In this document: positions 1 through 41,103 of the stretch, in pieces | Layout of the letters: the number at the start of each line of letters is the position of its first letter | How positions within the stretch are numbered: the stretch's first letter is position 1 | Source of the DNA: a virus | Lineage: Duplodnaviria; Heunggongvirae; Uroviricota; Caudoviricetes | IMG/VR virus record: IMGVR_UViG_3300027917_004307 | DNA length: 41,103 nucleotides | Reading direction: 5' to 3' (one strand) | Position numbers and translations under genes: made by a program | The notes under the pieces: model-generated | Told to the model about the DNA's origin: nothing | The model's input: only the letters and a program-made list of their open reading frames with translations | Database searches by the model: none

Positions 1-180
1 GGCGGGTGGCGTCTGACTTGGACTGTTGATATCACAATGGAGCGCTTGCCCACAACTAGGGCATATTCTTACAAATCCAGTGTCTCTTGGGTTGTTTGGT
101 AGCTTATCAGACTTCCAGTGGGTGGGAAGCCTCTCACCACAATTCGGGCAAACCCCTTTATGTGTGTGGTAAGCATTCAT
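1..180 (-). CDS. Small Zn-ribbon protein, runs off the left edge
   Basis: Own translation from ATG at 180: MNAYHTHKGVCPNCGERLPTHWKSDKLPNNPRDTGFVRICPSCGQALHCD..., two CPxC motifs, no stop before position 1. Not in the ORF track. Confidence 0.6.
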   Translation of the reverse strand, partial: MNAYHTHKGVCPNCGERLPTHWKSDKLPNNPRDTGFVRICPSCGQALHCDINSPSQTPPA

Positions 181-574
181 TAGTATATCCAAACAGTGCA
201 TCTAGCATCTTATTTATCACATTAGGATCTGCGACACTAATTGTATTGGTAGAATAGTAGCGCGGCACTTCCCTATAACATACAATTAAATCATCTATAA
301 TGTGTATATACATTGCAACTGTGCGGTCAGATTTCTTGGCTATAAATAGCGCTGGCCCGTAAGTATGTGGAGCGCGTGTAACCCCCCGTTCAGCATAAAA
401 ATTACCAAACCTGTCAGAACGTGCCAATTCATCTAACACGTACTGTATGACAATCTCATGATCGTCAAGGCGTTCCTTTATGCTTCCCTTATGCTTCCCT
501 TGGCTTTCGCGCATCTCTTGCATTTCGAAATATCCATCTGGCGCTTGGCGGAAGCTCTCGCTCCCGCCAAGCAA
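158..574 (-). CDS. Hypothetical protein, outlying member of the Lx(D/E/N)P paralogue family; start uncertain
   Basis: C-terminal ISVADPNVINKML matches the motif in the paralogues at 28322-39995. The annotated start lies at a hairpin (543-572), so the true start is probably downstream. Confidence 0.55.
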   Translation of the reverse strand: MLGGSESFRQAPDGYFEMQEMRESQGKHKGSIKERLDDHEIVIQYVLDELARSDRFGNFYAERGVTRAPHTYGPALFIAKKSDRTVAMYIHIIDDLIVCYREVPRYYSTNTISVADPNVINKMLDALFGYTNECLPHT

Positions 575-765
575 TTTTATTGGATCTCAAATAAGATCGG
601 AGAGTCAATCCTCTCCCTTGGATACCTGTCCCCTGGAGGCTTTGTTCCATCGGGAGTCAGGCTCAATAAAATTTTGAGTGCCTAAGGCTAACTCCTAACG
701 AGCCCTGGTCCAACATTTGAGATGGTAAGGCTGAAGGGTTGTCGGCAGCCAATCCCATCGAGATC

Positions 766-1146
766 CTACTCAAAAACTTCACTGATTATCTTACTTCGTA
801 CGAATTCTTCAATGTCTTTATCTAATGGTCGTTTGTGTTTTATAGCATGCAGCACATCTGCAGAATTAGTCCAACCGCCCACCCCGAAAGTACTTCCCTG
901 CGTGGTTCCGACCCAATTCGCATCTATAATCTCATCGCCATCAGTAAGCAATTTATATTGTCTCTTTGGACCATTCCATTTGCCAAAGCTTGCTTCAATG
1001 AACAACCATAATTCCCCATCGTGCGGAACGTATGCCTTATCTATCGATTCACGTAAAATTCTATCACCGTCTACATAAAACAGCTCAAGCTTTTCAACCC
1101 CACCGAGCCCAATAGGATCGTATAACTTAAGCAACTTCTTAGCCAC
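766..1146 (-). CDS. Hypothetical phage protein
   Basis: 126-aa ORF co-oriented with the operon; no recognised motif. Confidence 0.65.
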   Translation of the reverse strand: MAKKLLKLYDPIGLGGVEKLELFYVDGDRILRESIDKAYVPHDGELWLFIEASFGKWNGPKRQYKLLTDGDEIIDANWVGTTQGSTFGVGGWTNSADVLHAIKHKRPLDKDIEEFVRSKIISEVFE

Positions 1147-1155
1147 TTGGTCCTC

Positions 1156-1272
1156 TTAGGTACCCCTTGGCGAAACCGATCGGAACAGGCCCAAATCGTT
1201 TCCTGTTGATTTTCTTTTTGCCGCTGATAACCTTCTTCGATACTTTACCAGCAATTTCCCCTTGCTATTCAT
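1156..1272 (-). CDS. Small basic protein (38 aa)
   Basis: Own translation MNSKGKLLVKYRRRLSAAKRKSTGNDLGLFRSVSPRGT; upstream GAGGAAG SD-like; fills the gap between two co-oriented ORFs. Confidence 0.5.
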   Translation of the reverse strand: MNSKGKLLVKYRRRLSAAKRKSTGNDLGLFRSVSPRGT

Positions 1273-1338
1273 TGTCTTCCTCTTTAAATACAATTATGGA
1301 AGTTCTACAGTAGTTTTGCGCGGATTATTATAGATTCA

Positions 1339-2910
1339 TTATTCGAAATAGAATCTAACCTGCTGTTCGCCAAGCACGATCATTTCGTTGATACCTATTC
1401 CGAACGCAGATTGATCTGCCAATTGGTTCGTCTTGAGGATATCGTCGGCAGGGTCAAATACTCTGGTAAATTTAACACCATCAATCATCTTCACTGGAGT
1501 AGTGATATCGTCTAGGTATAATTCTTTACCAAGTTCAAAATTGGCAGAATCAAAGAAGTTTGTTATGGCTGTTTCAACTTGGTTCTTAACAGCTGGAGCA
1601 TCAGCGTCCTTATCCATAATAACATCCATCTCCAGCCTTACTCTTTTTATTTCACCATCTAGAACACGCACCTCGTCTGTCGGAGCATTGATTTCTTCTA
1701 AAAAAACACTCAAACCATTCTTAAGCCCAAGACTTGGCTTTACAGGCCCAGACTCGCCTTCTGCAAGAACATACATCTCAACAATATTTGCGTTAAGCGA
1801 CGTGCGTACAGTAGCAACCGCTTTTAGAACACTGCCAAATACTGGGTGACTATATCCAGATGCTTTCTGAGCATAATCGGGCCCAGAAACAGCGGCATTG
1901 AGAGTGGCCGATTCTCTCGGCGCTCTTTTCTTCGCGTCTTCAATATCTTCTTCATCTAGCCCACCCTGCGACGGTTTGAGATTCCTGAATGTCACCTCAA
2001 CTGGCGCAGATGCTGGCGGATCTGGCTGGAACGGTCTGCTTTCATTTATCCTGCCTGATCCAATCCTGCCCCTGATACCACCACCGACACGATACGTAAC
2101 AGTAACTTCTTCACCTGATATCGGTTCTTTACCAGCCTTATTGTCACCAAATATTATTCTTATGCCATTTTCAATCCTAACAACTTCATAAACTTCATTT
2201 TCAGGTCCAGCCCTCTGGATTACGGCTGTTTGTGACCATCTTCTGGTGACTGATCCGCTTCTGACATCAACAAATATTGGCGCACTAAGTATGTTTTTGT
2301 CATTGACTATATCTATTGTTTGGCCAGGCCCGCCAGCAGATACTACGACTTTTGGAGTGTCAAATTTACCCTCAATACCAAATCCCACCACACCACGTTT
2401 GGTTGGTAAAATCTGGATTGGATCAGTCCAGTTATTAGGAGCTCGATATATCTCATATGTCAACAATTTACCATCAGGACCGGTAAGGTTGAACGCTGTA
2501 CCAGCAGGAATTTGCAATGCAGTAGGAAGAGCACTAGGCACACTGACTTCAATATCTACAACGGCAGAAGTTGCAGCTCTCAGCGCCTCATTAATTATTT
2601 TAAGATGTTCGCTAGTAGCTTCCACAGTAAATGAAGATGGTAGGAATGACTCCTGAGCCAAAACTTCACCGCGTTCACTAATAATCGATCCTATAAATGA
2701 TAGTAGGTCAACCAACATTATAATGCCGTTATTATCAACGAAATCATTAAACTGGGTTGGATAATAAGTTCTAATATATTCTATTGATACTCTAAGGAGA
2801 GTATCGTAGTCTAAGGCGGTAAATTGTATACGTCTTAAATCGGCTGTCGGTAGCTTGACGCCAAAATCGTCAGGCACATTTGGCAAATTGAAGAAAGTTT
2901 CTTCCGGCAT
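1339..2910 (-). CDS. Baseplate wedge protein (T4 gp6-like / baseplate J-like)
   Basis: LDYDTLL...WxDF-like N-terminus, IIFGDNKAGKEP, VTYRVGGG..G, GGLDEEDIEDAKKRAP, AVSGPDY motifs; directly after gp25-like gene. Confidence 0.9.
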   Translation of the reverse strand: MPEETFFNLPNVPDDFGVKLPTADLRRIQFTALDYDTLLRVSIEYIRTYYPTQFNDFVDNNGIIMLVDLLSFIGSIISERGEVLAQESFLPSSFTVEATSEHLKIINEALRAATSAVVDIEVSVPSALPTALQIPAGTAFNLTGPDGKLLTYEIYRAPNNWTDPIQILPTKRGVVGFGIEGKFDTPKVVVSAGGPGQTIDIVNDKNILSAPIFVDVRSGSVTRRWSQTAVIQRAGPENEVYEVVRIENGIRIIFGDNKAGKEPISGEEVTVTYRVGGGIRGRIGSGRINESRPFQPDPPASAPVEVTFRNLKPSQGGLDEEDIEDAKKRAPRESATLNAAVSGPDYAQKASGYSHPVFGSVLKAVATVRTSLNANIVEMYVLAEGESGPVKPSLGLKNGLSVFLEEINAPTDEVRVLDGEIKRVRLEMDVIMDKDADAPAVKNQVETAITNFFDSANFELGKELYLDDITTPVKMIDGVKFTRVFDPADDILKTNQLADQSAFGIGINEMIVLGEQQVRFYFE

Positions 2911-3309
2911 TTATTCAACTCTCACCAAAGTCACACCACCATTCGAAACATTTATTTCGATAACAAATCTTTCGTTTGGATTCAAATTTACTGTACCATA
3001 TATATTTATAATTACTGTTGCATTATCTGGCTTCATCTTGACAATCACATCTTGTAACGTAATTCTTGGTTCAAACTCAGATGTGATAGAAAATACCTCA
3101 GACCTGATTCGAGAAATATCTTGGTCTATCAAGTTCTCGAATTGTAGCCCTGGTATTGGGCTGCCATAGTCTGGTTTCATTACCCTTTCGCCGTAGTTAG
3201 TCAATAATAACTGAATATAATCATTTTTTATGAGCCTAACATCCTGCTGTACAGGAAGCACACCATCTGGCCCAAGAAAAGGCGGATTGTATCCAGTCCA
3301 TATAGGCAT
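2911..3309 (-). CDS. Baseplate wedge subunit, gp25/GPW-like
   Basis: IKNDYIQLLLTNYGERVMKPDYGS...FEPRI is the gp25/GPW signature. Confidence 0.92.
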   Translation of the reverse strand: MPIWTGYNPPFLGPDGVLPVQQDVRLIKNDYIQLLLTNYGERVMKPDYGSPIPGLQFENLIDQDISRIRSEVFSITSEFEPRITLQDVIVKMKPDNATVIINIYGTVNLNPNERFVIEINVSNGGVTLVRVE

Positions 3310-3311
3310 TA

Positions 3312-4019
3312 TTATCTCACCAGCTGCGAAATCGCCAACAATTTATCTCTTAAACTAGCTGACTGCGCTATTAGAACATTAGTCTCATTTATTTTAAGTG
3401 TCTGTGCCGCAATCGTCTCATCACGTACTTTTGTGACTTTGCTTGTCAGTTCTTCGTCTTCTAAGACACCAAGAGCATCAAGCACTTTATTGGCTTCGTT
3501 GATTCTTTTTTGTTGGCTTTCTATTATTGATTTATTGTCGGCTATTTGATTTTGTATTGCAGTTAGCTGTTCTTCTATGATGCTCATCGAGCTTGCAGAG
3601 TCCTTAACAAGCTCGTTTATTTCTTCTTGTGTAAGATCGAGACTTTCAAGATCAAGCATGTTGGTATTATGCTGAATTTGTATGCGATTGGGCACTACAT
3701 TAGTAGAAACACCCTCGACTATTTGATCGGTAAAATTAAGTATCTGCCCAACTTCAAATAGCTTCTGGGAATTACCCTCTTTTGATTCACCACCTGCTGT
3801 CATGGAATAAACCAGCTCACCTATTCTATCACGCCTTTCCTCATCTGACCAAACCCTGTTTGGCCTAGTTTTAATCCTCTCTGCTATTGGAAATATTATA
3901 AAACTCTCGCCAGACACAGTAGGGTCTTCGTTAGAAACAGTAAACGTAACATTGCCAACATCGCTTGGTTCTGTTGGTATTTGTCTTTTATACAAACCAG
4001 TTGGGTATCGAATTATCAT
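3312..4019 (-). CDS. Hypothetical protein with C-terminal coiled coil (probable baseplate/tail)
   Basis: Heptad-rich C-terminal half; overlaps the spike gene stop; baseplate context. Confidence 0.6.
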   Translation of the reverse strand: MIIRYPTGLYKRQIPTEPSDVGNVTFTVSNEDPTVSGESFIIFPIAERIKTRPNRVWSDEERRDRIGELVYSMTAGGESKEGNSQKLFEVGQILNFTDQIVEGVSTNVVPNRIQIQHNTNMLDLESLDLTQEEINELVKDSASSMSIIEEQLTAIQNQIADNKSIIESQQKRINEANKVLDALGVLEDEELTSKVTKVRDETIAAQTLKINETNVLIAQSASLRDKLLAISQLVR

Positions 4020-6574
4020 TCTATCACTTCCAGATAGACATTCTTAATCGAATCTCCATTATATCTAATTATTTCATCGTCAGGATCGTCGCCAAGCAAA
4101 GCACCGTCATCAACAGCGACAATCCTAATTATCAAATTCTCCCCTCCATATTTTTGTACACTGAGTTCCGCAAATTTTTCTCCTTCGGCAACACCATTAG
4201 ATATAGCCAGAGGAATATACTCAGACGTATTATCTTCATCATTTAAAGGATTGGCCAATGACCTCCTCAGTATGCCCTGAGTTATTATTTCATTCCTAAA
4301 GTTCGTTGATGTCCCAAACCACAACACGCCACTACCGGAAAATTGGTCTATCGGATCAACGACAGGATCTGCCGGTGGCGGAGGACCGCCACCATCTGGT
4401 GTTTCATTAACTATATCGGGTGGCCCACCAGACGGATCAAACACGTCTGGGTTATTACCATTGCTGTCAGTTTGCGGAGGATTGTTGTTCCTACCCCCTT
4501 CACCAGGACCACAATGCACAACCTTTGGGTCTACCGGGCCTTTCTGCGGTTTAGTGGGATCACAGCCCCTTTCTTTATCAAAATCTTCTGGCTTCAGCGG
4601 TTCACACTGCATCGGTGACGGCGGAGAAGGCGACGGAGTGGAACCACATGGCGAAGCAAACCCAGTGGGGTGCAATGGTTTTTGCAGCTCTTTATGTTTA
4701 CCACACATTGTATTGGTATAAAAGTCCATAGTCCTCAATGTAGGGCCGACCTTCACGTCAGCACCTTTAATGTTGACAAGCCCACCAGCAAGCATATCAA
4801 TGTTGCCGCCAGCTTGCATCTTGATGTTGCTTTGGGCTATGATTTCTACATCTTGCTGGGCAAAGATTTGTACATTCTTAATACCATTTCTAATTATGAT
4901 ATAGTCAGTATCATCATTGATACAAATATACTTCTTTTTCTTCTTGCCCCTCCATACAGCAAAGTTATTGTCTTTCGACAGCCAAATACCTCTGTCGTCC
5001 TCATCTCTCATTTCCATCCATGTTCCGCCGCACCCGTCGTCACCACCGCCATCTCTTGCTTCTATGCCTTGAAATTTGGGCGTCTTGAGACGGATATACT
5101 TGTTTTTCTCATCGAGTATCAAATGATATGAATACTTTTCAACATTCAGACCCTTGAATGTCTTTAACGCCCAAGGTACTCTTTTATATGGTCCGTCAAA
5201 CTTTCTTGCGATCGTCTGTGGAGGCTTTGTCGTTAGGGCAATATAATCCCATCTTTGGTTTATTTCTAAACCATGGCCGCTTGATGTATACATAGCCCAT
5301 CTTTGGAGTTCATCTTTAAGGTTGAATTCACATCCAAAGAAATGGCCATCCCGCCTACCGCCCATAAATATACCATTGCCGTAAGGCTGCTCTTTATTTT
5401 GAGGGTCCTTTGGGTCAGATCCAGCATCATCGCCAGCAAATGTGATTTGATAAGATGTACACCAGTACCATCCTCTAGCGTCTTTTTGGCCATCTCCCCA
5501 TTGTTCGTCATTAAACGGTCTTACACCAACATCAGATTTGTTGAGCCTCTTTATAAAATTATGTTTTTCCATATCAGCACCTTTAGACCACATGCGCATA
5601 TACATGCCGTCTTTAGATGCTATTCTTATCCACGCCTGGTTTTCCTCATCTTTACCTTGTACATCAGTCAATTCTATTTGATCATCAAATTCACCATCTC
5701 TTGATTTATTCCACCCAACATCTCGCATTTCAATCTTGTGTCCGAATCTAGTTCGCCACTCCATTCTACGCTGGTCATAACCTTCTGCATCTCCTTCGCT
5801 AAGAAGTTTTTGCATATATTTCCAGCGTTTAATTTCAAAATCTTCATCCTCGTCAAAATCGCCGTCGAATTCATTCTTCCATTTAAAACCAACATCAGAA
5901 AACACACCATAATTCCCATATTTTGAGACGTGCGTGATAAGCTTGAAATCTGGTTTGTTTTCTTCTGGTGATTTGGTTGAGGCTTTGAACGCCCCTTGTG
6001 TTACTGGATCAGTACCAACGGGAGCAGCTTTTTCTGCGTGTTCCTTTGGAAAGAATCCAGTGGATCCCATATAGAATAAGTTGCCATATCTATCTCTAAA
6101 TCCGGTGCTCTTTGGCCTTTCATCTTTTGGAAGATAATCTTCATCATAATCATCTGGAGCTTCAGCAGGTTCACCTTTTTCATTTACTGCAATTTGTGTC
6201 TTGCCATAAATAGACTCTAGTGCATAAAATTTCCTTCTTGTAGGATCTGCAGCACCTCTATAAATAAGGCCATATGGGTGATTCTTTTCGAAGTCAACCC
6301 AAACATAGTCGCCGATATTTATATCGTACCATGATCCAGCTCTCTTGCCACCCATATCTGGTGCTGGAACAGCCCACGGGCATTGCTCAGGCTTAAGATC
6401 CTCGTCATGTAGTTCAGGTATCTTAACTCTAACGCGGAAATCACGCAACGGATCATTAGTTTCAACAACCTTGGCCCTATATGGTGGTTTGAATCTATCG
6501 CCAAGTCTCTTTGTGCGATCTTTGAAGAAATCGCCAAAAAGTTTATCCATCGTAGTGACAGCACCGTCACTCAT
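4016..6574 (-). CDS. Central spike / baseplate hub protein (gp5/VgrG-like) with C-terminal extension
   Basis: N-terminal OB motif YRAKVVETNDPLRDFRVRVKIPELH...CPWAVP; beta-helix-like repeats (QSNIKMQAGGNIDMLAGGLVNIKG); Pro-rich linker, then an extra ~110-aa domain. Confidence 0.85.
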   Translation of the reverse strand: MSDGAVTTMDKLFGDFFKDRTKRLGDRFKPPYRAKVVETNDPLRDFRVRVKIPELHDEDLKPEQCPWAVPAPDMGGKRAGSWYDINIGDYVWVDFEKNHPYGLIYRGAADPTRRKFYALESIYGKTQIAVNEKGEPAEAPDDYDEDYLPKDERPKSTGFRDRYGNLFYMGSTGFFPKEHAEKAAPVGTDPVTQGAFKASTKSPEENKPDFKLITHVSKYGNYGVFSDVGFKWKNEFDGDFDEDEDFEIKRWKYMQKLLSEGDAEGYDQRRMEWRTRFGHKIEMRDVGWNKSRDGEFDDQIELTDVQGKDEENQAWIRIASKDGMYMRMWSKGADMEKHNFIKRLNKSDVGVRPFNDEQWGDGQKDARGWYWCTSYQITFAGDDAGSDPKDPQNKEQPYGNGIFMGGRRDGHFFGCEFNLKDELQRWAMYTSSGHGLEINQRWDYIALTTKPPQTIARKFDGPYKRVPWALKTFKGLNVEKYSYHLILDEKNKYIRLKTPKFQGIEARDGGGDDGCGGTWMEMRDEDDRGIWLSKDNNFAVWRGKKKKKYICINDDTDYIIIRNGIKNVQIFAQQDVEIIAQSNIKMQAGGNIDMLAGGLVNIKGADVKVGPTLRTMDFYTNTMCGKHKELQKPLHPTGFASPCGSTPSPSPPSPMQCEPLKPEDFDKERGCDPTKPQKGPVDPKVVHCGPGEGGRNNNPPQTDSNGNNPDVFDPSGGPPDIVNETPDGGGPPPPADPVVDPIDQFSGSGVLWFGTSTNFRNEIITQGILRRSLANPLNDEDNTSEYIPLAISNGVAEGEKFAELSVQKYGGENLIIRIVAVDDGALLGDDPDDEIIRYNGDSIKNVYLEVIE

Positions 6575-6897
6575 AATTCTCTCCAGACTACTGAGTTCTT
6601 AGGTGCCTCTATGGTGGTTGATGTCTTCGGCCATCCATCGAATGGATTGATCACGTTGTTAAATAAAATAAGAATCCACTTGAATTGCGTCGTGCCGTAA
6701 AGATCATTCGATATTAAATCTGGTCTTCCAGCCCTATTATTCTTTATTTCGACACGCACGATATCGTTGTCGCTCAGTTTGTCCCTCTGTAGGAACTGAT
6801 ACTTCTTCATTAGTCCAGGGACGATTTTGCCGTCGAACTCAACCAGCTCAGTCAATTTAAATCTAGAAGTCGATTTAAAGATCGACATTAGTACCAT
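6571..6897 (-). CDS. Baseplate wedge protein, gp53/LysM-like
   Basis: GRPDLISNDLYGTTQFKWILILFNNVINPF is the T4 gp53-type motif. Confidence 0.85.
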   Translation of the reverse strand: MVLMSIFKSTSRFKLTELVEFDGKIVPGLMKKYQFLQRDKLSDNDIVRVEIKNNRAGRPDLISNDLYGTTQFKWILILFNNVINPFDGWPKTSTTIEAPKNSVVWREL

Positions 6898-7514
6898 TCC
6901 TTCCTTGGGACATTAGGTACGAATTGTGTGTCCTTTAATTGTCTGACCGATTCAGCATCGCTTGCGTCAGCACCAATCTTGGTCACCATCTGCAGGTCCA
7001 TCTTGATAGTTGTTATTTGTGGGTACGCCTTAGTCAGATCCAAAATTAGCTCGTCAGAATGCGACACCGAAGCTTGGTCTAAACGCCATGTGCTCATTTT
7101 GGTAATTGCTGGTGCAGTTTCATACAAAATCAACTGAATCAACGGAGGAGCAACTTTCTGTTTCCCTTGCACTGGCCTATAAAAATAACCCATAATGGTG
7201 TGCACGGTCTTGGATATTTTGTCTGCACCCCATGGTCCACCAGTAAGAACGTACTTTAGCTCGATCGACAACTTAGTTGCGGAAGAACCCATCCAGAATG
7301 CTATTGGTTCATACGACGTTACATCTTCTTCTTTCCACCTTGATGCTTTACTGTTAGACAGAATTCTTGGTGGAAACTGTAATTCTATACGGCCCCTACT
7401 CGGTAACGGCCATTCATCGATCGGATCGGCACCGCCGCCAGCTATCGAATTATCAACGATAAAGATTTGCACCTTATCGACTATATTACGATCTGCTTCA
7501 ATCTGTTCAAACAT
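6888..7514 (-). CDS. Probable tail-tube initiator / baseplate tube-like protein (gp48/gp54 class)
   Basis: LQFPPRI..SKASRW....YEPIAFWMGS...LSIEL; sits between TMP and gp53, where tube initiators usually lie. Confidence 0.6.
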   Translation of the reverse strand: MFEQIEADRNIVDKVQIFIVDNSIAGGGADPIDEWPLPSRGRIELQFPPRILSNSKASRWKEEDVTSYEPIAFWMGSSATKLSIELKYVLTGGPWGADKISKTVHTIMGYFYRPVQGKQKVAPPLIQLILYETAPAITKMSTWRLDQASVSHSDELILDLTKAYPQITTIKMDLQMVTKIGADASDAESVRQLKDTQFVPNVPRKEWY

Positions 7515-7518
7515 TTAT

Positions 7519-10500
7519 CTATCCCCAAGCAGCATAAATTGGACCAAGCTTTGGTGGAGTTTCAGCCATTTTCGGAAGATAGGTCTGCAGAATCGCAATT
7601 ATATTCTTGACGTCCTCACCATCCTTTATGAGCGACAATATTGCTTCCAACGGTGTCGCCAATGACCCAAGCTTATCCACCAACTGTTTGAGCTCTTTCT
7701 CAGATTTAGTGTCACGACCCATTTCCTGATCTAATGTTTGGGCCACTGGTCTGGTTGGAGGTGGAGTGCCGGTTATGGCGTATTGTATTTTCTCAAGTGG
7801 CGTCATAACCTCAGATATATCGACTGGTCCGCCATGGCTACGCCTATCACGCCCAACCATCTTGTCAACTTCGCCCATCGGGTCTAATATTCTTTTAAAA
7901 AACCCGCCAACAACTGGAAATTGGCTCATGATGGCCCTACCTATGCCAGACCATGGCATAACCAGTTGGGTCAAGAACGGTAAAGCCGCTTTTACACCAG
8001 TATCAATGCCCAAAAGACCTGACCCGAATAGCTTACTTTTTACCCAGGATGCAGCTTTGCCAACAACTGGAACTTTCTCAGCCAAACCAAGCATGCTCTT
8101 AGCGGCACCCTTGGCACCATCCACGATAGCCTTAAATGGCTTCGATATGATTTCGCCAGCTTTCTTCGCAATGTCCGCTACTTTAGAAAAGGCATCAATC
8201 ACCCAGTTTACTGGCCCCATTATGGTGGCTATACCCTCTTTAATATGCAAGAAACTTGACCCAAATAATGCTTCTTTTACACTTATTATTGCACCCCATA
8301 TTTTCTCAAATAATGGAATAAAATATTGAATAATATTGAATACGGCGACAATTGGATTAACCATACCGATCACTAATCTAGTAATTACTCCAAGTGCCTT
8401 GCCTACCCATTTTACCCCTTCTAGTATCTTGCCCCACCACTCGGGTGCTTTGTTATCACCACCAAATAGAGCAAGTAAGGCGTCCATTTGTTTCTTAATC
8501 CACCCAAGACCATCTACAATCGGCTTGATCATCTCGTTGTAAATAGGCTCACCAAATCCCTCCCATAACGCTGTCGCAACATCTTTCACCACTGAGTAGA
8601 GACCTTTGAGTGTTGCCCACAGTAACTTCACACCAAAGATTATTGGGGCAAAAACAACCTTAGCAATTTTCCCTATTACCCAAAATGCTGCACCTATAGC
8701 TGCCATATAAGCGACCACTGGTGCCAGCAACGAACCAATAGCGACGATAGCTGCACCAACCGCAACGAGTGCTGGCTTCAGAATAGTAGTAGCAGCGAAT
8801 ACTACACCTTCTATTACATGAAATTTCTCCATCATATCTAGCACAGTTGTTATAATTGATACAAACGGTTTAACCGATTTAACCACTGACTCAAACGCGC
8901 TCACTATCGGCTTCATGATCTTGGTAGCCATCGCTAGCAGCGGCTCGAATATCCTTACTAATTGCTGTTTAAATGTGCCAAGTGATTCTTCATATCTCTT
9001 ATTGATTTCTTGGTTCTTCTCTGCTTCTTTGGCCAGATCTTGATACCTTTTCGTGATCTCAGCCATCGACTTGCCCTGTTCTTTCATCTGATGAATCATG
9101 TCGATAGTGGAAGCTTTTAATCCAGTAACCCCGGCCATAACCTTCTTTTGCACAGGGTCCATATTTGCCCAGCCAGCAGTAATTTGCATCACACCATCAG
9201 CCATCATTTGGGCTCTCATGGCCGGATCTTTGAGATTCTGCCCGACCACACCAGTTACCATGGCCAGTTTACTTAATGGGTCTTCAGTCATTTTCATCAA
9301 GTCTGCAGCTTGTTCTGCACCACCACCAAGCTTCTTGAATTCTTCTGTCAACCCAAACACTGCACTGGCATACTGTTCAACTGCTTCCGGGGCGAACATT
9401 GCCCTTAATTCTGGACCTTTGGCAAGCAGGTCGCCAAGAATTTTGTCCAATTCAGCAGCAGACATGCCCATTCTGGTCATTGCTACTGTAGCCATACCAA
9501 ACATTCTATCAGTGGCCGACGAATCCTTCGTCAATCCCTGCATCATATGGGCCATTTTGGCGCTTTTGTCTTCGCTAATACCAGTCGCGATACTGAATTT
9601 AGCCACTGATTTTGTTAGATTGTCAAACTGTTTGCCAGAAGCCACCATGGTCACACCAGCATCAACCATAGCTTTCATGGTTTTGTTGGCTTCAGCAGCA
9701 GTGAGGCCAAGCTCAGCCCTTAGGTCCTGCGATCTGGCTACCGCCTCATCAATCGATCCTATCGCTCTGTACGTCGCAGTCCTAAATTCTTCTTGCGCCC
9801 CAGAAAAGTTCTTGATTGCTTCGGTTACTAAGATCAACGATGCCTTAAGAATATTTCCAGTCTTTGCGGCTCTTATGAAAGCGCCAGTAGCTCCTTCATT
9901 AGCCCCAACTGCAGATGCCAATCCTTCAAACGCCGCAAACGCAGTGGAAGCAGCTTTTTTGGTTAAATCAATTGCCGCAGCCGCAGCAGCTCCATATGGT
10001 CCTAATTTAGATAAAGTACCTCCAAGAGCGCCAGCACTACCAGCCGCACCACTCATCCCCTTAGACAACTTACCCATCGTGTCTGCAGACGCAATATTGC
10101 TAATGCCTGAGAACGATTTTGGCAATACGTCGCCAAGTTCAGCGAATGACAAACTGCCTTTCTTTCCAAGATTAGCAACATCATTTATAGATTTCTGAGC
10201 GCCCTGGCCGATACTGTCAATTCCAACCAGCAATTGGTCAGCACCTTCTGGCAATACACCAAATGCATCCGCTATTTGTGCTACTTGCCCAATACTCTCT
10301 TTACTAACAGGTGATATCTGATCGAATATCGACCAAAAAATGCCAGCTCGTTCTTTAGTCTCATTAAGAGCATTAGTAGCCTGTGTTTTCCATTGATCCC
10401 ACTGCTTTGCATTCTTCTCAACTTCCATAGTCGAGATTGCTTGTTCAACATTTAGCCTAGACAACTCATCACCCATTTGCTGGAATTCTTCTGGCAGAGC

Positions 10501-10869
10501 AACTCCAGCCTTTTGCAACTGGTTGACTGACTTGCTGACCAGATCAAGTGTCTTCCCATGATCTTCCATATGCTCATTGAAGCTAATATATCCATCATCA
10601 ACTTTCTGTATGCTTTCTTTATAAAGGTCCATTTGCTCTTGCAGTTTTTGGTATGTTACACGCACATCTTCGCTAGCATCTTTCATCTTTACTGTGCTAG
10701 TCGCTATTTCTTCATATTGGCCAGTACCAACATCTATTTTGATTTTCTGTGACAAAGACTTGTTGATCGTAGCTATTTTAGAAGCAATATCCTGCAGCAT
10801 GTTCATTGCAGGACCGGCATCAAGCTTGAATTCAAGCCCAAGGCTATATGTGTTTATATCACCTGGCAT
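7519..10869 (-). CDS. Tape measure protein
   Basis: 1116 aa, Ala/Gly/Met-rich amphipathic helical repeats and hydrophobic central segments; position in tail module; AGGA SD. Confidence 0.9.
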   Translation of the reverse strand: MPGDINTYSLGLEFKLDAGPAMNMLQDIASKIATINKSLSQKIKIDVGTGQYEEIATSTVKMKDASEDVRVTYQKLQEQMDLYKESIQKVDDGYISFNEHMEDHGKTLDLVSKSVNQLQKAGVALPEEFQQMGDELSRLNVEQAISTMEVEKNAKQWDQWKTQATNALNETKERAGIFWSIFDQISPVSKESIGQVAQIADAFGVLPEGADQLLVGIDSIGQGAQKSINDVANLGKKGSLSFAELGDVLPKSFSGISNIASADTMGKLSKGMSGAAGSAGALGGTLSKLGPYGAAAAAAIDLTKKAASTAFAAFEGLASAVGANEGATGAFIRAAKTGNILKASLILVTEAIKNFSGAQEEFRTATYRAIGSIDEAVARSQDLRAELGLTAAEANKTMKAMVDAGVTMVASGKQFDNLTKSVAKFSIATGISEDKSAKMAHMMQGLTKDSSATDRMFGMATVAMTRMGMSAAELDKILGDLLAKGPELRAMFAPEAVEQYASAVFGLTEEFKKLGGGAEQAADLMKMTEDPLSKLAMVTGVVGQNLKDPAMRAQMMADGVMQITAGWANMDPVQKKVMAGVTGLKASTIDMIHQMKEQGKSMAEITKRYQDLAKEAEKNQEINKRYEESLGTFKQQLVRIFEPLLAMATKIMKPIVSAFESVVKSVKPFVSIITTVLDMMEKFHVIEGVVFAATTILKPALVAVGAAIVAIGSLLAPVVAYMAAIGAAFWVIGKIAKVVFAPIIFGVKLLWATLKGLYSVVKDVATALWEGFGEPIYNEMIKPIVDGLGWIKKQMDALLALFGGDNKAPEWWGKILEGVKWVGKALGVITRLVIGMVNPIVAVFNIIQYFIPLFEKIWGAIISVKEALFGSSFLHIKEGIATIMGPVNWVIDAFSKVADIAKKAGEIISKPFKAIVDGAKGAAKSMLGLAEKVPVVGKAASWVKSKLFGSGLLGIDTGVKAALPFLTQLVMPWSGIGRAIMSQFPVVGGFFKRILDPMGEVDKMVGRDRRSHGGPVDISEVMTPLEKIQYAITGTPPPTRPVAQTLDQEMGRDTKSEKELKQLVDKLGSLATPLEAILSLIKDGEDVKNIIAILQTYLPKMAETPPKLGPIYAAWG

Positions 10870-12094
10870 TCGGTCCTACTTTCCTTGCCGAGGCGTCAAA
10901 ATCAAGCCTGTTGAGATACAAGGTAGTGTGCCAGCCACCAGGATATATCGTATGATAAAACCCACTTAACATCCAATGACCTGCCATGAAGTATGGTTCG
11001 TTATCAGTACCAATCCACTGCAACGAAGCAGTCGAGACGCCTAATTCCGTTGGGTCATCAAACTCAGGCTCGCCTTGCACATTAAGTGCTATCCTGGTAA
11101 TAAACCCAAGCATATTCAAATATTCTCTTCTATTCCTACCGTCGATATATTCCTTATAGTTTAAACCAATATTTCCGGCAGAGTCCTCTGGTATAGAGTG
11201 TACGAACGTCGCGAATTCTTTGCTTGTAACTTTATATCCTCTATCCTGGCCGAATACAGTGTTGGCCTTGTTGCCAGTGTTTTTGTCATAAACTTTAACC
11301 TTGTCAGGTTCCGTGATTTTATCTAAATAATGCCCTGACACAGCAGACATACCAGCTGTGTGCTCTTCGGAATACAAAACATGCGAGAAATTGTCGAATA
11401 ACGCTTCATAACTAATTACGTTATCCGCACCTGGGTCCTTCGCGCTGACTTTGTATGTCTTGAAATCTTTACTTACTAAGTCATATTCTTCTTTTATGAC
11501 TAACTTCTCATCTTTTGAATTTATAACCCACTTAGTCTTATTTGGTGTAATAGATGAAGACCACTCAAGCAGTGATTGGATGAATGTCTTTGGATCCTGC
11601 CGCATCATCCACCAGCTGCCTTTAGTGTTGTCAATCGTTTTGGTGATTTCTACATCAGAAACGCCATTCTCTTGGCAAACCTGCCTGATAACGTCAGAAA
11701 CAGAGCCCTCATAGTATTTGCCTTCCGCCTTACCACGACTAAGCAACCATGTCGGTGGGTCCATCGCTATAAATTCGACCTTAGCATTTTCATTTTGGCC
11801 GCTGATGTATACGTTGACCAAATAGGCTATCCTGTCTTCAGTTTTAATTGTCTTCGGACCCTTCCACTCCAACCTAAAAATTACTTTTACTGGCTCATTC
11901 CTGGCATTCTTAAGATAATATTGCTCCATTACCTCTTTAAACATGTTGAAATATGGATCGGTCAGTTTTGCCCTAATAACATACCCATTGTTGATCATCG
12001 CTTTCCACTCTAGACGTATCCATTTAGGCGCGACGTTGATATCTTCGATGATCAACTTGATATCTGTTGCATGACCAGTTGTTGGCTCACCCAT
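10859..12094 (-). CDS. Baseplate hub protein (gp27/GpD-like)
   Basis: YYEGSVSDVIRQVC, ITRIALNVQGEPEF, AGHWMLSGFYHTIYPGGWHTTLYL resemble gp27/late-control-D hubs. Confidence 0.7.
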   Translation of the reverse strand: MGEPTTGHATDIKLIIEDINVAPKWIRLEWKAMINNGYVIRAKLTDPYFNMFKEVMEQYYLKNARNEPVKVIFRLEWKGPKTIKTEDRIAYLVNVYISGQNENAKVEFIAMDPPTWLLSRGKAEGKYYEGSVSDVIRQVCQENGVSDVEITKTIDNTKGSWWMMRQDPKTFIQSLLEWSSSITPNKTKWVINSKDEKLVIKEEYDLVSKDFKTYKVSAKDPGADNVISYEALFDNFSHVLYSEEHTAGMSAVSGHYLDKITEPDKVKVYDKNTGNKANTVFGQDRGYKVTSKEFATFVHSIPEDSAGNIGLNYKEYIDGRNRREYLNMLGFITRIALNVQGEPEFDDPTELGVSTASLQWIGTDNEPYFMAGHWMLSGFYHTIYPGGWHTTLYLNRLDFDASARKVGPNAR

Positions 12095-12371
12095 TTACCA
12101 CATATTCTTTCTGTATCTTATAACGCCCTTTTTTAAGAGTAACCAAGGCATTTCTGAATGATGGTACATTTTTGTCAAGCCAATTCATCATATCCTTCGG
12201 AGACATGTTGGCTAGTTCCTCGATTTTATTCCTCATTCTCTTAATGTCGTTATCGTTCAGTTTAGACGCTTTTAACCCAACTAGAATACCCTTATTGTCC
12301 ATCTCTATTGGCACAATAAGGGTATTCTCCTTACTCTTCCCAACCCAATACTGTACATCCAGTAAGCGCAT
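12087..12371 (-). CDS. Hypothetical protein
   Basis: 94-aa ORF overlapping the next gene; no motif recognised. Confidence 0.6.
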   Translation of the reverse strand: MRLLDVQYWVGKSKENTLIVPIEMDNKGILVGLKASKLNDNDIKRMRNKIEELANMSPKDMMNWLDKNVPSFRNALVTLKKGRYKIQKEYVVNG

Positions 12372-12379
12372 TCTATTCT

Positions 12380-12387
12380 TATTTATA
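12380..12387 (-). promoter_or_regulatory. Possible T4-type late promoter TATAAATA
   Basis: Minus strand reads CAAATATAAATA just upstream of the 12371 start; a near copy CAAATATAATA lies at 26201-26211. AT-rich, so chance is possible. Confidence 0.35.
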
Positions 12388-12400
12388 TTTGAAATGGACC

Positions 12401-13414
12401 CTATCTGGAATTACGAAGCATGACCAATGAGGTAGGTGTAGCTGGTTTCATATGCGCTTCGATATATTGTTGTGGATCTATGCCAGCCACTTTTAGGTCA
12501 TTCCAGTCTTTATACGGGTCTTTAGGAAATGCGAAATATATTTCGAAGTATGGTCTCAACAGTTCATAATTATCCAGAACTGCATTTACACCAGGCCTTA
12601 TACCCCTTGCGTCTGGTTGATCATTATCACCACCAAGAATTACAACACTAGGGTTAAGTGATCTAGCCTTCCTAACCTGGCGTTTCGATATTGTTGCTCC
12701 CCCAGTAGCAACCGCTCCTGGGCCTATGCTTATTGAATCAATCGCAGCTTCCACAACAATTAGTGGATCTCCTGGTTCAGCATTGTCAAATCCATACAAA
12801 AATTCAGTTTTAGATGAGCCTTCTGGATATTCAAAAATCTTACCAACTAATGACCTCCGCATCCAATAAACCACCACACCAAATTCAACATACGGCAATA
12901 TAATAGAAGTACTATCATAATGAATAAAAGCCTGTTTTGCCTCTTCCAACGTTATAGCACGTGATTTTAAATAATTAACTGCCATATTATATGCAGTAGA
13001 GTCCGATTCATCCGCGATACTTCTGGCTGAGTTTGGCAATGCAACTTCAACTTCTTCTGGCAGCTTTTCTTCTGTCTCATTTTCTTTGTTGAAGAATGTT
13101 CTTGGATCAATTGCGATCCCACATACTTCCTTTACAGCATCTCGGTATGTGATGTTTTTATAATCAGAAACAAACCTGAAAAACGAGCCGTCATGTTCTT
13201 GATGCCCCGGTCTCCAATCATGAACCCAATACCCCTTTCTTTTATCCTTTCCAGTACCTATCTCCTTTTCCACAAGACTTATATTAAAATGCTTGCCACT
13301 ATCACCCCATGGATTAGCTATAACAACTTCTACACCATTTTTCCTCACTTTATAGTCATCAAAATGCTTTTTTAACCAGGTGAGGATGTGATCACCAGTG
13401 AGATGCATATTCAT
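12401..13414 (-). CDS. DNA primase (TOPRIM, DnaG/gp61-like) with degenerate Zn-binding domain
   Basis: VVEAAIDSISI (catalytic E), GGDND (DxD), KDWND. The N-terminal domain reads ANPWGDSGKHFNI where CPxCGD is usual. Confidence 0.8.
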   Translation of the reverse strand: MNMHLTGDHILTWLKKHFDDYKVRKNGVEVVIANPWGDSGKHFNISLVEKEIGTGKDKRKGYWVHDWRPGHQEHDGSFFRFVSDYKNITYRDAVKEVCGIAIDPRTFFNKENETEEKLPEEVEVALPNSARSIADESDSTAYNMAVNYLKSRAITLEEAKQAFIHYDSTSIILPYVEFGVVVYWMRRSLVGKIFEYPEGSSKTEFLYGFDNAEPGDPLIVVEAAIDSISIGPGAVATGGATISKRQVRKARSLNPSVVILGGDNDQPDARGIRPGVNAVLDNYELLRPYFEIYFAFPKDPYKDWNDLKVAGIDPQQYIEAHMKPATPTSLVMLRNSR

Positions 13415-13420
13415 GAAATA

Positions 13421-13765
13421 CTACACCGGCTTGTCTTTGGTGTACATTGGTGTAGGCGCGTCCATATTTGAATAATTTGTCATGGATGGCATAGTCGATG
13501 TTACATTGTACATCCATTTGATTCTCTTTCTGAGTTCATACGGTAACCCAGATAATGGGTGCTGTGTTTTGTGTAATAAGTCTAACTTGAGCTTCTTTGA
13601 TTCAGTCGACAGTGAATGCTGGAGGACTGGTTTTTGCCGTATGGGGTTTTCCCTTTGGTTTAGATTGAAACCGACTTGTTGGCTTGACTCTGGTTCCCAT
13701 GGCAAAGTATTCTTCGGAATCGGTAGTTCTTTGTTTTGAAATCCTGATTTCTTTTTCTTGGGCAT
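13421..13765 (-). CDS. Hypothetical protein
   Basis: 114-aa co-oriented ORF with tight spacing. Confidence 0.55.
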   Translation of the reverse strand: MPKKKKSGFQNKELPIPKNTLPWEPESSQQVGFNLNQRENPIRQKPVLQHSLSTESKKLKLDLLHKTQHPLSGLPYELRKRIKWMYNVTSTMPSMTNYSNMDAPTPMYTKDKPV

Positions 13766-13766
13766 A

Positions 13767-14558
13767 TCAAGCCACTGTAAATCGCATGTCGCCGGAAGTC
13801 CTTGACTCGCCGTTAGGCAGCATAAGTGTTACGCGATACTTATATGTCCCAATGAGGAATTGTGCAGTGTCCACTTCATATTGTACAACATACGGAACCG
13901 TTCTATAGCTGCCCTGCTTCAGACCTATCTTAGCAGGATCGTTTTCAACAAGCACTTCACCATTCTCAGTTTCGATGTGGATAAATGGTTGTATTTGCGG
14001 TATGAGTGGAACCACTCTGTTGTAATCAAAATCGTACAGGGGCAATGGGATTATACCGACCTCCAGATTGCGGGCCTCTGGCTTCATAAAATGTTTATCT
14101 AGTGCTTCAAATCCGAGCCTGATTGTAACTAGCTCGTCATCCACGAACCAATTATCAGGGTAAACCCAAAACCTATTACACTGCTGAATCCAGGCAGATT
14201 CATCCTCATCGTCTACATCAATCGTCCCACCAGGTGATTCTCCAATAAACCTCCACACGTCAAAATAAACATCAGTATCCCAATCTGATGGTATATCAAG
14301 CGGTAAGTAATACTGCCCAGGAAGAGGATCGCCTGTGCTGCCAGCGTCTAGTTCCTGAATTACCGGATATGGATAAGTGGGATCACTCGGCAGTGGTATA
14401 ATTATAGAAGCCTCAAGATTTTCGTCCCTCACAGACCCCTTATAAATATCTATCTGCCTTATAGCATATGGATCGGCTGCCTCACCATTATGATAAAATG
14501 TAACATCAAGCTTAACTATATTATTAACTCTTCCTGATATTCTATTATATGTAGCCAC
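13767..14558 (-). CDS. Hypothetical, probably virion-associated beta-rich protein
   Basis: 263 aa, GTG start with GGAGG SD; tail-module context. Confidence 0.6.
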   Translation of the reverse strand: MATYNRISGRVNNIVKLDVTFYHNGEAADPYAIRQIDIYKGSVRDENLEASIIIPLPSDPTYPYPVIQELDAGSTGDPLPGQYYLPLDIPSDWDTDVYFDVWRFIGESPGGTIDVDDEDESAWIQQCNRFWVYPDNWFVDDELVTIRLGFEALDKHFMKPEARNLEVGIIPLPLYDFDYNRVVPLIPQIQPFIHIETENGEVLVENDPAKIGLKQGSYRTVPYVVQYEVDTAQFLIGTYKYRVTLMLPNGESRTSGDMRFTVA

Positions 14559-14603
14559 AGCAATCCTCCAGATATTCTCAAATTATTTTTGATTATGGCG
14601 TGA

Positions 14604-14792
14604 CTAAATAGGCGGCTGTCCGGGAGTGTGATCTCGTTTACCAGCTGGCATATTTGTCGATTTGTTGTTGCTCTTTTCTATTTCTTCGTTAATACGCCTA
14701 ATCCACCATCTGCGATCTTCAGCACTCATTCTGTCTTGCTCTGCCAGAGACAGATTGCCATGATGTTTCAGCAGAAACGATTCATTCATCAA
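14604..14792 (-). CDS. gp51-like baseplate-hub/tail assembly chaperone C-terminal module; possibly reached by frameshift
   Basis: FLLKHHGNLSLAEQDRMSAEDRRWW resembles the T4-like gp51 motif (MQHHKYSL.E.E.M.PWER). The frame is open upstream to 14849. Confidence 0.7.
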   Translation of the reverse strand: MMNESFLLKHHGNLSLAEQDRMSAEDRRWWIRRINEEIEKSNNKSTNMPAGKRDHTPGQPPI

Positions 14793-14802
14793 TGCCCAAT
14801 AC

Positions 14803-15777
14803 TCATTCTCCAGAGTCTCCGGGTCCCGTTGGACGAAAAAAACTTTCGGTTATTGGTAAGTCCATCGTCATATTGTTCCCACATTCGCCGCATTCAACCT
14901 CTATGCTGGTTTCAATACCAGGTGAATTGTCACGTAGGAATTCCCTAATAGTAGCAGTATCTGCGGCATGCATCTTGTTGACTAGATTTTCAATCGTAGC
15001 CGGGCCACGGTCACCTAATGCTTCAACGATAACCATCCTAAGGTTTTCACTTACACTCTGATCAAGTTCCTCCTTAGACGGTGCACTACTTTTAACAGCC
15101 TTTGCCCTAGATCTTGCCCTGGCCCTAGCTGTAGGCCTGATCTTTCTTCCAATCCTACGCTGTTGCATAATCGCAGCAAGATCATACCCCCTTAACAACC
15201 TGACTCCAACCCAGAAATTAATTTTCTCTCCCATTTCTGTTGACGCCAACTTACTCATATATGGCAGAGTGACTTTAAATGGCTCACTCCCAAGCTCCGG
15301 GTTCGGGCGCATGATAGTAGAGGCCAGCAAATTCAAGTCGTATGTCTCTGTCCATACGTTCGTACAATCCTCATTGCTGCATTCAACTAGAAATTCATAC
15401 ATATTGCCATATGTGATGCCCCTGAGGTAATATAGCAGGAACACTCTATCGCCAACTAATAGGTTCATGTGGTCAAATTCGTTTGGCAGCCTTACGCAAT
15501 TCTTAATGACATAATCCAATGCCTGCCCTGTCTGTGCCAAACGCTGAGTGGCAAGAATTTTGTCTGTATTAATGCCCCATGCTCTAACTTCAACCTCGCC
15601 GTTTGGAATTTGGCCATCATAATACACGCCAAGACTAGGTAACACAGTCTTTTCCCATGGAATTATATCTTCGCTAGTTTTAGCCAAAACCCTACTAAGA
15701 ATTTCCTGTTCTTTAGTCTTATCTGTCTTAGCACTGGTATCAGCATGTTCTTCGGTGTGCTCAGATTCACCCGGCAT
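14803..15777 (-). CDS. gp26-like baseplate hub assembly chaperone
   Basis: LPSLG..Y, LLVGDRVFLLYYLRGITYG, CxxxxC and CGECG..DLPITESFF C-terminus; GGAGG SD supports the MPGE start at 15777. Confidence 0.8.
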   Translation of the reverse strand: MPGESEHTEEHADTSAKTDKTKEQEILSRVLAKTSEDIIPWEKTVLPSLGVYYDGQIPNGEVEVRAWGINTDKILATQRLAQTGQALDYVIKNCVRLPNEFDHMNLLVGDRVFLLYYLRGITYGNMYEFLVECSNEDCTNVWTETYDLNLLASTIMRPNPELGSEPFKVTLPYMSKLASTEMGEKINFWVGVRLLRGYDLAAIMQQRRIGRKIRPTARARARSRAKAVKSSAPSKEELDQSVSENLRMVIVEALGDRGPATIENLVNKMHAADTATIREFLRDNSPGIETSIEVECGECGNNMTMDLPITESFFRPTGPGDSGE

Positions 15778-15825
15778 ATTATCCTCCATATTAAATGCTA
15801 TCTGTATTTACTCGTAGGTGTGAAT

Positions 15826-16404
15826 TTATGGAAGGGTCGCCACTGGGCCAATAACTCCACCAGAAGCTGCGCCAACTTCTGGGTATTCAATCCAATCATA
15901 AGATACCGTCACTGTGATCAATTTGAATTCGCTACTATCATACGTTAGTTCACCATGGTTGATGATCTTTGGCCATGCATTTTTGAATAACCAAGAACTA
16001 TCGACTGGATTACCTCGCCCGTCCGTTAGATATAATTGAACTTCTGATTTATAATCGTTAGGTTTACCAACCCCCCTATCTGTACCCCATACTAATGATT
16101 GCCATTCTCTTATTTTAGGTTCCAGACCTTCGAGATCATAAAAAGCTACCACCAAATCACTAAATTTTGGTTGAGTCGCAAATTTATATGCTATCGAACC
16201 TCCTAGAACTTCTTTCTCAGAGAAACCAATAGTCGGCATCTCTACGGACTTGGCAAATAGCATCTCATTTGGTGTAAGGATTGGGTTGCCAAGTATGTCG
16301 GAGCCGAATTTGTATATACGCCAACGATGTGCTCGTTTGACGTCCTTTTCAAACGCGACGGAATTGATGTCGTCTGCGTTTGGTCCGATCCTAAATCCTG
16401 GCAT
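15826..16404 (-). CDS. Tail tube protein 2 (gp19-like)
   Basis: AKSVEMPT..., WLFKNAWPKIINHGELTYDSSE...ITVTVSYD is the gp19 family signature. Confidence 0.88.
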   Translation of the reverse strand: MPGFRIGPNADDINSVAFEKDVKRAHRWRIYKFGSDILGNPILTPNEMLFAKSVEMPTIGFSEKEVLGGSIAYKFATQPKFSDLVVAFYDLEGLEPKIREWQSLVWGTDRGVGKPNDYKSEVQLYLTDGRGNPVDSSWLFKNAWPKIINHGELTYDSSEFKLITVTVSYDWIEYPEVGAASGGVIGPVATLP

Positions 16405-16406
16405 TA

Positions 16407-16925
16407 TTACCCAGTTTCACGTGTGGCTCTATCGAACCTGATTTTAACTTCAATAACCTGAAGCTCACTGCTGGTGTAATCCAGGTCTGACCAGTTGGTA
16501 TCCTGTGGCCACGTGTTGTATAAGGTCCACTTTTCAGTTGCTGTTCCTTGGCCATCGGTCATGCTAATAGTAGTCTGTTTCTTATAATCCCTCGGAGGAG
16601 CTACCGTAGCCTGTGGAACAGTTGATACCTGCTGAGTCCAGTCCCAAATAGCCTTACTAGCATCTGGGTCTTGTTCAACATCATACCATGTAAGGGTTAT
16701 TGGCTGCCATTCCGTACGTCCAGCGTAGTAGGCTCTTTCCTGGTCGTGATGCATCACAGCTTCTTCAAACTGATATTGCGGTCTAGCTGATTTCTGCAAA
16801 TACACCACAATCCTTCGCATGTCGGATGGCTCATCGATTGTCCATAGCCATCTATGCTTCCTGCGGACTTCCGCTAAAGCATTAGGATTGTTGCTGCTAG
16901 CTTGGTCGATAGAAAAACCAGGCAT
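16407..16925 (-). CDS. Tail tube protein 1 (gp19-like)
   Basis: YYAGRTEWQPITLTWYD, WTLYNTWPQDTNWSDLDYTSSE; directly after the sheath; GAGGAG SD. Confidence 0.92.
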   Translation of the reverse strand: MPGFSIDQASSNNPNALAEVRRKHRWLWTIDEPSDMRRIVVYLQKSARPQYQFEEAVMHHDQERAYYAGRTEWQPITLTWYDVEQDPDASKAIWDWTQQVSTVPQATVAPPRDYKKQTTISMTDGQGTATEKWTLYNTWPQDTNWSDLDYTSSELQVIEVKIRFDRATRETG

Positions 16926-16940
16926 CGCGTTCTCCTCTCA

Positions 16941-19820
16941 TTACTGCGCGATTACGACTCCACCGGCCTGGAGGACTTCTTCGGACGTGAAGCTCTGTTC
17001 CGTCCTCATCACCACCAGGTTCAACACGATGAATTCTGCAGCCCTCGTAGGCTTGATGAAGACCGAGACCCACAGCTCGTTCCGATCGATTCTTTCAGGA
17101 GTATTGTTCGTCTCGTCGCAGACGATCTTGTATGCCGTCACACCCCTTCTAGACATTACGTCATTAAGGAGCGGATTCAGTGTGTTCACAACCGCAAGAC
17201 GCAGGAATCTGTCGTTAGGCTCGAAGAGGAAGAATCTAAGCGTCCTGATTAAAATTTTCTTGAGGTAAATCAGTAGCATCCTGACGTTGATTCTGTCAAG
17301 AGCGCTGTCCACCCTCTGCAACGTTCTCTGGCCCCAGATCGTAATGCCATCCTGCGGGAAGTTCACGATGGGATTGACGGCGTTATTGAAGCCGTAGAGG
17401 AGATCCCTCTCGCCCTGTGTCGGGCTGTATTCAACATCCAGGGCCGTTAACAAGTGCCCCCTGTTGAGACCGGCTGGTGCAAACCACATCTCGGCCTCAC
17501 GGCTCGTCCTGGCGATAACCTGAGCGGCATAACCGGACGGCGGGATAAAGATTTCACCACCATTAAACTGATCGAAAATCTTCAGCCATGACCAGTGTAA
17601 TGCACCGTAGCTTGAATTGATAGCGGCTGAAAGATCGCTCAGCAGCATACCATTATGCCAGTCAACGACCTGTTGCGGCCTGAGACCAAATGGCGGGTCG
17701 ATCAGATAAAGACAGTCACCACGGCTCTCGCACAACTGGAGGCCTTGAGCAATGACCGATCCAGAGCTATTCCCAGGAATGCTCAAGAGCGTAATGTCAA
17801 TCGTCTCAGGATTGGCGAGTGAGTAAATCCCAGTGGCCAAGGCCGGGTTTCCAATGATTGCCCTATCCAGCTCAGAGCTGTAAGCCGGATCGGTCGGGAT
17901 GCCGTTGGCTGCACCAGTAAAGGCCTTGTTGGCGAACAGGCCCGGCTGCCTCACCTCAAGGCTGGTTGGATCAGTAAGATCGTTGCCAAGGTAAGTAGGC
18001 CTCTCCTCCCAATTGATCCATTTGTTACCATTTATACCACCGTAATTGGAATCAGGATTGATAATGTTGGCGATGTACCTATCGGCCAGCTGATCGAATG
18101 AAACCTCATCAATTCTTTCGACCTCAATTCCAGCCGAGTCAAAAATCCTGATCGTATATGTCCCAGGTTCATCGTTGAAATTCTCCAGGGTCATCACGTA
18201 GTCATTGATCCACGTGCCTGGCGTCTTAGCAACAAAAAATCCGACAATGTTCTGGAAGTAAGCTGAGTCAGCAGCACACTCGTCGCTAGCTGGATCAGTT
18301 TCACATGAAAGAGGTGAAGATGGAGTTACTGACCCACCTGTAGGCATTACAACCCTTAGGTCAGAGAATGGGGTGTAAGACCTTGTGTATGGGAATGGGA
18401 TATCAAGCTCTTCCGCAAACCTCAGCGTCTGAATGTGGCTGTAATCTGCCTGCATCTTCAGGTTATCAAATTGATGGCCAACAGAAGTAACAATCGTCAC
18501 TTTGTAATCATCATCCGTAACCTGCAGAGCGAATGCCTCATAATATCTATCGCCACCAGTGACACCACCGATGTCGAGATAACCCGCCACCGTCGATGCT
18601 GTGAGGCCGAGACCTACCGGAATTGTCGTCTCAAGCTCGGTAGTCTCATCTTCACCAACCGCCAGGATGTTCACCCTGTTATTTGCAGATGTGATGTTGA
18701 ACGGTCCAGTATCTTCACCCATCAGATAGCTTCTAGGGATGTCATAAGCCCACTTGGAAATACCAACTTCCAGAGCCCATGCCTCCGTGTCTACCACCTG
18801 GATCCGCTCGCCAGCTGTGTCAGTTCTTAAGCAAATTTCCTCGGCACCAGATTCACACGCAGTAGACTGATCTACATAAACTGCTCTAAAATCTACACCA
18901 GCACCAACCAGCGTGTTGATCGCGTCGGCGAGGTCAGAGCCTGAAGTATAGGTGTCACCATCGGTGAAACAGAAGCTGCCCTGGCTAACACCTTCGACCT
19001 CGACTTCAAAACACCTGTTGTCCGGACGTGCCTTAAAGCAGAATGTGTCTCCCTCTTCAATCGGGGAAGAACCCGTAACCACAATGGACGTGATCAGGCA
19101 TGTATCATCATCCCCAGATCCAATAGGAATTGGTGTCGAGGTGCCGGGAACGGCACTCTCCACGATCGTACCGGAGGAAATAATAGCACCATCGCTATTC
19201 CTAATAATTTCATATTCGGCACCGTCGATTGTAGATCCACTTGATTCATCCGGCCCCTTGGTGATCAAAATGCAGAAGCTATCATCAATAGATCCACAGT
19301 AATCATCACTGAGGCCACTGGCAGAAAATGTCAAAGTGGCATCGGTCGGGCCAAATGTCGTACTAACATCGATATCATTGTATTCGATATCGAAAACGTC
19401 AGCCGCATGGAATTCAACAGGGCTGGCCGCTGTTGGGACACGTAGGCAGATTTTGCCGAAATCAATGCCAGAATAAACAGCAATCCTACCCCACCCAGTG
19501 GTCTTGGCACCAGTCGTGTCAATGCAGATACAGGCCAGATCGCTGACCTGACCATCTTCGCATTCAACACCAACACGCAGGACCCAGGCACCATTGCCTT
19601 CTTCAAGATATGCGATTACAGCATACCCGAGGTTGGACTCCTGGATTGGTTCGCCGAAGACGTCGATAAACTGCTCAGCATTGGTGATAAACGTCGGATC
19701 ATTGATAGGACCTTTCTTGGCCGTACCAATGAACGCAGGGATGATATCGCTATTCTGAGCCGGTAATACACTGATATCGACTTCCCGCGCAAAAACCCCA
19801 GGGCTAAGGAAGACTGCCAT
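16941..19820 (-). CDS. Tail sheath protein (gp18-like) with large internal insertion
   Basis: SPGVFAREVD N-terminus; IPPSGY, WFAPAGLNRG, RDLLY...VNPI, IWGQRTLQ, LDRINVRML, CDETNNTPERIDRNEL. Confidence 0.97.
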   Translation of the reverse strand: MAVFLSPGVFAREVDISVLPAQNSDIIPAFIGTAKKGPINDPTFITNAEQFIDVFGEPIQESNLGYAVIAYLEEGNGAWVLRVGVECEDGQVSDLACICIDTTGAKTTGWGRIAVYSGIDFGKICLRVPTAASPVEFHAADVFDIEYNDIDVSTTFGPTDATLTFSASGLSDDYCGSIDDSFCILITKGPDESSGSTIDGAEYEIIRNSDGAIISSGTIVESAVPGTSTPIPIGSGDDDTCLITSIVVTGSSPIEEGDTFCFKARPDNRCFEVEVEGVSQGSFCFTDGDTYTSGSDLADAINTLVGAGVDFRAVYVDQSTACESGAEEICLRTDTAGERIQVVDTEAWALEVGISKWAYDIPRSYLMGEDTGPFNITSANNRVNILAVGEDETTELETTIPVGLGLTASTVAGYLDIGGVTGGDRYYEAFALQVTDDDYKVTIVTSVGHQFDNLKMQADYSHIQTLRFAEELDIPFPYTRSYTPFSDLRVVMPTGGSVTPSSPLSCETDPASDECAADSAYFQNIVGFFVAKTPGTWINDYVMTLENFNDEPGTYTIRIFDSAGIEVERIDEVSFDQLADRYIANIINPDSNYGGINGNKWINWEERPTYLGNDLTDPTSLEVRQPGLFANKAFTGAANGIPTDPAYSSELDRAIIGNPALATGIYSLANPETIDITLLSIPGNSSGSVIAQGLQLCESRGDCLYLIDPPFGLRPQQVVDWHNGMLLSDLSAAINSSYGALHWSWLKIFDQFNGGEIFIPPSGYAAQVIARTSREAEMWFAPAGLNRGHLLTALDVEYSPTQGERDLLYGFNNAVNPIVNFPQDGITIWGQRTLQRVDSALDRINVRMLLIYLKKILIRTLRFFLFEPNDRFLRLAVVNTLNPLLNDVMSRRGVTAYKIVCDETNNTPERIDRNELWVSVFIKPTRAAEFIVLNLVVMRTEQSFTSEEVLQAGGVVIAQ

Positions 19821-19903
19821 CTTGTTTCCTCCGATAGCTTAGTCAAATTTTCTGTAATATGTTTGCTTCTAAATTATTCCATCTGCCACTTTACTTTTGA
19901 CAG

Positions 19904-20170
19904 CTATCTTGCAGCTTCAATTCTTATTCTGCCAGACTTCTGCAGGTTCCGCAGCTGCTCGTCTCTTAACCTGCTCTTGGGAAATCTTCCAGACTTACCT
20001 TTATAAAGATTGATGGTCTGCTCACCCTGGAAGAAATCCACCCCGACAGGTGGTCGAAGCTGAATCGGGATTAGCTGTTTGGATATGTTATAAATCATAA
20101 CAAATCCTTCGTTCTCGCGCTGTCTCTTGGTTTGCCTAATTTCGCGTTGCGTCAGGGGCCTCTTAGCCAT
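19904..20170 (-). CDS. Hypothetical basic protein
   Basis: GAGGAG SD just upstream of the ATG run at 20176/20173/20170; Lys/Arg-rich. Confidence 0.6.
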   Translation of the reverse strand: MAKRPLTQREIRQTKRQRENEGFVMIYNISKQLIPIQLRPPVGVDFFQGEQTINLYKGKSGRFPKSRLRDEQLRNLQKSGRIRIEAAR

Positions 20171-21041
20171 CATCATTCTCCTCAATTGGGGATGCTGTAG
20201 TTCCACCTATGAGACCAGCATTAATACCGCCAGTCTCATTAAACTCTGCTATATCTAGAATTACACCACTATCTTCAGCAACTATACCAACTCTGCCAAG
20301 TATTGTCGGCACGACTTTTTCTGGCAACGGCAGCCATGCTTCCCACGTTGAACTCAAATCATATCTCACCTTGGCCAATTCGTTAGCGCCAATATCAATA
20401 TCGCTGCTGTCAGTAACATCTCCTAGTTTTCCTCTGATGTTCCCTTTGACTGTTTCGTACTCTATCTTCAATTCGGCTAGTGGGTTAAATCTTGTGACTA
20501 TCTGATAGGTAGCATATTCAACATCTCTTTTTCTTTCACCCCATATCGAAAAAGTGTAATCAACTTGGCACGGCCATGGTCTATACATAAGGGCCGCTCT
20601 GCTACCGTCACTATTCACAAATCGCTGCTTAGTCCACCGATATGGCGGCGTAAATCTGGTAGCATCCCATCTGAACCCAGTCCTGTTTATAGACATAACA
20701 GGCAACTGAATCCTATTCGCATCTAGTTGCTGCTTCCAATACAAGAAAGTTTTGTCGCCACCGGCTATTCTAACCTTCATTTCTCTCTGGTCGTCTTTTG
20801 TTGGAATTATGATTCCGCTGAAGTACTTCAACACACCTTCATCAACGCCATAGAATCCAATCGGTAAGATGCTTCTAATGTCTTCTGGGGTATTGGTGTT
20901 GATCGGATCGAATGTTATAGTTGTTTCTTTATCTAAATCCGGATGCCCAGGTATCTTCTTTGGTATAGACGGAGTAGTTTCAGTCACCTGGCCTGCAGTA
21001 TGTGGTTTCCTTGGTCTGAATGAAAAATCATGTACTGGCAT
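20163..21041 (-). CDS. Tail terminator / sheath stabiliser (gp15-like)
   Basis: QLPVMSINRTGFRWDATRF, PWPCQVDYTFSIWGERKRDVEYATYQIVTRFNP. Confidence 0.75.
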   Translation of the reverse strand: MPVHDFSFRPRKPHTAGQVTETTPSIPKKIPGHPDLDKETTITFDPINTNTPEDIRSILPIGFYGVDEGVLKYFSGIIIPTKDDQREMKVRIAGGDKTFLYWKQQLDANRIQLPVMSINRTGFRWDATRFTPPYRWTKQRFVNSDGSRAALMYRPWPCQVDYTFSIWGERKRDVEYATYQIVTRFNPLAELKIEYETVKGNIRGKLGDVTDSSDIDIGANELAKVRYDLSSTWEAWLPLPEKVVPTILGRVGIVAEDSGVILDIAEFNETGGINAGLIGGTTASPIEENDDG

Positions 21042-21493
21042 TACTTAGCCTTATTCCTAACAGTTTCCCTGTGTTTATTTATTATATCGGCGAATTCATT
21101 CCTCATGAGTGATTTCAACCTGCCCCACGGCCTACATCCAAAAGTTTCTTGTAATTTAGCTGATCGTTCTAATTTGCCATCTTTGTCATGACCATCAAAG
21201 TCAAGCCAAATCCTAGCGATCCTAATATCGCCATCGCTTGAGTACATCTCGTTCAGATATCTTATTAAATTTTCTGGTGCTTCATCATCGGTAAACTCTT
21301 CACCAGTAACAGGATCCTTGATCTCTTGACCATCAATCTGTAATGGCCAAAAGGCCGGACAAATCTTGGTGTAGACATTTCTTATAAAGTTACTTGAATA
21401 ATCAAGCGCCAACGATATAGTATGGTCGGCGGCTGAGTTTATACTATCTCTCAGCCTGTTGACCAAATCATCCTGGTTTCTTACATTGATCAT
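21041..21493 (-). CDS. Hypothetical protein
   Basis: 150 aa, overlapping start/stop with neighbours. Confidence 0.6.
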   Translation of the reverse strand: MINVRNQDDLVNRLRDSINSAADHTISLALDYSSNFIRNVYTKICPAFWPLQIDGQEIKDPVTGEEFTDDEAPENLIRYLNEMYSSDGDIRIARIWLDFDGHDKDGKLERSAKLQETFGCRPWGRLKSLMRNEFADIINKHRETVRNKAK

Positions 21494-22080
21494 TCGTGTA
21501 AAACCTGTACAGCCTTATCGCCAGTAAGCAATTCGGTTTCAGCCGTGTAGTATAACCAACGATACCAGAAATTCCCAGAGTCATACACATTTAATACCCT
21601 GAAGTACATAGGGTTCCTATTAGGATCAAGAAGCACTTTGGCCGCATTATACGGCACTTTTATTACATCACCAAGCGCAAGTAACCGGCTATTCAATTTT
21701 TCTACAAGAGTCCCCCTGTGGAAAACTATTGATAATTTTAATGGGTTATCAATGCCCCACCTGGTTAATTCATATGCCACTGTATCAAGCTTTATGTAAG
21801 CCTTCATCTCAATGCCGGATCTGTAGATCGGATCGGCATCTTCCTCCCACACCTCAATCTCTTCGCTATCGGCCTTCACTTCTTTCAGATAAACCGTCAC
21901 CCAAGCACCATTAATGTTTATAAGTTCAGCCGACAATCTCTCTGCATAAGCAATATCAGGTTTTTCATGATCATATATTGCAAGCGGGGTAAATTGCTGC
22001 TCGACAGAACTGCGAAAATCAGGTATGGAGTCAAACGTTGACACCTGTTCATTCTTAGAATTAAAATTATACACTGGCAT
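21490..22080 (-). CDS. Neck / head-closure protein (gp14-like)
   Basis: AELININGAWVTVY, YELTRWGIDNP, LGDVIKVPY..FRVLNV; probable start MPVY at 22080. Confidence 0.65.
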   Translation of the reverse strand: MPVYNFNSKNEQVSTFDSIPDFRSSVEQQFTPLAIYDHEKPDIAYAERLSAELININGAWVTVYLKEVKADSEEIEVWEEDADPIYRSGIEMKAYIKLDTVAYELTRWGIDNPLKLSIVFHRGTLVEKLNSRLLALGDVIKVPYNAAKVLLDPNRNPMYFRVLNVYDSGNFWYRWLYYTAETELLTGDKAVQVLHE

Positions 22081-24319
22081 CGAACAGTCCTTCGGCCCCA
22101 CAGTTACTAGCAATCAACTTAACTTGTTCATATTTGTCTGCGATGACTGGTCTGCCACTAATTAATGCATCCCAGATAATGCCTATCGACCGTGAAATTT
22201 CGTTAGAATTCTCTCTAATTGCAGCAGTACTCATCTTGCTAAGAAACTCCCATGCCCAAGGAGCTTGCATTTGCATTCCTTCTTTGAATGTCATTCTTGT
22301 TTTATTGGCATTGATAACGGTGCTAGCCGGATAATCTTCTATTAGTATGCCATTAATAATATTCGCCCAACACTGTACAGACGATGGGTCAAACAAACTA
22401 GAAGGCGTAGGAACAATCTTTAACAACTTAGTGGTCGGCATCGACTTCTCTAACAGAACGTTGAACTTGCCTTCGGCTATCCTATAGGTATTATTAAATT
22501 CTGCAGATTCACGATATATCGGATCATCAATGAATAATTTATCGTTGAGCTTTGAGATTGTCCAATACAACCTGTTTGCTTCATCAGATCCGAGATCAAT
22601 AACCAGGGAAGAAGCTACATAATCTATTGCACTATTGTCAGTACCTTCGCGCAACATATTGTCATTGTACTCCTTAGCTTCTTTGGCTAATTGCTCGATA
22701 TCGTCAGCATCAATAATCTTTATGATATTTAATGCTTTAATTGCATCATCAATATTCAAGCGATCAAAATCAAACGGCTTTTCAAACGAACCAAGGCTAT
22801 CCATGTATTTCCCGACAGCTACTTCCATATCAACACTATCAATCCCGGCATCATCTGCCAATTCACCAACAAATTTGTCCCAATATTCATACTTTGGGCC
22901 TGCCCATTCTCTCCTCGATCTCTCTAACTTTTTCTTTTCTTTCTTCGGCTTGACGAATTTCTCATAATACTCAGGAGTCTGCTTATAAGTTTCAGCAGCT
23001 TTTTCAGATCTCTCCGACCTTCTTTGTGCAGAATATCCCTTTATGTGCCTAATTATATCCTGCCATTCATCACTACGTTGTGGTGTTGATAGCGGGATTG
23101 GGAATTTCTTGGATTCGTCATCATCTTTTTTATCTTGCCCAGGCTTAACTTCGCCACTAAGAACCTGCATGAGCGTATACATATCTACAGCCCCGCTCCT
23201 TACTGGTTCTTCCATTGTTCTGTTTGCGTTGCCACATCTTGGGCACTCGACAACATGCCCAGAGTATGAAGATGGAAGCATCGTGACGATACCACAGTTC
23301 TTGCATGCATAATTGTGTGGTGGTAATATATCAAACGGCTCTAGCCCGATATCCTCGGCAGCTCCAGGGGTCTCAACTCTTCCAGTCACATAAAAAGCCC
23401 TATTTTCCTCTACCCATTCGTCGAAGCCCTTCCTACCACTCTGTTCTTCTCTTGCTTTGTCTTCCACACCCTTGGCGGGCCATCTTTCTAGATTGAATGG
23501 CTTCAGCGTATCCGAAGCCTTGTATAAGACCTGCGCCAGATTCTCAAAGACTCGCCTATTATTAGTCCCAAGGGACTTGGTGGCAATTTTTATTGACCTC
23601 TTGATATCGCTGTCTTTGCTAGCAATCTCTAACCCATATTTGTCATCTGGGCCATCAAACCCAGCTTCTGTAGGATCAACCGCTCCCTGTATCGGCGATA
23701 GATTGGCTGCTTCCAGTGTATCCCACAACCACGTCATTACCTTCTTCCATGGAGTCTTTGCTTTTTTCTTTGTCTTAGGATCCTTATAATCCTCTACATC
23801 TATCCATTCCATACCGCTACAAACTGGGCATATAATTTCTTCATCAACATCTTTCAGTCTTTCCGCCATATCAATGAAAAAATCTATGTCGTTTTCATAC
23901 GCCTTAATACGATTCTCTCTATCACGTACCGCAGTCTGGCTCATTTTGCCTTTAGCTATTTCTCCCTTCATGAACTCAATTCTGTCTTTGAAATAATCGA
24001 TTCTAGCCATGACGGCTTTGTTTAATTTAACCTTCTTAGCTCCGCCGCACATCTGGCAAGCTTCCCTTTGCCCACTAACCCATTTCTTCTGTGTGCCAGC
24101 CCATCCCTTTGATCCACTCTCAAGTGTGCCGTAAACATTGATATATGTTTCATATGACCTCTGCTCTTTGTCTTCTGGGACCCTAGGCTCTATAATGACG
24201 AATGACAGATCTTCAACCGATTCATTCAATGACAGAGAAAATTGTTTCCTAATCTCTGTAATCAATTGAAGTTCTGCTTTGTTCATCAAAAGATCCCCTT
24301 GAGTGGCAGGGTCTGGCAT
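22067..24319 (-). CDS. Large hypothetical protein with four CxxC Zn motifs
   Basis: CQMCGG, CPVCSG, CKNCG, CPRCG; charged helical segments. Confidence 0.7.
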   Translation of the reverse strand: MPDPATQGDLLMNKAELQLITEIRKQFSLSLNESVEDLSFVIIEPRVPEDKEQRSYETYINVYGTLESGSKGWAGTQKKWVSGQREACQMCGGAKKVKLNKAVMARIDYFKDRIEFMKGEIAKGKMSQTAVRDRENRIKAYENDIDFFIDMAERLKDVDEEIICPVCSGMEWIDVEDYKDPKTKKKAKTPWKKVMTWLWDTLEAANLSPIQGAVDPTEAGFDGPDDKYGLEIASKDSDIKRSIKIATKSLGTNNRRVFENLAQVLYKASDTLKPFNLERWPAKGVEDKAREEQSGRKGFDEWVEENRAFYVTGRVETPGAAEDIGLEPFDILPPHNYACKNCGIVTMLPSSYSGHVVECPRCGNANRTMEEPVRSGAVDMYTLMQVLSGEVKPGQDKKDDDESKKFPIPLSTPQRSDEWQDIIRHIKGYSAQRRSERSEKAAETYKQTPEYYEKFVKPKKEKKKLERSRREWAGPKYEYWDKFVGELADDAGIDSVDMEVAVGKYMDSLGSFEKPFDFDRLNIDDAIKALNIIKIIDADDIEQLAKEAKEYNDNMLREGTDNSAIDYVASSLVIDLGSDEANRLYWTISKLNDKLFIDDPIYRESAEFNNTYRIAEGKFNVLLEKSMPTTKLLKIVPTPSSLFDPSSVQCWANIINGILIEDYPASTVINANKTRMTFKEGMQMQAPWAWEFLSKMSTAAIRENSNEISRSIGIIWDALISGRPVIADKYEQVKLIASNCGAEGLFDASV

Positions 24320-24744
24320 ATTTCCTCAAGAGTTGGTTCCCTAGTAACTTCTTCTAGTGCATCTGTGCTAGCTATATCTCTTAAGATTTGATACCAGTCT
24401 TGTACGAGCGTCGCACACGGGTTATTGCAGGTACTTGGCGGCCCAGGTGGCCCACTAGGTAAGACAAACCAAGCCTCCCTTGGGTTAGTGGTGAACTCTA
24501 TCGTCGCACCAGGGATCGCTTCCAAAGCAGCGTCAACATCAACAGCAGACGCATTACATTCCCAATTGGCGGCAAGCGTTGGGGATGTGAATGCCGATAT
24601 GGGCTCGCAACCTGGCACGATCATTTTCCAGCCGCGCAAAATTCTAAGTTTATTCTTTATCGTTATCGACATCAAAAATTCACCGCAAAAGTAAATAAAG
24701 CAAGCCCAGAAAAAGCGACCGCCCAGCCGCTCCATTAAAGCCAC
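24286..24744 (-). CDS. Hypothetical protein; start may be 24672
   Basis: Co-oriented ORF overlapping the next start; no motif. Confidence 0.55.
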   Translation of the reverse strand: MALMERLGGRFFWACFIYFCGEFLMSITIKNKLRILRGWKMIVPGCEPISAFTSPTLAANWECNASAVDVDAALEAIPGATIEFTTNPREAWFVLPSGPPGPPSTCNNPCATLVQDWYQILRDIASTDALEEVTREPTLEEICQTLPLKGIF

Positions 24745-24774
24745 CCATTACCGCATGATAATTCGGCGGTGTTT

Positions 24775-25608
24775 TTAAAATAGTAGATCCAACAGATTCC
24801 ATACTGTATCTTTGGAAAAATGAGCCAATCCAAGTAATACTGGTACAAAACTCCACAAGTAAACTCCCATGGGTTCCCCATGATTTATTGCTGTTTCTAC
24901 GATTTTATTATACTCCTCTATGCCTTCCTTGGCCATTGACTCACCATCGAAATTAATTGCGCCACCATCTGGCCCAGGTATACTGCCAAATTTGCGCCGT
25001 GCATTCCCAAGAGCAATTTTCATTTGTGCAAGAACCGCTCTATATGTGATCTCCCTGGCTTGTGGCGACCTGAATTCCGTCACTGACGGCACGTACTCAA
25101 TTATTACCGGATATGAACTCTTCGGTGTAGGGTATAACCTAATTGTATCACCACCTAATTCACCTGAGCTCTTATGATATCCCCATTGCCCTTCAGTTCC
25201 AAGAATTTTCTGGCTGAATTTCCTATAGGCCAGAAGCAAGTGGTAGTCAGTCAACAAATTTTGAATGCCAGAGATGTTGCCGATATTAAAAAGGAAGCTC
25301 TCAGCCCCGAAAATTTCATCTATCCTCGTAGTTGCCGGATCCCAAGAAACTTTCCTAATCCAGTAAGCGTCAGAAGGAACCGGATACTCCGACACAAGAG
25401 GTGTCGTATTAAAAAATGCAAATTTCTCCTCAAGCGGGAAATATGTCGATATAAAATCGCCAGTTGACCTAAGAACTGATTCTATCTGCGGTTCTACGAT
25501 TTCAACATTGATAACTGGATGCCCAAGCTGTGATAAGACGTGCATCTTTAGTGGGTTACTATCCGCTCGCATAACCACTGGCAAATCGGCTGGGCCTATT
25601 ATTGCCAT
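24775..25608 (-). CDS. Neck / head-tail adaptor protein (gp13-like)
   Basis: VLSQLGHPVINVEIVEPQIE, IRLYPTP, ALGNARRKFGSIPGPDGGAINFDGE..KEG.EE. Confidence 0.8.
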   Translation of the reverse strand: MAIIGPADLPVVMRADSNPLKMHVLSQLGHPVINVEIVEPQIESVLRSTGDFISTYFPLEEKFAFFNTTPLVSEYPVPSDAYWIRKVSWDPATTRIDEIFGAESFLFNIGNISGIQNLLTDYHLLLAYRKFSQKILGTEGQWGYHKSSGELGGDTIRLYPTPKSSYPVIIEYVPSVTEFRSPQAREITYRAVLAQMKIALGNARRKFGSIPGPDGGAINFDGESMAKEGIEEYNKIVETAINHGEPMGVYLWSFVPVLLGLAHFSKDTVWNLLDLLF

Positions 25609-25623
25609 AGTTAACCCCCCCCC

Positions 25624-26175
25624 TTATGTGTTAGGCCAGCTTCTAAATCTTCTGTTGTACTCAGCCCCATATTTCACACCGTTGTATTCGATGAAGAATA
25701 CTTCTGCTATATAATCGCTGGCAGATTCCAATGCATTCTTTAGCCAAGCTACTTCCTGGTCTATCTTCAACAAAGGTTCCTGACCCCAGCTGACAGACCC
25801 ACCTGTTGGTCCTTCGGTAACCGCTGTCTTCTCGCCAGGTACGGTCCCACTGTGGATCAACCTTGGAAGAGTGGTCGGTGGTTCATTTGGAGTACGTGCC
25901 CTGCTAACATCAATAAACCCAATTATTGTCAACCTAGCCGGACTCTGGCCAACCTGGGCCGTATACGCGACTGGCTTAGCTATATTAAAACCGGAGGCTT
26001 CGAGATCATTCTCTGCCAGCCCAGCAGTCTTGGCCAGGTCCCTCTGGTGTGTCATTCTTCTGCCATCTGTCGCTGGCACGACACCAACATATGCCCTAAA
26101 TGGCACATGTTTTGTCGGCTGCCCAGCATTTATCCCAGGCGAGAATTGGTCTGAACTATAATGATTAAGTCCCAT
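25624..26175 (-). CDS. Hypothetical protein (probable virion)
   Basis: 183 aa, AGGAGGGG SD. Confidence 0.6.
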   Translation of the reverse strand: MGLNHYSSDQFSPGINAGQPTKHVPFRAYVGVVPATDGRRMTHQRDLAKTAGLAENDLEASGFNIAKPVAYTAQVGQSPARLTIIGFIDVSRARTPNEPPTTLPRLIHSGTVPGEKTAVTEGPTGGSVSWGQEPLLKIDQEVAWLKNALESASDYIAEVFFIEYNGVKYGAEYNRRFRSWPNT

Positions 26176-26217
26176 TATACCCCTCCTACGCTAAGATCCA
26201 TATTATATTTGAGCAGA

Positions 26218-26967
26218 TTAACCAATGTAGGTGTGAATGCCTATGATGAAGTCTATCGCAGATCCGGCTGTAGAGCTTTGTACGCTCACCCATAACCCGT
26301 CACTCGTGTTGCGCCTACCAAATATGACATCCTGCGGGGATACTCTAGATGCCGTCGCAACCCTATACGGAACAGTAGTTATGACACTGGCAGAACCAGC
26401 TGTTGGCCCACACAAAAACCTAATTAAATATGTATTGTTATTAGTTGCGACATTGCTTATGAATATTCTATGGACATCATATTTGACCTGCGGGAACGTA
26501 TTTGGCGCAGCCAACTGCGTTGGAGTGCTGAATGTGTCTGCTGGAGTCCCAGATGATATAGACCATGGCGTGGTATTGTTTTCCTCAGCCAATCCGCCAC
26601 CGCCAGATCCATACCACTTTTCTTCATTGTGGAAATGCTTCTCTATTTCGTGTACTTTGTATGCGAGACTATCGTCGGCACCCAACAACCCATCGACAGC
26701 TTCACTGTCTATTTTGCTTGCATCGTTCTTAATAGTCATCACCATATTCTGGTCTACATGTCTGACTTCATAATTTGATGCGGCCTCAAGCAGCAGGTAT
26801 TGGGCCAGTGTTGGATAATTTGCCGTATTTGGCAGTGAACTGTCAGGTATAATCCTAAATTCCGTTGAAAAATTTAGGTGCGATGATAGTGGGTCATTGC
26901 CCGTCAATACTTGGCCAACCGCATTCACTTTGGTTAGCTTCATATACGCTATATGCGTGTCAACCAT
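26218..26967 (-). CDS. Hypothetical protein (probable virion, Ser/Thr/Ala-rich beta domain)
   Basis: 249 aa, first gene of the minus-strand block. Confidence 0.6.
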   Translation of the reverse strand: MVDTHIAYMKLTKVNAVGQVLTGNDPLSSHLNFSTEFRIIPDSSLPNTANYPTLAQYLLLEAASNYEVRHVDQNMVMTIKNDASKIDSEAVDGLLGADDSLAYKVHEIEKHFHNEEKWYGSGGGGLAEENNTTPWSISSGTPADTFSTPTQLAAPNTFPQVKYDVHRIFISNVATNNNTYLIRFLCGPTAGSASVITTVPYRVATASRVSPQDVIFGRRNTSDGLWVSVQSSTAGSAIDFIIGIHTYIG

Positions 26968-26980
26968 ATATTACTTTTGA

Positions 26981-27562
26981 TTGTATTTTATAGATATGTT
27001 CATAACTGCCGAAGACCACATCAAATATCTACACGAATTGATTTCACAGCGTCCCAAAAACGTTTATATTGCCACATTCAACATATTCGCAGGGATAATG
27101 TTTGATGGTGCTGATATCAACAATTGGGGCGCAAAATACAACAATGAAATGCATGGGGTGCTTGACAATTTGCAGGACTCCAGAGCAAACACCAGGATAT
27201 TGGTTGGTATACCAGACCTAATTCCATGCAGGCCTGGCTGCGAAAGTTGCTTGGAGAAATATGTTAAATTATTGACAAGAACGTTGAAACATGCCGAAAA
27301 ATGGGCATTTAATTGGAAATATGTCGAAAGATTCCACATGAAGAGTTACATTTTCGATTATGGAGACACCATTAAGGGTGTGGTTGGTGGTAGAAATTTA
27401 ACGACAAGCAATTATGCTGATTTAACCTTCAAAATAGGAGCAGACAAATGCAAAGTGATTAGACATATATTCAATAGACATTGGGATAATTCCAAGGAAA
27501 TCACACAAGAAAACATCAATAATACTATTCTTGAACAAATGGATTACTTGAACAAAGAGTGA
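26981..27562 (+). CDS. PLD/HKD-superfamily nuclease-like protein
   Basis: FHMKSYIFD (HxKxxxxD) followed by VGGRNLT (GSxN equivalent); single motif as in Nuc-type nucleases. Confidence 0.8.
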   Translation: MYFIDMFITAEDHIKYLHELISQRPKNVYIATFNIFAGIMFDGADINNWGAKYNNEMHGVLDNLQDSRANTRILVGIPDLIPCRPGCESCLEKYVKLLTRTLKHAEKWAFNWKYVERFHMKSYIFDYGDTIKGVVGGRNLTTSNYADLTFKIGADKCKVIRHIFNRHWDNSKEITQENINNTILEQMDYLNKE

Positions 27563-27774
27563 TGGTTTTAGCGACAGTAGCAATCAAGGCAGTGGCAGTC
27601 ACAGCAGCAATAGCCATTGGATATCTGATTTTCTATGCAACTATAGAAAATTGTTTGAGCAAATGGGGCAGAACAGAGTTTGACCGAGATTTTGGCGCTT
27701 TTATGACAATTGTAGCATTTGCTGTGCTTGTTGGCGACCTAGTCTGCCTCATAATCTGGCTGGTCGAGACATGA
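27559..27774 (+). CDS. Small two-TM membrane protein
   Basis: Two hydrophobic segments; paralogue at 31071-31301. Confidence 0.6.
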   Translation: MMVLATVAIKAVAVTAAIAIGYLIFYATIENCLSKWGRTEFDRDFGAFMTIVAFAVLVGDLVCLIIWLVET

Positions 27775-27789
27775 TAGGAAATATACGAC

Positions 27790-28332
27790 ATGTATGGAAT
27801 ACGTATAGAATACGACATGTATGATATGTGGGCAATAACGTCCGAACTACGAGCAAAAGACCCAATAAAGATCGTCACTGTAAAAGAAATATTTGGGCCG
27901 TTAGCTCAGCGATTCGTTGACCAGATTGGTGGGCGTACTAGAATGGGATGGGTGCTGCAAGATAACACAGGTGATGCTGTCAAATTAAGTCGCAAATTCG
28001 GGATTGAAGAGTGTAAGTTGTGTGTAGAAAGCAGGTTGACCGGCTGGCATGTACTTGGTGACACCAAAGAATCGTTAGATATCACGGTTGTGGTCGAAGC
28101 AAGCCCAAAAGTGCTAAGCAACCCTGACCGTAAAAGCGTATGGATTAGAATGGTAGTCGTCGACGAGGCAAATGGGTATCAACGACACATATTCTATAGT
28201 GATGGGACACTTTTTTATTATTGGGGGCGCACCAATTCTATAGTGTTCACCCACGCCCTCAGGTATGGTGCAGTATTAGATTTGGAACTGGTAGCCATAT
28301 TAAGAGAAAAGATGGAGTCGCATGAATTGTAA
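27790..28332 (+). CDS. Hypothetical protein
   Basis: 180-aa ORF in a co-oriented chain; start uncertain. Confidence 0.55.
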   Translation: MYGIRIEYDMYDMWAITSELRAKDPIKIVTVKEIFGPLAQRFVDQIGGRTRMGWVLQDNTGDAVKLSRKFGIEECKLCVESRLTGWHVLGDTKESLDITVVVEASPKVLSNPDRKSVWIRMVVVDEANGYQRHIFYSDGTLFYYWGRTNSIVFTHALRYGAVLDLELVAILREKMESHEL

Positions 28333-28831
28333 AGAAGAAGAAGACGAGCTTGCCACAATAGTGTATGAATTCCTTATCGAAAATGGATATAAAAAGGCTC
28401 CAGGCCCGCATAAAGTAATCATCAGAGGAAGAACGTTCCACATAAGCACAAGGAAACCAGGTTGCGTTTCGTTGAGTACATGTGCGCCGTTAACGTGTAG
28501 CATAGTCTCGTGGTTGTATGAACCAAATGGGCTACAAAGGCTGCTTGACAAAGTAAAAGAGTGTGAAAACAGAAACTGTCATTCATGTGATAATTCAATA
28601 TTATATAAGATGTACGCTTCATCGAGCCAGGCGATAGCCATTTTGACAGCATCTATGTCAAAATATTCAATATCTATGTCAAAATTGGCCGTAAAATCAA
28701 TGTCGCTACAATCTATAGTTAAAATATTCAAACAAAAGCAAGCCATGGACAAAGCAATGGCTGAATACTTGACAAGAAGGGCTTTGCCTGTTACCATGTT
28801 TTTCAAAGGAGGGGAAAATGGACTTTCTTGA
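28322..28831 (+). CDS. Lx(D/E/N)P paralogue family protein with C-terminal extension
   Basis: IVYEFLIENGY ... LYEPNGLQRL, CHSC. Confidence 0.6.
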   Translation: MNCKEEEDELATIVYEFLIENGYKKAPGPHKVIIRGRTFHISTRKPGCVSLSTCAPLTCSIVSWLYEPNGLQRLLDKVKECENRNCHSCDNSILYKMYASSSQAIAILTASMSKYSISMSKLAVKSMSLQSIVKIFKQKQAMDKAMAEYLTRRALPVTMFFKGGENGLS

Positions 28832-29006
28832 TTGGATTGGGGCATTATTTGGTTCCTTCATCTTTTCAGCCATTGGATTATGTCCTGGAATGCATGATGA
28901 CGACGATGAGCCCGAACGTTGTCCAGCAACTGGGTGGGTCATCACCAACACTGACGAAGATGGGAACGAATATACGATGAAAGATGGACCTGGCGGTACT
29001 AAATAA
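28818..29006 (+). CDS. Small membrane-anchored/secreted hypothetical protein
   Basis: GGAGGGG SD; hydrophobic N-terminus, acidic tail. Confidence 0.55.
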   Translation: MDFLDWIGALFGSFIFSAIGLCPGMHDDDDEPERCPATGWVITNTDEDGNEYTMKDGPGGTK

Positions 29007-29109
29007 TGCCAATGCGTTCCCGATGTATTTAATGTGTCAGGTTCTGGTCAAATGTAAATAGGGTGGGATTTCCCACCACGTTCAGAGAGATTCTAAGAAG
29101 TGGAATTCA

Positions 29110-29305
29110 GACCCTTACAGCCCGAACGACTTAGGTCACGGCATTGGCTGCCAACAGGTAGCCCGTGTGTCGTGGCCGAGGTCGCGACGACCAAGATTAA
29201 AGGATATGATTCCTTTAATCAAGGCTCGGCAGGGCCGTAAGGGGTTAAGAACATTCTGGAAACCAATCAAGACCCCTTGCGGCCAACCGGCCTCAAGGGG
29301 TCTTG
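29110..29305 (+). ncRNA. Unassigned multibranch structured RNA (ncRNA-A)
   Basis: Helices 29112-23/29232-43, 29175-80/29225-30, 29195-204/29211-20 (10 bp perfect), 29268-79/29294-305 (12 bp perfect). Confidence 0.55.
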
Positions 29306-29322
29306 CTTTATTAGGACTTTTT

Positions 29323-29396
29323 GCGAGCATCGTTCAATGGTAGGACGTGAGACTTCCACTCTCAAAATGAGGGTTCGATCCCCTCTGCTCGCACCA
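29323..29396 (+). tRNA. tRNA-Gly(TCC)
   Basis: GCGAGCA/TGCTCGC acceptor; TGAGA-CT TCC AC-TCTCA; GGTTCGATCC; CCA. Confidence 0.95.
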
Positions 29397-29400
29397 GGAC

Positions 29401-29609
29401 AGACGTGGGATCTGGAGCGGTTTAGTCACCGTTAAGGATACTCACGGCGGGTGAGGTGTTTTTTCTGTGCCTTTTGGGACCACCAGCGTTCACTCAAAAA
29501 AGGCACCGTGTTATGAAAGGACTCAGAAACGGGGACGCAAGGCGTGAGATTTGCTAGACTGGCACTTGGATCGCTGGTGCTCTCGTGGAGACCCAAGTAA
29601 TAGCACGTT
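29401..29609 (+). ncRNA. Unassigned structured RNA with loop-loop pairing (ncRNA-B)
   Basis: GTGCCTTTT/AAAAGGCAC helix; loop CACCAGCG (29481-88) complementary to CGCTGGTG (29572-79); ends ACGTG/CACGT. Confidence 0.5.
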
Positions 29610-29611
29610 AT

Positions 29612-29687
29612 GGGCGTGTAGCTCAGTTGGGAGAGCGCTTGCTCGGCAGGCAAGAGGGCGTCGGTTCGATTCCGATCACGTCCACCA
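29612..29687 (+). tRNA. tRNA-Ala(GGC), atypical C33
   Basis: G3.U70 pair; CTTGC-TC GGC AG-GCAAG; CCA. Confidence 0.9.
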
Positions 29688-29702
29688 GAAAGGAGGTGAA
29701 AG

Positions 29703-29801
29703 ATGTCAAGGAGAGCAAAGAAGGAGGAGAGGAACAGGCGTCGTAAGATGCAGAAGAAGGAAGAGGATGCTAAGAGGAAAGAGAAGAAAGCTAAAGACTG
29801 A
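29703..29801 (+). CDS. 32-aa highly basic peptide
   Basis: AAGGAGGTGA SD, ATG..TGA: MSRRAKKEERNRRRKMQKKEEDAKRKEKKAKD. Confidence 0.7.
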   Translation: MSRRAKKEERNRRRKMQKKEEDAKRKEKKAKD

Positions 29802-29858
29802 GCTAGGTAGGAAGCTTTGGGCAATCAGACAGAAAATTGCTTTAGAAAGGCATGGAAT

Positions 29859-29930
29859 GGGTCGCGCTCTGGGTAAGCGGGTCGGTCTCCAAAACCGACA
29901 GCCTGCGGGGTTCGATTCCTCGGCGGCCTG
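29859..29930 (+). tRNA. tRNA-Trp(CCA), atypical D-arm, no encoded CCA
   Basis: TCGGT-CT CCA AA-ACCGA; GGTTCGATTCC; G73; the 8/9 connector appears to be missing. Confidence 0.7.
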
Positions 29931-29971
29931 TTAGAAATGGCTACGAATTTCTGGTGGATTCTAAAATTTAC

Positions 29972-30048
29972 GGCCCCGTAGCCAAATGGATGAAGGCACC
30001 GGATTACGAATCCGGCAATTGCAAGTTCGAATCTTGCCGGGGTCACCA
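29972..30048 (+). tRNA. tRNA-Arg(ACG)
   Basis: CCGGA-TT ACG AA-TCCGG; A20; CCA. Confidence 0.95.
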
Positions 30049-30078
30049 CGCTCTTGAGTGAGCGAGTTCTTTGACAAT
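30049..30078 (+). promoter_or_regulatory. boxB-like hairpin plus boxA-like antitermination element
   Basis: CGCTC-TTGAGT-GAGCG then AGTTCTTTGACAAT, resembling rrn boxA (E. coli TGCTCTTTAACA). Confidence 0.45.
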
Positions 30079-30081
30079 TAT

Positions 30082-30209
30082 GGCCGTGGGTGCGCTTGCG
30101 GCAACGGGCCAAACGCGGCATGCGTGTCGTAGGCTCTGAAAGTAAGCATCCGGGCTAGGAGCAATCCTAGCCCTTATGGGGACGGGCCGGGTAACTCCCG
30201 GCCCTCCCC
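30082..30209 (+). ncRNA. Unassigned structured RNA (ncRNA-C); the last hairpin may be a terminator
   Basis: GGGCTAGGA-GCAA-TCCTAGCCC (9 bp, GNRA); GGGCCGGG/CCCGGCCC plus GGGGA/TCCCC; GGGTGC/GCATCC long-range helix. Confidence 0.45.
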
Positions 30210-30241
30210 TCCTTTTACCTCCAATAGATATTATCAAAGCT

Positions 30242-30317
30242 GGGGCAGTGGTGTAGTGGCTAACACACTGGCCTGTCAAGCCAGAGATCGCGGGTTCAAG
30301 TCCCGTCTGTCCCGCCA
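30242..30317 (+). tRNA. tRNA-Asp(GTC)
   Basis: CTGGC-CT GTC AA-GCCAG; G73; CCA. Confidence 0.95.
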
Positions 30318-30318
30318 G

Positions 30319-30400
30319 GCCCAGAGATTTGGGTTCAAATCCCATGACCAGCAGGATGAGTAAGCCTGTTGTGATAGCTTAATCTGGTAAAGTGCTGGGC
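30319..30400 (+). ncRNA. Circularly permuted tRNA mimic Y1 (YrlA-like)
   Basis: GCCCAG - T-arm (GGGTTCAAATCCC) - CAGCAGG/ATGAGTAAG/CCTGTTG - D-arm (GCTTAATCTGGTAAAGT) - CTGGGC. Confidence 0.7.
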
Positions 30401-30441
30401 GTGATTACGAAGCCAGAAAATACTGGCACAATATAGAGAGA

Positions 30442-30581
30442 AACCGGAAGCGGGGGTTCGAATCCCTCCCATCGCAGGATGAATAAACCTGTTCGGGTGG
30501 CCTAGTCATGAGTTGGCTTGCAGAATGAATAACTCTGCTTGGGGCTATACCTGGTGGTAGTTTAGCGGCAGAACGCCGGTT
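30442..30581 (+). ncRNA. Circularly permuted tRNA mimic Y2 with duplicated acceptor-loop hairpin
   Basis: AACCGG - T-arm - CCATC - two ATGAATAA-loop hairpins - GGTGG - D-arm (GTTTAGCGGCAGAAC) - CCGGTT. Confidence 0.65.
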
Positions 30582-30590
30582 CGAAAATGA

Positions 30591-30691
30591 AGCCAGAGGC
30601 GCGGGTTCGATTCCCGCCTCCCCCCTCATCTAGAGGGCTAGGATGAGTAAGCCTACGCAGCGGGGAGTAGCTCAGTGGTAGAGCACTGGCT
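30591..30691 (+). ncRNA. Circularly permuted tRNA mimic Y3
   Basis: AGCCAG - GCGGG TTCGATT CCCGC - CTCCCC ... TAGG/ATGAGTAAG/CCTA ... GGGGAG - GCTCAGTGGTAGAGC - CTGGCT. Confidence 0.75.
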
Positions 30692-30700
30692 AAAAGAAAA

Positions 30701-30765
30701 GCCAGAGATAACCCCTGGGCAAGCAGTGGGATGAGTAAGCCCACTCAGGTAGGATTAACTCTGGC
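30701..30765 (+). ncRNA. Degenerate permuted module Y4 (T/D arms lost)
   Basis: GCCAGAG/CTCTGGC closing stem around AGTGGG-ATGAGTAAG-CCCACT. Confidence 0.5.
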
Positions 30766-30770
30766 ATTAA

Positions 30771-30845
30771 TCCGGCGTGGCCTAACGGAAAGGCGGCGAG
30801 CTGTTAACTCGTAAGATGGTGGTTCAACTCCACCCGCCGGAGCCA
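30771..30845 (+). tRNA. tRNA-Asn(GTT)
   Basis: TCCGGCG/CGCCGGA; GCGAG-CT GTT AA-CTCGT; G73; CCA. Confidence 0.95.
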
Positions 30846-30862
30846 ACCAGCGTGGTCCTCTA

Positions 30863-30967
30863 CAAGAATTTCAGACGTTCTCTTTGGGAGGTTGCAGGTT
30901 CGAGTCCTGTCCCCCGGATCATCCGGGGGTAGCTCAATTTGGTAGAGCGCTAGTCATTTTATTCTTG
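30863..30967 (+). ncRNA. Circularly permuted tRNA mimic Y6
   Basis: T-arm GCAGG TTCGAGT CCTGT, closed acceptor CCCCCGGA-TCA-TCCGGGGG, D-arm GCTCAATTTGGTAGAGC, distal stem CAAGAAT/ATTCTTG. Confidence 0.7.
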
Positions 30968-31070
30968 TTCAATGACCCGCATTTTTAATAATTTTTCATC
31001 GGGCTCCGCGCCGGACTTAGTCTCCATAAGTATTTTAATCATAGAATTACGTTAAGGACAAAAGAGGTGT

Positions 31071-31301
31071 ATGATGGTCAGGATCGGTGCCGTTGCGGGA
31101 ACCGCTGCAGTAGCAGTAACATACCTCATAATCTTCTTCATCATGTCTAACCTAGAGCGAAAGCATGGGCAGACACCTAACTCTGATTACATGGCAGGTG
31201 TATTGGGTGTGCTTCTGGCGTGTGGGGTTCTATTGATAGATCTAATCTTCTTCATCGTATGGATCGTGAGCAATTTTGGGGCGGTAGCTCAGCCTGGTTA
31301 G
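31071..31301 (+). CDS. Small two-TM membrane protein, paralogue of 27559-27774
   Basis: AAGAGGTG SD; shared MMV...AVT.YLI...DL..I.W pattern. Confidence 0.65.
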   Translation: MMVRIGAVAGTAAVAVTYLIIFFIMSNLERKHGQTPNSDYMAGVLGVLLACGVLLIDLIFFIVWIVSNFGAVAQPG

Positions 31302-31310
31302 AGCATATGG
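31278..31310 (+). pseudogene. Orphan tRNA 5' half
   Basis: GGGGCGG TA GCTC AGCCTGGTTA GAGC with no T-arm or acceptor partner nearby. Confidence 0.55.
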
Positions 31311-31330
31311 TAAAACATTGGAGATAACAA

Positions 31331-31543
31331 ATGAATATCATCCTACCATTCGAATCATTTCCTTTACTATACGAATCACGAACCAGGACCCTCAAAAATG
31401 GTCAGAAATACAGGATCATTATGTATCGCAATGGACGCCAGAGAATAATCGGGTTCTACGTAAAAGATTATAATGATGGTTGGTGTGTCTCACATTCAAT
31501 TGGCGTTACTAAAAACGACCTAAAACGAATGTTAGAATGTTAA
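31331..31543 (+). CDS. Hypothetical protein
   Basis: GGAG SD; 70 aa. Confidence 0.55.
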   Translation: MNIILPFESFPLLYESRTRTLKNGQKYRIIMYRNGRQRIIGFYVKDYNDGWCVSHSIGVTKNDLKRMLEC

Positions 31544-31544
31544 T

Positions 31545-31618
31545 TGCCCCGTCGTCTAATGGTAGGACGCCAGGTTCTGGCCCTGGCAGTGAGGGTTCGA
31601 AACCTTCCGGGGCAACCA
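31545..31618 (+). tRNA. tRNA-Gln(CTG)
   Basis: TGCCCCG/CGGGGCA; CCAGG-TT CTG GC-CCTGG; CCA. Confidence 0.95.
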
Positions 31619-31689
31619 AATGGATGTTGATTGCTTATAAATATGGCCTTGATTTTTTCCACTTTACTTCATATATCAGAGGGACAATT

Positions 31690-32043
31690 ATGGATAGAGA
31701 ACCATGCAAACTAGTGGTAGCGTGGTTGCAAGAAAAAGGAGTACAAGCTTTTTTGTCCCCAAGTGGCTTGGCAATTCATAAAAACGGCAAACCAGTAGTG
31801 ATGTTCATTATTGACTTAGATCTGAATTTAATCGTCGTATCGTCGCATAAAAAATTTATCAATCTATCAAGAAACTACGACTTAAATAATCCAGATAGTT
31901 TGCCAAATTTATACGACAGATTGGTAAGCCTGGGCTATCACAATTACAAGCCAACAGAACGCGACTATCACTATTGCTATGATAAAAACTTTGAAATTAG
32001 GTTAAACGGCAACGCAGAGCAAGACGAATGTGGATACAAATAG
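31690..32043 (+). CDS. Lx(D/E/N)P paralogue family protein
   Basis: Start MDRE (the track's upstream extension overlaps tRNA-Gln); VVAWLQEKGV...YDLNNPDSL. Confidence 0.7.
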   Translation: MDREPCKLVVAWLQEKGVQAFLSPSGLAIHKNGKPVVMFIIDLDLNLIVVSSHKKFINLSRNYDLNNPDSLPNLYDRLVSLGYHNYKPTERDYHYCYDKNFEIRLNGNAEQDECGYK

Positions 32044-32486
32044 GAGCGGTGGCGTAACGAGATGGACGGGGCTTCCGGCAAGAACCTGCATGATCAGGAT
32101 AGTTTCCAAAAATACTCAATTTTATTGAAGAAGAACTGAATCCATGGTAGAAATCGAAAGGTTGGTGATGGAGTTCCTTCGCGAGAAAGGATATTGGGTT
32201 ATCCACGAACCCCGGTACAATAGGTTTCGGGTTATTAAAGTAACAAGAGGCGAGCATTTTGAAACACAAATATTATTGGCAATTTACACAATTGTTGGTG
32301 ATAAAATATGTATAATGTACGCAAAATTTCACCCAAAGCCGTTTAGCATTTACAGCAAAGAAGATTTCGCTAAAATGCTCAAGTTTTTGAAACAAAGGGA
32401 ACGCGATAGCGCAGATGTCATGCATTCAACATCGACTGGCTGGGATACACAACACTACACAGCGGTATAGGAGCGGTGGCGTAACG
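32040..32486 (+). repeat. 20-nt direct repeat ATAGGAGCGGTGGCGTAACG (32040-59, 32467-86)
   Basis: Both copies contain an ORF stop (TAG) fused to the tRNA-Phe 5' sequence; the first copy is not followed by a complete tRNA. Confidence 0.85.
32144..32470 (+). CDS. Lx(D/E/N)P paralogue family protein (divergent)
   Basis: LVMEFLREKGY N-terminal motif; C-terminal motif degenerate (IYSKEDF). Confidence 0.65.
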   Translation: MVEIERLVMEFLREKGYWVIHEPRYNRFRVIKVTRGEHFETQILLAIYTIVGDKICIMYAKFHPKPFSIYSKEDFAKMLKFLKQRERDSADVMHSTSTGWDTQHYTAV

Positions 32487-32545
32487 GAAGCGCAGCGCAC
32501 TGAAAATGCGCAGGTGATCGGGTTCGACTCCCTCCCGCTCCACCA
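32470..32545 (+). tRNA. tRNA-Phe(GAA)
   Basis: GGAGCGG/CCGCTCC; GCGCA-CT GAA AA-TGCGC; bulged T-stem; CCA. Confidence 0.88.
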
Positions 32546-32640
32546 GATCCACCTGCTAAAAGTCTAACAGAAATAAAAAATGCTCAGTAAGATGCGCTCA
32601 TAGATTCACAATGGAAGAAATTGATTGCACAACACTTCGA

Positions 32641-32716
32641 GGGCGGGTAGCTCAGTTGGGAGAGCGTCTGGTTTGCAACCAGAAGGTCGTCGGTTCGATT
32701 CCGATCCTGTCCACCA
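32641..32716 (+). tRNA. tRNA-Ala(TGC)
   Basis: G3.U70; TCTGG-TT TGC AA-CCAGA; CCA. Confidence 0.96.
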
Positions 32717-32782
32717 GAGATGAGGTCTTCACACTTACAATCCTTCTACGTGACCTACATGGATATTATAGAATACATTTAT

Positions 32783-32869
32783 GCGTCGGCTGAGCATTGG
32801 CGAGCTCAAGTGGCTGTAACCCACCCGCCCTTTGCGGCTTTGGGGGTTCGACTCCCTCCCGGCGCACCA
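32783..32869 (+). tRNA. tRNA-Tyr(GTA)
   Basis: GCGTCGG/CCGGCGC; loop CT GTA AC; long variable arm; CCA. Confidence 0.9.
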
Positions 32870-32896
32870 GAATTGGCCCCCAGGCTCCATTATCTA

Positions 32897-33047
32897 CGGC
32901 TGGGGTTGAGTCGAGATGCTCGTAGCAGCTCGGCAGCGCATAAACTAGTGGGAGACACCGTTGAGACTCTGTTGAAACTCGACAGGTCGCTAAACCGGCC
33001 CCCTCAATGTTGTGACGCTTGCACAAGCTATCGACCCCAGCCAACCA
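32897..33047 (+). ncRNA. Unassigned structured RNA with 12-bp terminal helix and ACCA tail (ncRNA-D)
   Basis: GGCTGGGGTTGA (32898-909) pairs with TCGACCCCAGCC (33031-42), then AACCA. Confidence 0.55.
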
Positions 33048-33078
33048 GCGAAGACCTATTAGCGAAAGGAGGTGTCGA

Positions 33079-33150
33079 TTGAAGTGTACTTGCTACGACA
33101 GAGAACAAACTGCTGTTCCTTTGTGTCCAATACACGGTTCACCAATGTAA
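33079..33150 (+). CDS. 23-aa Cys/His peptide (putative micro Zn finger)
   Basis: AAGGAGGTG SD, TTG start: MKCTCYDREQTAVPLCPIHGSPM. Confidence 0.6.
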   Translation: MKCTCYDREQTAVPLCPIHGSPM

Positions 33151-33182
33151 TCTTGGGGGTTGCGCATCCATAACACGCAAAT

Positions 33183-33272
33183 GGGAGTTGTTCCACGACC
33201 AGCCACCCATTTATCATTAAAGGCCACGAGTTTTGCAGACTCGCGTGGAAAGTTCGATTCCTTCAACTCTCA
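33183..33272 (+). pseudogene. Pseudo-tRNA, Ala(TGC)-like anticodon arm with disrupted D region
   Basis: GGGAGTT/AACTCTC acceptor, CGAGT-TT TGC AG-ACTCG, GTTCGATTC; ~36-nt aberrant D region; no G3.U70, no CCA. Confidence 0.45.
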
Positions 33273-33276
33273 TAAA

Positions 33277-33350
33277 TGCCCCGTAGTGTAATGGAAGCAC
33301 GAGCGGCTTTGACCCGCTTAGCGAAAGTTCGAACCTTTCCGGGGCAACCA
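33277..33350 (+). tRNA. tRNA-Gln(TTG)
   Basis: TGCCCCG/CGGGGCA; AGCGG-CT TTG AC-CCGCT; CCA. Confidence 0.95.
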
Positions 33351-33539
33351 GATCACCCGAGCCACCGCTGGAAACAGAGGAAGGTCAGGACACCACTGCT
33401 TAAGGTGGGAGGGAATTTTCCCGCTTACCACCAAGGGTGCAATCTCAAGCAGGCTGAGAGTGTGAGCAGCTCTACGAAAGCCGGGTAGAGAGCAAAGATT
33501 AATGGTGGCATAGAACAGAATCCTGCCTACTGGGTGATC
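33351..33539 (+). ncRNA. rnpB: Miniature RNase P RNA (catalytic domain only)
   Basis: P1 GATCACCC/GGGTGATC; P2 GCCACC/GGTGGC; P3 CTG-GAAA-CAG; CR-I GAGGAAGGTCAGGA pairs with TCCTGCC (P4, bulged U); P5 CACC/GGTG then CAA; P6 CTGCTT/AAGCAG; AGATTAATG (CR-IV); ACAGAATCCTGCCTA (CR-V). Confidence 0.9.
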
Positions 33540-33599
33540 TTTGATATTAAAGTATTTTATTACTCGTTTATATGATTCACATCAAAACCTGATAACTAT

Positions 33600-33750
33600 G
33601 GGGAAGTAGCTCAACAGGATAGAGTTAGTATGGCGGACCTACATCTTGTAGTCCTATCTATCGGCTAGTGCAGATAGGCAACGCCAGATGGACGGACCGT
33701 CAGAATACCCCGTATGGGTGACGTGGGTTCGAGTCCCACCTTCTCCACCA
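33600..33750 (+). ncRNA. tRNA-like RNA with Ala identity and an expanded multibranch anticodon domain
   Basis: GGGGAAG/CTTCTCC (G3.U70), A73, CCA; D-arm GCTC..GAGT; T-arm GTGGG TTCGAGT CCCAC; ~70 extra folded nt in the anticodon position. Confidence 0.8.
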
Positions 33751-34047
33751 ATGGAAACAACAGAAATATTGAAAGAATTAATCGATGAGCTTGGATATCA
33801 AGCCATAATTTATGATCTCATACCGCATTGGATCGGCGAATGTTACCGAACTATTGATGTAATCAGCCCCAGTACGTGGCCACGCAATAACGTAATCGCT
33901 ACTATCAAGGTTGACGGCGTCTTCATACATATCTTTAAGCGTGTTCTCGGAGGCCGGGGGCGTATAGAATCTAGCCATCAGCTAAGTTTATACGAACCGG
34001 ATTCATTCTGTAGAATAAAAGAAATATTAGCTGAATTAAATGACTAA
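33751..34047 (+). CDS. Lx(D/E/N)P paralogue family protein
   Basis: ATG immediately after CCA; ILKELIDELGY...LSLYEPDSF. Confidence 0.7.
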   Translation: METTEILKELIDELGYQAIIYDLIPHWIGECYRTIDVISPSTWPRNNVIATIKVDGVFIHIFKRVLGGRGRIESSHQLSLYEPDSFCRIKEILAELND

Positions 34048-35491
34048 AAAGAAACAAAAAGAACTTGATTTCATGAACGATCCACGGTACCATTACCAAA
34101 GGTCGCATGTGTCTGATGTCGTTGGAACGATCGATATTGATCGTTATCTCAAATGGTGTAAAGACAATGGATTCAAGGCTACCATATACAAAAGTTGGTT
34201 TGACATGAAGAAGGAAAAGTTGTACATCGCCAGAAAGAAATGCGACGAAAAACTGTTGGCCAGAAGGAAATTCAAGAATCCAAGGAAAGCACTGGATCTC
34301 GTGTTCGACTCAGACATCGTCGGCGCTGACGCGGCGTACAAAAATTTATACTCTAGAATAAAAACACTCAACAAGAAAGACAAAACCAAGTTCAAAAAGC
34401 TTATTACACATATCTACAAACATTCTGATATCCTCAAAGACCCGCCGTTGATAACGGGACTCCTGAACATCATGAAGTGGGAGCCTTATTACATAAATCG
34501 CCCAACGGAGTGGATGCCTAAGACACATAACACAAGAAGACAATTTTCTGATTTGCTTAGGCATTCTTTCTGCAAATACGATGTGCCAAAATTCATGGAC
34601 GAGGTGTGGTTCTCCGAATATGACGGAGCAATAGCCGGAGCAATAGCTGCTGAACTCAAGAGGGAATGGTTCATTTTCATTGGCCAGGGAGGAAATCTTA
34701 GGAAGGCTAGGAAACTACCATTCGAGGTGACGAAGAAGATCGCGCATTATTTTATGCAGGCTCCTGGCAATTTTTCAGTTGAAAACGCACTAATATGGGG
34801 AGTCGTGCACAGCATGGGCGGCGACAAACGAACCGTCGAGGGCATCCTCAGCACCAAAAGAAACGGACAGCTTAATCGACACAATTTCTGGGTAACGGTC
34901 TATAGATTCTTCGTCAACAACCCGATGCTAGACACAGCCCAATACAACCCAATCGTCGACTATATCGATGCCATGAAATATCAACCGCAATATGAATGGA
35001 CGGAACCAGGCATCAGAGTGGAGCGCCCGCCGATTCAGCCGAATTTTATGATGCGTGGAAGAACCGCTTTCTCGCTGTTAAGGCAAGTGGAAGCCTGGCA
35101 TAAGAAACTCGGCAAAGAGAAGAAAGGTGGGAAACTACAATGGGAGAAGAGTAAGTATAATGGATTTGAGTGCCAGACCGGTGAAAGAAGGAACGTCAAA
35201 ATTTGGACTATCAACGAATTGTTGTCAAGCGATGAGCTAATACAAGAAGGGAAAACAATGCGGCATTGCGTGGCGTCTTACGCTCGTTCCTGCCAGAGCC
35301 AAAGGGTCAGCATTTGGTCGATGAAGGTAGATACATGGGAAGGCAAGAAGAACGTACTGACCATCGAAGTCAGAGATGGAACAATCATGCAGGCCCGTGG
35401 CAAGAGAAACGAAAGACCCACAGAGGAAGCCAAGAACATCATAAAAAAGTGGAAGAAAACCCAAGGTCTCGGAATCAGTTCTTATATTTAA
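34040..35491 (+). CDS. PcfJ-domain protein
   Basis: C-terminal ELIQEGKTMRHCVASY...SIWSM...LTIEV..GTIMQARGKRN is the PcfJ-like signature. Confidence 0.85.
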   Translation: MTKKKQKELDFMNDPRYHYQRSHVSDVVGTIDIDRYLKWCKDNGFKATIYKSWFDMKKEKLYIARKKCDEKLLARRKFKNPRKALDLVFDSDIVGADAAYKNLYSRIKTLNKKDKTKFKKLITHIYKHSDILKDPPLITGLLNIMKWEPYYINRPTEWMPKTHNTRRQFSDLLRHSFCKYDVPKFMDEVWFSEYDGAIAGAIAAELKREWFIFIGQGGNLRKARKLPFEVTKKIAHYFMQAPGNFSVENALIWGVVHSMGGDKRTVEGILSTKRNGQLNRHNFWVTVYRFFVNNPMLDTAQYNPIVDYIDAMKYQPQYEWTEPGIRVERPPIQPNFMMRGRTAFSLLRQVEAWHKKLGKEKKGGKLQWEKSKYNGFECQTGERRNVKIWTINELLSSDELIQEGKTMRHCVASYARSCQSQRVSIWSMKVDTWEGKKNVLTIEVRDGTIMQARGKRNERPTEEAKNIIKKWKKTQGLGISSYI

Positions 35492-37131
35492 AACATATTC
35501 ACAAGTACAGACGTTGTGAAAACCGAATCGTCATAATCAACTACTTCGCCATCTTTCACGATGACATAATATAGAGTATTGTCTGGCGGCACACCAAGCT
35601 TTGGGTAAAAATGCTCACCACCGAATGCTGCGTCTTCATCGTGCGCAATAGGGGTGAAGTAAAATAATGCCTTAAAATTATTTGGGAAGTCGTAATTATG
35701 CCTAATGGTATTCAAAAAATCGGTTAACCCAGATGGTGGCTCACCGTCTCTGGTGCGCTCAAATGCCGAAGCAAACTCTTCTCTATATAATTTGTTGAGA
35801 TCAGCTGTAGCATAGTCTAAACTAGTGAGCACACTAGTTAGCTTTGTCACCAACCCAGACTGCCCTTGGGCATGCAGAAACTCACGAGGTGTAAATGACG
35901 TACCCTTTGGTGCGTCAAGCACATCTTCCATTTCTCTTTGTCTATATTCTCTGTATCTATACGTCTTTTGAGCTATATCCTTGGCTTCGTCCTCTCTGTC
36001 CTTGTAATTATCGTACGTAAATCTGATATCAAAATGCTTGACTTCTTCTTTTTCACCAGTAACTATCGTCATAAGTATCGTAAATACCGATGGATCCTTG
36101 AAAACAAGAGGAAAGTGAATATACCACGGTTCATTACTATTTGGTGGTTCCGGATATGGTGCTACTTTAACAACCGTGGCATCCCCTTCTTCGTCATCGC
36201 CGTATGCGTCAGAGTATGCCATACCATACATCTTGTCCCTGATGCCCGTCTCAAATCCTAGTTGCCCTTTGCTCTTAATCCAATCTCTAGCTATGCCTTC
36301 TAAGTTGTTTGTAGTATCTTCACCATATGCTTCGTCTTCTGGCATTGCTTTGAATCTAACATCACCAGTTGCCGGATTTATAAACATAAATTTTCTTATC
36401 ATTATCCTGGCGGTTGGATCTTGGATACCTTGCTCCGGATGGATTCCATTTTTCCTAAGAACATCTTTCTTAACAAGATACATTATGAAACCACCACACA
36501 TTATTTCATACCATGCCTTGGTTGCTTCTCTTATATTAGTACATGATGTCCACCCTCGGTCTTCGCTCATCCTTAGAATATCAACTGGGCTTTTGGAGAC
36601 TATAACCCAATAATCATTTGGGTTGACAATTTCTCTGTGCTCAAAATCATCTGCCATCCGTTGTAGGTGCTCTTGATAATTTTCGTAGTTTATACCTTCC
36701 ATTTCACCATCAACAAATTTTCCGCCATATTTGTCTACATACCCATATGTGAATAAATTCTTTTCATGTGGCTTCTTAGCTTTTCTCAGTATTTTACCGA
36801 TTCTTAGCAGATTGCCTCTATAGTTAACATAACCCTTAATAAGATCAACACCACCAAGCCCAACAGCATATTCAAGTGTGTCTTCCAGCCTCTCCAACCA
36901 AATAGTTCTTTCGACAGCTGGTTCGGCATCAAACTCCTTTATTAAAACCCTATCTTCATCAATCTTATTTGGATCATTCTCAAACCATTCATCAAAGACA
37001 GACTGATCGCGTGCTAGCCTATAGAGGGTGTGAAGCTCTTCCTTGCTGAGATCCTCAAGGATAGGGTCAACAAGAAAGCTGACGTATTCTGGGTCAACCA
37101 TCTCCCTTATATTTTCCAGAAAGTATTTCAA
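35488..37131 (-). CDS. Hypothetical phage protein (547 aa); start may be 37101
   Basis: Long ORF opposite to the array; VSKSPVDILRMSEDRGWTSC and PTARIMIRKF look like conserved motifs; stop overlaps the PcfJ stop (TTAA). Confidence 0.75.
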   Translation of the reverse strand: MKYFLENIREMVDPEYVSFLVDPILEDLSKEELHTLYRLARDQSVFDEWFENDPNKIDEDRVLIKEFDAEPAVERTIWLERLEDTLEYAVGLGGVDLIKGYVNYRGNLLRIGKILRKAKKPHEKNLFTYGYVDKYGGKFVDGEMEGINYENYQEHLQRMADDFEHREIVNPNDYWVIVSKSPVDILRMSEDRGWTSCTNIREATKAWYEIMCGGFIMYLVKKDVLRKNGIHPEQGIQDPTARIMIRKFMFINPATGDVRFKAMPEDEAYGEDTTNNLEGIARDWIKSKGQLGFETGIRDKMYGMAYSDAYGDDEEGDATVVKVAPYPEPPNSNEPWYIHFPLVFKDPSVFTILMTIVTGEKEEVKHFDIRFTYDNYKDREDEAKDIAQKTYRYREYRQREMEDVLDAPKGTSFTPREFLHAQGQSGLVTKLTSVLTSLDYATADLNKLYREEFASAFERTRDGEPPSGLTDFLNTIRHNYDFPNNFKALFYFTPIAHDEDAAFGGEHFYPKLGVPPDNTLYYVIVKDGEVVDYDDSVFTTSVLVNMF

Positions 37132-37136
37132 TAAAT

Positions 37137-37496
37137 ATGGAGATACATGACTTAATTGCTGAAGCGTTAAAGGATTTAGGCCACACAGAGATTCTAAAGA
37201 GTGGAAAGATTAGAGTCACTACTGGTATAGGATCTGCCAGATTCAAAATAACCGATATGAAATTCACGTGCTGTTCAGCAACTACTGACGCTGGCAATAC
37301 ACTTGAAATAGATCTGCATGAACCAGACAGCATAAGAAAAGTCGCAATAATGGTACTAAAATGTTTACATCGTCGTCATGCTTGGGATATCTATTACTTG
37401 CCATGCTCATCATGCCCATTTAATCTAGAATCTAAAAATGGGCCAGTGATCGCATCACCAGAAAGACACCTTAGAAATAATCCAAATAAATTATGA
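37137..37496 (+). CDS. Lx(D/E/N)P paralogue family protein
   Basis: LIAEALKDLGH...IDLHEPDSI, C-terminal CSSCP. Confidence 0.75.
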   Translation: MEIHDLIAEALKDLGHTEILKSGKIRVTTGIGSARFKITDMKFTCCSATTDAGNTLEIDLHEPDSIRKVAIMVLKCLHRRHAWDIYYLPCSSCPFNLESKNGPVIASPERHLRNNPNKL

Positions 37497-37813
37497 AAGA
37501 CATAGAAATAATTGTGCTGGCCATAAACAAAATGGGTTACAGAATACGCAGTACAACCCGAAACAGTAGCAACGACGACATTGTAGTGTCGCTCGAAGGC
37601 TTCAATGACGAAACTGAATATAGGTTTGTTTCAATCACAGTTAGAGGTTCAAGACTCAGGCTATCTAACTGCCAATACGAAATAGACCTGTGTGACCCTG
37701 ATAGCCTTAGGCTCCTAAACAAAGCAATCGACTATCATGGAACATTGCCTAAAAATTATTCGTGCAGCAAATGCCCGTTAAATATTTATTTGATTGGCAC
37801 TACGTTCATGTAA
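37493..37813 (+). CDS. Lx(D/E/N)P paralogue family protein
   Basis: IVLAINKMGY...IDLCDPDSL, C-terminal CSKCP. Confidence 0.75.
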   Translation: MKDIEIIVLAINKMGYRIRSTTRNSSNDDIVVSLEGFNDETEYRFVSITVRGSRLRLSNCQYEIDLCDPDSLRLLNKAIDYHGTLPKNYSCSKCPLNIYLIGTTFM

Positions 37814-37815
37814 AT

Positions 37816-37887
37816 GCGGCTATGGTGTAATGGTAACACGTCGGTCTGCCAGTCCGGAGATGCTGAGTTCGATTCTCGCTAGCCGCT
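37816..37887 (+). tRNA. tRNA-Gly(GCC), no encoded CCA
   Basis: GCGGCTA/TAGCCGC, U73; loop CT GCC AG; imperfect anticodon and T stems. Confidence 0.8.
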
Positions 37888-37890
37888 TAA

Positions 37891-37960
37891 GGTCAGAGAT
37901 CCGGGTTCAAATCCCGGCGGTACCGGCCATACTGTAGCTTAACTTGGTAGAGCGCTGGCC
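37891..37960 (+). ncRNA. Minimal circularly permuted tRNA mimic Y5
   Basis: GGTCAG - CCGGG TTCAAAT CCCGG - CGGTA/CCGGCCA loop/TACTG - GCTT AACTTGGTA GAGC - CTGGCC. Confidence 0.75.
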
Positions 37961-37964
37961 ACGA

Positions 37965-38038
37965 GTCCCTGTGGTGTAACGGTAGCACGGCACTCTGATA
38001 AGGTGTAGGCGAAGGTTCAACTCCTTCCAGGGGCACCA
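37965..38038 (+). tRNA. tRNA-Ile(GAT)
   Basis: GTCCCTG/CAGGGGC; GCACT-CT GAT AA-GGTGT; CCA. Confidence 0.9.
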
Positions 38039-38350
38039 ATGAACGAATGTGAAATGATAGCAAAAGAGCTACGAATCCATGGCGTCAAAGCGTTCTATAA
38101 CGACGAACATATGTTTGGGATAATCAAACCGCACACGCCAATGTATAGCAGTAGCAAATACGGAGATAGTGGCTTCGGGAGGTTGGTCACATTCACGGTT
38201 AAGGATGGGATAATAATCTGCTCAGATAAAGACCGGATTTATAATTTACACGAACCAAGATCATTGGGTCAGCTCATAAAGTCAATCAAGTTGTGTGAAC
38301 AAAGGACAAGTTGCCATCAAAAATGCGAGTTTAAAAGCCGAAATATGTGA
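38039..38350 (+). CDS. Lx(D/E/N)P paralogue family protein
   Basis: ATG immediately after CCA; IAKELRIHGV...YNLHEPRSL. Confidence 0.75.
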   Translation: MNECEMIAKELRIHGVKAFYNDEHMFGIIKPHTPMYSSSKYGDSGFGRLVTFTVKDGIIICSDKDRIYNLHEPRSLGQLIKSIKLCEQRTSCHQKCEFKSRNM

Positions 38351-38624
38351 AATCTTGGAGAAGTCGCTTATATACCACGGCTTTGTCGTCGTATGGAGTG
38401 ACAACAGCCTCGGGCCCTATATAATTTATAAGCAACAATCATCCCTTATTGGTGGGAAAATAGTTGATTCTTTCCCGCATGGCACGGTGCACATAATTAT
38501 TGATAATTTAGTGTTAAATAGATTCCCATCCAACCACACAGTGCCAGCAAAAATACCACTTGCCGATCCGGATTGCTTCAATAAAGCAGTTGAATTTATA
38601 GTATTTGACAGGTTGCGATTGTAG
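38295..38624 (+). CDS. Lx(D/E/N)P paralogue family protein; start uncertain
   Basis: ILEKSLIYHGF...IPLADPDCF. Confidence 0.65.
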   Translation: MNKGQVAIKNASLKAEICEILEKSLIYHGFVVVWSDNSLGPYIIYKQQSSLIGGKIVDSFPHGTVHIIIDNLVLNRFPSNHTVPAKIPLADPDCFNKAVEFIVFDRLRL

Positions 38625-38688
38625 TTCAATGGTAGAACATGAGCTTCCCACGCTCAAGACGGCGGTTCGATTCCGCTCAGTCGCTTCA
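38615..38688 (+). tRNA. tRNA-Gly(CCC), 3' end TCA
   Basis: GCGATTG/CAGTCGC, U73; TGAGC-TT CCC AC-GCTCA. Confidence 0.9.
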
Positions 38689-38763
38689 GGTGGCTGTAGC
38701 TCAGTGGTAGAGCGTCGGGTTGTGGCCCCGAAGACGGCGGTTCGATTCCGCTCAGTCGCCCCA
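38689..38763 (+). tRNA. tRNA-His(GTG) with encoded G-1
   Basis: G-1:C73; TCGGG-TT GTG GC-CCCGA; CCA. Confidence 0.93.
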
Positions 38764-38790
38764 GATGATTAGTGAAAACTTTCTATTTGA

Positions 38791-38877
38791 TTGCAGAGAA
38801 GACGCACAAAGCTGAATCTTTATGACCCAGAATCATTACCACACTTATTGAGAGCAATTAAGAATGGCAATCGATGA
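38791..38877 (+). pseudogene. C-terminal remnant of the paralogue family
   Basis: Own translation LQRRRTKLNLYDPESLPHLLRAIKNGNR*, with an in-frame stop at 38788-90. Confidence 0.55.
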
Positions 38878-39250
38878 TGGTTATATAATTTATGGCAACA
38901 AAACCATTATATGCAACAGTACTAAAACACCGAATTATACGGTTTCCCAGTTATACAAATGGTTGTCACACACGTGGAATGATGACAACGCATTAAGCAG
39001 GCAAGAAGTAGCTAGTTTGATAACCGCATGGTTGTCAGAGAAAGGCTATAATGTTAGAGTTGACAGCCAATGTGGCTGGTCGTTAAACATTGTCAATGGA
39101 AACAACAAAGCGAATTTGTATGTCGAGTCAAACGCTGTGACGATAGAAGTCGATACATATAATAAGATCAAAAGCTATAATCTATATAATCCAGATAGCC
39201 TGCAGAAAATATTAGAGCATATAAGTGTTCTCGGAAGCGGCATGAAGTAG
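38864..39250 (+). CDS. Lx(D/E/N)P paralogue family protein with N-terminal extension
   Basis: LITAWLSEKGY...YNLYNPDSL. Confidence 0.75.
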   Translation: MAIDDGYIIYGNKTIICNSTKTPNYTVSQLYKWLSHTWNDDNALSRQEVASLITAWLSEKGYNVRVDSQCGWSLNIVNGNNKANLYVESNAVTIEVDTYNKIKSYNLYNPDSLQKILEHISVLGSGMK

Positions 39251-39268
39251 TGGTTGAGGACGGCTCCA

Positions 39269-39346
39269 CGGGCCTTAGTGAAGTTTGGTTATCACGCCAC
39301 ATTTGGGATGTGGAGAGCGCGGGTTCGACTCCCGCAGGCCCGATCA
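39269..39346 (+). tRNA. tRNA-Pro(TGG), 3' end TCA
   Basis: CGGGCCT/AGGCCCG; CCACA-TT TGG GA-TGTGG. Confidence 0.92.
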
Positions 39347-39349
39347 ATC

Positions 39350-39423
39350 CGCGCCGTGGCCTAATTTGCTAAGGCACCCGGTTCGGGTCCGGGGGATTGC
39401 TGGTTGGAATCCAGTCGGCGCGA
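39350..39423 (+). tRNA. tRNA-Pro(CGG) with C19-G56 swap, no encoded CCA
   Basis: CGCGCCG/CGGCGCG; CCCGG-TT CGG GT-CCGGG; D-loop TGCTA, T-loop TTGGAAT. Confidence 0.88.
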
Positions 39424-39500
39424 TTAGTAGGAGAGACGGCAATGAAACCGCTCAGAAATGTCCAACAGCCCTGAATAATTGCCACAATGACAACCTAATC

Positions 39501-39576
39501 GCCCCCGTAACTCAATGCACAGAGTAACCGGCTTCTATCCGGTAAGTTGCAGGTTGAAATCCTGCCGGGGGTACCA
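39501..39576 (+). tRNA. tRNA-Arg(TCT) with C19-G56 swap
   Basis: ACCGG-CT TCT AT-CCGGT; D-loop ATGCACA, T-loop TTGAAAT; CCA. Confidence 0.9.
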
Positions 39577-39593
39577 GAAATGACGGTCGAATA

Positions 39594-39995
39594 TTGCATT
39601 TGAATGTGCGGTCAATGGTTTGGAATAATGGGAAATTCTTGACTTCTTCACCTACGAAGTATGCTTCCCTTGGCTTTAAATTTACATTGGCAGAAGAACA
39701 CAAGCTAATAACAACTGTGCTGCATGAATTGCAAAATCATTTGCGTACATCTTTACCACTCGGCTACCAATTCTGCTACATCGTAAAGCACGCAGATGAG
39801 TCCTGGTTTGAAATGTTTTGTGTAGTAAGAACAGATTACAACCATCACTGGCGAGTGCGTATCACAATCAGCGGCAATATTATCATAGAGATGGATGGCA
39901 CACGGACGTACAAATCGACCATAGCCAATCCAAATTGCTTTGAAGAGATAACTGAACTAATCTGCCATAATGAAGCCAAACAGCTTAGAACATAA
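39594..39995 (+). CDS. Lx(D/E/N)P paralogue family protein; start uncertain
   Basis: C-terminal STIANPNCFEEI. Confidence 0.6.
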   Translation: MHLNVRSMVWNNGKFLTSSPTKYASLGFKFTLAEEHKLITTVLHELQNHLRTSLPLGYQFCYIVKHADESWFEMFCVVRTDYNHHWRVRITISGNIIIEMDGTRTYKSTIANPNCFEEITELICHNEAKQLRT

Positions 39996-40218
39996 AATCA
40001 TGGTCGAAGCAGCGTTGAATATCCGAGATTTACTCGAAGTATGCTTGCCAGAAAATTTTGAATGCGGCCAAATCCACAGCCGCACGGGTCGCTGCGGATA
40101 CGTTAAATTCATGGTGATACCAGACGTAAATTTCGGCGGTGGATATATGGTTGTAATAAAAGATGGCGTCATAAACGTGTATTTCGGGGAGAGGCATGCA
40201 TTACCAACAGCAGCATGA
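39970..40218 (+). CDS. Hypothetical phage protein, probably truncated at the junction
   Basis: Final residues (RHALPTAA) are read from the antisense strand of the bacterial gene. Confidence 0.45.
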   Translation: MKPNSLEHKIMVEAALNIRDLLEVCLPENFECGQIHSRTGRCGYVKFMVIPDVNFGGGYMVVIKDGVINVYFGERHALPTAA

Positions 40219-40495
40219 ACCCGTAAAAAATCAACATGTGCGCCAACCAACGGAAAAAGGATTCTTTCAAAATTCGGTGTTGCAGCAAGACATCCAACAG
40301 GAAGGCGTTTAGAAGCGGGAGTATCCTCGGGCTGAAAATTACTTGAATAATGCCCTGGGCGGCGGACACCACTCGTTGAGACGTTTTGATGTTTTTCCCT
40401 AAGATACCGATATTCTTTGTGAACCAGGTTGAAATCTTGTAGATTAAGCCAAGGAGGAAAACAGTGAGAGCGGTAAAGAAGAGGAAATCGAACAT
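40169..40495 (-). pseudogene. 5' fragment of a NarI/DsrM-like membrane redox protein gene (anaerobe type)
   Basis: Hydrophobic N-terminus; RWLAHMLIFYGFMLLLVMH (heme-ligating His pattern); then an unrelated tail SPRNTRL. Confidence 0.65.
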
Positions 40496-40629
40496 TATTT
40501 GGCGACACCATCCTTAAGTTATTCAAACACAAGCGCATTGAAATCTTAGGAATGTCAGGCAACCGAGTTAATTTTCACACAGTAACCAATTCGTGGCCAA
40601 GGATCAAATTAGAATCTTCAGTGGCGTCC

Positions 40630-41103
40630 TTATCGATCGGACTGAGATGCCTTATTAGCCCAATCTTTTTCAATTTCTTTTTTCCATTTCGGGCTACGTT
40701 TACGTTTTTCCGCTTTTTGGATCACTTCCGGAATCATCTGAAGCAACCGTTGCTTATCAACCGGTTTATCTAAAAAAGCGTCCGGGCTGAAATAATCATG
40801 GTCCGGCCATTGGCGGTAATTGATGTTTAACTCCTCTCCTATGGCGGAAACGCCAATGATAGGAATATCCTTAAGATCATCATTGGATCGTACTTGCTTG
40901 CAAACCTCAAAACCAGAGAACAGCGTCTCCATCATGATATCGAGCATGATCAAGTCGGGACGCTCTTTTCGGATTAATTCCAATCCTTTTTGACCTTCAT
41001 CGGCCGTCAATACCTCAAAGCCATTTCTTTTTAGAAATGTTTCCATCGTAAAAAGGAAATCGGTATTGTCATCGACTATTACGATTTTGAGGCTCTTTTT
41101 CAT
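40630..41103 (-). CDS. Response regulator receiver-domain protein (bacterial)
   Basis: IVDD, LDIMM (phospho-Asp), GVS, KP motifs; start at the window edge. Confidence 0.92.
   Translation of the reverse strand: MKKSLKIVIVDDNTDFLFTMETFLKRNGFEVLTADEGQKGLELIRKERPDLIMLDIMMETLFSGFEVCKQVRSNDDLKDIPIIGVSAIGEELNINYRQWPDHDYFSPDAFLDKPVDKQRLLQMIPEVIQKAEKRKRSPKWKKEIEKDWANKASQSDR

Follow-up and report, generated by a model that had tools for sequence, protein, structure and literature searches.

The + strand gap at 30319-30765 of the phage tRNA array analysed here, which is bounded by tRNA-Asp and tRNA-Asn, comprises three full permuted tRNA-like modules (M1-M3) and one bare hairpin (M4). The best explanation of this block, as the comparisons below suggest, is that it specifies lineage-specific small non-coding RNAs that would copy the body of tRNA in a permuted order and with a hairpin-closed acceptor end. 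In M1-M3 the parts follow one another as closing stem, T-arm, capped acceptor, D-arm and closing stem, and a 6-bp stem replaces the anticodon arm. As the acceptor is closed by a hairpin and the 6-bp stem stands at the place of the anticodon arm, the modules have neither an anticodon loop nor a CCA end. On comparative evidence the permuted module is an inherited, constrained unit, because the orthologues of M1 and of a paralogue, Y5, stand alone and display compensatory changes. We estimate a probability of about 50% that the modules are processed, stable mimics of the tRNA body that display a protein-recognition hairpin.

The window, a stretch of 41,103 nt from a T4-like jumbo phage (myovirus), is part of a 261,688-bp contig (ENA analysis ERZ27279932) from a marine-sediment metagenome and encodes tail sheath, tape measure, baseplate wedge and hub, and gp13/gp15/gp19-type proteins. 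Between 29.3 and 39.6 kb its + strand contains 18 co-oriented tRNA genes predicted by ARAGORN, with 17 Rfam tRNA matches at the gathering score; bacterial-type RNase P and tmRNA matches (Rfam) also occur in the array, which carries a reduced RNase P-like RNA of 197 nt. No ORF was called inside the block, either in the six-frame list or in the public gene calls, and ARAGORN found no tRNA in 30318-30770. The block was covered to a depth of ~6x, with zero variants, in the sequencing sample that carries the stretch; this was the one sample found among the sequencing runs, is the probable source, and no RNA dataset among these runs contains the stretch. A promoter and terminator scan was uninformative. 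The features of the block and its surroundings are listed in Table 1.

Table 1. Coordinates of the modules, their parts and the neighbouring RNA features in the window.
Feature	Coordinates	Strand	Description
tRNA-Asp(GUC)	30242..30317	+	CCA encoded; ARAGORN, Rfam tRNA 71.1 bits; ends 1 nt before the M1 closing stem
M1	30319..30400	+	full permuted tRNA-like module; MFE fold is the permuted cloverleaf
M1 closing stem	30319-24/30395-400		
M1 T-arm	30329-45		
M1 acceptor-like helix	30346-55/30365-74		three non-canonical pairs beside the T stem
M1 cap loop	30356-64		9 nt
M1 U8A9	30375-76		
M1 D-arm	30377-93		
Spacer hairpin	30411..30428	+	GCCAG-loop-CTGGC; conserved CACAATATAGA directly after
M2	30442..30581	+	module with expanded acceptor cap
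M2 closing stem	30442-47/30576-81		
M2 T-arm	30452-68		
M2 acceptor 3' strand	30469-75		
M2 cap	30476-30550		~75 nt; hairpins M2a (loop 30479-87) and M2b (loop 30525-33), degenerate first 5' half
M2 acceptor 5' strand	30551-30557		6/7 pairs
M2 D-arm	30560-30574		
M3	30591..30691	+	full module; MFE fold is the permuted cloverleaf
M3 closing stem	30591-96/30686-91		
M3 T-arm	30601-17		
M3 acceptor	30618-24/30661-67		6/7 pairs
M3 cap			36 nt, branched; small CCUC/GAGG hairpin and conserved-loop hairpin (loop 30643-51)
M3 D-arm	30670-84		
M4	30701..30765	+	65-nt irregular hairpin, 7-bp terminal stem, conserved loop 30731-39; without T or D arm
tRNA-Asn(GUU)	30771..30845	+	ARAGORN and Rfam tRNA
Y6	30861..30972	+	YrlA-like RNA with long distal stem, outside the block; Rfam YrlA 44.5 bits, E 1e-8, model 1-114
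Y5	37891..37960	+	70-nt minimal M1 paralogue, between tRNA-Gly and tRNA-Ile

The sequence-only reading had described four modules, of which three prove to be complete; the fourth is only a hairpin, and the 5' half of M2 had to be re-assigned, the true half being the second candidate and not the first (Table 1). The exact end-to-end pairings that it listed (GCCCAG/CTGGGC, AACCGG/CCGGTT, AGCCAG/CTGGCT and GCCAGAG/CTCTGGC) were all verified, as was its remark that M4 (its Y4) has lost the T and D arms yet retains the loop. Canonical T-loops are present in M1, M2 and M3, and U8, A14, G18G19, A21, R15:Y48, G53:C61 and the TTCRAWT T-loop are kept in M1, M3 and Y5. Folding of the single modules recovers the permuted cloverleaf for M1 and M3; the MFE structure of M2 (-44.6 kcal/mol) lies below its constrained permuted fold (-39.9 kcal/mol). 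The folding z-scores of M1-M3 (-0.1 to -1.2) are ordinary, that of the genuine tRNA-Asp being similar at -1.1, and M4 has a z-score of -3.18. That the folding energies of M1-M3 are no better than those of shuffles counts against reading the modules as mimics, and so do the degenerate duplicated half of M2 and the armless M4, both as in decaying duplicates.

A row of similar tRNA genes appears permuted by construction, and tRNA dimers are false positives of YrlA models (Chen et al. 2014, PMC4201824). The earlier claim that conventional pairing between adjacent modules is mismatched is not clearly borne out, as the neighbouring anticodon-stem strands form 4/6 pairs for M1-M2, 5/6 for M2-M3 and 6/6 for M3-M4, the last being a perfect local hairpin (30686-30705). 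The 5' acceptor strand of M1 makes 5/7 pairs with the 3' strand of M2 versus 4/7 with its own partner, and a conventional reading of 30368-30476, with a 45-nt insert, scores 30.2 bits and is the sole Rfam tRNA match in the block. Given these neighbour pairings and the 30.2-bit conventional match, the window alone cannot decide the topology. A covariance model of the modules (R1), whose training included M1, M3 and Y5, with M2 and the Y5 orthologue kept outside, gives 98.9, 78 and 74.1 bits, respectively, for these three training sequences, 45.3 bits for the untrained M2 and only 20.8 bits for M4; genuine tRNA-tRNA junctions, here and in T4, score 27-37.5 bits. Across five sequences 91% of cells are paired and double changes are seen at 11 of the 25 pairs, while the closing helix is 100% paired and contains G:C, C:G and A:U all at one position. 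Slid controls are 31-53% paired, shuffles never reach the observed value on four of the five measures, and a four-sequence, MAFFT-based count agrees with the five-sequence count. The possibility that the modules are junctions of two ordinary tRNA genes was rejected, because ARAGORN found no tRNA in the block and because M1 occurs alone in a second locus (L005), as does Y5 in two phages.

In that second locus the M1 orthologue (L005:921-1002) is identical to M1 at 77/82 positions (93.9%), whereas the tRNA-Asp next to it reaches 70.1% and the tail 72%. Two of the five differences constitute a compensatory change from C:G to A:U in the closing stem, two affect positions that are variable in the loops, R57 and D-loop 16/17, and the fifth breaks or weakens one acceptor pair. 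The spacer hairpin has likewise undergone a compensatory change, GTCAG/CTGAC in L005 versus GCCAG/CTGGC in the block. The order in L005 is a complete tRNA-Asp, the M1 orthologue, a small hairpin and an ORF of the homing-endonuclease type, with M2-M4 absent; the complete tRNA on the upstream side and the ORF on the downstream side exclude the possibility that M1 in this locus is one half of a tRNA dimer. No orthologues of M2-M4 were found. Y5 has T and D arms nearly identical to those of M1, and its acceptor is a 5-bp stem with the cap CCGGCCA. The Y5 orthologue (L030:149-219(-)), which is situated between complete tRNA-Ile and tRNA-Gly genes, scores 67.1 bits with R1 as an untrained sequence; its T stem and its acceptor hairpin have both changed in a compensatory manner, and its cap is GTGACGAT. 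The M block and the ATGARTAAV loop are absent from the three closest arrays (L012, L013 and L030), whose gp13-like protein is 76-81% identical and in which tRNA-Asp is followed by a CCA-ended minihelix, tRNA-Gln or Y6. Used as bait, the gp13-like protein returned three IMG/VR loci and L030, its relatives at <=73% identity being without synteny to the array. The PcfJ-like ORF had zero relatives in IMG/VR, the T-arm plus D-arm pattern specific to M1 and Y5 had 0 matches in the same collection, and a blastn search of 50,697 phage records with the block as query returned tRNA-like pieces only. The absence of the block from the related arrays, and of the loop in this structural context from IMG/VR and 185,579 species genomes, indicates that the block is young and dispensable for the clade, which counts against the mimic reading.

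The feature common to all four elements of the block is the ATGARTAAV loop, which starts at 30356, 30479, 30525, 30643 and 30731, so that the five-fold recurrence on stems of different sequence reported from the sequence is confirmed at each position. These five copies within 384 nt are part of the 7 matches in the window, where 3.4 would be expected per whole 41-kb window on both strands. All five are hairpin loops closed by 4-7 consecutive pairs, and the cap stems covary, being AGG/CCU in M1, M2a and M3, AGA/UCU in M2b and GGG/CCC in M4, with a further exchange of GC/GU versus GU/AC. A stretch of 13-15 nt around the loop is identical in M1, M3 and M4 despite their differing flanks, and inside the window the loop is clearly not a random feature. 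Conservation in homologues was partial, as the loop is kept in the sole M1 orthologue but is absent from the Y5 caps and from the three related arrays; as overall identity between M1 and L005 is 94%, the identity of their loops carries little information. A pattern of T-loop plus capped loop had 0 matches in IMG/VR and 11 in the JGI metagenomes, L005 being the sole homologue and the other 10 consisting of ordinary tRNAs followed by unrelated hairpins, while two capped loops 70-100 nt apart were matched once in IMG/VR, by a protein repeat encoding LWMNNP. The order T-loop, loop, D-arm gave 67 matches in the 185,579 species genomes, all of them ordinary tandem tRNAs with a chance match in the spacer (the loop being closed by <=3 pairs in 66/67), and 1 chance match in IMG/VR. 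No perfect complement of the loop was found on the + strand of 28901-40000. The AUGARUAAV hairpin is, to judge from this distribution, a lineage-specific payload on a variable acceptor cap and not a defining trait of the mimic family; its candidate role would be that of a protein or nuclease recognition site.

Three more familiar identities for the hairpin were considered and set aside. AUG opens each loop, and M1 and M2a would yield 8-codon peptides, but a micro-ORF start was rejected as AGG abuts AUG without a spacer and no gene is called; the likeness of the peptides is explained by the shared stem nucleotides. The motif AAUAACUC, which we take to be the loop of the T4 gp43 operator, was found inside M2b only and is regarded as a coincidence. 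Sponges of CsrA/RsmA, for which the SELEX consensus is RUACARGGAUGU, present repeated GGA in short hairpin loops with ACA upstream (PMC7652899); in the block GGA straddles the stem with GG paired, ACA is missing and M2b has GAA, so that this identity was also rejected.

We propose that the modules are transcribed together with the tRNA array and released by the processing of their neighbours, the 3' trimming of tRNA-Asp creating the left end and RNase P cleavage at tRNA-Asn the right end, and that cleavage of the RNase E type within the spacers, which are A-rich, single-stranded and 8-41 nt long, would separate them from one another. Each module would then fold into an L-shaped tRNA mimic, and the mimics would most likely be stable binders, acting as decoys or scaffolds, of proteins that recognize the tRNA body, with the acceptor cap as a variable display site on which one or two AUGARUAAV hairpins may provide a sequence-specific handle for a protein or nuclease. 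When additional pairing lengthens the acceptor stem of a pre-tRNA, bacterial RNase P is inhibited at its catalytic step (PMC9433436). Leader-trailer pairing lengthens the acceptor of the modules in this manner and would disfavour RNase P catalysis; thus a decoy or poorly cleaved binder fits better than a substrate. M2 and M3, with 6/7 acceptors, could nevertheless be cleavable in the same way as the YrlA RNA of M. smegmatis. The modules might also be tRNA-body scaffolds on which the recognition hairpin is presented many times over, in the manner of a natural equivalent of the engineered 'tRNA scaffold', although we consider this rather unlikely. The body of such a scaffold would contribute RNase P/E processing and stability, and the five AUGARUAAV hairpins would act as a multivalent sponge or decoy directed at a host RNA-binding factor, or at a nuclease or sensor of tRNA-directed defence by which the acceptor end is examined.

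The closest known relatives of this fold are bacterial Y RNAs. The tRNA-like domain of YrlA consists of T, closed acceptor-like (AS) and D stem-loops, to which a Ro60-binding strand, GNCGAAN0-1G, is added (Chen et al. 2014, PMC4201824). M1-M3, but not M4, have the YrlA-like order of T-arm, closed acceptor and D-arm that had been recognized in the sequence, and covariation supports it. The likeness extends to the conserved tRNA tertiary-contact nucleotides, the occurrence in several copies and in phages, and an acceptor stem-loop that is variable and not sequence-conserved across the family. It could be argued that the modules are true Y RNAs and the ligands of a Ro60 (TROVE) protein, of either the phage or its host, that they would tether or gate as YrlA does, particularly as tandem and phage occurrence of Y RNAs is documented (PMC4201824; PMC12135203) and some jumbo phages carry TROVE proteins (PMC7824862). 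The Rfam YrlA model (RF02553) scores 33.5 bits on M3, where positions 30-81 of the model, the T/AS/D core, are matched, and it matches Y6 over its full length, while M1, M2 and M4 have no match at E <= 10. It should be emphasized, however, that all of these matches are below the gathering score of 69 bits, and that weak YrlA matches are not diagnostic, as 13 of 14 control genomes also yield them at E <= 1. Between 30200 and 31000 there is no copy of GNCGAAN0-1G, and M1-M4 are without a long (bulged) terminal helix, which bears out the earlier failure to identify a Ro-binding helix; elsewhere in 29001-40000 the motif has 5 matches versus 4.7 expected by shuffling, that is, by chance. Also upheld is the observation that the window has no Ro60 gene, as TROVE was found neither among the ORFs or called genes of the window, a search covering 41 kb of the 262-kb contig, nor in three related fragmentary contigs (G001-G003). 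The modules differ further from YrlA in being placed inside a tRNA array and not beside rsr, in bearing a conserved 9-nt loop on the cap, and in the expansion of the M2 and M3 caps to 36-75 nt. The description of the block as a Y-RNA-like array therefore holds for the fold and fails for membership, given the sub-threshold scores, the missing Ro60 motif and the want of a long terminal helix, and we allow only a small chance that the modules are genuine Y RNAs. Y6 is, on its sequence features, a better YrlA candidate than the modules, and it has orthologues in L012 and L030 whose distal stem and acceptor covary.

If RNase P and a 3' nuclease were to excise the cap, the modules would become two-piece tRNA-like RNAs whose base-paired halves may receive CCA. 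The YrlA RNA of M. smegmatis, with its acceptor of 7 bp, meets this fate, undergoing RNase P cleavage and acquiring CCA in vivo (PMC4201824). The idea is in keeping with the expected RNase P site of M1 and M2a, where -1 is occupied by U and +1 by G, with the 6/7 acceptors of M2 and M3, and with the array's own RNase P-like RNA. The acceptor of M1 has, however, only 4/7 pairs, no CCA follows position 73, unlike in tRNA-Asp, and the leader is paired with the trailer, an arrangement that inhibits RNase P (PMC9433436). Two-piece tmRNA, which resembles the modules in its permuted gene and in an acceptor stem closed by an excised loop, was rejected as an identity, as the score with the permuted-tmRNA model (RF04321) is 14.8 bits where 47 is the gathering score, and the modules are missing G3:U70 (M1 has U3:A70), CCA and a tag reading frame. 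The chance that the modules act in two pieces appears slim. Circularly permuted tRNA genes have the 3' half upstream of the 5' half, with a short intervening sequence at the acceptor end. To our knowledge, bacteria lack the splicing endonuclease that the maturation of such permuted tRNAs requires. Genes of this type are found in Cyanidioschyzon merolae, green algae and Thermofilum (reviewed by Soma 2014, PMC3978253). The modules also place the 3' half first, and their closing stem is as long as an anticodon stem, but that they mature into decoding tRNAs via a circular intermediate is scarcely credible: the joined ends of M1, M2 and M3 form neither a 7-nt U33 loop nor a bulge-helix-bulge (the tails past the closing stems read GUGAUUA.., CGAAAAU.. 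and AAAAGAA.., and the 5' leader after the CCA of tRNA-Asp is 1 nt), the acceptors are imperfect (M1 4/7, M2 6/7, M3 6/7) and without CCA, and the other features of this phage array, the RNase P and tmRNA matches, are bacterial in type. The small stable RNAs rnaC and rnaD of the T4 tRNA cluster are likewise co-located and, by annotation, co-processed with phage tRNAs; kinship with them was rejected as there is no sequence or model similarity, R1 giving <=14 bits and rnaC having only the 3' T-arm, without a permuted T/D pair. The most substantial rival is that the block is non-functional debris, left in a highly plastic array when tRNA genes recently underwent unequal recombination and tandem duplication, so that the shared loop and the exact stems reflect recent common descent and not selection. 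Several observations point in this direction: the block is missing from L012, L013 and L030, where other elements follow tRNA-Asp; M2 has an extra degenerate 5' half and M4 is without arms; the module starts repeat AAGCCAGAG of the 3' side of the tRNA-Asp anticodon stem; the homing-endonuclease-type ORF at the same spot in L005 attests to local turnover; and tandem similar tRNAs look permuted by construction, in line with neighbour pairings of 4/6 to 6/6. In contrast, M1 is better conserved than the adjacent tRNA-Asp (94% versus 70%) and includes a compensatory change, and M1 in L005 and Y5 in two phages lie alone between complete tRNAs or genes, which argues that the permuted module is inherited and maintained. 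The tertiary-contact nucleotides are, moreover, all intact in M1 and M3, and the hairpin stems covary while the loop is fixed. Decay of the whole block thus appears unlikely, but because the closest arrays lack the block and M2 and M4 are irregular, this rival is kept at about one in five, its main form being that M1 is the one functional module and that M2-M4 beside it are the debris of recent duplication.

Y RNA-like tRNA mimics beside Ro60 are already known from bacteria and phages. What is new in the block described here is a minimal form that is free of the Ro motif, arranged in tandem inside a tRNA array, and equipped with an expandable acceptor cap bearing a conserved hairpin. While the tRNA mimicry of YrlA has so far been linked to Ro60, the block presents a version without the Ro motif beside both Y6 and a reduced RNase P-like RNA. 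It also supplies a small and defined bait in the search for partners, in the form of an 82-nt RNA or a 23-nt hairpin. If the modules are expressed, the tRNA islands of phages would hold, besides decoding tRNAs, tRNA-shaped RNAs that do not decode, and the only plausible role of such RNAs would be to engage proteins that recognize tRNA. The finding would thus bear on how phages handle tRNA-directed host defences and the processing of tRNA.

The best match to YrlA, the bacterial Y RNA family, within the window is Y6, an RNA that is kept in two related phages (L012 and L030), where its distal stem has changed in a compensatory manner (AAGAAU/AUUCUU versus AGGAAU/AUUCCU). Compensatory changes are also evident in the acceptor of the RNA in these two phages, and every copy, in the window, L012 and L030, is flanked by GGUC...GACC. 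The canonical Ro60-binding motif, GNCGAAN0-1G, was absent from the Y6-type YrlA-like RNA.

Features of the tRNA array and of related phage loci (L005, L012, L013, L030)
Feature	Location	Strand	Remark
YrlA-like RNA Y6, long distal stem	window 30861-30972	+	YrlA match 44.5 bits
Y6 relative	L012:1442-1561	-	
Y6 relatives	L030 5211-5340 and 5947-6090	reverse	
Non-coding element, 5' of tRNA-Asp	window 30050-30222	+	170 nt
Counterpart of the element	L005:1-186		
Counterpart of the element	L013 13112-13233	reverse	
Small hairpin, 3' of M1	window 30411-30428	+	GCCAG/CTGGC
ORF with LAGLIDADG-like motif	L005:199-855	+	LGLYLGEGY
Minihelix, CCA end	L012 13250-13292	reverse	43 nt; 6-bp stem + T-arm
RNA with tRNA acceptor stem, T-arm, ACCA end	L030 5735-5872	reverse	
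RNase P RNA type A-like RNA	window 33349-33545	+	197-nt match to bacterial model
tRNA/tmRNA-like RNA	window 33600-33750	+	Rfam tRNA 35.9 bits (long insert); tmRNA 31.7 bits

M1, the first of the tRNA-shaped modules, follows tRNA-Asp. The element upstream of tRNA-Asp, which matched no Rfam family, is 83-87% conserved in two relatives and contains a perfect hairpin, CCGGGCUAGGAG-loop-CCUAGCCC. The small hairpin that follows M1 is retained in L005 as GTCAG/CTGAC, a compensatory change, and is followed by the invariant CACAATATAGA. In L005 the ORF with the LAGLIDADG-like motif, which has no counterpart in the window, is inserted between the upstream element and tRNA-Asp, and this points to homing-endonuclease traffic within the array. 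L012 carries its minihelix between tRNA-Asp and tRNA-Asn, in place of M1-M4 (the modules of the window), and the ACCA-ended RNA in the related array of L030 has a large, non-tRNA core.

The T4-type tail module of the phage also occurs on two contigs of 120-170 kb (GCA_038869295.1 and GCA_038848635.1), which encode a gp13 relative that is 73% identical. These contigs, assigned in NCBI to a Nitrososphaerales archaeon MAG, are probably phage contigs binned with the archaeon.

Further along the array, the RNase P RNA type A model is covered end to end (positions 1-367), at 66.5 bits against a gathering score of 100, and this RNA may represent an RNase P RNA that the phage encodes in strongly reduced form. 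The tRNA/tmRNA-like RNA lies immediately 3' of it.

Within sequencing run X1, from the probable source sample, a contig that aligns at window 30617/30668 belongs to another organism and holds a T-arm and a D-arm linked by a closed acceptor of 16 nt, with a stem of 6 bp and a UUCG loop. This is an ordinary YrlA-type module; tRNA mimics of this type are therefore present in the community.

Follow-up and report, generated by a model that had tools for sequence, protein, structure and literature searches.

A tRNA gene array of a contractile-tailed phage contains a homologue of the catalytic domain of bacterial type A RNase P RNA

Analysis of a 41,103-nt stretch of viral DNA (Caudoviricetes; IMG/VR record IMGVR_UViG_3300027917_004307), hereafter called the window, identified within its tRNA array a 191-nt element that is homologous, in sequence and predicted fold, to the catalytic domain of type A (bacterial) RNase P RNA. 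The initial annotation, made from the letters of the DNA, had proposed a minimal RNase P RNA without a specificity domain at positions 33351–33539, with the elements of the catalytic core in order, and this identity is supported by homology, by the fold and by 55 covarying relatives. The element is probably a working RNase P RNA that the phage encodes itself, descended from the bacterial type A and cut down to its catalytic domain.

Positions 33349–33545 of the plus strand matched RF00010, the Rfam model of bacterial class A RNase P RNA, with a score of 66.5 bits over model positions 1–367 when cmscan was run in local mode with E-value reporting. The E-value of this match was 2.3e-20 in a 301-nt search and 8.7e-19 in 11.2 kb, which is far beyond chance. 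RF00010 was the best scorer within the RNase P clan after overlapping lower-scoring clan members had been dropped by clan competition; the top model was thus the bacterial one and not an archaeal or type T model. An Rfam scan at gathering thresholds listed tRNAs only, and the element is missed by such routine annotation because its score lies below the RF00010 gathering cut-off of 100 bits. The low score is explained by the replacement of about 140 specificity-domain positions and by the absence of P18.

The alignment to RF00010 retained P1, P2, a P3 of 2–3 bp with its GAAA loop, CR-I (GAGGAAGGUC), P5, J5/15, P15, P16, CR-IV and CR-V (ACAGAAUCCUGCCUAC), and the P15/P16 region CCGGGUAG was aligned to the consensus CCGGGUAg. 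In place of the specificity-domain block (15 + 15 + 110 model positions), the element has 12, 8 and 15 nt, or 35 nt in all, with P8–P14 and CR-II/III absent, and all 24 model positions of P18 were deleted. Features shared with type A RNAs include a P4 formed by CR-I and CR-V with its bulged U, CR-IV followed by the P2 3' strand, the P1-P2-P3 order, a P6 pseudoknot between J5/7 and L17, and P15 together with the GGU of L15. Three type A features were missing, namely the specificity domain (P7–P14, CR-II/CR-III), P18 and a gathering score of at least 100 bits, and the element therefore represents a distinct reduced architecture and not an ordinary member of the class. The coordinates of the gene, its helices and its neighbors are listed in Table 1.

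Table 1. Features of the miniature RNase P RNA gene and of the adjoining DNA in the window. Percentages of pairing and covariation refer to the collected relatives.
Feature	Position	Strand	Evidence
tRNA-Gln(UUG), encoded ACCA	33277–33350	+	ARAGORN; Rfam tRNA, 62.9 bits
Miniature RNase P RNA gene, 191 nt, P1 to P1'	33350–33540	+	RF00010, 66.5 bits; own model R1, 190 bits; single copy in window
P1 5' strand, pairs with 33532–33540	33350–33358	+	8 of 8 modelled pairs change on both sides; 94.7% paired
P2 5' strand, pairs with 33504–33509	33361–33366	+	93.5% paired as against 30–42% when slid; 107 compensatory cells
P3, 3 bp (33368–70/33375–77), GAAA tetraloop	33368–33377	+	98.8% paired
CR-I and P4 5' strand (33382–90), bulged U33385, pairs with 33521–33528	33377–33390	+	99.5% paired; 3 covarying pairs
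P5 5' strand, pairs with 33436–33439	33391–33394	+	4 of 4 pairs covary; 99.1% paired
P6 pseudoknot 5' strand (J5/7), pairs with 33464–33469 in loop L17	33396–33401	+	94.4% paired as against 29–51% when slid; 44 compensatory cells
Specificity-domain remnant, 29-nt stem-loop: P7 (33404–08/33428–32) around a 4-bp hairpin (33411–14/33419–22)	33404–33432	+	P7 97.4% paired, 4 covarying pairs; hairpin 98.1% paired
P15 (33443–46/33488–91), P16 (33452–55/33479–82), P17 (33457–60/33470–73), loop L17 (33461–69)	33443–33491	+	95–99% paired, covarying
CR-IV / J18/2 strand AGAUUAAUG	33496–33504	+	RF00010 alignment; mostly 78–100% conserved
CR-V and P4 3' strand	33515–33529	+	ACAGAA.CC 95–100% conserved in 55 relatives
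A+T-rich 59-nt spacer up to the next tRNA-like gene, without a terminator-like site	33541–33599	+	Sequence; promoter/terminator scan
Downstream tRNA-like gene, G3.U70 acceptor, ACCA end, insert of about 75 nt	33600–33750	+	Rfam tRNA, 35.9 bits; tmRNA model, 31.7 bits; fold

Relatives were collected by sequence patterns and by a covariance model. A pattern of CR-I and CR-V at short spacing (100–130 nt) hit 17 IMG/VR loci, among which were 10 distinct real relatives, and a pattern of CR-IV and CR-V gathered 102 loci. The covariance model, R1, was built from 8 sequences and an RNAalifold structure from which P2 and P6 were left out. It matched 36 elements of about 150 to about 290 nt in the first 99 viral loci and three further elements strongly (70–79 bits) in the remaining viral loci; with JGI metagenome loci added, phage and metagenome contigs gave 70 matches, 55 of them distinct and 184–209 nt long. 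These 55 relatives are 34–74% identical to the window copy over the alignment columns, the nearest being the one at 74%, and the end points of the deletion are identical throughout the family.

The predicted pairing is preserved in the relatives by changes on both sides of the helices. RNAalifold, applied to a plain MAFFT alignment of 11 sequences, predicted P1, P3, P4, P5, P7, P15, P16 and P17, and both-side changes kept the pairing in 27 of the 37 predicted pairs. Two model-fitted alignments, A4 and A5, had 94.3% and 96.7% of their cells paired, as against 36–44% and 36–45% when the strands were slid; 34 and 35 of 44 pairs, respectively, had changed on both sides, and in neither case did any of 500 shuffles reach this result. 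P2 and P6, which are absent from the model, were counted by our own script on the A5 alignment, and covariation was found in the collected homologues for P2, for P6 with its L17 partner and for P4 (Table 1). The RF00010 alignment and the relatives thus bear out P1, P2, the short P3 with its GAAA loop, P5, the CAA of J5/15, P15, CR-IV and CR-V as first proposed, and P4 with its bulged U was recovered with the strands 33382–90 and 33521–28. The motif GAGGAA.GUC of CR-I, the bulged U included, is 100% conserved in the 55 relatives, and the GCAA of J5/15 (CAA at 33440–42) is 96–100% conserved.

Three details of the first proposal had to be revised. The P6 pseudoknot had been placed correctly in its 5' strand, but the 3' strand assigned to it, 33447–52, was 59% paired in the relatives as compared with 56% when slid by one column, with 7 compensatory cells, and is a perfect partner in this window only. 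Since positions 33464–69 covary with the 5' strand, P6 is the classical type A contact between J5/7 and L17. L15 had been described as lacking the GGU that pairs with the substrate. However, the internal loop contains GGGUA at 33483–87, aligned to the consensus CGGGUA, and the three bases of its GGU (33484–86) are kept in 100, 89 and 87% of the 55 relatives, which suggests a more ordinary recognition of the 3'-CCA than had been supposed from the single sequence. Finally, the helix that had been described as P18-like is the P16/P17 hairpin, P18 itself being deleted.

What is left of the specificity domain is, as had been noticed, a P7 stem-loop of about 30 nt. Throughout the family this stub consists of a 5-bp P7 around a covarying hairpin of 3–4 bp, with a GA on the 5' side (33409–10 in the window) that is 96–98% conserved in the 55 relatives and a 3' bulge of 5–7 nt. 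The 3' bulge reads U-U-G-N-A in most relatives, with the U 84% and the A 98% conserved, and one may speculate that this sequence would suit a T-loop pentamer like the one in the type T RNA model (PMC13462272). The corresponding 5-nt bulge of the window, GCUUA at 33423–27, is two bases shorter and does not fit such a pentamer. The smallest family members, of 152–161 nt (loci L031:9726–9877, L050:8982–9134, L065:7653–7810, L100:9783–9943 and L109:1545–1705), carry no remnant of the specificity domain, and their P5 is capped by a short loop.

A member of the family is present in a cultured and published phage, Stenotrophomonas phage vB_SmaS-DLP_6. This 244-nt element (KU682439.2, 105774–106017; L113:1302–1545) lies 8 nt upstream of a tRNA-Arg gene at a place where the GenBank record has no feature. 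RF00010 did not report the DLP_6 element at E 0.001 or better, and it was assigned to the family because of its R1 score of 70.2 bits and its visible CR-I, CR-IV, CR-V and stub motifs. A blastn search of a 601-nt region of the window against the INPHARED phages gave no match at E 1e-5; at E 10 the sole relevant match was 38 nt in DLP_6, and the DLP_6 element used as a blastn query matched itself alone. BLAST is too insensitive for this family of miniature RNase P RNAs.

The strict CR-I/CR-V short-spacing pattern had a single real match in 185,579 prokaryote genomes (one per species), so, within the reach of this pattern, the short form belongs to phages. The single match lies on a 1542-nt contig (JBOGJG010000375.1, L119) of an Acidobacteriota metagenome-assembled genome, where it is flanked by tRNAs at distances of 24 nt (upstream) and 2 nt (downstream), and the contig is probably a mis-binned phage fragment. 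The species 1 and 2 RNAs of phage T4 (rnaC, rnaD) occupy the same kind of position within the tRNA cluster of T4; they were considered as degenerate relatives and rejected, their best R1 score being 4.5 bits with filters off.

The window belongs to a contractile-tailed phage (myovirus), as indicated by genes for a tail sheath protein (PHROG, 3.7e-85), baseplate wedge and hub proteins, a tape measure protein and a primase. Its tRNA array extends from 29.3 to 39.6 kb on the plus strand and contains 18 tRNA genes found by ARAGORN, to which Rfam adds two tRNA-like genes with inserts. The RNase P RNA gene is flush with the CCA (33348–50) of tRNA-Gln, as initially described, the last base of the tRNA doubling as the first of the ribozyme's P1. 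A scan of 28.8–34.2 kb for promoters and terminators gave counts no higher than those in shuffles and none flanking the gene. A tRNA on the same strand lies within 400 nt in 45 of 73 distinct family members and within 10 nt in 29 (20 upstream, 16 downstream), and this adjacency across the family suggests that the ends of the RNA are made by tRNA-processing cuts. Of the 20 genes for tRNAs or tRNA-like RNAs in the array, 14 encode CCA, which fits a ribozyme that retains the CCA-binding GGU.

Several other features of the array and its surroundings were recorded. The tRNA-like gene downstream of the ribozyme, which ARAGORN did not call, combines an acceptor stem of 7 bp with D- and T-arms and a small variable hairpin, and a folded insert replaces its anticodon arm; its 5' end is expected to be the next RNase P site. 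Gaps in the array contain sub-threshold plus-strand matches to YrlA, a Y RNA-like family, at 30861–30972 and 30600–30684 (44.5 and 33.5 bits; cut-off 69) and a 109-nt tRNA match with an insert at 30368–30476 (30.2 bits). The array is adjoined by genes for a 483-aa protein with a C-terminal PcfJ-like domain (34040–35491, plus strand; 3.4e-15) and for a response-regulator receiver-domain protein (40630–41103, minus strand; PF00072, 1.2e-19), the open reading frame of which runs off the end of the window. At one related locus, L011, a tmRNA gene (2543–2928, minus strand) shares the tRNA array with the miniature RNase P RNA (L011:1943–2135). The public sequencing runs containing the stretch were two DNA runs from one marine-sediment sample, from which the window may derive, with no RNA run listed.

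From the homology, fold, conservation and genomic setting of the element, we infer how it may be made and used. The miniature RNase P RNA would be transcribed within the plus-strand tRNA array of the phage; its 5' end would arise from cleavage at the tRNA-Gln 3' end, and its 3' end from an RNase P cut at the following tRNA-like gene and subsequent 3' trimming. The freed ribozyme would then remove the 5' leaders of the phage pre-tRNAs. The CR-II/CR-III T-loop module of the specificity domain docks the tRNA elbow, and the GNRA loop of P18 docks into P8. Substrates of the phage RNA would have to be bound without the T-loop module, presumably by way of the acceptor stem, pairing of the tRNA 3'-RCCA with the GGU of L15, and leader contacts made by a protein cofactor. 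Because the elbow-measuring module is missing, activity could be poor without a helper; moreover, it is not obvious what the phage would gain, as its host already possesses an RNase P. The essential role of RNase P in E. coli is to separate polycistronic tRNA transcripts (PMC7049720), and a long tRNA array would therefore create a demand for the enzyme.

The array itself also bears on an alternative that we consider unlikely, in which the RNA is an active ribozyme that acts mainly not on ordinary pre-tRNAs but on tRNA-like RNAs of the array (33600–33750 and the YrlA-like matches near 30.6–31.0 kb), phage mRNAs or host RNAs. Loss of the specificity domain should relax the canonical requirement for a T/D-loop elbow, and several non-canonical tRNA-like genes are present in the array. 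On the other hand, many relatives are located within arrays of ordinary tRNAs only, and the conserved GGU points to acceptor stems of the tRNA type that end in CCA.

The protein cofactor of the phage RNA would most likely be the host RnpA. RnpA (PF00825), the sole RNase P protein family searched, was found neither among the 20 open reading frames of the window (41 kb of phage) nor by six-frame searches in the records of five relatives, among them a genome of 183.6 kb with terminal repeats, rated 100% complete, a record of 476 kb rated 98% complete, and the complete DLP_6 genome; in a control search, the family was detected in 10 of 14 reference bacteria. The regions of the RNA bound by RnpA in bacterial holoenzymes are CR-IV, CR-V and P2–P4. 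Since these regions are intact in the phage RNA and no phage RnpA was found, host RnpA is the simplest guess. A 69-aa open reading frame starts a few bases 3' of the RNA in four to five of the closest relatives (L005:5517–5726, plus strand; L161, L172 and L197; diverged in L170). It was rejected as a general RNase P partner, as tblastn found no homologue in the window and Pfam offered nothing convincing, the sole match being a weak, sub-threshold one to TCAD7 (19.8 bits).

Intact RnpA-binding regions, the absence of the domain that grips the substrate and the failure to find a phage RnpA are also what would be expected of a non-catalytic decoy or sponge that captures host RnpA and either starves the host RNase P or redirects the protein during host takeover. 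This explanation is less likely again, because the GGU of L15, the P6 pseudoknot and the P15–P17 arm, which are unneeded for protein binding, are equally conserved. Furthermore, the gene is located inside a tRNA array, as expected of a processing factor, and the 18–20 tRNAs of the phage themselves need RNase P cleavage, so a shutdown would hurt the phage. That the element is a functionless, decaying fragment of a host rnpB acquired by the phage, as a sub-cut-off Rfam score and the loss of half of the molecule might suggest, is scarcely credible in view of the covariation, which excludes a dead host-gene fragment: the 55 relatives, 34–74% identical, share one truncated architecture and its deletion end points, their core nucleotides are invariant and each helix shows compensatory changes, and the pattern scan of the 185,579 prokaryote genomes found one such form, on a 1.5-kb contig.

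The favored reading, a working RNase P RNA reduced to its catalytic domain, was compared with known RNase P RNAs and other ribozymes. Type A RNAs (RF00010; E. coli M1 RNA/rnpB, Thermotoga maritima) share with it the sequence and order of CR-I, CR-IV and CR-V, helices P1–P5 with the bulged-U P4, the J5/7-L17 P6 and P15–P17 with the GGU of L15. They are, however, about 350–400 nt long (367 Rfam model positions), whereas the phage RNA has 191 nt, lacks P8–P14, CR-II/III and P18, and has a P3 of 3 bp; it is also viral and located within a tRNA array, and no rnpA was found next to it or otherwise encoded by the phage.

Archaeal type T RNA, from which most of the specificity domain is missing, is reported to be catalytically active (PMC7191817, PMC13462272). 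The parallel with type T drawn in the initial annotation is apt as an architectural analogy, in that both are natural RNAs with a conserved catalytic domain and a specificity domain reduced to about one stem. The resemblance is in architecture only: type T RNA is the product of a cellular gene, has an archaeal sequence and works with the proteins Pop5, Rpp30 and Rpp29, whereas the phage RNA has a bacterial type A sequence, for which RF00010 is the best model in the clan, and has kept the GGU of L15 and P6. In addition, the model of type T RNA keeps one T-loop in its stub, whereas none is identifiable in the stub of the window.

The catalytic domain of the E. coli RNA alone cleaves substrates with reduced efficiency (PMC5839562). 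Such constructs are laboratory deletions, whereas the phage RNA is naturally selected, has a conserved stub of its own and lacks P18. Reduced bacterial RNAs, such as those of Mycoplasma fermentans and of CPR bacteria without P12, P13, P14 and P18 (PMC8172020), are likewise of type A, have lost peripheral helices and score below Rfam thresholds, but they are cellular and keep most of the specificity domain (P8–P11, CR-II/III), whereas the phage form has lost all of these parts; the loss of P12 was termed "highly unusual" (PMC8172020). Theta (HDV-like) ribozymes of gut phages are also phage-encoded, adjoin tRNA genes and are implicated in tRNA maturation (PMC10879173), but they are small, self-cleaving and unrelated to RNase P, unlike the phage RNA, which is homologous to the trans-acting ribozyme of RNase P.

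A full-text literature search, with subscription journals outside its coverage, found no paper on a phage- or virus-encoded RNase P RNA. Phages are unmentioned in the paper on an rnpB-finding tool, and an Rfam scan of megaphage genomes reported tRNAs and a tmRNA only (PMC8172020), which would be expected if RNAs of this kind fall below the thresholds. The window RNA is thus a member of a large, conserved family of phage RNAs that is apparently undescribed in print. On balance, we lean toward the broader proposal that large tailed phages carry their own catalytic-domain-only RNase P RNA of 150–250 nt, which would be a new structural class of the bacterial type and the first viral one, would be released by tRNA-processing cuts, and would act with hijacked host RnpA or without protein, making tRNA maturation independent of the host rnpB.

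Because their Rfam scores are below the cut-off, genes of this family are unannotated in published phage genomes, such as that of Stenotrophomonas phage DLP_6. RNase P RNA has been treated as a hallmark gene of cells, and a conserved viral version would add 5' maturation of tRNAs to the translation functions of large phages. If it works, the phage RNA would be a naturally selected ribozyme of the bacterial type without a specificity domain, with about 190 nt here, or about half of the 367-position model, and about 150 nt in relatives. Such forms would make it possible to test how large a part of RNase P accurate tRNA recognition requires and what the protein contributes.

What the first reader, a model, noticed from the sequence alone, without database searches (positions are those of the whole stretch)
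33600..33750. Alanine-identity tRNA-like RNA whose anticodon loop is replaced by a folded multibranch domain
Seen: intact acceptor (G3.U70, A73, CCA), D-arm, variable hairpin CCC-GTAT-GGG and T-arm. Between GTAT (33628-31) and ATAC (33705-08) lie GGCG/CGCC, CTACA/TGTAG, CCTATCT/AGATAGG (7 bp perfect) and GACG/CGTC helices. No exon joining gives a U33-containing 7-nt loop. A 12-codon ORF (33630-68, MADLHLVVLSIG) is inside but may be chance. Known: G3.U70 is sufficient for AlaRS charging and is used by tmRNA. Inference: an alanylated non-decoding RNA (tmRNA-like rescue factor, EF-Tu/AlaRS decoy, or tRNA with an unusual intron), ~60 nt downstream of the mini RNase P.
Basis: partly seen in the sequence, partly recalled or inferred. 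Interest (0 to 1): 0.75.

Follow-up and report, generated by a model that had tools for sequence, protein, structure and literature searches.

The report
Anticodon-less alanine-type tRNA-like phage RNA
A giant uncultured phage carries a well-formed alanine-tRNA look-alike whose anticodon loop is replaced by a long hairpin, so it probably accepts alanine but cannot read codons; what it does is unknown.

Summary
Window 33600-33750 (+) is a 151-nt gene with a flawless tRNA top half: a 7-bp acceptor stem with G3:U70, A73, encoded CCA, a D-arm with G18G19 and a consensus T-arm. About 73 nt stand where the anticodon loop should be. Rfam tRNA scores 35.9 bits (cut-off 29), tmRNA scores 31.7 (cut-off 47), and ARAGORN calls nothing.

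Two independent run assemblies carry the element without a difference. No single excision restores a canonical anticodon arm, whereas control insert-bearing phage tRNAs do regain one.

A rod-like hairpin is about 11 kcal/mol better (pair probabilities about 0.9 against 0.08 or less). Only the 7-bp apical helix and the closing GUAU/AUAC helix survive.

I found no orthologue in any collection, so there is no covariation test. Two unrelated IMG/VR phages carry Ala-type tRNA-likes with the identical acceptor stem and other non-canonical bodies.

tmRNA and intron readings are not supported. My best reading is a non-decoding, RNase P-processed, probably alanine-accepting tRNA mimic.

This scan has noted similar anticodon-less Ala-type tRNA-likes on other DNA (phages and CPR bacteria). 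The closest published relatives are the TLD-only tmRNA of mycobacteriophage DS6A and the T4 stable RNAs rnaC and rnaD.

The parts
33600..33750 (+). Whole 151-nt tRNA-like gene (mature RNA predicted G33600 to A33750)
   Evidence: Rfam RF00005 scores 35.9 bits against a cut-off of 29. Two independent run assemblies are identical over it.
33600..33606 (+). Acceptor stem 5' strand GGGGAAG. It pairs with 33740-33746, and G3 (33602) pairs with U70 (33744).
   Evidence: Sequence; 7/7 pairs (scanner).
33609..33625 (+). D-arm: stem GCTC/GAGT and 9-nt loop AACAGGATA with G18G19
   Evidence: Rfam alignment.
33628..33631 (+). GTAT, the 5' strand of a 4-bp remnant anticodon stem. It pairs with ATAC at 33705-33708.
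Evidence: The fold that keeps it is -52.3 kcal/mol against an MFE of -54.0, but its ensemble probability is only 0.07.
33631..33702 (+). 72-nt rod-like irregular hairpin in place of the anticodon loop. Its helices, in RNA numbering, are 32-37/98-103, 39-40/95-96, 43-47/87-91, 48-50/82-84 and 54-60/73-79.
   Evidence: MFE and constrained folds. Pair probabilities are 0.76-0.93. z = -2.4 against shuffles.
33653..33678 (+). Apical hairpin: a perfect 7-bp helix CCTATCT/AGATAGG with the 12-nt loop ATCGGCTAGTGC
   Evidence: Sequence; probability about 0.9. No enriched complement to the loop elsewhere in the window.
33706..33720 (+).
   Evidence: Pair probabilities 0.5-0.8. This is atypical for tRNA-Ala, which is a class I tRNA.
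33723..33739 (+). T-arm GTGGG-TTCGAGT-CCCAC
   Evidence: Rfam alignment. The last 28 nt are identical to the 3' ends of ordinary phage tRNA-Ala(UGC) genes in IMG/VR.
33740..33750 (+). Acceptor 3' strand CTTCTCC, discriminator A73, encoded CCA
   Evidence: Sequence. Most tRNAs of this array also encode CCA.
33630..33668 (+). 12-codon ORF (MADLHLVVLSIG) inside the rod; probably chance
   Evidence: Sequence. There is no tmRNA-type tag ending, and an open frame of this length has a chance probability of about 0.56.
33349..33545 (+). Neighbouring mini RNase P RNA, which lacks the S-domain. It is context only, a likely 5' processing activity.
   Evidence: RF00010 scores 66.5 bits, E = 3.6e-20, below the cut-off of 100 because about 170 model positions are missing. 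About 15 similar mini forms sit in metagenomic tRNA arrays.

Best explanation
This is a real gene for a tRNA-shaped RNA that does not decode.

**Processing (inferred).** It is transcribed with the co-oriented tRNA array. RNase P, from the host and/or the phage's own mini RNase P 55 nt upstream, releases its 5' end at G33600. It ends in the encoded CCA.

**Charging (inferred).** Its top half carries the alanine identity set G3:U70, A73 and G2:C71. AlaRS reads only the acceptor stem, so the RNA is probably alanylated.

**No decoding (shown).** The anticodon loop is replaced by a roughly 73-nt rod-like hairpin, so the RNA cannot pair with a codon or occupy the A site as a normal tRNA.

**Likely action (inferred).** It most likely acts off the decoding pathway. 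It could be a stable tRNA mimic or decoy for factors that recognise the acceptor and T-arm half of tRNA, such as AlaRS, EF-Tu, SmpB or tRNA-targeting host enzymes. It could also be a tRNA scaffold that gets the rod processed and stabilised.

Shown here: the anatomy, the absence of any decodable form, and that the DNA is real. Inferred: processing, charging and the decoy or scaffold role.
For: - **Scaffold.** It is flawless and scores as tRNA, and U is at -1 before G1.
- **No anticodon arm.** No excision yields one, while control insert-bearing tRNAs do regain one.
- **Structured insert.** It folds better than shuffles (z = -2.4) and has a high-probability rod.
- **Real DNA.** Two run assemblies are identical over it.
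- **Not a recent copy of the phage's own tRNA-Ala.** Those two genes begin GGGCGGG and GGGCGTG.
- **Analogues with the same acceptor.** Two unrelated IMG/VR phages carry Ala-type tRNA-likes with the identical acceptor GGGGAAG/CTTCTCC-ACCA and non-canonical bodies. One is a 108-nt gene in which about 55 nt stand in place of the anticodon arm. It is the only tRNA-model hit above the cut-off in a complete 63-kb phage. The same acceptor pattern gave only coding-sequence chance matches, none with a T-arm, among representative genomes of about 185,000 bacterial and archaeal species.
- **Other expanded tRNA-likes.** CCA-ended tRNA-likes of 141 and 190 nt occur in other phage arrays that have a mini RNase P.
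- **Published precedent.** A phage TLD-only RNA has been proposed to titrate SmpB (PMC4131195; located in DS6A).
- **Established knowledge.** G3:U70 minihelices are AlaRS substrates, and engineered tRNA scaffolds with the anticodon arm replaced are processed and stable in E. coli.
Against: - No orthologue was found anywhere. There is therefore no conservation or covariation evidence that the rod, or the gene itself, is under selection.
- The closest relatives' contigs end before this part of the array.
- No RNA data exist for this sample.
- The analogues share the acceptor but not the insert: R1 scores them like ordinary tRNA-Ala, 32-34 against 27-30 bits.
- A15 opposite C48 is a non-standard Levitt pair.
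- Charging, EF-Tu binding and any target are untested.
Confidence: 0.55

Rival explanations
1. This is a dead tRNA-Ala gene. An insertion or replacement destroyed the anticodon arm, and the remnant is neutral clutter in a fast-evolving tRNA array.
For: It is a singleton with no orthologue. The accessory region around it is made of orphan genes that are not syntenic with relatives. The array holds other odd tRNA-like pieces. The phage already has two decoding tRNA-Ala genes. A GTATGG direct repeat flanks most of the extra sequence (33628-33 and 33712-17).
Against: Every scaffold element is intact, with no decay in 7+4+5 stem pairs, the T-loop, G18G19 or CCA. The insert is more structured than chance. 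It is not a repeated or mobile sequence in the window or in any fetched locus. Removing the sequence between the direct repeats leaves no anticodon arm at all. Similar intact Ala-type mimics occur in unrelated phages.
Confidence: 0.2
2. It is a decoy for the tRNA-like domain of tmRNA. It binds host SmpB (and AlaRS and EF-Tu) and so inhibits trans-translation during infection, as proposed for the TLD-only RNA of mycobacteriophage DS6A.
For: The acceptor and T-arm match the tmRNA model (31.7 bits, E = 3.8e-11 locally). The published DS6A precedent and the inhibitory TLD molecule are described in PMC4131195. The sequence GAC-G lies just before the T-arm, where the tmRNA consensus has GGAC-G.
Against: The score is below the cut-off of 47 and comes only from parts shared with tRNA-Ala. 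The element has a canonical D-stem and D-loop. DS6A (43.2 bits) and tmRNAs have the stemless GG..UCGAC D-region that SmpB contacts. A rod about 24 bp long occupies the space SmpB would fill.
Confidence: 0.1
3. It is a precursor tRNA with an unconventional intervening sequence that is removed, by a phage or host activity, to give a decoding tRNA.
For: Other phage arrays with a mini RNase P do hold tRNAs with 26-29-nt anticodon-loop inserts whose removal restores canonical loops (L123). T4-type phages are known to encode RNA repair enzymes (established knowledge).
Against: Exhaustive enumeration finds no excision that gives a stem with at least 4 of 5 pairs plus a 7-nt loop with U33 and R37. The only relaxed solution has two G:U pairs, a mismatch and C37. 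There is no group I intron or ribozyme hit at E up to 10, and 73 nt is far below group I size. No bulge-helix-bulge motif appears in the fold.
Confidence: 0.07
4. It is a miniature tmRNA that both accepts alanine and templates a short tag from the internal 12-codon frame.
For: It has Ala identity. An internal frame begins next to a GCG codon and ends at a UAG in the apical loop. The two analogues also contain ORFs of 10-11 codons.
Against: ARAGORN finds no tmRNA. There are no pseudoknots, the frame is buried in a stable rod, and the peptide ending (LSIG) is unlike degradation tags. The three ORFs share no peptide similarity beyond a short LHL motif in two of them, and are expected by chance. 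No phage SmpB was found.
Confidence: 0.05

Closest known systems
Canonical bacterial or phage tRNA-Ala (Rfam RF00005)
   Same: Acceptor stem with G3:U70, A73, CCA, the D-arm and the T-arm. The 3' 28 nt are identical to ordinary IMG/VR phage tRNA-Ala(UGC) genes. It lies in a tRNA array.
   Different: There is no anticodon stem-loop: about 73 nt of rod hairpin plus an extra small hairpin stand in its place. It is 151 nt rather than 76, and ARAGORN does not call it.
TLD-only tmRNA of mycobacteriophage DS6A and the tmRNA tRNA-like domain (RF00023; PMC4131195)
   Same: A phage-encoded, Ala-type acceptor and T-arm molecule with no anticodon and no credible tag frame. A decoy role is plausible.
   Different: DS6A's 83-nt RNA has the tmRNA-type stemless D-region and a P2 helix, and scores 43.2 bits. 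This element has a true tRNA D-arm, a much longer rod, and scores 31.7 bits.
Phage T4 stable RNAs rnaC and rnaD (species 1 and 2 RNAs) in the T4 tRNA cluster
   Same: Non-tRNA stable RNAs of 120-140 nt encoded within the tRNA cluster of a T4-type phage. rnaC has a T-arm and an acceptor-like 3' domain. Their function is still unknown.
   Different: There is no sequence or model similarity: R1 hits only the T4 tRNAs in that locus. The T4 RNAs lack the full Ala-type cloverleaf scaffold and G3:U70.
Engineered 'tRNA scaffold' RNAs (anticodon arm replaced by a cargo RNA; e.g. PMC3753655)
   Same: The same architecture: an intact acceptor, D-arm and T-arm, with cargo in place of the anticodon arm. 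Such chimeras are known to be processed and stable in E. coli.
   Different: Those are artificial. Here the architecture is natural, with Ala identity and an unknown cargo function.
YrlA / bacterial Y RNA tRNA-like modules (RF02553)
   Same: tRNA mimicry by a non-decoding RNA. A YrlA-like module lies in the same array at 30600-30684.
   Different: YrlA modules are circularly permuted, with the acceptor closed by a loop and no free CCA end. This element has normal termini.

Membership tests
tRNA (RF00005), decoding tRNA-Ala | Covariance-model score above the gathering threshold | tested here: met
   35.9 bits against 29.
tRNA (RF00005), decoding tRNA-Ala | 7-bp acceptor stem, D-arm and T-arm with consensus loops | tested here: met
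   All stems are fully paired, and G18G19 and TTCGAGT are present.
tRNA (RF00005), decoding tRNA-Ala | 5-bp anticodon stem with a 7-nt loop carrying U33, the anticodon and R37 | tested here: not met
   Absent as encoded, and not obtainable by any single excision. ARAGORN makes no call.
tRNA (RF00005), decoding tRNA-Ala | Alanine identity set (G3:U70, A73, G2:C71) | tested here: met
   Read from the sequence. Actual charging is not testable here.
tmRNA (RF00023) | Score above the gathering threshold, or an ARAGORN tmRNA call | tested here: not met
   31.7 bits against 47, aligned only over the acceptor and T-arm. ARAGORN finds none.
tmRNA (RF00023) | Stemless D-region (GG..UCGAC) and a P2 helix that bind SmpB | tested here: not met
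   A canonical D-stem and D-loop are present. Contrast the DS6A TLD-only alignment.
tmRNA (RF00023) | Tag reading frame with a resume codon, flanked by pseudoknots | tested here: not met
   There is only a chance-level 12-codon frame buried in the rod, and no pseudoknot is possible in 73 nt.
tmRNA (RF00023) | SmpB partner | tested here: inconclusive
   There is no SmpB (PF01668) hit in 38 related or analogous phage records. The window's own complete genome is not held. Host SmpB would exist in any case.
Intron-containing bacterial or phage tRNA (group I intron in the anticodon loop) | Group I intron core, usually at least 200 nt | tested here: not met
   No RF00028 or ribozyme match at E up to 10. 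The insert is about 73 nt.
Intron-containing bacterial or phage tRNA (group I intron in the anticodon loop) | Exon ligation restores a canonical anticodon arm | tested here: not met
   Enumeration. The positive controls (L123) pass.
Archaeal-type tRNA intron | Bulge-helix-bulge motif at the exon-intron junctions | tested here: not met
No 3-nt bulge / 4-bp helix / 3-nt bulge arrangement in the MFE or suboptimal folds.
T4 rnaC/rnaD stable RNAs | Sequence or structure homology to T4 species 1 or 2 RNA | tested here: not met
   R1 finds only tRNAs in the T4 locus. There is no blastn match to cultured phages beyond the T-arm and acceptor.
Anticodon-less Ala-type tRNA-like RNAs noted earlier by this scan (unpublished, unverified) | Intact Ala-type top half with the anticodon arm lost or replaced by a hairpin or rod; found in phages or CPR bacteria | tested here: met
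   The anatomy was met here. Independent phage analogues were found here. Homology to the earlier cases could not be tested, because no shared words were found.

The most novel reading that the evidence does not exclude
The element is one member of a widespread, undescribed class of alanine-accepting tRNA mimics without an anticodon, found in phages and, according to earlier notes of this scan, in CPR bacteria. In this reading, charging by AlaRS is the point of the design. The rod keeps the charged RNA off the decoding pathway, so that it interferes with, or feeds, an alanyl-tRNA-dependent or ribosome-rescue process in the host. Candidates are SmpB-tmRNA, EF-Tu pools, Ala-tailing and aminoacyl-transferases.
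Probability: 0.25. Interest if true: 0.8.

Novelty: new variant of a known kind. Interest (0 to 1): 0.55.

Why it matters
If the RNA is made and charged, it would be a natural tRNA-scaffolded RNA: a molecule that uses the tRNA processing and identity system without taking part in decoding.

That bears on an old open question, namely what the non-tRNA stable RNAs in T4-type tRNA clusters are for. It also bears on how phages manipulate host translation quality control or evade tRNA-directed defences.

The recurrence of the same Ala-type acceptor on different non-decoding bodies in unrelated phages suggests selection for AlaRS recognition, which does not depend on the anticodon. Simple biochemistry can test this directly.

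For this single locus the case is limited, because there are no orthologues and no expression data.

Tried and rejected
**Searches for orthologues (all negative)**
- blastn against INPHARED phages: no match, or only the T-arm and acceptor.
- Exact and degenerate patterns in IMG/VR: only ordinary tRNA-Ala genes or tandem tRNAs at this size.
- A fixed-acceptor pattern in metagenome contigs: 0 hits.
- The relaxed acceptor pattern in genome contigs: 30 hits, all coding-sequence chance matches with no T-arm.
- Covariance model R1 over 50 sheath-related phage records and 19 mini-RNase-P loci: only normal-length tRNAs.

**Neighbouring proteins as anchors**
- The PcfJ-like gene is not syntenic in its best relative.
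- The 98-aa ORF has no homologue.
- The 547-aa ORF has no IMG/VR relative.
- The CheY-like gene's relatives are cellular, not phage.
- There is no synteny between the window and the array of relative G006.

**Other checks**
- Sequencing runs: no RNA holder is listed, only two DNA runs of one sample.
- No copy of the insert exists elsewhere in the window or in fetched loci, so it is not a repeated mobile element.
- Complements to the apical loop are not enriched.
- No promoter or terminator consensus of note lies near the element.
- No informative Pfam or PHROG hit was found on array-region ORFs.
- I looked for the GGGGAAG/CTTCTCC acceptor in 301 genomes of the phylum of one 'Deltaproteobacteria' MAG and found none. 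The phylum may not be the host's, so this says nothing about host mimicry.
- The weak blastn likeness of nt 110-151 to phage tRNA-Ser and tRNA-Leu genes (E about 0.1) is not significant.
- I considered and rejected hammerhead, twister, HDV and other ribozymes (no Rfam hit), a CRISPR-repeat mimic, an attP remnant (both tRNA halves are present and there is no integrase), and a trans-acting S-domain for the mini RNase P (no resemblance).

Full report
**Setting.** The window is part of an uncultured T4-type jumbo phage. It holds tail sheath, baseplate J and V-type spike genes. Its proteins map to a 261,688-nt contig from a marine sediment metagenome. Between about 29.3 and 39.6 kb lies a co-oriented array of 18 ARAGORN-called tRNAs, most with encoded CCA. 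Immediately upstream of the finding, 33349-33545 matches bacterial RNase P RNA from end to end with the specificity domain missing (66.5 bits, E = 3.6e-20).

**The observation.**
- GGGGAAG pairs with CTTCTCC, 7/7 pairs with G3:U70.
- A73 and CCA are present, as are U8 and A14.
- The D-stem is GCTC/GAGT, and the D-loop carries G18G19.
- The T-arm is GTGGG-TTCGAGT-CCCAC.

Rfam's tRNA model accepts it at 35.9 bits (cut-off 29), replacing model positions 27-44 with 93 nt. ARAGORN calls nothing there. The tmRNA model gives 31.7 bits (cut-off 47), aligned only over the acceptor and T-arm.

The locus is not an assembly artefact. Logan's independent assemblies of two runs of the sample cover 33082-34300 and 33467-34299 with no differences.

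**Is there a hidden decoding tRNA?** I enumerated every single excision between the D-stem and the T-stem. For each I asked for a stem with at least 4 of 5 pairs, a 7-nt loop with U33 and R37, and a variable region of at least 3 nt. None exists. Dropping R37 gives only AGUAU/AUACCCC/GUAUG, which has a mismatch, two G:U pairs and C37. The same script recovers clean solutions for two insert-bearing tRNAs from another phage array (L123: CUUGGAA or CUGUUAA-type loops after removing 26-29 nt). No group I intron or small ribozyme model matches at E up to 10.

**The fold.**
- It scores -41.0 kcal/mol, against -52 to -54 kcal/mol for a rod-like irregular hairpin spanning RNA positions 32-103.
- With the scaffold fixed, ensemble pair probabilities are 0.76-0.93 for the rod helices and the apical 7-bp helix. 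They are 0.00-0.08 for GGCG/CGCC, CTACA/TGTAG and GACG/CGTC.
- A hybrid fold is nearly isoenergetic at -52.3 kcal/mol.
- The 72-nt insert alone is more stable than its shuffles, z = -2.4, with 3 of 200 as good.

The best current picture is a cloverleaf whose anticodon loop is replaced by a roughly 24-bp interrupted rod capped by a 12-nt loop, plus a short extra hairpin before the T-arm. Without homologues, neither fold can be tested by covariation.

**Search for relatives.**
- I found no orthologue in cultured phages, IMG/VR, JGI metagenome contigs or representative genomes of about 185,000 bacterial and archaeal species.
- A covariance model of the element (R1) found only normal-length tRNAs in 50 phage records related by tail sheath.
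- The closest relatives, at 75-81% sheath identity, are short contigs that break at the start of the array (G003 has tRNAs at 24.9 and 27.4 kb of a 27.5-kb contig).
- Flanking proteins are orphans or are not syntenic.
- A pattern for the mini RNase P recovered 19 metagenomic loci. About 15 of them are the same mini type and sit in tRNA arrays. None has this element beside it, so the adjacency is not a conserved linkage.

**Analogues.** A pattern asking only for an Ala-type 5' end, GTAGCTCA, a T-loop and CTCCACCA, with a spacing too short for tandem tRNAs, found two IMG/VR hits. Both have exactly the same acceptor stem as this element, GGGGAAG/CTTCTCC-ACCA.
- **G052** is a 63-kb phage rated 100% complete. 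Its 108-nt gene has a normal D-arm, and about 55 nt including a GAAA-capped hairpin stand where the anticodon arm should be. It is the only tRNA-model hit above the cut-off in that genome.
- **G051** is a 376-kb phage with 52 tRNA hits. Its 112-nt gene has a 37-nt D-loop insertion and an anticodon-like loop GGAGCAA with G33. A second, 128-nt tRNA-like with a replaced anticodon arm lies 630 nt away.

These phages are not close relatives of the window's phage: the sheath match is 40% or absent. The inserts are not alignable. R1 scores the analogues no better than ordinary tRNA-Ala. They are analogues, not orthologues.

A scanner for perfect acceptor, D-arm and T-arm scaffolds longer than 95 nt also found CCA-ended tRNA-likes of 141 nt (L130) and 190 nt (L133) in other mini-RNase-P arrays. 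These are not of Ala type.

**Earlier notes of this scan.** They are AI notes and serve as leads only. They describe several anticodon-less Ala-type tRNA-likes in phages and CPR bacteria, one with a 94-nt rod. No shared sequence words link them to this locus. My own results agree with their general picture but do not establish homology.

**tmRNA question.**
- The only published near-precedent I found is the TLD-only tmRNA of mycobacteriophage DS6A, proposed to titrate SmpB (PMC4131195).
- I located it at 28478-28560 of JN698994. It scores 43.2 bits and shows the tmRNA-type stemless D-region and P2 helix.
- The present element instead has a true D-arm and scores lower.
- It has no pseudoknots, and its 12-codon frame lies inside the rod and ends unlike a degradation tag.
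- The analogues' 10-11-codon frames share no peptide similarity beyond a short LHL motif in two of them.
- No SmpB gene was found in 38 related or analogous phage records.
- T4's rnaC and rnaD, the classical unexplained stable RNAs of a T4 tRNA cluster, were fetched and show no model similarity.

**Interpretation.**
- **Shown:** a real, intact, Ala-type tRNA-shaped gene that cannot yield a decoding tRNA and that carries a structured rod.
- **Inferred from established knowledge:** 5' processing by RNase P (U at -1, tRNA-like top half, encoded CCA). Also alanylation, because AlaRS recognises G3:U70 in the acceptor stem independently of the anticodon.
- **Inferred more weakly:** an off-ribosome role as a mimic or decoy, or as a scaffold for the rod.
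- **Main rival:** a disrupted, neutral tRNA-Ala remnant. The perfect scaffold, the structured and non-repeated insert and the analogues in other phages argue against it. The lack of any orthologue keeps it alive.

**Verdict.** Interest is moderate and rests on biochemistry and wider sampling.

Noticed in passing
window 33349-33545: The mini RNase P RNA (bacterial type A core without the S-domain) belongs to a family. A spacing-restricted P4 pattern found 19 metagenomic loci, of which about 15 are the same mini type inside tRNA arrays. One sheath-relative (G006) instead carries a full-size RNase P RNA (229 bits) in its array. A second contig in the same sample carries a related mini form of the same size.
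   Followed up: partly
window 30600-30684 and 30354-30745: A YrlA-like permuted tRNA module (RF02553, 33.5 bits, E = 1.3e-5) lies here: a T-arm, an acceptor closed by a hairpin, then a D-arm. A hairpin with the conserved 9-nt loop ATGARTAAN and covarying stems recurs five times (about 30356, 30479, 30525, 30643 and 30731).
   Followed up: partly
window 30368-30476: A second over-long tRNA hit (109 nt, 30.2 bits) has a 45-nt insert and a mismatched acceptor stem. No excision restores an anticodon arm here either.
   Followed up: partly
window 30894-30910 and 37901-37917: These are further perfect T-arm modules (GCAGG-TTCGAGT-CCTGT and CCGGG-TTCAAAT-CCCGG) that lie in no called tRNA.
   Followed up: no
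window 40630-41103 (-): This CheY-like receiver-domain gene is 82-88% identical to cellular proteins. Those proteins sit beside a PAS histidine kinase and Hdr/Fe-S oxidoreductase genes, and one source names a Desulfobacterales MAG. The gene is probably host-derived and hints at a sulfate-reducer host.
   Followed up: partly
L123 4822-5160: Three adjacent tRNAs in a metagenomic mini-RNase-P array are each about 100 nt long, with inserts in or at the anticodon loop. For the two tested (4822 and 5057), removing 26-29 nt restores a canonical loop. They look like introns, but no known bacterial splicing route exists for introns this short.
   Followed up: partly
L118 655-750, L120 8580-8674, L124 545-641 (-), L126 1289-1385: These are tRNA-Ile(UAU)-like genes with an unexpected long variable arm whose loop keeps CCAGATTAG. 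They are conserved across several mini-RNase-P arrays.
   Followed up: no
L130 1272-1412 (-) and L133 7207-7396: These are CCA-ended tRNA-like RNAs of 141 and 190 nt with perfect acceptor, D-arm and T-arm and large structured bodies. They are not of Ala type and lie in other phage arrays that encode a mini RNase P.
   Followed up: partly
L095 12244-12319 (G006): This is a tRNA-Ala(UGC)-like gene with G3:U70 and an aberrant D-region. ARAGORN misses it, and only the tmRNA model picks it up weakly (16.4 bits).
   Followed up: no
window 33751-34047 and 34040-35491: An orphan 98-aa ORF starts immediately after the CCA of the tRNA-like gene and overlaps the start of a PcfJ-like gene by 8 nt. 3' processing of the tRNA-like RNA could therefore define the 5' end of this mRNA.
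   Followed up: no
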